The position numbers and the translations under genes are program-made. Shown here piece after piece: positions 1 through 32,000 of a DNA stretch of 32,000 nucleotides. Positions within the stretch are counted from its first letter, which is position 1. The number at the start of each line of letters is the position of its first letter. The notes below the pieces were generated by a model, which worked only from the letters and a program-made list of their open reading frames with translations, was not told the DNA's origin and made no database searches. The stretch comes from Bacillus subtilis subsp. subtilis str. 168 (GTDB taxonomy: Bacteria; Bacillota; Bacilli; Bacillales; Bacillaceae), in the NCBI RefSeq assembly GCF_000009045.1, contig NC_000964.3, positions 720,001-752,000 of the forward strand, written 5' to 3'.

Positions 1-3619
<3,619 letters not shown>

Positions 3620-3634
3620 GAGGAGTGTTTTCTA

Positions 3635-4825
3635 TTGAAAAAGACGTTGGCATTGGCGGCAACGGCGGCAGTATTAATGCTGTCTGCCTGCTCGTCAGGT
3701 TTCGGGGGGGAGAAGGAGGAAGAGATTACGCAAAAGACGGCGAAATCGTCAGAAAAAGCGATTGTCCCGAAATATAATATCTCTGACTCCTATTACAAAA
3801 TGGTGCTGCCGTTTAAGGCAGGCAAAGCGCGCGGCTTAACAACGGAACAGCTGAATACAAGGCTGGACATTGACGAATTTGAAACAGGGCTGATGCGCCT
3901 TGCCCAAGATTCTTTCTCAACTGACGATTATCTGTTCCAAGAAGGACAATATTTAGATGAGGATACAGTATTAAGCTGGCTGGCACGGAAAAAAACGGGC
4001 TCTGATTTGAAAAAAGCCGAAAAAGAAGATAAGAACTTCAAAAATGAAGGCTTGAACCCGGCGCTCCCGAGTTCTGGTTCAACAGAAGAAAAGAACGAAA
4101 GCAGCCCAATTTATTTAGCATCCATGCTTGAGCACGATTATTTAGTCAGAAAAGACAAGAATTCTATCCAGCTTGGCGGCGTCATGATCGGACTGGCGTT
4201 AAACTCAGTGTATTACTATCGTGAAAAAACTGGCGACCCGCAAAAAGAAGTGGAGATTAAAGACAGCACGCTTCGCCAGCAGGGAGAAAAAATTGCACAG
4301 GAGGTTATTAACCGCCTCCGCAAAAAAGATAACTTGAAGAATGTGCCGATTACCGTGGCGCTCTACAAGCAGGCGTCAAAAACATCGATTGTGCCGGGGA
4401 ACTTCATCGCCAAAACAGAGGTCAAAGCAGGCTCTACTGATATCTCAAATTGGGATGACATCAATGAAAAATATGTATTCTATCCGGCGGATACAACCAC
4501 AGCAGAAAAGTACCCGGATGACACCGAGGTCTTTAAGCGGTTCAAAAACTCAATTGAAGAATATTTCCCGAACTATACAGGCGTTGTCGGTACAGCGCTG
4601 TATGAAAATGATGAAATGAAGAAAATGAAGATTGACATACCAATGCAATTCTACGGAAAAAGTGAAGTTGTCGCGTTTACCCAGTTCTTAACGGGTGAAG
4701 TGATGGACTACTACTCTAAGAGCTCAGTTGATGTCGAAGTCAATATCACGTCCTCAGACGGACAGGAAGCGGTCATTATCCGCAATGCCGGAGATAAAGA
4801 GCCGACTGTTCACATTTATGACTGA
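3635..4825 (+). CDS. yerH: Putative lipoprotein YerH
   Basis: TTG start about 10 nt after AAGAGGAG. N-terminal signal peptide with lipobox LSAC ([19 protein letters not shown]). Lies 15 nt after ligA on the same strand. Confidence 0.85.
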
Positions 4826-4829
4826 TAGA

Positions 4830-4862
4830 AAACCCTTGTGCCATATTGGCACAAGGGTTTTT
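4830..4862 (+). terminator. Rho-independent terminator after yerH
   Basis: 13-bp perfect stem AAACCCTTGTGCC / GGCACAAGGGTTT with a 5-nt loop, running into a T-run (TTTTT), 5 nt after the yerH stop. Confidence 0.85.
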
Positions 4863-4986
4863 ATGTTACAATTAACAGGAAAAGGGAAAATATTTTCACT
4901 TCTGCCGAAACACAAATCAAGGGGAGGTATGTTGATGCTGGAAATCGTGTGAAAACAATCATTATCAAATCTATAGCAATGAAAGG

Positions 4987-5997
4987 ATGTTAGACGTGCA
5001 TAAAGATATCAAAAAAATATTTCATGAAGAGCAGGTTTTGGCAGAAGCTGCAGCGAGATACGGTTTCTCAAAAGATCAGGTGCGTTTTCTGGCTGATGCG
5101 GAAAACTATGTATATGAATGTATGAAAGACAATCAACCTTATATTTTAAAGATTACCCATACGATTCGGAGATCTTCTGATTATATGATGGGAGAGATGG
5201 AATGGCTCCGTCACCTTGCAATAGGGGGAATTTCAGTAGCCAAACCGCTCCCGTCGCTGAACGGAAAAGACGTAGAAGCAGTGCCGGACGGAAACGGCGG
5301 GTCATTTTTATTGAGAGTGTATGAGAAAGCGCCGGGGCAAAAAGTGGATGAATCGGACTGGAATGAAACGCTATTTTATGAGCTTGGCAGATACACAGGC
5401 AGCATGCACAGCCTGACAAAAAGCTACAAATTGAGCAATCCCGCTTTCAAAAGACAGGAATGGGATGAAGAGGAGCAATTAAAGCTGAGAAAATATGTGC
5501 CTGAAGATCAGATAAAGGTGTTTCAGCAAGCCGATTCTTTGATGAATGAACTGCGGAGGCTCCCGAAAAGCCAGGACAACTACGGCTTGGTGCATGCGGA
5601 TCTGCACCATGGCAATTTTAACTGGGATCATGGCAAAATCACGGCATTTGATTTTGATGATATCGGCTACAACTGGTTTGTTAACGATATTAGCATTCTT
5701 CTCTACAATGTCCTGTGGTATCCTGTTGTGCCATATGATGATAAAGCTGCGTTTACAGAAGAATTTATGACGCATTTTATGAAAGGGTACTGGGAGGAAA
5801 ATGAGCTTGACCCTGCATGGCTGATGATAATACCTGATTTCCTCCGCCTTCGCCATATGCTGATTTACGGATTGCTGCATCAGATGTTTGACCTTAACAC
5901 AATAGGAGAAGAGGAAAAAGAAATGCTGGCCGGTTTCAGAAGAGATATAGAGAATGGCACGCCGATTACAGCATTTGATTTTTCAGCACTGGTGTAG
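4987..5997 (+). CDS. yerI: Putative phosphotransferase of the APH/choline-kinase family (YerI)
   Basis: 336-aa ORF with the kinase catalytic-loop motif HADLHHGNF and the metal-binding motif FDFDD. The exact start is uncertain (ATG 4987 or GTG 4996). Confidence 0.8.
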   Translation: MLDVHKDIKKIFHEEQVLAEAAARYGFSKDQVRFLADAENYVYECMKDNQPYILKITHTIRRSSDYMMGEMEWLRHLAIGGISVAKPLPSLNGKDVEAVPDGNGGSFLLRVYEKAPGQKVDESDWNETLFYELGRYTGSMHSLTKSYKLSNPAFKRQEWDEEEQLKLRKYVPEDQIKVFQQADSLMNELRRLPKSQDNYGLVHADLHHGNFNWDHGKITAFDFDDIGYNWFVNDISILLYNVLWYPVVPYDDKAAFTEEFMTHFMKGYWEENELDPAWLMIIPDFLRLRHMLIYGLLHQMFDLNTIGEEEKEMLAGFRRDIENGTPITAFDFSALV

Positions 5998-6002
5998 ATA
6001 GA

Positions 6003-6036
6003 AAAAGCCAATGGGATTCCAGTCCCATTGGCTTTT
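6003..6036. terminator. Bidirectional terminator shared by convergent yerI and sapB
   Basis: 14-bp stem AAAAGCCAATGGGA / TCCCATTGGCTTTT with a 6-nt loop. An A-run on the left and a T-run on the right mean it can terminate both strands. Confidence 0.8.
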
Positions 6037-6733
6037 ATAATGTATCACACTTCACGCCGACTACGCCTTCAATGGCTTTAATGTCATAGTAGACATCGGT
6101 CGTGTATCTGTTTTTATGGACGCGGACCTTCACTTCCATAATTGGAAAATCCTTTTCGCCTAGGTCGTCGATCCGAACGGAGTGTGCTTTGATATCTCTT
6201 CTTTTCATTTCTTTTAAAATCTCTGTCATTTTGTCTTTATCAGAAAGTGACATTCTGATGCGGATGTCTTTTTCCTGCAGGCGGTCGGGGCCGATTTTTC
6301 TGACCACCCATGGGAGAAATTCCACACTGATCAGGATGAACAGAAGACTGGCAAACGCTTCTTTATAAAAACCGGCTCCCGTAGCAAGCCCGAGCCCCGC
6401 TGCCCCCCAGATCATGGCCGATGTCGTCAGGCCGGAAATGACATCATTGCTTTTTCGCAGGATGACACCGGCGCCGATAAACCCGACGCCGGAGATGATT
6501 TGTGCCGGCAGACGAAGCGGATCCATCATGATGCGGTAGTATTTAGGGAAATGATATGCCGCATTAATACTGACGATCGTCAGCATGCATGAGCTGACTG
6601 CGATGACAATACAGGTTTTTAATCCGAGCGGCTTATTTTTTAATTCGCGTTCAAGCCCGATGACCATGCCAATCAATGTGGCAATGCCCAATTTCAATAA
6701 AATATCAGGATCAATATACCAGCTCAACAGCAA
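6035..6733 (-). CDS. sapB: MgtC/SapB-family membrane protein
   Basis: 232-aa ORF. The N-terminal half is hydrophobic with MgtC-like helices (LIGMVIGLERE..., GVGFIGAGVILR). The C-terminal half is a soluble ACT-like domain. Its position between yerI and opuE matches B. subtilis. Confidence 0.85.
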   Translation of the reverse strand: MLLSWYIDPDILLKLGIATLIGMVIGLERELKNKPLGLKTCIVIAVSSCMLTIVSINAAYHFPKYYRIMMDPLRLPAQIISGVGFIGAGVILRKSNDVISGLTTSAMIWGAAGLGLATGAGFYKEAFASLLFILISVEFLPWVVRKIGPDRLQEKDIRIRMSLSDKDKMTEILKEMKRRDIKAHSVRIDDLGEKDFPIMEVKVRVHKNRYTTDVYYDIKAIEGVVGVKCDTL

Positions 6734-6839
6734 ACTTCCCCCTTCTCTATGGTGTTTTTAAATAAATATGATTTTCTCACAGTATTTATAGCAAAACAAG
6801 AGCACAAAAGCCACCAAGCTGCGCTTGATGGCTTATTGC

Positions 6840-8318
6840 TTACTTTTTGCGTTTTAACAGCTTTTCCATGACACCGAATAATCGGTAAGAGGCTTTTGCA
6901 GGACGTTTTGTGATCATGCTGACAATGATGCCGGCAATCATACTGAGAATAAACCCAGGGATGATTTCGTACACACCGGTTGATTTTGCCAGGCCGGTTG
7001 TAATCCAGATCAACACGGTCGCAGCCCCGACAATCATGGCAGCAAGCGCGCCCCATTCGTTCATTCGTTTCCAATACAGACTGAGCAGAATCGCAGGCCC
7101 GAAAGCTGAACCGAAGCCGGCCCAAGCGTATCCGACCAAATCAAGAATGGTGCTGTTCGGGTTCAATGACAAGAGTACCGCGATAACGGCAATGACTAAG
7201 ACGGACAATCGCCCGATCATGACCAATTCTTTATCAGAAGCTTTTCGTCTGAAAAATGACCGGTATAAATCCTCTGTTACAGCACTTGCTGTGACCAAGA
7301 GCTGTGAGGAAATCGAACTCATGATGGCAGCCAAAATAGCTGACAATAAGAACCCTGTAATTAATGGGTGGAACAAGATTTTAGAGAAGATAATGAAAAT
7401 CATCTCCGGATCTTTTACAGCAACTCCGAATTTATGGGCGTATGCAACACCGATTAAACCCGTCAGCACGGAACCTAGAACTGTAATGATCATCCAGCTC
7501 ATGCCGATTCGGCGTGCAGGTTTTAAATCTTTAATGTCTTTAATGGCCATAAATCGGACGATGATATGAGGCTGGCCGTAGTAGCCCAACCCCCAGGCTA
7601 AATAGGAAATAATGCTAATGACGCTCGCGCCTTTAAAAATATCCAATAAATGTGGATTAACAGCGTCGATTTCATGGAAAGTCGGAGCAACGCCGCCCAC
7701 ATGGGTAAAAGCAACGATCGGCACAAGCACTAGTGCTGCAAACATGATCGCACCCTGCACGAAGTCAGTCAGACTGACAGCAAGGAAACCGCCAAACAGT
7801 GTGTATAACACGACAACTGCGGTGGTCAGAAACAGGCCTAATTTGTAATCCGCACCAAAAGCAGATTCAAACAGCCGTCCGCCAGATACCATACCGGAAG
7901 AGGTATACAATGTGAAAAAGATCATGATGATCAATGCAGATACGATTTTCAGCAGTGATGAAGAATGCTGGAATCGTTTATCAAAGAAATCAGGAATTGT
8001 AATCGCATCATCTGCCGCTTCTGTATAAGCACGCAGCCTTGGAGCCAGCAGCAAGTAATTTGAGTACGCCCCGATTGTAAGACCTAAAGCAAGCCATAAG
8101 GTGGACAGCCCTGTCGCAAACATCGCGCCGGGAACACCCATCAGCATCCATCCGCTCATATCGGCCGCGCCGGCAGACAAAGCAGTAACGAATGGTCCGA
8201 GGCCTCTTCCTCCAAGCATGTAATCATTGATGTCAGTGGTTTTCTTGAATGCATACCAGCCGATTAACAGCATGGCAATAAAGTAAATTCCTAAAGATAT
8301 AATAATTTCAATACTCAC
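6840..8318 (-). CDS. opuE: Osmoregulated Na+/proline symporter (SSS family) OpuE
   Basis: 492-aa polytopic ORF with a GTG start after GAGAGGGT. The sequence has PutP/OpuE-like character (GGRGLGPFVTALSAGAADMSGWMLMG). Confidence 0.92.
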   Translation of the reverse strand: MSIEIIISLGIYFIAMLLIGWYAFKKTTDINDYMLGGRGLGPFVTALSAGAADMSGWMLMGVPGAMFATGLSTLWLALGLTIGAYSNYLLLAPRLRAYTEAADDAITIPDFFDKRFQHSSSLLKIVSALIIMIFFTLYTSSGMVSGGRLFESAFGADYKLGLFLTTAVVVLYTLFGGFLAVSLTDFVQGAIMFAALVLVPIVAFTHVGGVAPTFHEIDAVNPHLLDIFKGASVISIISYLAWGLGYYGQPHIIVRFMAIKDIKDLKPARRIGMSWMIITVLGSVLTGLIGVAYAHKFGVAVKDPEMIFIIFSKILFHPLITGFLLSAILAAIMSSISSQLLVTASAVTEDLYRSFFRRKASDKELVMIGRLSVLVIAVIAVLLSLNPNSTILDLVGYAWAGFGSAFGPAILLSLYWKRMNEWGALAAMIVGAATVLIWITTGLAKSTGVYEIIPGFILSMIAGIIVSMITKRPAKASYRLFGVMEKLLKRKK

Positions 8319-8452
8319 GTTTTACCCTCTCTTCATTTCTAATAATGTTGCATCACCTCTCAAATTGATGGTGCCAGTTAAGCAGCCTGGCGTAAGTGCA
8401 AAACAAAAGAAATTCTTTTGCGGGTGCACTTGGTAACTTAACCTAACAAAGT

Positions 8453-8478
8453 ATTCCCGGCCATTCAAGCGATGAAAC
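8453..8478 (-). promoter_or_regulatory. SigB-type promoter upstream of opuE
   Basis: The minus strand reads GTTTCA-N14-GGGAAT, which fits the SigB consensus GTTTaa-N12-15-GGGwAt. It lies about 135-160 nt upstream of the opuE start. opuE is known to have a SigB-dependent promoter in addition to a SigA one. Confidence 0.6.
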
Positions 8479-8731
8479 ATTGATCATAAGCTGGAAATAC
8501 CGTTGCAAACCTAGAAGGGAATAAAGAATAAAACGCTTTCAAAAAATAATTAAAGTAAAAATATTCAGAAAAATATTTCGTTTCTCCTTCTCCTCATTTT
8601 AGTATAAAATATATAGGGTATTGTTTCGAAAACACAGGCCTGTCTCAAGGCGTTTTGTTGCTTTAAAGGGCTTGTTTTTGATATGATCAGTATTATATGA
8701 CTTAACGGAGAAATATGTGGAGGTGGATCAT

Positions 8732-9022
8732 ATGTCACGAATTTCAATAGAAGAAGTAAAGCACGTTGCGCACCTTGCAAGACTTGCGATTACTGAAGAA
8801 GAAGCAAAAATGTTCACTGAACAGCTCGACAGTATCATTTCATTTGCCGAGGAGCTTAATGAGGTTAACACAGACAATGTGGAGCCTACAACTCACGTGC
8901 TGAAAATGAAAAATGTCATGAGAGAAGATGAAGCGGGTAAAGGTCTTCCGGTTGAGGATGTCATGAAAAATGCGCCTGACCATAAAGACGGCTATATTCG
9001 TGTGCCATCAATTCTGGACTAA
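8732..9022 (+). CDS. gatC: Glutamyl-tRNA(Gln) amidotransferase subunit C
   Basis: I prefer ATG 8732 ([18 protein letters not shown]...), about 5-7 nt after GGAGGTGG, over the GTG at 8717 used in the ORF track. This gives 96 aa. gatA follows immediately. Confidence 0.93.
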
Positions 9023-9037
9023 AGGAGGGACACAAGA

Positions 9038-10495
9038 ATGTCATTATTTGATCATAAAATCACAGAATTAAAACAGCTCATACATAAAAAAGAGATTAAG
9101 ATTTCTGATCTGGTTGATGAATCTTATAAACGCATCCAAGCGGTTGATGATAAGGTACAAGCCTTTTTGGCATTAGATGAAGAAAGAGCGCGCGCATACG
9201 CGAAGGAGCTTGATGAGGCGGTTGACGGCCGTTCTGAGCACGGTCTTCTTTTCGGTATGCCGATCGGCGTAAAAGATAATATCGTAACAAAAGGGCTGCG
9301 CACAACATGCTCCAGCAAAATTCTCGAAAACTTTGATCCGATTTACGATGCTACTGTCGTTCAGCGCCTTCAAGACGCTGAAGCGGTCACAATCGGAAAA
9401 CTGAACATGGACGAATTCGCCATGGGGTCATCTACAGAAAACTCAGCTTACAAGCTGACGAAAAACCCTTGGAACCTGGATACAGTTCCCGGCGGTTCAA
9501 GCGGCGGATCTGCAGCTGCGGTTGCTGCGGGAGAAGTTCCGTTTTCTCTTGGATCTGACACAGGCGGCTCCATCCGTCAGCCGGCATCTTTCTGCGGCGT
9601 TGTCGGATTAAAACCTACATACGGACGTGTATCTCGTTACGGCCTGGTCGCATTTGCGTCTTCATTGGACCAAATCGGACCGATTACACGTACGGTTGAG
9701 GATAACGCGTTTTTACTTCAAGCGATTTCCGGCGTAGACAAAATGGACTCTACGAGTGCAAATGTGGACGTGCCTGATTTTCTTTCTTCATTAACTGGCG
9801 ACATCAAAGGACTGAAAATCGCCGTTCCGAAAGAATACCTTGGTGAAGGTGTCGGCAAAGAAGCGAGAGAATCTGTCTTGGCAGCGCTGAAAGTCCTTGA
9901 AGGTCTCGGCGCTACATGGGAAGAAGTGTCTCTTCCGCACAGTAAATACGCGCTTGCGACATATTACCTGCTGTCATCTTCTGAAGCGTCAGCGAACCTT
10001 GCACGCTTTGACGGCATCCGCTACGGCTACCGCACAGACAACGCGGATAACCTGATCGACCTTTACAAGCAAACGCGCGCTGAAGGTTTCGGAAATGAAG
10101 TCAAACGCCGCATCATGCTCGGAACGTTTGCTTTAAGCTCAGGCTACTACGATGCGTACTACAAAAAAGCGCAAAAAGTGCGTACGTTGATTAAGAAGGA
10201 TTTCGAGGACGTATTTGAAAAATATGATGTTATTGTTGGACCGACTACACCGACACCTGCGTTTAAAATCGGTGAAAACACGAAGGATCCGCTCACAATG
10301 TACGCAAACGATATCTTAACGATTCCGGTCAACCTTGCCGGCGTACCGGGAATCAGTGTGCCATGCGGATTAGCAGACGGACTTCCGCTCGGCCTGCAAA
10401 TCATCGGAAAACACTTTGATGAAAGCACTGTATACCGCGTTGCTCATGCATTTGAACAAGCAACAGACCATCATAAAGCAAAACCTGAACTGTAA
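9038..10495 (+). CDS. gatA: Glutamyl-tRNA(Gln) amidotransferase subunit A
   Basis: 485-aa ORF with the amidase signature [14 protein letters not shown]...[23 protein letters not shown] upstream. Confidence 0.97.
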
Positions 10496-10508
10496 GGGGT
10501 GAAAAGAA

Positions 10509-11939
10509 TTGAACTTTGAAACGGTAATCGGACTTGAAGTCCACGTTGAGTTAAAAACAAAATCAAAAATTTTCTCAAGCTCTCCAACGCCATTCGGCGC
10601 GGAGGCGAATACGCAGACAAGCGTTATTGACCTCGGATATCCGGGCGTCCTGCCTGTTCTGAACAAAGAAGCCGTTGAATTCGCAATGAAAGCCGCTATG
10701 GCGCTCAACTGTGAGATCGCAACGGATACGAAGTTTGACCGCAAAAACTATTTCTATCCTGACAACCCGAAAGCGTATCAGATTTCTCAATTTGATAAGC
10801 CAATCGGCGAAAACGGCTGGATCGAAATTGAAGTCGGCGGCAAAACAAAACGCATCGGCATCACGCGCCTTCATCTTGAAGAGGATGCCGGAAAACTGAC
10901 GCATACGGGCGACGGCTATTCTCTTGTTGACTTCAACCGTCAAGGAACGCCGCTTGTTGAGATCGTATCAGAGCCGGACATCCGCACGCCGGAAGAAGCG
11001 TACGCATATCTTGAAAAGCTGAAATCCATCATCCAATATACAGGCGTTTCTGACTGTAAAATGGAAGAAGGCTCACTTCGCTGTGACGCCAATATCTCTC
11101 TTCGTCCGATCGGCCAAGAGGAATTCGGCACAAAAACAGAATTGAAAAACTTGAACTCCTTTGCGTTTGTTCAAAAAGGCCTTGAGCATGAAGAAAAACG
11201 CCAGGAGCAGGTTCTTCTTTCCGGCGGCGTCATCCAGCAAGAAACTCGCCGTTATGATGAAGCAACGAAGAAAACCATTCTTATGCGTGTCAAAGAGGGA
11301 TCTGACGACTACCGTTACTTCCCAGAGCCAGATCTAGTCGAGCTCTACATTGATGATGAATGGAAGGAACGCGTAAAAGCAAGCATTCCTGAGCTTCCGG
11401 ATGAGCGCCGCAAGCGTTATATCGAAGAGCTTGGCTTGCCTGCATATGACGCAATGGTTCTGACGCTGACAAAAGAAATGGCTGATTTCTTCGAAGAAAC
11501 CGTTCAAAAAGGCGCTGAAGCTAAACAAGCGTCTAACTGGCTGATGGGTGAAGTGTCAGCTTACCTAAACGCAGAACAAAAAGAGCTTGCCGATGTTGCC
11601 CTGACACCTGAAGGCCTTGCCGGCATGATCAAATTGATTGAAAAAGGAACCATTTCTTCTAAGATCGCGAAGAAAGTGTTTAAAGAATTGATTGAAAAAG
11701 GCGGCGACGCTGAGAAGATTGTGAAAGAGAAAGGCCTTGTTCAGATTTCTGACGAAGGCGTGCTTCTGAAGCTTGTCACTGAGGCGCTTGACAACAATCC
11801 TCAATCAATCGAAGACTTTAAAAACGGAAAAGACCGCGCGATCGGCTTCCTAGTCGGACAGATTATGAAAGCGTCCAAAGGACAAGCCAACCCGCCGATG
11901 GTCAACAAAATTCTGCTTGAAGAAATTAAAAAACGCTAA
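10509..11939 (+). CDS. gatB: Aspartyl/glutamyl-tRNA amidotransferase subunit B
   Basis: 476-aa ORF with a TTG start after AAGGGGTGAAAAG. The N-terminus is GatB-typical ([15 protein letters not shown]) and there is a C-terminal YqeY-like domain. Confidence 0.97.
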
Positions 11940-11940
11940 T

Positions 11941-11971
11941 AAAAAAGCAGCCCTTAGAGGCTGCTTTTTTT
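11941..11971. terminator. Bidirectional terminator between convergent gatB and yerO
   Basis: AAAAAAGCAGCC-CTTAGA-GGCTGCTTTTTT is a perfect hairpin flanked by an A-run and a T-run. The yerO stop codon lies inside the loop. Confidence 0.85.
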
Positions 11972-12823
11972 ATGGTCAAATTGAGATAAAGACAAGATGA
12001 GGGCCCGAAGCCTTTCAACTTCTTTGTCGTTGGTTCCGGCCAAATTGGACAGCATGCCTTTAATAATCGGCTTGCGCGGTTTATCCTGAGTCAATTCTTC
12101 CTCGATAACATCAAGTGACACGGTGATATCCTCGGGCAGCGTGCTGTTTTCTTTCACTTTCTGAATGTCCTCAAGCAGCTGGTCTTTTCCCGCAGGCATC
12201 GGGTTAAAAATGTCTTTTGATACAATCGGATTGAGTGCAGAACGGCTCAGCCCCTGTACAAGATCATCCAGTCTCTCAATAATAAAGGCTGAGATTTCTT
12301 CTGCATCGATATTAAGCTCACCGTTAAATACCATCACGTTCATATAGGAATGCACAATGCCTCTTGCCATGATGGACAGATCTGCGACATACCGCTCGAT
12401 TCCTTCGCCATAGGATACCAGCAAGGCGTTCCGGTACAGCTTATCCGTCTCCATGGTTACTTTGTAAAAGTATTGCTTGATTTCTTGATTTTCCGGAATG
12501 ATATTTTCGGTAAGCAAAAGAACGATAAAATCTTTATGATCGCGAAAATCCTCAAATTGAGCGCCAATTTGCTTTTTTAACACTTCCTTAGGCGGCTTTC
12601 CGGCGAGATCTTCTTCTATATTTTTCATTTTGTTCATAGACATACCGATATAATATTCACAGGCAGATAACAGCAGCGCTTCTTTCGATTTGAAGTGCAA
12701 ATAAAAAGCGCCCTTCGAAATGCCGCATTCACTGGCGATTTCTTGGATCGTCGTAGCTGCGAATCCTTTTTTCGCAAATAAACGAATGCTGGTTTTTATG
12801 ATTCTCTCTTTTTTTTCATTCAT
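11954..12823 (-). CDS. yerO: TetR-family transcriptional regulator YerO
   Basis: I prefer ATG 12823 (MNEKKERIIKTSIRLFAKKGF...), about 8 nt after AAGGGGAA. TetR HTH: GFAATTIQEIASECGISKGAFYLHFKSKEAL. The longer 325-aa ORF in the track would run into swrC and has no RBS. Confidence 0.88.
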   Translation of the reverse strand: MNEKKERIIKTSIRLFAKKGFAATTIQEIASECGISKGAFYLHFKSKEALLLSACEYYIGMSMNKMKNIEEDLAGKPPKEVLKKQIGAQFEDFRDHKDFIVLLLTENIIPENQEIKQYFYKVTMETDKLYRNALLVSYGEGIERYVADLSIMARGIVHSYMNVMVFNGELNIDAEEISAFIIERLDDLVQGLSRSALNPIVSKDIFNPMPAGKDQLLEDIQKVKENSTLPEDITVSLDVIEEELTQDKPRKPIIKGMLSNLAGTNDKEVERLRALILSLSQFDHKKSSL

Positions 12824-12889
12824 GACGTGCTTCCCCTTAATCCTTGAAAAATTTAGTAAAATTTTCTGGTATATGAGTTGACGTTGTTG

Positions 12890-12899
12890 CGTTATAACG
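12890..12899. promoter_or_regulatory. Perfect 10-bp palindrome CGTTATAACG in the yerO/swrC divergent region (candidate operator)
   Basis: The palindrome was read directly from the sequence. It sits between TTGACG (12878-12883) and a -10-like TAGTAT/TATTAT (12902-12910) upstream of swrC. Confidence 0.3.
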
Positions 12900-12915
12900 T
12901 TTAGTATTATATAGA

Positions 12916-15900
12916 ATGACCAGTCAGTCAATAAAAAATGTAATGGAGGATATGATGAACCACGTTATTAATTTCGTTCTGAAAAACAAATTCGCCGTAT
13001 GGCTGATGACGATTATTGTAACGGCAGCCGGCTTGTATGCGGGTATGAATATGAAGCAAGAGTCTATTCCTGACGTGAACATGCCTTACTTGACGATCAG
13101 CACGACATATCCGGGTGCAACACCAAGCCAAGTGGCTGATGAAGTGACCAAACCGGTTGAACAAGCCGTACAGAACTTGGACGGTGTCAGCGTTGTGACG
13201 TCGACGTCCTATGAAAACGCATCGTCGGTCATGATTGAATATGATTATGAGAAAGATATGGACAAAGCGAAAACAGAAGCAGCTGAAGCGTTAGAAAACG
13301 TCAACCTGCCTGATGACGCGAAGGATCCGGAGATTTCACGCTACAGCTTGAACTCATTCCCGATTCTGACGCTGAGCGTGTCCAGTGATAAAGATAATCT
13401 GCAAGAGCTGACGAAACAAGTGGAGGACAGCCTCGTTTCTAAGCTTGAAGGCATAGAAGGCGTTGCGTCCGTCCAAGTATCAGGCCAGCAGGTGGAAGAG
13501 GTTGAATTCTCTTTCAAAGAAGACAAACTGAAGGAATACGGCCTTGATGAAGATACAGTCAAGCAAGTGATTCAAGGTTCAGATGTGACAACTCCGCTTG
13601 GATTGTACACATTCGGAAATGAAGAAAAATCTGTCGTCGTCAGCGGCGATATTGAAACAATTAAAGATTTGAAGAATATGAGAATCCCGACGGCATCTGC
13701 TTCAAGTGCAGGCAGCAGCGCAGCATCTCAAGCAGGTGCGCAGAGTGCTCAAGCAGCCCAAAGCGCGCAAGCGGCAGCACAGGTGCAGCAAAGCGCAAGC
13801 ACAGCAGTGCCGACGGTCAAGCTTTCTGACATTGCTACAATTAAAGATGTGAAAAAAGCTGAATCCGTTTCACGCACAAATGGCAAAGACAGCATCGGCA
13901 TCAACATCGTCAAAGCAAACGATGCGAATACGGTAGAGGTTGCCGACGATGTCAAAGCTGAGCTGAAAAAGTTCAAAGAAGACCATAAAGGCTTCAATTA
14001 CAGCGCAACTCTCGACATGGCGGAGCCGATCACACAGTCAGTTGACACGATGTTAAGCAAAGCCATCTTCGGTGCTATTTTTGCGATTGTGATTATTCTC
14101 TTATTCTTAAGAGATATCAAATCAACATTAATTTCTGTTGTTTCAATTCCATTATCATTGCTGATCGCACTCCTTGTGCTGCAGCAGCTTGATATCACAT
14201 TGAATATTATGACGCTCGGCGCAATGACCGTTGCCATCGGACGTGTAGTCGATGACTCCATCGTTGTGATCGAGAACATTTACCGCCGCATGAGACTCAA
14301 AGATGAGCCGCTCCGCGGAAAAGCCTTGGTTCGTGAAGCGACGAAGGAAATGTTTAAACCGATCATGTCATCAACGATTGTGACAATCGCGGTATTCCTG
14401 CCGCTCGCACTTGTAGGCGGACAAATCGGTGAATTGTTTATTCCATTTGCCTTAACGATTGTTTTTGCGCTTGCCGCATCCCTAGTGATTTCAATCACGC
14501 TTGTGCCGATGCTCGCACACAGCCTGTTCAAAAAATCATTAACCGGTGCGCCGATTAAAGCGAAAGAACACAAACCTGGCAGACTTGCAAACATCTATAA
14601 AAAAGTATTGAACTGGGCGCTGAGCCACAAATGGATCACGTCTATCATCGCGGTTCTGATGCTCCTTGGAAGCTTGTTCCTCGTACCGTTAATCGGTGCC
14701 AGCTACCTGCCGTCCGAGGAAGAAAAAACGATGCAGCTCACATACAGCCCAGAACCGGGTGAAACGAAAAAAGAAGCCGAAAATGAAGCTGAAAAAGCGG
14801 AAAAAATCCTGCTTGACCGCAAGCATGTCGATACGGTTCAGTATTCATTAGGCTCTGGCAGCCCGCTTGCCGGAGGAGATTCTAACGGTGCGTTATTCTA
14901 TATCAAATATGAAAGCGACACACCTGACTTTGATAAAGAAAAAGATAACGTTCTGAAGGAAATCCAAAAGCAATCTGACCGCGGAGAATGGAAGTCACAG
15001 GACTTCAGCTCTTCAGGCAATAATAACGAATTAACATACTATGTGTATGGCGATTCTGAAAACGATATTAAAGACACGGTCAAAGACATTGAAAAAATCA
15101 TGAAAGATGAAAAGGATCTGAAAAACGTAAATTCAGGCCTTTCCAGCACATATGATGAGTACACATTTGTCGCTGACCAAGAAAAACTAAGCAAGCTCGG
15201 TTTAACCGCGTCTCAAATTTCTCAGGCCTTAATGTCACAAACATCGCAAGAACCGCTCACCACTGTGAAAAAAGACGGCAAAGAGCTTGATGTGAACATT
15301 AAGACAGAAAAAGACGAGTATAAGAGTGTGAAAGATTTAGAGAATAAAAAGATCACTTCCGCGACTGGCCAGGAAGTCAAAATCGGCGATGTGGCAAAAG
15401 TGAAAGAAGGATCAACATCAGATACCGTGTCAAAACGTGACGGAAAAGTCTATGCAGATGTCACAGGTGAGGTTACCTCTGACAACGTCACAGCCGTATC
15501 AGCTGCTATCCAGAAGAAAATCGATAAGCTTGACCACCCTGATAACGTATCGATTGACACAGGCGGCGTATCAGCGGATATCGCTGATTCCTTCACGAAG
15601 CTCGGTTTAGCGATGCTGGCAGCAATAGCGATCGTTTACCTTGTGCTCGTGATTACCTTCGGCGGAGCACTAGCGCCATTTGCGATTCTGTTCTCATTGC
15701 CGTTCACAGTCATCGGTGCCCTGGTCGGACTTTACGTATCAGGTGAAACGATCAGTCTGAACGCCATGATCGGTATGCTCATGCTGATCGGTATCGTTGT
15801 CACGAATGCCATTGTCTTAATTGACCGCGTGATTCATAAGGAAGCGGAAGGCCTGTCTACGAGAGAAGCGCTCCTGGAAGCCGGCTCTACACGACTCCGT

Positions 15901-16113
15901 CCGATCCTGATGACAGCCATTGCGACAATCGGCGCCTTGATTCCATTAGCCCTCGGCTTCGAAGGCGGAAGCCAGGTCATTTCAAAAGGACTCGGCGTAA
16001 CGGTTATCGGCGGTTTAATCAGTTCAACGCTTCTGACGCTCCTGATCGTGCCAATCGTATATGAAGTATTGGCGAAGTTCCGCAAGAAAAAACCGGGAAC
16101 GGAAGAAGAGTAA
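12916..16113 (+). CDS. swrC: RND (AcrB/AcrD/AcrF-family) efflux transporter SwrC
   Basis: 1065-aa ORF with two 6-TM bundles and large extracytoplasmic loops typical of RND pumps. The start is uncertain: ATG 12916 (track), or ATG 12952/12955 just after the GGAGGA at 12945-12950. Confidence 0.9.
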   Translation: MTSQSIKNVMEDMMNHVINFVLKNKFAVWLMTIIVTAAGLYAGMNMKQESIPDVNMPYLTISTTYPGATPSQVADEVTKPVEQAVQNLDGVSVVTSTSYENASSVMIEYDYEKDMDKAKTEAAEALENVNLPDDAKDPEISRYSLNSFPILTLSVSSDKDNLQELTKQVEDSLVSKLEGIEGVASVQVSGQQVEEVEFSFKEDKLKEYGLDEDTVKQVIQGSDVTTPLGLYTFGNEEKSVVVSGDIETIKDLKNMRIPTASASSAGSSAASQAGAQSAQAAQSAQAAAQVQQSASTAVPTVKLSDIATIKDVKKAESVSRTNGKDSIGINIVKANDANTVEVADDVKAELKKFKEDHKGFNYSATLDMAEPITQSVDTMLSKAIFGAIFAIVIILLFLRDIKSTLISVVSIPLSLLIALLVLQQLDITLNIMTLGAMTVAIGRVVDDSIVVIENIYRRMRLKDEPLRGKALVREATKEMFKPIMSSTIVTIAVFLPLALVGGQIGELFIPFALTIVFALAASLVISITLVPMLAHSLFKKSLTGAPIKAKEHKPGRLANIYKKVLNWALSHKWITSIIAVLMLLGSLFLVPLIGASYLPSEEEKTMQLTYSPEPGETKKEAENEAEKAEKILLDRKHVDTVQYSLGSGSPLAGGDSNGALFYIKYESDTPDFDKEKDNVLKEIQKQSDRGEWKSQDFSSSGNNNELTYYVYGDSENDIKDTVKDIEKIMKDEKDLKNVNSGLSSTYDEYTFVADQEKLSKLGLTASQISQALMSQTSQEPLTTVKKDGKELDVNIKTEKDEYKSVKDLENKKITSATGQEVKIGDVAKVKEGSTSDTVSKRDGKVYADVTGEVTSDNVTAVSAAIQKKIDKLDHPDNVSIDTGGVSADIADSFTKLGLAMLAAIAIVYLVLVITFGGALAPFAILFSLPFTVIGALVGLYVSGETISLNAMIGMLMLIGIVVTNAIVLIDRVIHKEAEGLSTREALLEAGSTRLRPILMTAIATIGALIPLALGFEGGSQVISKGLGVTVIGGLISSTLLTLLIVPIVYEVLAKFRKKKPGTEEE

Positions 16114-16120
16114 AAAACAA

Positions 16121-16147
16121 AAAGCCTCAGCTCTGCTGAGGCTTTCA
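16121..16147 (+). terminator. Terminator-like hairpin after swrC
   Basis: 10-bp stem AAAGCCTCAG / CTGAGGCTTT with a 5-nt loop, starting 8 nt after the swrC stop. The T-run is short (TTT). The hairpin abuts repeat copy A. Confidence 0.6.
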
Positions 16148-16320
16148 GCTTGTTGAAAAACCCTCGCATTCGTTGTCAGGTCTGCGCGTCGGTGCTCACG
16201 AATTCTACATTCGCTCCGCTCCAATGCTCCCCCTTCCTAGACTACAAGGGTTTTCAATCAAGCTGAAAGAATGTTAAGGATGACAAAAGCTCAAAACAAG
16301 AATCAGTTTTGAGCTTTTGT
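16143..16320 (+). repeat. Structured intergenic repeat, copy A (~126-nt core plus 15-bp hairpin)
   Basis: The core 16143-16268 aligns ungapped with the reverse complement of 17423-17548, with about 16 mismatches in 126 by hand alignment. The core termini are self-complementary (CAGCTTGTTGAAAAACCC ... GGGTTTTCAATCAAGCTG). It is followed by the hairpin ACAAAAGCTCAAAAC/GTTTTGAGCTTTTGT (16283-16320). Confidence 0.8.
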
Positions 16321-16435
16321 GCGTTTTCACCTGTAAGATTATGTACATTTTGTTGCGATTTTTTTAACTCATAGTATAATTAAAGGTTGTTAGTGTAAAA
16401 ATGGATCGGATACTCTTAAGTAGGATGATGAGATA

Positions 16436-17347
16436 ATGAAACGTGCACGCATAATATACAATCCGACTTCAGGACGGGAGATCTTTAAAAAGCATCTTGC
16501 CCAGGTCCTGCAAAAATTTGAACAAGCCGGCTATGAAACCTCCACCCATGCGACGACATGCGCAGGAGACGCTACACACGCTGCCAAGGAAGCGGCATTG
16601 CGTGAGTTTGACCTGATCATTGCGGCAGGCGGAGACGGAACGATCAACGAGGTCGTCAACGGGCTTGCGCCTTTAGACAATCGTCCGACACTCGGTGTGA
16701 TTCCTGTCGGCACAACGAACGACTTCGCCAGAGCGCTCGGAATCCCACGCGAGGATATTTTAAAAGCGGCAGATACGGTCATTAACGGCGTTGCCCGCCC
16801 GATTGATATCGGACAGGTCAACGGCCAGTATTTTATCAATATCGCCGGCGGAGGCCGTCTGACGGAGCTGACGTACGACGTGCCAAGCAAACTGAAAACA
16901 ATGCTCGGCCAGCTTGCTTATTATTTAAAAGGAATGGAAATGCTGCCTTCACTTCGTCCGACAGAAGTCGAGATTGAATATGACGGCAAGCTGTTTCAAG
17001 GTGAAATCATGCTGTTTTTGGTCACGCTGACAAACTCCGTCGGCGGGTTCGAAAAGCTCGCGCCGGATTCCAGCCTGAATGACGGCATGTTTGATTTGAT
17101 GATACTAAAGAAAGCAAACCTTGCTGAATTTATCAGGGTCGCCACGATGGCGCTTCGCGGAGAACACATCAACGACCAGCACATTATTTATACAAAAGCG
17201 AACCGCGTGAAAGTCAATGTATCAGAAAAGATGCAGCTGAACCTGGACGGCGAGTACGGCGGCATGCTGCCGGGCGAATTCGTGAATCTGTACCGGCACA
17301 TTCACGTCGTCATGCCGAAGGAGAAAGCGGAACAGTTGGATGACTAA
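16436..17347 (+). CDS. dagK: Diacylglycerol kinase DagK (YerQ)
   Basis: 303-aa ORF with the DAGK catalytic-domain motif IIAAGGDGTINEVVNG and GVIPVGTTNDFAR. Its position between swrC and rlmCD matches B. subtilis. Confidence 0.92.
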   Translation: MKRARIIYNPTSGREIFKKHLAQVLQKFEQAGYETSTHATTCAGDATHAAKEAALREFDLIIAAGGDGTINEVVNGLAPLDNRPTLGVIPVGTTNDFARALGIPREDILKAADTVINGVARPIDIGQVNGQYFINIAGGGRLTELTYDVPSKLKTMLGQLAYYLKGMEMLPSLRPTEVEIEYDGKLFQGEIMLFLVTLTNSVGGFEKLAPDSSLNDGMFDLMILKKANLAEFIRVATMALRGEHINDQHIIYTKANRVKVNVSEKMQLNLDGEYGGMLPGEFVNLYRHIHVVMPKEKAEQLDD

Positions 17348-17379
17348 AACTTGGCTTGGTAAGCCAAGCTCAGAATGTT

Positions 17380-17425
17380 GACAAAATCCTAAAACAGTTT
17401 TCGTTTTAGGATTTTGTCATCTTTT
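17380..17425 (+). terminator. Rho-independent terminator after dagK (the hairpin module of repeat copy B)
   Basis: 16-bp perfect stem GACAAAATCCTAAAAC / GTTTTAGGATTTTGTC with a 7-nt loop, followed by ATCTTTT. It lies 33 nt after the dagK stop. A smaller hairpin (CTTGGCTT-GGT-AAGCCAAG, 17350-17368) precedes it. Confidence 0.75.
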
Positions 17426-17548
17426 CAGCGTGATTGAAAACCTTTGAAGTCTAGGAAGGGCGAGCATCGGAGCACAGCGAATGTTGAATTCGTGAGCACC
17501 GAAGCACAGGCCTGACAACGAATGCGAAGGTTTGCCTACACGCTGAAA
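17380..17548 (-). repeat. Structured intergenic repeat, copy B (inverted relative to copy A)
   Basis: The reverse complement of 17423-17548 matches 16143-16268. The hairpin module 17380-17418 corresponds to 16283-16320, with compensatory stem changes (GCTC/GAGC in A versus TCCT/AGGA in B). Confidence 0.8.
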
Positions 17549-17602
17549 CTTGGCTTGAATAGGCCAAGTTTTTCTTTCGCTTAAAACTAGAGGTGATTAT
17601 AG

Positions 17603-18982
17603 ATGAAAATGAAACCCCCAGTAGAAAAAAATGAATACTACGATGTGACATTTGAGGATTTGACACATGAAGGAGCGGGCGTCGCAAAGGTCCAAGGCTT
17701 CCCGATCTTTGTGCCGAATGCCCTACCCGAGGAAAAAGCCCAAATCAAAGTGACACGCGTCAAAAAAGGGTTCGCCTTCGGCCGCCTGATTGAGCTGAAG
17801 GAAGAAAGCCCGCATAGAACGGACGCCCCATGCCCGATTTACAAACAATGCGGAGGCTGCCAGCTTCAGCACATGACCTACGAAGGCCAGCTCCTGTTTA
17901 AACAGAAACAAGTCAAAGACGTCTTAGAACGCATCGGCAAGCTGGACCTTTCAAAAGTCACCGTGCACCCGACACTCGGCATGGAAGACCCGTGGAACTA
18001 CAGAAACAAAGCACAGGTGCCGGTAGGAGAACGGGAAGGCGGACTCGTCGCGGGATTCTATCAGCAAAGAAGCCATGACATCATCGACATGAGCGCCTGC
18101 CTGATCCAGCAATCCAAAAACGACGAAGCCGTTCAAGCTGTCAAAGACATTTGCGCAAACTACGGTGTCAAAGCCTACAACGAAGAACGCCACAAAGGCT
18201 GGCTCCGCCACATCATGGTCAGATACGGCGTTGTTACGGGCGAAATGATGATCGTCTTCATCACAAGAACAAGCGACTTCCCGCACAAAGCGAAGATCAT
18301 CGAAGACATCACAGCGCAATTCCCGCACGTCAAATCCATCGTGCAAAACATCAACCCAAACAAAACAAACGTCATTTTTGGCAACGAAACAAACGTCATC
18401 TGGGGCGAAGAATACATCTACGACCTCATCGGAGACGTCAAATTCGCCATCTCCGCCAGATCGTTTTATCAGGTCAACCCAGAGCAAACAAAAGTGCTCT
18501 ACGACAAAGCGCTTGAGTACGCTGAGCTTCAAGGGGAAGAAACCGTCATCGACGCTTACTGCGGCATCGGAACGATTTCTCTCTTCCTGGCAAAGCAGGC
18601 GAAAAAAGTGTACGGTGTAGAGATTGTGCCGGAAGCAATTGAGGACGCGAAGCGAAACGCCGAATTAAACGGCAACACAAACGCAGAGTTTGCTGTTGGA
18701 GAAGCGGAAACCGTGATTCCAAAGTGGTACGAAGAAGGCATTACAGCTGATACGCTGGTCGTCGACCCGCCAAGAAAAGGCTGCGACGAAGCCCTCCTGC
18801 GGACAATTGTGGAGATGAAGCCGAAGCGGGTAGTGTATGTGTCCTGTAATCCTGGCACGCTTGCGAGAGATTTGCGGGTGCTTGAGGATGGCGGGTACGT
18901 GACGCGCGAAGTGCAGCCTGTGGATATGTTTCCGCATACGAATCATGTGGAGTGCTGTGTGTTGATAAAATTAAAAGAATAA
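17603..18982 (+). CDS. rlmCD: 23S rRNA (uracil-C5)-methyltransferase RlmCD (RumA family; YefA)
   Basis: 459-aa ORF with an N-terminal TRAM domain, the Fe-S cysteine cluster [17 protein letters not shown] motif IDAYCGIGT and a catalytic-Cys region [21 protein letters not shown] upstream. Confidence 0.93.
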
Positions 18983-18994
18983 ATAGTCAAAAAT

Positions 18995-19972
18995 CTATGC
19001 TGATGGAACTGTTGGTTCTCTAAAACGATAATTGATTTCAATGGTTCCATTTGCATGTACTTCTATTTCATCTACTAACAAATGAAGCATTTCGGGGGTA
19101 AGTGTACCTTCCTTCATGAATTTATCTAAGCTCTTTTTAAAATCAATTATTTCTTTTTCAATCTTTTGAAATTCTAGGTCCTTAGATAGTTGGTGAAGGG
19201 TAGTTTCAAAATTTGAAATATCTTCATTGGTGATATTTATGGCTAATTGGTAATCTTCTTTAGATATAACACCATTAGCAAGAGAGATAACTAAATTGGA
19301 TTTATCTCTCTTTTTATCGTTTAATTTTTCATTAATTTCGATTATCTTAGATTCGATTTTTTCTTTGTACTTTAACGCTTTTTCACTTAATTCTTTAAAA
19401 TAATTTTCCTTACTGAATTTCAAATATATCTTATTTAGGTTGGTTATTACTTTATCAGTTAAATCTATTTCACTTACGTAATGATCACTACATGCTTTTA
19501 AACCATGTTTATTATAACTTCCACAAACATAACCTTTTCGATTCTTTTTAAAATGCATTGACCTCCTGCAATCTTTGCAAACCGCAGTATTTGTAAAGAG
19601 ATGTACTTCAGCTTGAGGTCTCCTTCTTTTTCTAGTTATTAAAATCTCTTGTACAATAAGAAAGTCTTCTAAAGGTATGATTGGTTCGTGGCTTTTTTCA
19701 ATAATTATTTGGTTTTCTAGGTTAACTGACCTTCTTCTTTTACTGGTAACACTCGGTCTATATTCTCTACATTGTTGTAGTGTCCCAGTATAGTGAGGAT
19801 TTTCGAGAATTTTTCTTATTGAAGATCCGTGCCATTTGTCAGTAGCGTTCTTTTTGCGGGCAAGCTGCGAGGGACTAGTGACCCCTTCGTTATACAATCC
19901 CCTTGCTATTGCATCAAAGCCTTTTCCAGCAATATATTCTGAAAAGATTCTAATATTTACTATTTTCTCTGC
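18995..19972 (-). pseudogene. yefB: Large serine recombinase, N-terminally truncated (no catalytic resolvase domain)
   Basis: The translation (AEK)[31 protein letters not shown]...[17 protein letters not shown] matches the recombinase domain. It also has the Zn-ribbon CKDCRRSMHFKKNRKGYVCGSYNKHGLKAC and a C-terminal coiled coil. No resolvase catalytic domain is encoded upstream. The only start in the track is a TTG inside the domain. Confidence 0.8.
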
Positions 19973-20213
19973 GTTTGCTGAATTTGAGAGAGATATGATT
20001 GTAGAACGAACTCAAGAAGGTAAAATGTTGGCCAAGCAGAATCCGGATTTCCGAGAAGGAAGACCCAAAAAGTTCACAAAGCAGCAAATCAATCATGCAT
20101 TAACATTACTAGAAAATCATTCGTATAAACAAGTTGAAGATATGACTGGGATATCAGTTTCTACACTTGTAAGAGCTAAAAAGAAGAAAGCTGCTGAAGC
20201 TATAAATGGATAA
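19965..20213 (+). pseudogene. yefC: Small serine recombinase (resolvase/invertase) C-terminal fragment: helix E plus HTH only
   Basis: [20 protein letters not shown] (helix E) followed by [43 protein letters not shown] (Hin/resolvase-type HTH). The catalytic N-terminal ~100 aa is absent. The upstream part of ORF 19836..20213 is antisense to yefB and not resolvase-like. Confidence 0.75.
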
Positions 20214-20287
20214 ATATTGTGAATTAATTATTCAATATCTTGAGAAATTTTTATAAAAGTAATCAAAAGTTTAATGGGGGAAACGAA

Positions 20288-22927
20288 ATGGCGCTCATTG
20301 ATTTAGAAGATAAAATTGCTGAAATAGTGAATCGAGAAGATCATTCAGATTTCTTGTATGAATTACTCGGTGTATATGATGTTCCACGAGCTACAATTAC
20401 GCGCTTGAAAAAAGGAAATCAAAACCTTACAAAACGGGTTGGTGAAGTACACTTAAAGAATAAGGTGTGGTTTAAGGAGGCTAAGAAAGGAAAGCTCTTT
20501 GACGCCCTTATTGATATAGAACAACAAGTTGAATATCTTTCAGCTAAGCCACGATATTTATTAGTTACTGACTATGATGGAGTATTAGCGAAAGATACAA
20601 AAACATTAGAGGCTCTTGATGTTAAATTTGAAGAACTTCCTCAGTATTTCGATTTCTTCCTTGCTTGGAAAGGTATTGAGAAAGTAGAGTTTGAAAAGGA
20701 AAACCCCGCTGATATTAAAGCAGCCGAACGTTTTGCACGGATATATGATGTACTTCGTAAAGAAAACAATATTATTGAGACTAATAGAGGGTTAGATTTA
20801 TTTCTTATTCGTTTACTGTTTTGTTTTTTCGCAGAAGATACTGACATCTTCAAACGAAATAGTTTTACGAATTTAATTAAGACTTTGACTGAAGAAGATG
20901 GTTCAAATCTAAATAAATTATTTGCTGATTTATTTATCGTGTTAGATAAAAATGAACGAGACGATGTTCCATCTTATTTAAAAGAGTTTCCGTATGTAAA
21001 TGGCCAGTTGTTTACTGAACCACATACAGAGTTGGAATTTTCTGCCAAATCCAGAAAGTTAATTATTGAGTGCGGTGAATTATTAAACTGGGCTAAAATC
21101 AATCCTGATATCTTTGGTTCAATGATTCAAGCTGTTGCTTCTGAAGAAAGCCGTAGTTATTTAGGTATGCACTACACAAGTGTCCCCAATATAATGAAGG
21201 TTATTAAACCGCTTTTCCTAGATAAACTTAATCAGTCTTTTTTAGATGCATACGATGATTATACAAAACTTGAAAATCTTCTAACACGAATCGGCAAAAT
21301 TAAATTCTTTGATCCTGCATGTGGTTCAGGGAACTTTTTGATTATTACCTACAAAGAATTACGGCGTATGGAAATCAATATTATAAAACGACTTCAAGAA
21401 CTCTTGGGAGAGTATCTTTATGTACCTTCAGTAACTTTATCTCAATTTTACGGAATAGAGATTGAAGATTTTGCACATGACGTTGCAAAATTATCACTTT
21501 GGATTGCTGAACATCAAATGAATGAAGAATTAAAAAATGAAGTTCATAATGCAGTACGCCCAACGTTACCACTTCATACAGCAGGGGATATTCGTTGTGC
21601 AAATGCTATTAGGGTTGAGTGGACTGAGGTTTGTCCCGCACAAGGATCTGAAGAAGTATATGTTTTTGGTAATCCACCGTATCTTGGTTCAAAAAAACAA
21701 AACAAAGAACATAAATCTGATATGTTATCAATTTTTGGAAAAGTCAAGAATGGTAAAATGCTTGATTATATTTCTGCTTGGTTTTACTTTGGTGCTAAAT
21801 ACGCTTCAACTACAAATGCAAAAGTTGCCTTTGTATCAACAAATTCAGTTACTCAAGGGGAACAGGTTTCTATCTTATGGAATGAGTTATTCAAGTTTGG
21901 AATTCAAATCAATTTTGCCTATAAATCTTTTAAATGGGCGAATAATGCTAAAAATAATGCTGCGGTAATTGTTGTGATTGTAGGTTTTGGCCCGTTAGAT
22001 ACCAAAGTAAACAAGTATTTATTTGTTGATGAAACGAAAAAGCTAGTTTCTAACATTAGTCCCTATTTAACTGATGGTGAAAATATTCTTGTTTCTTCTA
22101 GGACGAAGCCAATTTCAGACTTACCCAAACTGCATTTTGGGAACATGCCTAATGATGGCGGAGGATTACTCTTTACCATTACGGAATATACAGACGCAAT
22201 CAATAAGTATCCTGAATTAGTTCCCTATTTTAAAAAGTTTATAGGTTCAGTAGAGTTTATTAATGGTGGTTTACGGTATTGTTTATGGCTTAATGAAGCA
22301 AAATATGAAAAAATAAAGTCTAATCCTCTAATACAAGAAAGAATCTCAATTTCAAAAAATCACAGGGAAAAATCAACAGATAAAGGAACGAATAAACTTG
22401 CATTAACTCCGTGGAAGTTTAGAGATACTCATGAAACAACTAATTATTCCATTGTTGTTCCATCTGTGTCTTCTGAAAATAGATTTTATATTCCAATGGG
22501 ATTAGCAGGTGCAGATACAATTTTGTCAAATCTAATTTATGTAATTTACGATGCAGAAATTTACCTTCTAGGCATTTTGATGTCACGGATGCATATGACT
22601 TGGGTAAAAGCTGTAGCCGGAAGATTAAAAACTGACTATAGGTACTCTGCAGGTTTATGTTATAACACTTTCCCTATTCCTGAATTATCAACAAGAAGGA
22701 AGAATGAAATTGAAGAAGCAATTCTTGAAATTCTTGATCTTCGTGAAGAGCAGGGTGGTACATTAGCAGAGCTTTATAACCCTTCAACAATGCCAATTGA
22801 ATTAAAAGTAGCACATGAAAAGTTGGATGGAATTGTAGAAAGAGCGTATCGTCAAAAACAATTTGAATCTGATGAAGAACGCTTAGAAGTATTGCTTAAA
22901 TTGTATCAAGAAATGACAGAACGGTAG
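20288..22927 (+). CDS. dnmA: MmeI-family (Type IIL/IIG-like) N6-adenine DNA methyltransferase DnmA/YeeA
   Basis: I prefer ATG 20288, 5-6 nt after the GGGGGAAA at 20276-20283, giving 879 aa. Motif I FFDPACGSGNFLI is at 21305-21343 and motif IV NPPY at 21671-21682 (gamma-class order). The protein has a long TRD-like C-terminal half and an MmeI/PglX-like C-terminal helix (LYNPSTMPIELKVAHEKLDGIVERAY). I recall it being reported as DnmA, with m6A at GACGAG. Confidence 0.9.
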   Translation: MALIDLEDKIAEIVNREDHSDFLYELLGVYDVPRATITRLKKGNQNLTKRVGEVHLKNKVWFKEAKKGKLFDALIDIEQQVEYLSAKPRYLLVTDYDGVLAKDTKTLEALDVKFEELPQYFDFFLAWKGIEKVEFEKENPADIKAAERFARIYDVLRKENNIIETNRGLDLFLIRLLFCFFAEDTDIFKRNSFTNLIKTLTEEDGSNLNKLFADLFIVLDKNERDDVPSYLKEFPYVNGQLFTEPHTELEFSAKSRKLIIECGELLNWAKINPDIFGSMIQAVASEESRSYLGMHYTSVPNIMKVIKPLFLDKLNQSFLDAYDDYTKLENLLTRIGKIKFFDPACGSGNFLIITYKELRRMEINIIKRLQELLGEYLYVPSVTLSQFYGIEIEDFAHDVAKLSLWIAEHQMNEELKNEVHNAVRPTLPLHTAGDIRCANAIRVEWTEVCPAQGSEEVYVFGNPPYLGSKKQNKEHKSDMLSIFGKVKNGKMLDYISAWFYFGAKYASTTNAKVAFVSTNSVTQGEQVSILWNELFKFGIQINFAYKSFKWANNAKNNAAVIVVIVGFGPLDTKVNKYLFVDETKKLVSNISPYLTDGENILVSSRTKPISDLPKLHFGNMPNDGGGLLFTITEYTDAINKYPELVPYFKKFIGSVEFINGGLRYCLWLNEAKYEKIKSNPLIQERISISKNHREKSTDKGTNKLALTPWKFRDTHETTNYSIVVPSVSSENRFYIPMGLAGADTILSNLIYVIYDAEIYLLGILMSRMHMTWVKAVAGRLKTDYRYSAGLCYNTFPIPELSTRRKNEIEEAILEILDLREEQGGTLAELYNPSTMPIELKVAHEKLDGIVERAYRQKQFESDEERLEVLLKLYQEMTER

Positions 22928-22938
22928 GTGTAAGGTGT

Positions 22939-24738
22939 ATGGAAAATATAATTGAAATTAATTATAACCAAACTGGTAAAAGTAAGAAAACAAATGAATA
23001 CGGTATGCGTGAAATGCAGGCAAGAGCTTTTGAAAAACGTAACTCACAATATCTCTTAGTTAAAGCACCGCCAGCTTCTGGGAAATCTAGAGCTTTAATG
23101 TTTATCGGTTTGGATAAGCTCATAAATCAAGGTTTGAGGAAAGTGATTGTTGCTGTACCTGAACGCTCTATAGGTTCTTCATTTAAAAATACGGATTTAA
23201 AAAGTTATGGTTTCTTTGAAAATTGGAAAGTTGATCCTAGAAATAATTTAACTGTTGGCGGAGATAACTCTAAGGTTAAATCTTTTGTTCGTTTTATGGA
23301 ATCGGACGATCAGGTGTTAATATGTACGCACTCTACTTTGCGATTTGCGTTTGAAAAAATTGATGATAAAGCATTTGATAATTGTTTACTTGCAATAGAT
23401 GAATTTCACCATGTATCGGCAGATGTCAATTCTCGATTAGGTGAATTGTTAAGAAGTATTATTCATAATTCATCAGCACATATTGTAGCGATGACTGGGT
23501 CGTATTTCCGTGGAGATTCTGTACCAATTTTATTACCAGAAGATGAGGAATTATTTGACAAGGTAACTTATTCCTATTATGAACAACTTGATGGATATGA
23601 ATATCTAAAGGGATTTGGTATAGGATATCACTTCTATCAAGGCCAGTACACATCAGCTATTAATGAAGTATTGGATACAAATAAGAAAACAATCGTTCAT
23701 ATTCCAAATGTAAACTCAGGGGAATCGACAAAGGATAAGTACGATGAAGTTGGTAAGATACTTGATATGATTGGTGAAGTTGAATATCAAGATGATGATA
23801 CTGGAATTATTTATGTTAAGCGACATTCTGACGGTAAAACATTGAAAATTGCAGATTTAGTAGATGACCAAGTTGGAAGAGAAAATGTCGTTGCGTATTT
23901 GCGTAATATTGAAGCCCTAGACGATTTAGATATAATTATTGCTCTTGGTATGGCGAAAGAGGGCTTTGACTGGCCGTTTTGTGAACATACTTTGACAGTT
24001 GGTTATCGTGGCTCACTTACAGAAATAGTACAAATAATTGGGCGCTGTACACGTGATAGTTACAATAAAACCTATGCTCAATTTACCAACCTAATCGCAA
24101 TGCCTGATGCAAAGGATGAAGTAGTGACTTATACAGTGAATACAATGCTTAAAGCTATTTCTGCCTCACTTTTGATGGAGCAGGTCCTTACACCTGACTT
24201 TAAATTTAAACGTAGAAGAAATGAAAGTGAAAAATCTTCTACTACAGGAGAATTATTCGTTAAGGGATTGAAAGAACCATCAACAGAAAATGTCAAAAAG
24301 ATTATTGAAAATGATATTAATGATTTAAAAGCAAAAATCATGCAAGATTCACAAGTCCAAAAAACATTTAGTGGAGAAGTAGATCCCAAAGTATTGAACA
24401 AAGTGTTGATTCCGAAAGTTATTCAAAAAGTATATCCAAATTTATCAGATGAGGAAATTGAGGAAGTTAGACAGCACGTTGTTCTAGATACAGTTATGAA
24501 AGGTGCTAAGTCTGAAGTTGTAGGAAGTAAAGAATTTATAAGAATGGCAGATAAGTTTATAAACATTGAGGATTTAGATATCAATCTGATTGATTCCATC
24601 AATCCGTTCCAAAAAGCATTTGAGGTTCTATCGAAAGAATTGAACTCACCAGTGCTAAAACTGATTCAGGAAACTATTGATGCAAAACGTATTAATTTTG
24701 ATGAAGATGAACTAGTATTCATATGGCCAAAGGTTTAG
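22939..24738 (+). CDS. yeeB: SF2 (ResIII/DEAD-DEAH-type) helicase-like ATPase YeeB, apparently 3'-truncated by an in-frame TAG
   Basis: 599-aa ORF starting 11 nt after dnmA. Walker A is APPASGKSRA (GKS at 23080-23088), motif Ia VIVAVPERSIG, motif II DEFHH (23398-23412), motif III MTGS and motif VI QIIGRCTRD. The frame stays open for 40 codons beyond the TAG at 24736-24738. Confidence 0.85.
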   Translation: MENIIEINYNQTGKSKKTNEYGMREMQARAFEKRNSQYLLVKAPPASGKSRALMFIGLDKLINQGLRKVIVAVPERSIGSSFKNTDLKSYGFFENWKVDPRNNLTVGGDNSKVKSFVRFMESDDQVLICTHSTLRFAFEKIDDKAFDNCLLAIDEFHHVSADVNSRLGELLRSIIHNSSAHIVAMTGSYFRGDSVPILLPEDEELFDKVTYSYYEQLDGYEYLKGFGIGYHFYQGQYTSAINEVLDTNKKTIVHIPNVNSGESTKDKYDEVGKILDMIGEVEYQDDDTGIIYVKRHSDGKTLKIADLVDDQVGRENVVAYLRNIEALDDLDIIIALGMAKEGFDWPFCEHTLTVGYRGSLTEIVQIIGRCTRDSYNKTYAQFTNLIAMPDAKDEVVTYTVNTMLKAISASLLMEQVLTPDFKFKRRRNESEKSSTTGELFVKGLKEPSTENVKKIIENDINDLKAKIMQDSQVQKTFSGEVDPKVLNKVLIPKVIQKVYPNLSDEEIEEVRQHVVLDTVMKGAKSEVVGSKEFIRMADKFINIEDLDINLIDSINPFQKAFEVLSKELNSPVLKLIQETIDAKRINFDEDELVFIWPKV

Positions 24739-24850
24739 GAATTTTATCGTTCAACTGGTAGAAGACCTGATTCAAAATCTGAAGACCCACTTGAAAGGCG
24801 TATGGGTGAAGCTGTATTATACATGCAAGAGCTTAGGAGGAAACGTGAAA

Positions 24851-25999
24851 ATGGCAAGTAATAGATACCATTCTATTAATGAAATCATGGAAAGTCAGCT
24901 GTTTTACCAAATCACAACACCACCTAAGAAAACACAAAAAGCCCAGTATGATCCTGAAGTTGAAAAGTTTTTGGAGATTATTGAATTCGTCAAAGAAAAT
25001 GGGCGAGAACCCCAAAAAGTCCCTACTGATTTAACTGAAAGAAGTTTAGCAAGTCGATTAATTGGGATTCGGAAAGATCCTGATCGTATGGAATATTTGA
25101 AAGAGTATGATGAAATTGGATTACTTGAAGTAAGATCGAAGGAACTAACAATTCCTAAAATTTCTTCAATTGATGATATTCTAAAAAGTGGCTTATCTGC
25201 ATTATTAGGTGATAATTTAAATAATGATATAACTAGGTCAATTTTTGATACAAGTTCACTTCAAAAGGTTACGACAATGCCTGAATACGTTGCAAAGCGT
25301 AAAAAAATAAAAGATTTTGGAAAGTTTGAAGAGCTATTCAAGAAGTGCCACAAGGAAATTACAGAGGGTAAACGAAAAATTTTAACTTTCAAAAATGAAC
25401 AAGACATACAGTCAAATAGTTTTTATATATTAAAAGGAGTTCTTCTTTATGTTGAAGATGTGGGAGAACGTAAAAAAGCAAAGGGAAAAACCAATGCTAG
25501 ACTTCGATGTATATTTGAAAATGGAACGGAATCAGATATGTTACTACGTTCCTTATCAGCGGAGTTATATAAACATGGTAGACGTGTGACCGACAATGAA
25601 GATACATTGTTGGATAATGTTAGAGAAGATGATGTTTCGACTGGCTTTATTTACGTACTAAAATCTTTGAGTACAGATCCGCAAATTAGTTCCATTAAGA
25701 ATTTATATAAGATCGGTTTTACAACTGGTTCAGTAGAAAATAGAATCAGGAATGCAGAAAATCAATCAACTTATCTTTATGCTCCAGTAGAAATTGTAAC
25801 CACATATCAAGTGTTCAATATGAATGCTAGCAAATTTGAGACGGCAATCCATCATGCGCTAGCAAATAATAATTTGGATGTTTCTATTTTGGGGGCAAAT
25901 GGAAAGATGTTAGTTCCTAAAGAGTGGTTCGTTGTCACACTTGAAGATTTACAAGCTGTAATAGATGAGATTGTGATGATGGTTCATCTTTATGACTAA
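24851..25999 (+). CDS. yeeC: T5orf172 (GIY-YIG-like) domain protein YeeC
   Basis: I prefer ATG 24851 (or GTG 24845) after the AGGAGG at 24835-24840, giving 382 aa. The C-terminal domain (about 25643-25975) reads GFIYVLKS...LYKIGFTTGSVENRIRNAE...FETAIHHAL...PKEWF. This is the T5orf172/MUG113 pattern of the GIY-YIG superfamily. The N-terminal ~260 aa are helical and of unknown function. Confidence 0.8.
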   Translation: MASNRYHSINEIMESQLFYQITTPPKKTQKAQYDPEVEKFLEIIEFVKENGREPQKVPTDLTERSLASRLIGIRKDPDRMEYLKEYDEIGLLEVRSKELTIPKISSIDDILKSGLSALLGDNLNNDITRSIFDTSSLQKVTTMPEYVAKRKKIKDFGKFEELFKKCHKEITEGKRKILTFKNEQDIQSNSFYILKGVLLYVEDVGERKKAKGKTNARLRCIFENGTESDMLLRSLSAELYKHGRRVTDNEDTLLDNVREDDVSTGFIYVLKSLSTDPQISSIKNLYKIGFTTGSVENRIRNAENQSTYLYAPVEIVTTYQVFNMNASKFETAIHHALANNNLDVSILGANGKMLVPKEWFVVTLEDLQAVIDEIVMMVHLYD

Positions 26000-26260
26000 A
26001 TTAGTATATTAGGATTTTAGTATTAATAATAATTTTATAGTAGACTATGAAAAAATTTGATGCCATAACAATAACTTGTTCCGCTTTGGAGTTTGTCACA
26101 ATTGTAGAATTATGTGTTGCGAGTATTAATAGGAAGGGGTTGAGCGACCGCAAAAAAAATTTTCGGTGCTGTCCGCAAAAGGGAGTTTGGGTGTTTTGCG
26201 TTATATTTGGTTGTGTGAAGGTTAGCGGAAACTCAATTCGTGAAGTTAGGATTGCGGTTA

Positions 26261-26566
26261 TTACGACTGAGTAGTTTCGTCATACTCTTTTAGCAGTTTT
26301 TCTGTCTTATGCATTTCTTTGAGCATCGGATTCATGTAGTCGTTAGCTGATTCTAGATATGCTCTCGTCAGAGTGTCTAGTTTATTTCTAACTTTAGAGA
26401 GGTCTTCTTCGAATTTTCCATCCGATGATTGAAGGATAAATTCTTTTGCCTCTTCATATCTTTTTAATATGTTTTTCACCATTGGAGTTGGATTCTTTTG
26501 ATTTATTGTTTTTATTACAGTGATTGTTAAATTTATTTGTTTTATTAATTCTTTTCTTACTGTCAA
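26261..26566 (-). CDS. yeeD: Small all-helical hypothetical protein YeeD (possible immunity-type protein)
   Basis: 101-aa ORF with a TTG start 7 nt after AAGGAG. It lies on the same strand as, and downstream of, yezA, yezG and yeeF. No motif was recognised. Confidence 0.6.
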   Translation of the reverse strand: MTVRKELIKQINLTITVIKTINQKNPTPMVKNILKRYEEAKEFILQSSDGKFEEDLSKVRNKLDTLTRAYLESANDYMNPMLKEMHKTEKLLKEYDETTQS

Positions 26567-26632
26567 GGTGATGCTCCTTTTAAATCTCTATTCTATTTGA
26601 GAGTTGCTATATCTGTTTAATGGTTTGATAGA

Positions 26633-26839
26633 CTACTCATCTTTATAATTTAGAGCAATTTTTACAACTTGTTCCGCTGTGTAATCTTCATTGCTCCAGA
26701 AAATTAAATCACTTGGTGCCGGATAAGGAACATTTTTCTCTAATAAATCGAGATATTCACTGACTTTCTCATCATCTAATGTTGGGTTCATTAATTCCTT
26801 TACAAGAAAGATCAACTCTTCTTTTGTCAGTTTATCCAT
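26633..26839 (-). CDS. yezA: Colicin/pyocin DNase-immunity-like protein YezA
   Basis: I prefer ATG 26839, 6 nt after GGAGGG, giving 68 aa. The sequence LTKEELIFLVKELMN...EYLDLLEKNVPYPAPSDLIFWSNEDYTAEQVVKIALNY resembles colicin E-type Im proteins (YTExEFxxLV...HPxGSDLIYYP...PExIV). A TATAAT with TTATAA 17 nt upstream lies at about 26957-26985 on the minus strand. Confidence 0.65.
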   Translation of the reverse strand: MDKLTKEELIFLVKELMNPTLDDEKVSEYLDLLEKNVPYPAPSDLIFWSNEDYTAEQVVKIALNYKDE

Positions 26840-27036
26840 TGTTTGCCCTCCAATAGATTGTATCTCCATTGATTTTACAAATGACTTTATTTCTTCTGAT
26901 AATGTTATAGGTTGTTTGCATAATGATAGATAATTGTCTTGAGAAAAGTTAGTCTCATTATAGAGTTTATTAATTGTATTTATAACAATATATTCATATG
27001 GAAAACCTCTAAAATATCTTTATTTTAGATTGGTTT

Positions 27037-27068
27037 ATAAAAAATAGCTCAGCAGAGTAGGGCTGAGC
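27037..27068 (-). terminator. Terminator-like hairpin after yezG
   Basis: On the minus strand the 7-bp stem GCTCAGC/GCTGAGC with a 7-nt loop is followed by a T-rich run (TATTTTTT), about 10 nt after the yezG stop. Confidence 0.5.
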
Positions 27069-27078
27069 CATTTTTTAA

Positions 27079-27549
27079 TTATAGACCGAGGTAACTAATT
27101 ACAAATTCTTTATCATCCTCATCTTCAGGCAAAATACCAAGGTTTTTATATTCCCATATTGCGATTCTTTCATATCCATCTAATTCTGAGGCTAAAATAT
27201 CATCATAATTATAATCTAATTGGAATTCTCCGCTACGATCCAATGTTAGTGTAAGGTTAGTCCAAACATCATCGTTATTATTTCTGTGTTCAGTTCTTAA
27301 TTCTTCAAAAAGTTCTCTTAGTTCTCTTAACAACGTCTTGAAAATATCCTTGCTTACGTTGTAATGGCTAGGTATATCTTGTGAATAAATAATTTGATTA
27401 TTTTCTGGTGTTCTGAAATGAAAAAGAACCATTGTGGAATCATCTAATACTTCTGCATAAAGATATATCTTTGTCCATTCACCAGGTATGATGTCATTGA
27501 GTTTTTCTCCAATAAGTTGATACAAATCTTGCATCTTCCTAGTTTCCAT
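27079..27549 (-). CDS. yezG: YezG/DUF600-family antitoxin (immunity protein) for YeeF
   Basis: 156-aa ORF starting 4 nt after the yeeF stop (an alternative ATG is at 27534). It is an acidic protein with the DUF600/EsaG-like pattern (WTKIYLYAEV...FHF...). This is the known YeeF-YezG toxin-antitoxin pairing in B. subtilis. Confidence 0.85.
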   Translation of the reverse strand: METRKMQDLYQLIGEKLNDIIPGEWTKIYLYAEVLDDSTMVLFHFRTPENNQIIYSQDIPSHYNVSKDIFKTLLRELRELFEELRTEHRNNNDDVWTNLTLTLDRSGEFQLDYNYDDILASELDGYERIAIWEYKNLGILPEDEDDKEFVISYLGL

Positions 27550-27553
27550 TCTT

Positions 27554-29563
27554 CTAACCCCCAGGCTGATTTTTAATAGAGACGCTTATTTCTTTTCTGC
27601 TCCCAATTTTGTAGGTTACATCGAAATATGATGGTCTAAGTGAATCCCCAGAATAGACTGGTTCTATTTGAACTGCTACTTTTTTAGGTGGTTTTTTGCT
27701 TAGGGCTTTTGCCCACTCCTGCTCCATCTCATACCATTTCCCACCGCTCCTATTAATCTGAGAATTCATCGGCACGATATTGTCAAACTGGCCTGAGCCT
27801 TTGAATTGGGTGGCGATTAAATGGCCGCCGTCATCGTCAGGCTTTCGGTCCTGGGGCTTTCCAGCATTCGTTTGTGCATATTGGTTTCGTTTCGCTTCTC
27901 CCAGCTGCAAGTCTGCTTTGACACTTGTAATTCTACCATAGTTGTCAGTCGTGTACGTGTAGCCTTCTTTTGTTTTGTAGATGATATTAGGCTTCAGCAC
28001 TTTCTTTCTGCTCCATCTTGCGAAATGCTCGCCGTATTTGACGGTTACCGGCGGTACATGTGGCGCTGGAGTTCGTCTTCCGCTTGATGACGTTCCGTAT
28101 GGTTTCGGCAGGATGACCTTGGCGAATTTTTGCAGTCCTTCTTTAAGCGTGACCCCGTTGACTGCGTTGTAAGGAACGCCTGCCGGCACTAAATCATGAC
28201 GGGGATGATACGGGAGAATATCCGCAAGTGTGAGATCTCCGATTTGATTTAACTTGGTTTTGACGTGTTTTTTTGATACTTCAATGCCTGTGTTTACTTT
28301 TTGTTTGATGTGATCAACGGTTTGTTTTGAGACTGTTATGGCTTTTTGGGCTGTTGCTGATTTGCTTGCTGCTGTTTTGACTTTGGTCGTCACTTTGGCG
28401 GCTGTGCCAGTTTTTGAGACGGCTCCTACGCCTTTTGTGCCGACAATTGATGTGACAACAGTGCCAACCGCATATGACACCCATCTTGCTCTTGAGTAGG
28501 TGTCACCATTCACCATGTCTTTTTGATACGATTCTTCGATTGCCGCTGAAATGGCTTCATACGTTTTGATCGGGTGAGCCATCGCTCCGGTAATCGCTTC
28601 AACGGTTCCTCCCGGATCTGTGACCATATCCCACAGGCCTACGACCGCGTCTTTCCCGGAATCATAAAGGCCGACGGCAACCCCTTTGAAGCCTGCTTCA
28701 AGCTCACGCGTGTTTTCAATTTGGGTGAAGTATCTCTGTTGTTCAGCTGTCAGATTTTCATAGCCGATCGTTTTTGCCATTTCGTAGAATTCATCGGCAT
28801 CTGCATAATCGTAGTTTTTCAGTCTTTCTTTCAGTTTCTCAATCTCGCGTTCCTTCGCTTCCTCTTTCTTAATCTTCAAGTAAGCCTCAGTCCGCTTTTC
28901 AATGTCGCCTTTTTTCTTATGTATGTCACTCTCACGGTACGCCTTGGCGTTGTAGTGGATGGGTGTGGCGTTTTTGCCTTTACCCGTTGCTTCTTGGAGC
29001 TTTTGGAAGTCGGATTTGATGAATTGTTCGTTTGGTTCAGACAGGGCGTATTCTGTTTTCAGGTCTTCGTCCAAGGCGTCCAATTTTTCCAGTGTTTTTT
29101 TGCGTTTGTCGTTGGCATCGGCCAGCTCGTCTTTGAAGGTTTCTGTTGAAAACAGGTCGAGCGGGAGGATGTCGTCGATATCGTTTAGGATGTCTTTCAT
29201 CGCTTTTTTCTGTTCGGACATGATGGATTTAGATTTTTTATTGGCATTTGCCAGTTCGTGCTCCAGGAAGGATTCTTCGATGTATGCGTCTGAGAGGCCT
29301 TTGTCTTCGGCGGCTCCGGCGATGCTGTTGAAAAATGCGATTTTCATGTCGATGTAGTCGATCCACTGGTCGGCGACGCCGACGTGGTCGTGATAGAATG
29401 CCTTGATGTTGCTGGCGCCTTTTCCTGAGAATTCACTGTCACTGAGATCAGCGACTCCTTTTAACGCTTTTCTCAAGTTGACCATTTGCGTTCTTAGTTC
29501 TTTGTACTCTTTTGCACGGTCTGTCGCTTCCGAAAGCAGTGTTTTCGCTTCAAATACTTTCAT
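27554..29563 (-). CDS. yeeF: LXG-domain polymorphic toxin YeeF with a C-terminal His-Me-finger (Endonuclease_NS_2-type) DNase
   Basis: I prefer ATG 29563 ([10 protein letters not shown]...), 8 nt after GAAGGG, giving 669 aa. The N-terminus is an LXG domain ([16 protein letters not shown]...). The C-terminus carries [35 protein letters not shown], typical of EsaD/YeeF-type nucleases. Confidence 0.9.
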
Positions 29564-29774
29564 GACCATTTCCCTTCTTTTGTTCGCTCAATATCAAAAT
29601 TTTACCACGGGTCGGGATAAGGTGGGGGTGAGAACGTGTTTTGGTGGAAAAATGAGTCATTTGGCATGTGTCTTTATTCGTGGAGGGATTGGAGGAAACA
29701 TGGTCGAAATGATATTGATTGCTACACATTTTTTGGAAGTTTGTATTCTATATTGTTTTTTAAGGAGCATGTTG

Positions 29775-30797
29775 ATGACGAAAAAACGGATTACATTTGG
29801 TTTATTAGTTTTAATGGTATGTGTCATCCTGTTTGTTCTGTATGTTCAGTTACGCAATAAAGATAGTATTCCTGTCCAATCTTCCGCCATTCACCCCGAA
29901 GAAGACCGCATCTTTTTTATTTACTCCAATCCTTTCATAAAAGAAAGCGTGCTGCTTTCAACCTCTACAGGCGAACGGTTTAACAGGCGTACGTTTAAGG
30001 TGGCGGATGTGCCTTATATTCAAACGAAATCTTATGCATCAACAGACCTTGTATTATTGGCGGAACACGAGCCTTTTTACTACACGCTGGAGAAGGATGT
30101 GATCAAAGAGCATCCGCTGTCAGATCCATTTGCGTTTTGGTATGAGGGGAAGGATGTCACTATTGAGGCCTATAATGTTGATACGACGGGAAATGAGATC
30201 CACATAAACGACAGAAAAACGAAAAAGGAATATACCCTTACCTTGCCTCCGCTTGTCACAATGGGGGCCAGTGATGAGAACTTTATTTATATCATTCAAA
30301 GCATGTCTATTTACGTGATTGACAGAAAAACAGAGGAAATGATTGAGACCCTGAGCTTAGCCTCATACGCTGATCAATTCGCAGACTCGGAGGAATTTAT
30401 CGTCGCGAGCTCGGATCATAAATTGACTGTGATTGAAAAAGGGACATGGAAGACGACATATATTGCGTATCCTGAAGATCTTGAATATGCAGATACTGTG
30501 TACTATGACAAAGAAAGCGGCAGTTTTTACGTGGCGTACGAGGACAAAGAGGGTGGAGCGAACTTGCTGGAATATGGGGAGGATTTTTCTATTCACACAT
30601 ACAGCTTGAAATTCCCTTATATGGAGGCGAAGTTTAAGGGGAATCTATTGTATATAGTTGCCCAGGAAGAGCATAAAAAGGGCATCGGCGGATACGTGGG
30701 TGTGTTTGATATCCATTCTAAGGAGATGCTTTATCAGTTTGATTTGCCTGAGGAACAGGTGAAGGTTCAGGATTTTGTTGTGGTTGACAATAAGTGA
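29775..30797 (+). CDS. yeeG: Membrane-anchored hypothetical protein YeeG (possible beta-propeller ectodomain)
   Basis: I prefer ATG 29775, 7 nt after the AAGGAG at 29762-29767, giving 340 aa. An N-terminal TM helix (ITFGLLVLMVCVILFVLYV) is followed by repetitive beta-rich segments (IYVIDRKTEEM, VGVFDIHSKEM). The 464-aa ORF in the track overlaps yeeF antisense and is rejected. Confidence 0.75.
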   Translation: MTKKRITFGLLVLMVCVILFVLYVQLRNKDSIPVQSSAIHPEEDRIFFIYSNPFIKESVLLSTSTGERFNRRTFKVADVPYIQTKSYASTDLVLLAEHEPFYYTLEKDVIKEHPLSDPFAFWYEGKDVTIEAYNVDTTGNEIHINDRKTKKEYTLTLPPLVTMGASDENFIYIIQSMSIYVIDRKTEEMIETLSLASYADQFADSEEFIVASSDHKLTVIEKGTWKTTYIAYPEDLEYADTVYYDKESGSFYVAYEDKEGGANLLEYGEDFSIHTYSLKFPYMEAKFKGNLLYIVAQEEHKKGIGGYVGVFDIHSKEMLYQFDLPEEQVKVQDFVVVDNK

Positions 30798-30820
30798 ATA
30801 CTATATGAAATAGAATGACA

Positions 30821-30848
30821 AAGACCCTTGCATAAAGGGTTCTTTTTT
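30821..30848 (+). terminator. Rho-independent terminator after yeeG
   Basis: Stem AAGACCCTT / AAGGGTTCTT (one bulge) with a 5-nt loop, followed by TTTTTT. It lies 24 nt after the yeeG stop. Confidence 0.7.
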
Positions 30849-30958
30849 ATGAAAAAAACAAATTGACAGGATGAAAAAACAATTTCTTCCTTCTATATTG
30901 TTTTCAAAATTTGGGATTGATAGAATATGACATATCTCATAGAGAAGGAGGGAAGCCG

Positions 30959-32000
30959 TTGAGTCAAGCCATACCGTCTTCGCGTGTTGGTGTTAAGATT
31001 AATGAATGGTATAAAATGATTCGCCAGTTCAGTGTTCCGGATGCTGAGATTCTGAAAGCGGAGGTTGAGCAGGACATTCAGCAGATGGAAGAAGATCAGG
31101 ATTTACTGATCTATTATTCTCTGATGTGTTTTCGGCACCAGCTGATGCTTGATTATTTGGAGCCGGGAAAAACATACGGGAATCGCCCTACAGTGACAGA
31201 GCTTCTTGAAACGATCGAGACCCCTCAGAAAAAACTCACAGGTCTTTTGAAATACTACTCTTTGTTTTTCCGCGGCATGTATGAATTTGACCAAAAAGAA
31301 TATGTGGAAGCGATCGGATATTATCGCGAGGCGGAGAAAGAACTGCCGTTTGTGTCAGATGATATTGAGAAAGCGGAATTCCATTTTAAAGTGGCAGAAG
31401 CGTATTATCACATGAAGCAAACCCATGTGTCGATGTATCATATTCTTCAAGCCTTGGACATTTATCAAAACCATCCTCTATACAGCATTAGAACGATACA
31501 AAGCTTGTTTGTGATCGCCGGCAACTATGATGATTTCAAACATTATGATAAAGCGCTCCCGCATTTAGAGGCGGCGCTGGAATTGGCAATGGACATTCAA
31601 AATGACAGGTTTATCGCCATTTCTCTATTGAACATTGCAAACAGCTATGACAGATCAGGAGACGATCAGATGGCTGTAGAACATTTCCAAAAAGCGGCGA
31701 AAGTAAGCAGAGAGAAAGTGCCTGATCTGCTTCCGAAAGTCTTGTTTGGATTAAGCTGGACATTATGTAAAGCGGGCCAAACACAGAAGGCGTTTCAGTT
31801 CATAGAGGAAGGATTAGACCATATCACAGCACGTTCTCACAAATTTTATAAAGAATTGTTTCTGTTCTTGCAGGCCGTGTACAAGGAGACTGTTGATGAA
31901 CGAAAAATTCATGATCTTTTAAGCTATTTCGAAAAAAAGAACCTGCACGCTTACATTGAAGCATGTGCCCGGAGTGCTGCCGCTGTTTTTGAAAGCAGCT
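30959..32000 (+). CDS. rapH: Rap-family TPR response-regulator aspartate phosphatase RapH, 3'-truncated by the window edge
   Basis: TTG start 6 nt after AAGGAGGG. My manual translation reads MSQAIPSSRVGVKINEWYKMIRQFSVPDAEILKAEVEQDIQQMEEDQDLLIYYSLMCFRHQLMLDY and continues through TPR repeats to nt 32000 with no stop. The ORF is missing from the track because it is open-ended. Confidence 0.9.
   Translation, partial: MSQAIPSSRVGVKINEWYKMIRQFSVPDAEILKAEVEQDIQQMEEDQDLLIYYSLMCFRHQLMLDYLEPGKTYGNRPTVTELLETIETPQKKLTGLLKYYSLFFRGMYEFDQKEYVEAIGYYREAEKELPFVSDDIEKAEFHFKVAEAYYHMKQTHVSMYHILQALDIYQNHPLYSIRTIQSLFVIAGNYDDFKHYDKALPHLEAALELAMDIQNDRFIAISLLNIANSYDRSGDDQMAVEHFQKAAKVSREKVPDLLPKVLFGLSWTLCKAGQTQKAFQFIEEGLDHITARSHKFYKELFLFLQAVYKETVDERKIHDLLSYFEKKNLHAYIEACARSAAAVFESS

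Follow-up and report, generated by a model that had tools for sequence, protein, structure and literature searches.

The window, a 32,000-nucleotide stretch of the Bacillus subtilis 168 chromosome, contains three genes, dnmA/yeeA, yeeB and yeeC, all on one strand and inside an AT-rich island. The features considered are:

20288..22927, + strand: dnmA/yeeA, MmeI-family N6-adenine methyltransferase with fused target recognition domain (TRD), 879 aa (Pfam, phmmer, PADLOC)
20306..20761, + strand: YeeA N-terminal domain, homologue of the MmeI nuclease domain with degenerate PD-ExK triad (MmeI_N profile)
22073..22687, + strand: YeeA TRD, the variable part of the module (MmeI_TRD, E 2.1e-76)
22939..24738, + strand: yeeB, SF2 helicase-like ATPase truncated to 599 aa (Pfam, Foldseek, motifs)
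24736..24738, + strand: TAG nonsense codon, yeeB codon 600; GAG (Glu) in the closest homologues
24739..24861, + strand: untranslated yeeB 3′ remnant, 40 codons plus TAA, helix-loop-helix tail (homology, AF2)
24835..24840, + strand: AGGAGG Shine-Dalgarno of yeeC, 10 nt 5′ of the ATG (read in the sequence)
24851..25999, + strand: yeeC, three-module protein ending in T5orf172 (GIY-YIG superfamily), putative nuclease (Pfam, motifs)
24950..25066, + strand: YeeC N-terminal helix-loop-helix, about residues 34-72, paralogue of the YeeB tail (hhalign, AF2)
25298..25600, + strand: YeeC middle beta-rich domain, about residues 150-250, highly conserved (homologue alignment, AF2)

The yeeA open reading frame opens at TTG 20240 and ends at 22927, and its start was placed at ATG 20288 according to the N-termini of homologues (MALIDLED, MAIIDLED or MALIEIED). 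After a gap of 11 nt (22928-22938) follows yeeB (22939-24738, 599 aa), closed by the TAG at 24736-24738. Reading through this codon adds 40 codons up to a TAA at 24859-24861, and the extended frame overlaps the yeeC ATG (24851) by 11 nt; in intact relatives the yeeB/yeeC overlaps are of 8-11 nt. The gene yeeC (24851-25999) encodes 382 aa, and its AGGAGG corresponds to Arg-Arg codons within the lost yeeB tail. Terminator-like sites were absent from both the yeeA-yeeB and the yeeB-yeeC junctions; a single weak 5-bp stem lies within yeeB, and two such sites were found versus 3.2 expected by chance. Between about 19000 and 27500 the GC content is 0.30-0.35, versus 0.45-0.50 in the flanks, and the recombinase ORFs adjoining the trio are fragments: 18995-19897 (−) has Recombinase and Zn-ribbon domains without the catalytic domain, and 19836-20213 (+) matches the Resolvase profile only at positions 112-142 of 145, plus an HTH. 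The gene arrangement of the original prediction, i.e. same-strand ORFs with an 11-nt dnmA-yeeB gap, overlap of yeeB and yeeC on read-through, no intergenic hairpin, and an AT-rich island beside dead recombinases, was thus reproduced in full.

Concerning YeeA, its Pfam domains are MmeI_N (1e-21), MmeI_hel (4.5e-23), MmeI_Mtase (2.9e-102), MmeI_TRD (2.1e-76) and MmeI_C (1.5e-21), and residues 72-878 align to residues 93-904 of MmeI 5hr4 (phmmer, E 3e-185). The PADLOC model REase_MTase_IIG scored 1165 bits; the matches to PglX and DrmMI models were far weaker and did not extend beyond the methylase and TRD core common to these proteins. Motif I, FFDPACGSGNFLI, and motif IV, NPPY, are both in the translation. 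The original prediction took YeeA for a plain methyltransferase, and in this it fell short, since the whole MmeI architecture is kept, with a nuclease domain that is present as a degenerate copy and covers positions 6-164 of 181 of the MmeI_N profile (E 7e-16). In the alignment, stand-alone MmeI-type enzymes have D-x9-11-E-x-K, whereas in YeeA-type proteins E53 is retained but the D column is occupied by K/N and the K column by H/L/I. As judged from the profile match and this alignment, YeeA keeps the MmeI_N fold and has lost two of the three PD-ExK residues, D and K; no endonuclease activity was found for YeeA alone (Morgan et al. 2009, PMC2731913). As stated in the original prediction, DnmA makes m6A at GACGAG, and it is by itself necessary and sufficient for methylation and influences gene expression (PMC7261158). 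YeeA is the recognition and modification subunit of the module.

YeeB matched the Pfam families DEAD (3e-8) and ResIII (9e-7). Of the Pfam domains foreseen for the trio, MmeI_N, MmeI_Mtase, MmeI_TRD, MmeI_C, ResIII and T5orf172 were obtained, while Helicase_C fell under its cutoff. The SF2 motifs ascribed to YeeB (GKS, DEFHH, MTGS and QIIGRCTRD) are all in the translation, with G48-K49-S50, D155-E156-F157-H158-H159 and the other motifs invariant in 34 homologues. The Foldseek matches were generic for SF2, with HsdR and XPB among them (about 1e-8), and no sequence match to YeeB was found among solved Type ISP chains. In the truncated YeeB the ATPase core is complete, and the protein may still be functional.

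The third protein, YeeC, matched MUG113 (5e-16) and T5orf172 (1e-14) at residues 265-374, both over the cutoff. The landmarks FIY, YKIG, R and EWF attributed to it are present, and 39 homologues show no variation at G265, I267, Y268, Y286, K287, G289, R298, E330, E358, W359 and F360. [quoted passage not shown] The AF2 model (pLDDT 76.5) found T5 Orf172 proteins in a BFVD Foldseek search (E 4e-6 to 1e-3), and Foldseek against the PDB recovered no solved GIY-YIG fold. The middle domain (pLDDT 80-89; N215, R217, L218, N224, T226, S228, L231-L235, Y240 and G243 invariant) had no Pfam family match, and its weak Foldseek likeness to EF-P/eIF5A/Tudor-like barrels included none at E ≤ 1e-3. Near the N-terminus, a helix-loop-helix (helices 35-50 and 61-75, pLDDT 86-90) was also without Pfam family match. 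YeeC is full length relative to Firmicute homologues of 377-384 aa, and by this comparison the short C-terminus of Firmicute YeeC is characteristic of the clade rather than a lesion.

The three genes go together across genomes. YeeB loci were drawn from at least 580 species-level genomes of more than 12 phyla. Counting one genome per species, a YeeC homologue was directly 3′ of YeeB in 75/75 loci with enough downstream sequence, and a same-strand YeeA homologue was 5′ of YeeB in 66 of the 67 loci with at least 3 kb upstream, so the expected co-occurrence was near-universal. Cargo genes (RhuM, AlbA_2, Abi_C or Fic) lie between yeeA and yeeB in 27/72 loci. The expected variation of the TRD was also observed: this domain diversifies (47-56% identity to relatives) while helicase and nuclease stay conserved (YeeB 90-92%, YeeC 85-86%; YeeA flanks 80-89%). 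The loci occur in defence islands or small mobile elements, as anticipated: the B. tropicus trio adjoins Hachiman, Abi_C and NACHT genes, and an Enterococcus trio is carried on a small integrative element. The division of labour put forward in the original prediction (methylase with specificity, SF2 motor and GIY-YIG-superfamily protein) fits one conserved three-gene module.

The TAG of yeeB deserves separate consideration. None of the 104 full-length homologues listed from outside B. subtilis (at least 630 aa, 65-92% identical; the few shorter matches, fragments or partial gene calls, lie outside this set) stops at its position, where they have E or, in some cases, N. They reach 635-649 aa, mostly 639-643. 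In contrast, each B. subtilis allele seen terminates ...FIWPKV; the TAG was found in four further genomes, the truncated protein, in exactly this form, has index entries in 3024 blocks of the assembly collection, and the B. subtilis alleles are near-identical to one another. The translated remnant, EFYRSTGRRPDSKSEDPLERRMGEAVLYMQELRRKRENGK, agrees with the homologue tails at 35/40 positions. In this region P611, E620 and R622 are invariant (34 homologues), and conservation is 90% or more at W597, P598, K599, F603, S615, D617, P618, E625, A626 and R635. In the AF2 model, helices span 590-607 and 618-638 (pLDDT about 80), and hhalign showed the tail to be a homologue of the YeeC N-terminus (96.1%, E 3e-9), against at most 2% for shuffled controls. 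The TAG thus deletes a conserved 41-residue helix-loop-helix module from YeeB. A check of conserved columns (YeeB 283, YeeC 61, YeeA 113/114) gave no further lesion in the three genes, and YeeB matches all 283 of its columns conserved at 97% or more. Among the alleles and homologues compared, the GAG-to-TAG nonsense codon is specific to B. subtilis, and the suggestion that the truncation may have silenced the system comes out strengthened.

The trio and the RM-like idea are already known, the window being the prototype locus, so the novelty implied in the original prediction does not hold. YeeA-type MmeI homologues without PD-ExK were described by Morgan et al. 2009, who found them "invariably" accompanied by flanking genes for a YeeB-like helicase and a YeeC-like GIY-YIG protein and put forward a Type I-like system that modifies a single strand (PMC2731913). 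In B. subtilis the idea was discussed and tested by Nye 2020 (PMC7261158) and Fernandez 2023 (PMC9973331), with neither restriction nor phage protection: deletion of dnmA was neutral, plasmid transformation was unrestricted and phages were unaffected in PY79. The objection that transformation tests cannot show restriction of phage dsDNA has been addressed by the unchanged infection of ΔyeeB and ΔyeeC single-deletion strains (the summary adds dnmA) by Nf, phi29 and SBS-PhiJ; one of these three phages has no site, and GACGAG is not avoided by Bacillus phage genomes (O/E 0.97) (PMC9973331). These negative results may stem from the three phages chosen or from expression conditions. In V. crassostreae, the available part of a preprint (Piel et al., 10.1101/2021.05.05.442762) credits resistance to one phage subclade to yeeAB by single-gene inactivation and names the locus as yeeA and yeeB, yeeC being unnamed in that part; as told in PMC9973331, dnmA and yeeB mutants were each more phage-sensitive. 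What is new here is that the short B. subtilis YeeB stems from a nonsense codon, that YeeB and YeeC carry paralogous modules, that the decay of the YeeA nuclease triad is resolved to single residues and that the short Firmicute YeeC C-terminus is recognised as a clade trait. The nonsense-codon hypothesis is a modest, testable refinement, and the TAG may explain the published lack of phage defence.

It seems reasonable to interpret, with a probability of about 0.7, that the locus is a widespread, horizontally mobile, three-subunit ATP-dependent RM-like module, in which the yeeB stop disables the restriction arm while DnmA still methylates. YeeA, with its decayed triad, reads an asymmetric site through the fused TRD and methylates one adenine, as published for GACGAG; on unmethylated foreign DNA it would recruit or license YeeB and YeeC. 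YeeB would provide the ATP-driven long-range step and YeeC the DNA cutting, both putative activities deduced from sequence, in the roles that R subunits or domains have in Type I, Type ISP and Type III. The helix-loop-helix copies might form an assembly adaptor, which is purely conjectural. Since the change at codon 600 would cut this module off the motor, the B. subtilis restriction arm is probably disabled or much weakened, and the locus would act as an orphan methylase, matching the published experiments.

It is unlikely, in our opinion, that the B. subtilis system is still functional, the truncation being irrelevant, and defends only against phages or under conditions outside those tested (e.g. 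suitably oriented unmodified sites or particular expression states). Such persistence would agree with the intact catalytic motifs and highly conserved columns 5′ of codon 600 in the three genes, the ribosome-binding site proper to yeeC, the small phage panel used in B. subtilis and the single subclade stopped in Vibrio. In all the genomes sampled, the truncated allele also shows no additional decay, but with near-identical alleles this may just mean a recent origin. Moreover, the lost residues include invariant or near-invariant positions over 34-104 homologues, and the tail is present in all full-length homologues listed from outside B. subtilis.

Less probable still is a mechanism other than restriction by cleavage, be it a BREX- or DISARM-like methylation-guided exclusion or replication block, or abortive infection with YeeC non-specifically damaging host or phage nucleic acid once triggered. 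The weak PglX and DrmMI matches of YeeA, the lack of GACGAG avoidance and the conserved YeeC middle domain without Pfam match are compatible with it, and nuclease-inactive MmeI-like methylases are reported as BREX recognition subunits (PMC11842806). However, the PglX and DrmMI matches remain confined to the core and are far weaker than the Type IIG match, the partners PglZ, BrxC, BrxL and DrmA/B/C are absent from the window and related loci, and the GIY-YIG-superfamily protein that forms the invariant partner conserves its catalytic Arg and Glu. It would be very surprising if yeeB-yeeC were an independent helicase-nuclease pair beside an orphan regulatory methylase. The autonomy of DnmA in methylation, its effect on gene expression and the genes splitting yeeA from yeeB could be so read, but the upstream YeeA homologue is there in 66/67 loci, also where cargo is inserted, YeeA-type proteins lack the triad that stand-alone enzymes retain, and the Vibrio mutants implicate yeeA and yeeB alike.

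Compared with known systems, our preferred reading of a three-subunit RM-like module has several relatives. YeeA resembles MmeI (Type IIL/IIG single-chain RM) in its five domains, in the alignment of about 800 residues and in modifying one strand of an asymmetric site; it differs in the missing D and K, in its inactivity as an endonuclease alone and in its linkage, in 66/67 loci, to a motor and a nuclease-fold protein encoded by genes of their own. BREX PglX and DISARM DrmMI are similar as MmeI-like methylase-TRD proteins without own nuclease and with ATPase/helicase partners, but the model matches are weak and partial and the signature partners are absent. Type ISP enzymes share nuclease, SF2 helicase-like ATPase, gamma-class adenine methylase and TRD, and an asymmetric site modified on one strand (PMC3553950, PMC4666363), but they are single polypeptides with an Mrr-family nuclease, whereas the trio has three polypeptides and a T5orf172/GIY-YIG-type domain. 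Type I systems (HsdM, HsdS, HsdR) are alike in having separate subunits and an SF2 motor, and probably also in making restriction dependent on the methylase-specificity subunit; the trio has neither separate HsdS nor bipartite site, puts motor and nuclease on different proteins, has a nuclease that is not PD-ExK and methylates a single strand. Type I operons also embed cargo genes similar to those of the trio loci. Finally, the trio is identical in gene order, domains and RM-like hypothesis to the YeeA-YeeB-YeeC cluster published as the second group of MmeI homologues by Morgan et al. 2009, later named dnmA-yeeB-yeeC (Nye 2020, Fernandez 2023) and, in V. crassostreae, yeeAB (Piel et al.).

The three same-strand genes yeeA (dnmA), yeeB and yeeC are the YeeA-YeeB-YeeC cluster of group 2 of Morgan et al. 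2009 (PMC2731913), in which the gene of a PD-ExK-less MmeI homologue is followed by an SF2 helicase gene and then by a GIY-YIG gene. That study divided the MmeI homologues into two sets, took YeeA as the example of the PD-ExK-less one, and reported that the genes of the latter are 'invariably' neighboured by those of a DEAD helicase resembling YeeB and of a GIY-YIG protein resembling YeeC. The proposal was a Type I-like system that modifies a single strand, in which the MmeI-like subunit provides specificity and protective methylation and the other two provide scission; no endonuclease activity was seen with YeeA alone. DnmA was later reported to form m6A at GACGAG, methylating one strand of the site, and deletion of dnmA was neutral, with no restriction of plasmid transformation (Nye et al. 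2020, PMC7261158). Fernandez et al. 2023 (PMC9973331) found that the neighbourhoods of DnmA homologues are syntenic and enriched in defence genes, that phage genomes show no motif avoidance, and that the single-gene deletions ΔyeeB and ΔyeeC (the summary also lists dnmA) left phages Nf, phi29 and SBS-PhiJ unaffected; the locus was judged a non-functional RM relic. Anti-phage and restriction activity was thus negative in B. subtilis PY79 (PMC9973331, PMC7261158). For Vibrio crassostreae, a preprint (10.1101/2021.05.05.442762) reports that yeeAB mediates resistance against a single phage subclade. The searchable literature yielded no named system made up of these genes, and PADLOC-DB 2.0 recognises YeeA only, as Type IIG. 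The original prediction of a split RM-like phage-defence system is reasonable in functional terms but does not hold as a novelty: the idea dates from a 2009 publication, was put to the test in 2020 and 2023, and gained support from Vibrio in 2021-22. The functional hypothesis for the trio is already known; what is new is modest but concrete, namely that one codon may account for the negative B. subtilis results and that YeeB and YeeC share an adaptor-like module.

The window covers the yefA-yeeF region of B. subtilis, with the following features:

18995-19897, minus strand: serine-recombinase fragment, yefB/yefC-like, without catalytic N-terminal domain
19836-20213, plus strand: another such serine-recombinase fragment, also without catalytic N-terminal domain
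20288-22927, plus strand: yeeA/dnmA (ORF and Pfam)
22939-24738, plus strand: yeeB (ORF and Pfam), after an 11-nt gap from yeeA
24851-25999, plus strand: yeeC (ORF and Pfam)
within 26261-29569, minus strand: LXG toxin YeeF with Endonuclea_NS_2, YezG immunity gene, YeeD

The ORF translations and a junction check confirmed the predicted arrangement of three same-strand ORFs with an 11-nt yeeA-yeeB gap and no intergenic terminator, as no terminator-like site was found at the yeeA/yeeB or the yeeB/yeeC junction. All the motifs quoted beforehand were recovered in the translations (for YeeB, Walker A GKS, DEFHH, MTGS and QIIGRCTRD), as was the AT-rich island beside dead recombinases: GC is 0.30-0.35 across about 19000-27500, and both recombinase fragments form the island border. 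The ATG starts at 20288 (yeeA) and 24851 (yeeC) are favoured by homologue N-termini over the TTG codons further upstream at which the mechanical ORF list begins these genes, and homologues back the 382-aa YeeC beginning at 24851. Some automated calls begin B. subtilis YeeC at Met13 (window 24851-24886), giving a 370-aa protein (P0121, 171 contigs). The YeeF/YezG/YeeD block lies in the same low-GC island as the trio, convergent with yeeC, and also holds a small Colicin_Pyocin-like immunity ORF (weak match). GACGAG occurs 8 times in the window against 10.4 expected, which is chance level, and a window count gave no site inside the yeeA-yeeB-yeeC operon.

The yeeB reading frame closes at a TAG (24736-24738). 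The full-length homologues listed from outside B. subtilis (104 of at least 630 aa, 65-92% identical) extend to 635-649 aa, mostly 639-643, and can be aligned with the read-through translation over its full length, the few shorter matches being fragments or partial gene calls. At the TAG position the homologues have Glu, or Asn in a distant subgroup. All B. subtilis YeeB alleles share the terminus ...FIWPKV; the same TAG, with identical sequence downstream, recurs in four other B. subtilis genomes, and an index of the assembly collection lists the exact truncated protein in 3024 blocks. On read-through, the yeeB-yeeC overlap would equal the 8-11 nt of intact relatives. yeeC retains its own AGGAGG site, and in intact genes the same bases encode an Arg-Arg of the YeeB tail.

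This tail, the 41 residues lost, holds the invariant P611, E620 and R622 and ten near-invariant positions. It forms a helix-loop-helix (pLDDT about 80) in an AlphaFold2 model of B. tropicus YeeB, and profile-profile comparison found it homologous to YeeC residues ~34-72 (probability 96.1%, E 3e-9), likewise a confident helix-loop-helix in the AlphaFold2 model. In the controls, 30 column-shuffled profiles reached at most 2% and another YeeB helical segment 0.2%. At columns conserved in at least 97% of sequences, B. subtilis deviates at 0/283 in YeeB and 0/61 in YeeC, and at 1/114 conserved columns in YeeA, this being the conservative L361M. Judged from sequence, the nonsense codon is the sole detectable lesion in the three genes. 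It was noted in 2023 that B. subtilis YeeB and YeeC are without C-terminal stretches that the Vibrio versions have (PMC9973331); the alignments identify the YeeB shortfall with the window TAG. The short YeeC C-terminus was rejected as a lesion, since the whole Bacillus/Enterococcus clade is without those ~15 residues.

Pfam bore out the domain content, with MmeI domains in YeeA, DEAD and ResIII in YeeB, and T5orf172 and MUG113 in YeeC. YeeA matches all five MmeI domains, with E from 4.5e-23 to 2.9e-102 for the helical spacer, gamma-class N6A methylase, TRD and C-terminal domains; phmmer aligned its residues 72-878 to MmeI 93-904 (5hr4) with E 3e-185, and the MmeI_N profile still picks up the first 71 residues (E 7e-16). 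When YeeA-type N-termini were aligned with three stand-alone MmeI-type enzymes from plasmids, the latter displayed D-x9-11-E-x-K, while in the YeeA-type proteins the Asp column is K/N and the Lys column H/L/I, with Glu53 kept; neither the D nor the K survives in any YeeA-type sequence aligned. The N-terminal domain has kept the nuclease fold with a degenerate PD-ExK triad. Because of this degeneracy, YeeA lacks the PD-ExK that defines MmeI/Type IIG enzymes, and databases file it there nonetheless. D95, D103 and K105 (VTDxxxxLAxDTK; window 20570-20602) are 81-96% conserved in 61 YeeA-type proteins; D95...D103-x-K105 was discarded as a relocated nuclease motif, as both Asp are also present in MmeI outside the catalytic segment and the Lys is absent there. 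A further arrangement was observed in the L. fermentum plasmid pLME300 (L090, 1928-5671), where an MmeI-type enzyme keeping D...ExK is followed 3 nt on by a separately annotated 313-aa 'restriction endonuclease'; the two may represent a further split form of this family.

YeeB matches Pfam DEAD and ResIII, its SF2 motif positions are invariant in homologues, and neither Pfam nor the model revealed a nuclease domain. It is a generic two-RecA SF2 protein with a helical C-terminal region after the core; Foldseek of the model gave generic SF2 matches only (DEAD-box, RecQ, XPB, Hel308 and HsdR, all about 1e-8), with no subfamily assignment. YeeC has three modules, of which the first, the N-terminal helix-loop-helix, is followed by a disordered linker, a beta-rich middle domain and the T5orf172 domain (55 bits, cutoff 20; MUG113 59.5 bits, cutoff 22.3). 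Y268, Y286, R298, E330 and E358 are invariant in 39 sequences, and the profile match together with conservation of the GIY, YIG, Arg and Glu positions places this C-terminal domain, by sequence criteria, in the GIY-YIG superfamily, of which T5orf172 is a member; Odn of phage ICP1 has T5orf172 as its nuclease domain (PMC8263062). The middle domain (residues ~150-250, window 25298-25600) is the most conserved part of YeeC, e.g. NARLRCIFENGTESDMLLRSLSAELY, and matches neither a Pfam family nor, at a significant level, any structure. No family in Pfam, NCBIfam or PHROG covers the helix-loop-helix module, the middle domain or the whole of YeeC. Single-sequence and profile searches of PDB chains found no solved relative of YeeB or YeeC, the best match being LGP2 (E 1e-3) and the rest at chance level.

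A YeeB profile scan of one genome per species gave at least 600 matches, 580 of them confirmed relatives, so that the module is present in at least 580 species-level genomes, spread over more than a dozen phyla. The best 80 of these relatives, with YeeB identity of at least 57% throughout, come from Firmicutes, Proteobacteria, Bacteroidota, Campylobacterota, Planctomycetota, Chlamydiota, Actinomycetota, Verrucomicrobiota, Spirochaetota, Chloroflexota, Melainabacteria and candidate phyla radiation (CPR) lineages. The YeeC family comprises 374 clusters at 50% identity (E <= 1e-30). The predicted co-occurrence was borne out among the best 80: a YeeC homologue lies directly downstream of yeeB in 75/75 loci with at least 1.3 kb downstream, and a same-strand YeeA homologue is present in 66/67 loci with at least 3 kb upstream, which shows the trio to be inherited together. 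In 45/72 loci yeeA and yeeB lie side by side, and they are split by 0.6-5.8 kb of same-strand cargo in 27/72 (among others L010, L013, L015, L021, L027, L032, L034, L044, L054, L058, L065, L069, L076 and L078). This cargo, which resembles that inside Type I RM operons, includes RhuM (7 loci), SLFN_AlbA_2 with HATPase_c_4 (5 loci), Abi_C, Fic, a second DEAD helicase and several ORFs without Pfam match.

The expected TRD variation and defence-island setting were also encountered. Compared to three close relatives, YeeB is 90-92%, YeeC 85-86% and the YeeA flanks 80-89% identical, while the Pfam TRD segment is 47-56% and the adjoining methylase part 54-60% identical; on these identities, specificity diversifies and the motor and putative nuclease stay constant. 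The B. tropicus locus (L001, 1-21246) is a typical defence island, with an intact trio flanked by NACHT and Abi_C genes and an NgoFVII-like restriction enzyme, besides a Hachiman pair (HamA and helicase). The Enterococcus loci (L002-L004, 3226-13073) have the trio, an integrase, DUF3173 and a RepSA-like replication protein together on a small element inserted beside guaA; the element is the same and the upstream contexts differ.

The most far-reaching reading, a tentative one (probability about 0.35), is that the B. subtilis trio is a dormant member of a class of ATP-dependent RM enzymes, a single codon short of activity, in which a dead-nuclease MmeI-like subunit assembles an SF2 motor and a T5orf172 nuclease via paralogous helix-loop-helix adaptors, and in which changing the TAG (24736) to GAG would restore restriction. 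In the favoured mechanism, YeeA would, at unmethylated sites, license YeeB to hydrolyse ATP and to move along or remodel DNA, and YeeC would cut; the paralogous modules of YeeB and YeeC would mediate assembly. In B. subtilis, the YeeB truncation would uncouple the motor, so that methylation alone remains. A functional trio of narrow range is improbable; the Vibrio resistance concerns a single phage subclade, and B. subtilis YeeB is without its conserved tail. A BREX-like or abortive mechanism is somewhat less probable still: YeeA gave weak partial matches to PglX and DrmMI models, and no BREX or DISARM partner (PglZ, BrxC, BrxL; DrmA, DrmB, DrmC) was found in the window or related loci. It is very improbable that yeeB and yeeC are an independent pair; cargo separates them from yeeA in some loci, and a YeeA homologue is upstream in 66/67.

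If the dormant-enzyme reading is true, the published negatives are explained and the whole family gains a tractable model. The module is very widespread, with defence shown in one Vibrio, and automated tools call it 'Type IIG RM' on YeeA alone, though no endonuclease activity was seen with that protein alone. B. subtilis would lend itself naturally as its model organism, but the published negative phage tests all used the truncated helicase. Should the nonsense codon account for them, a one-base reversion would open the 'relic' to experiment as a split relative of Type ISP enzymes, and caution would be due before labelling DnmA-like methylases of other species as regulatory orphans.

As to known systems, YeeA shares the helical spacer, methylase, TRD and C-terminal domains with MmeI (Type IIL/IIG) and differs in that the PD-ExK triad is degenerate; enzymes of the MmeI family are self-contained and cut at a fixed distance from their site. 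Type I enzymes have a separate HsdS with two TRDs, whereas YeeA carries one fused TRD; HsdR joins PD-ExK to the SF2 motor, whereas YeeB is without nuclease domain; and the site is a contiguous 6-mer (PMC7261158), unlike a Type I site. Type ISP enzymes are one polypeptide with an Mrr-family nuclease, whereas the trio has three ORFs and a T5orf172/MUG113 nuclease-fold protein; the likeness lies in the intact SF2 helicase-like ATPase motifs of YeeB. Type ISP cleavage requires a pair of unmodified sites placed head-to-head and translocation driven by ATP. The scheme of licensing, motor action and cutting suggested here would parallel that of Type ISP and Type I enzymes (PMC3553950, PMC4666363).
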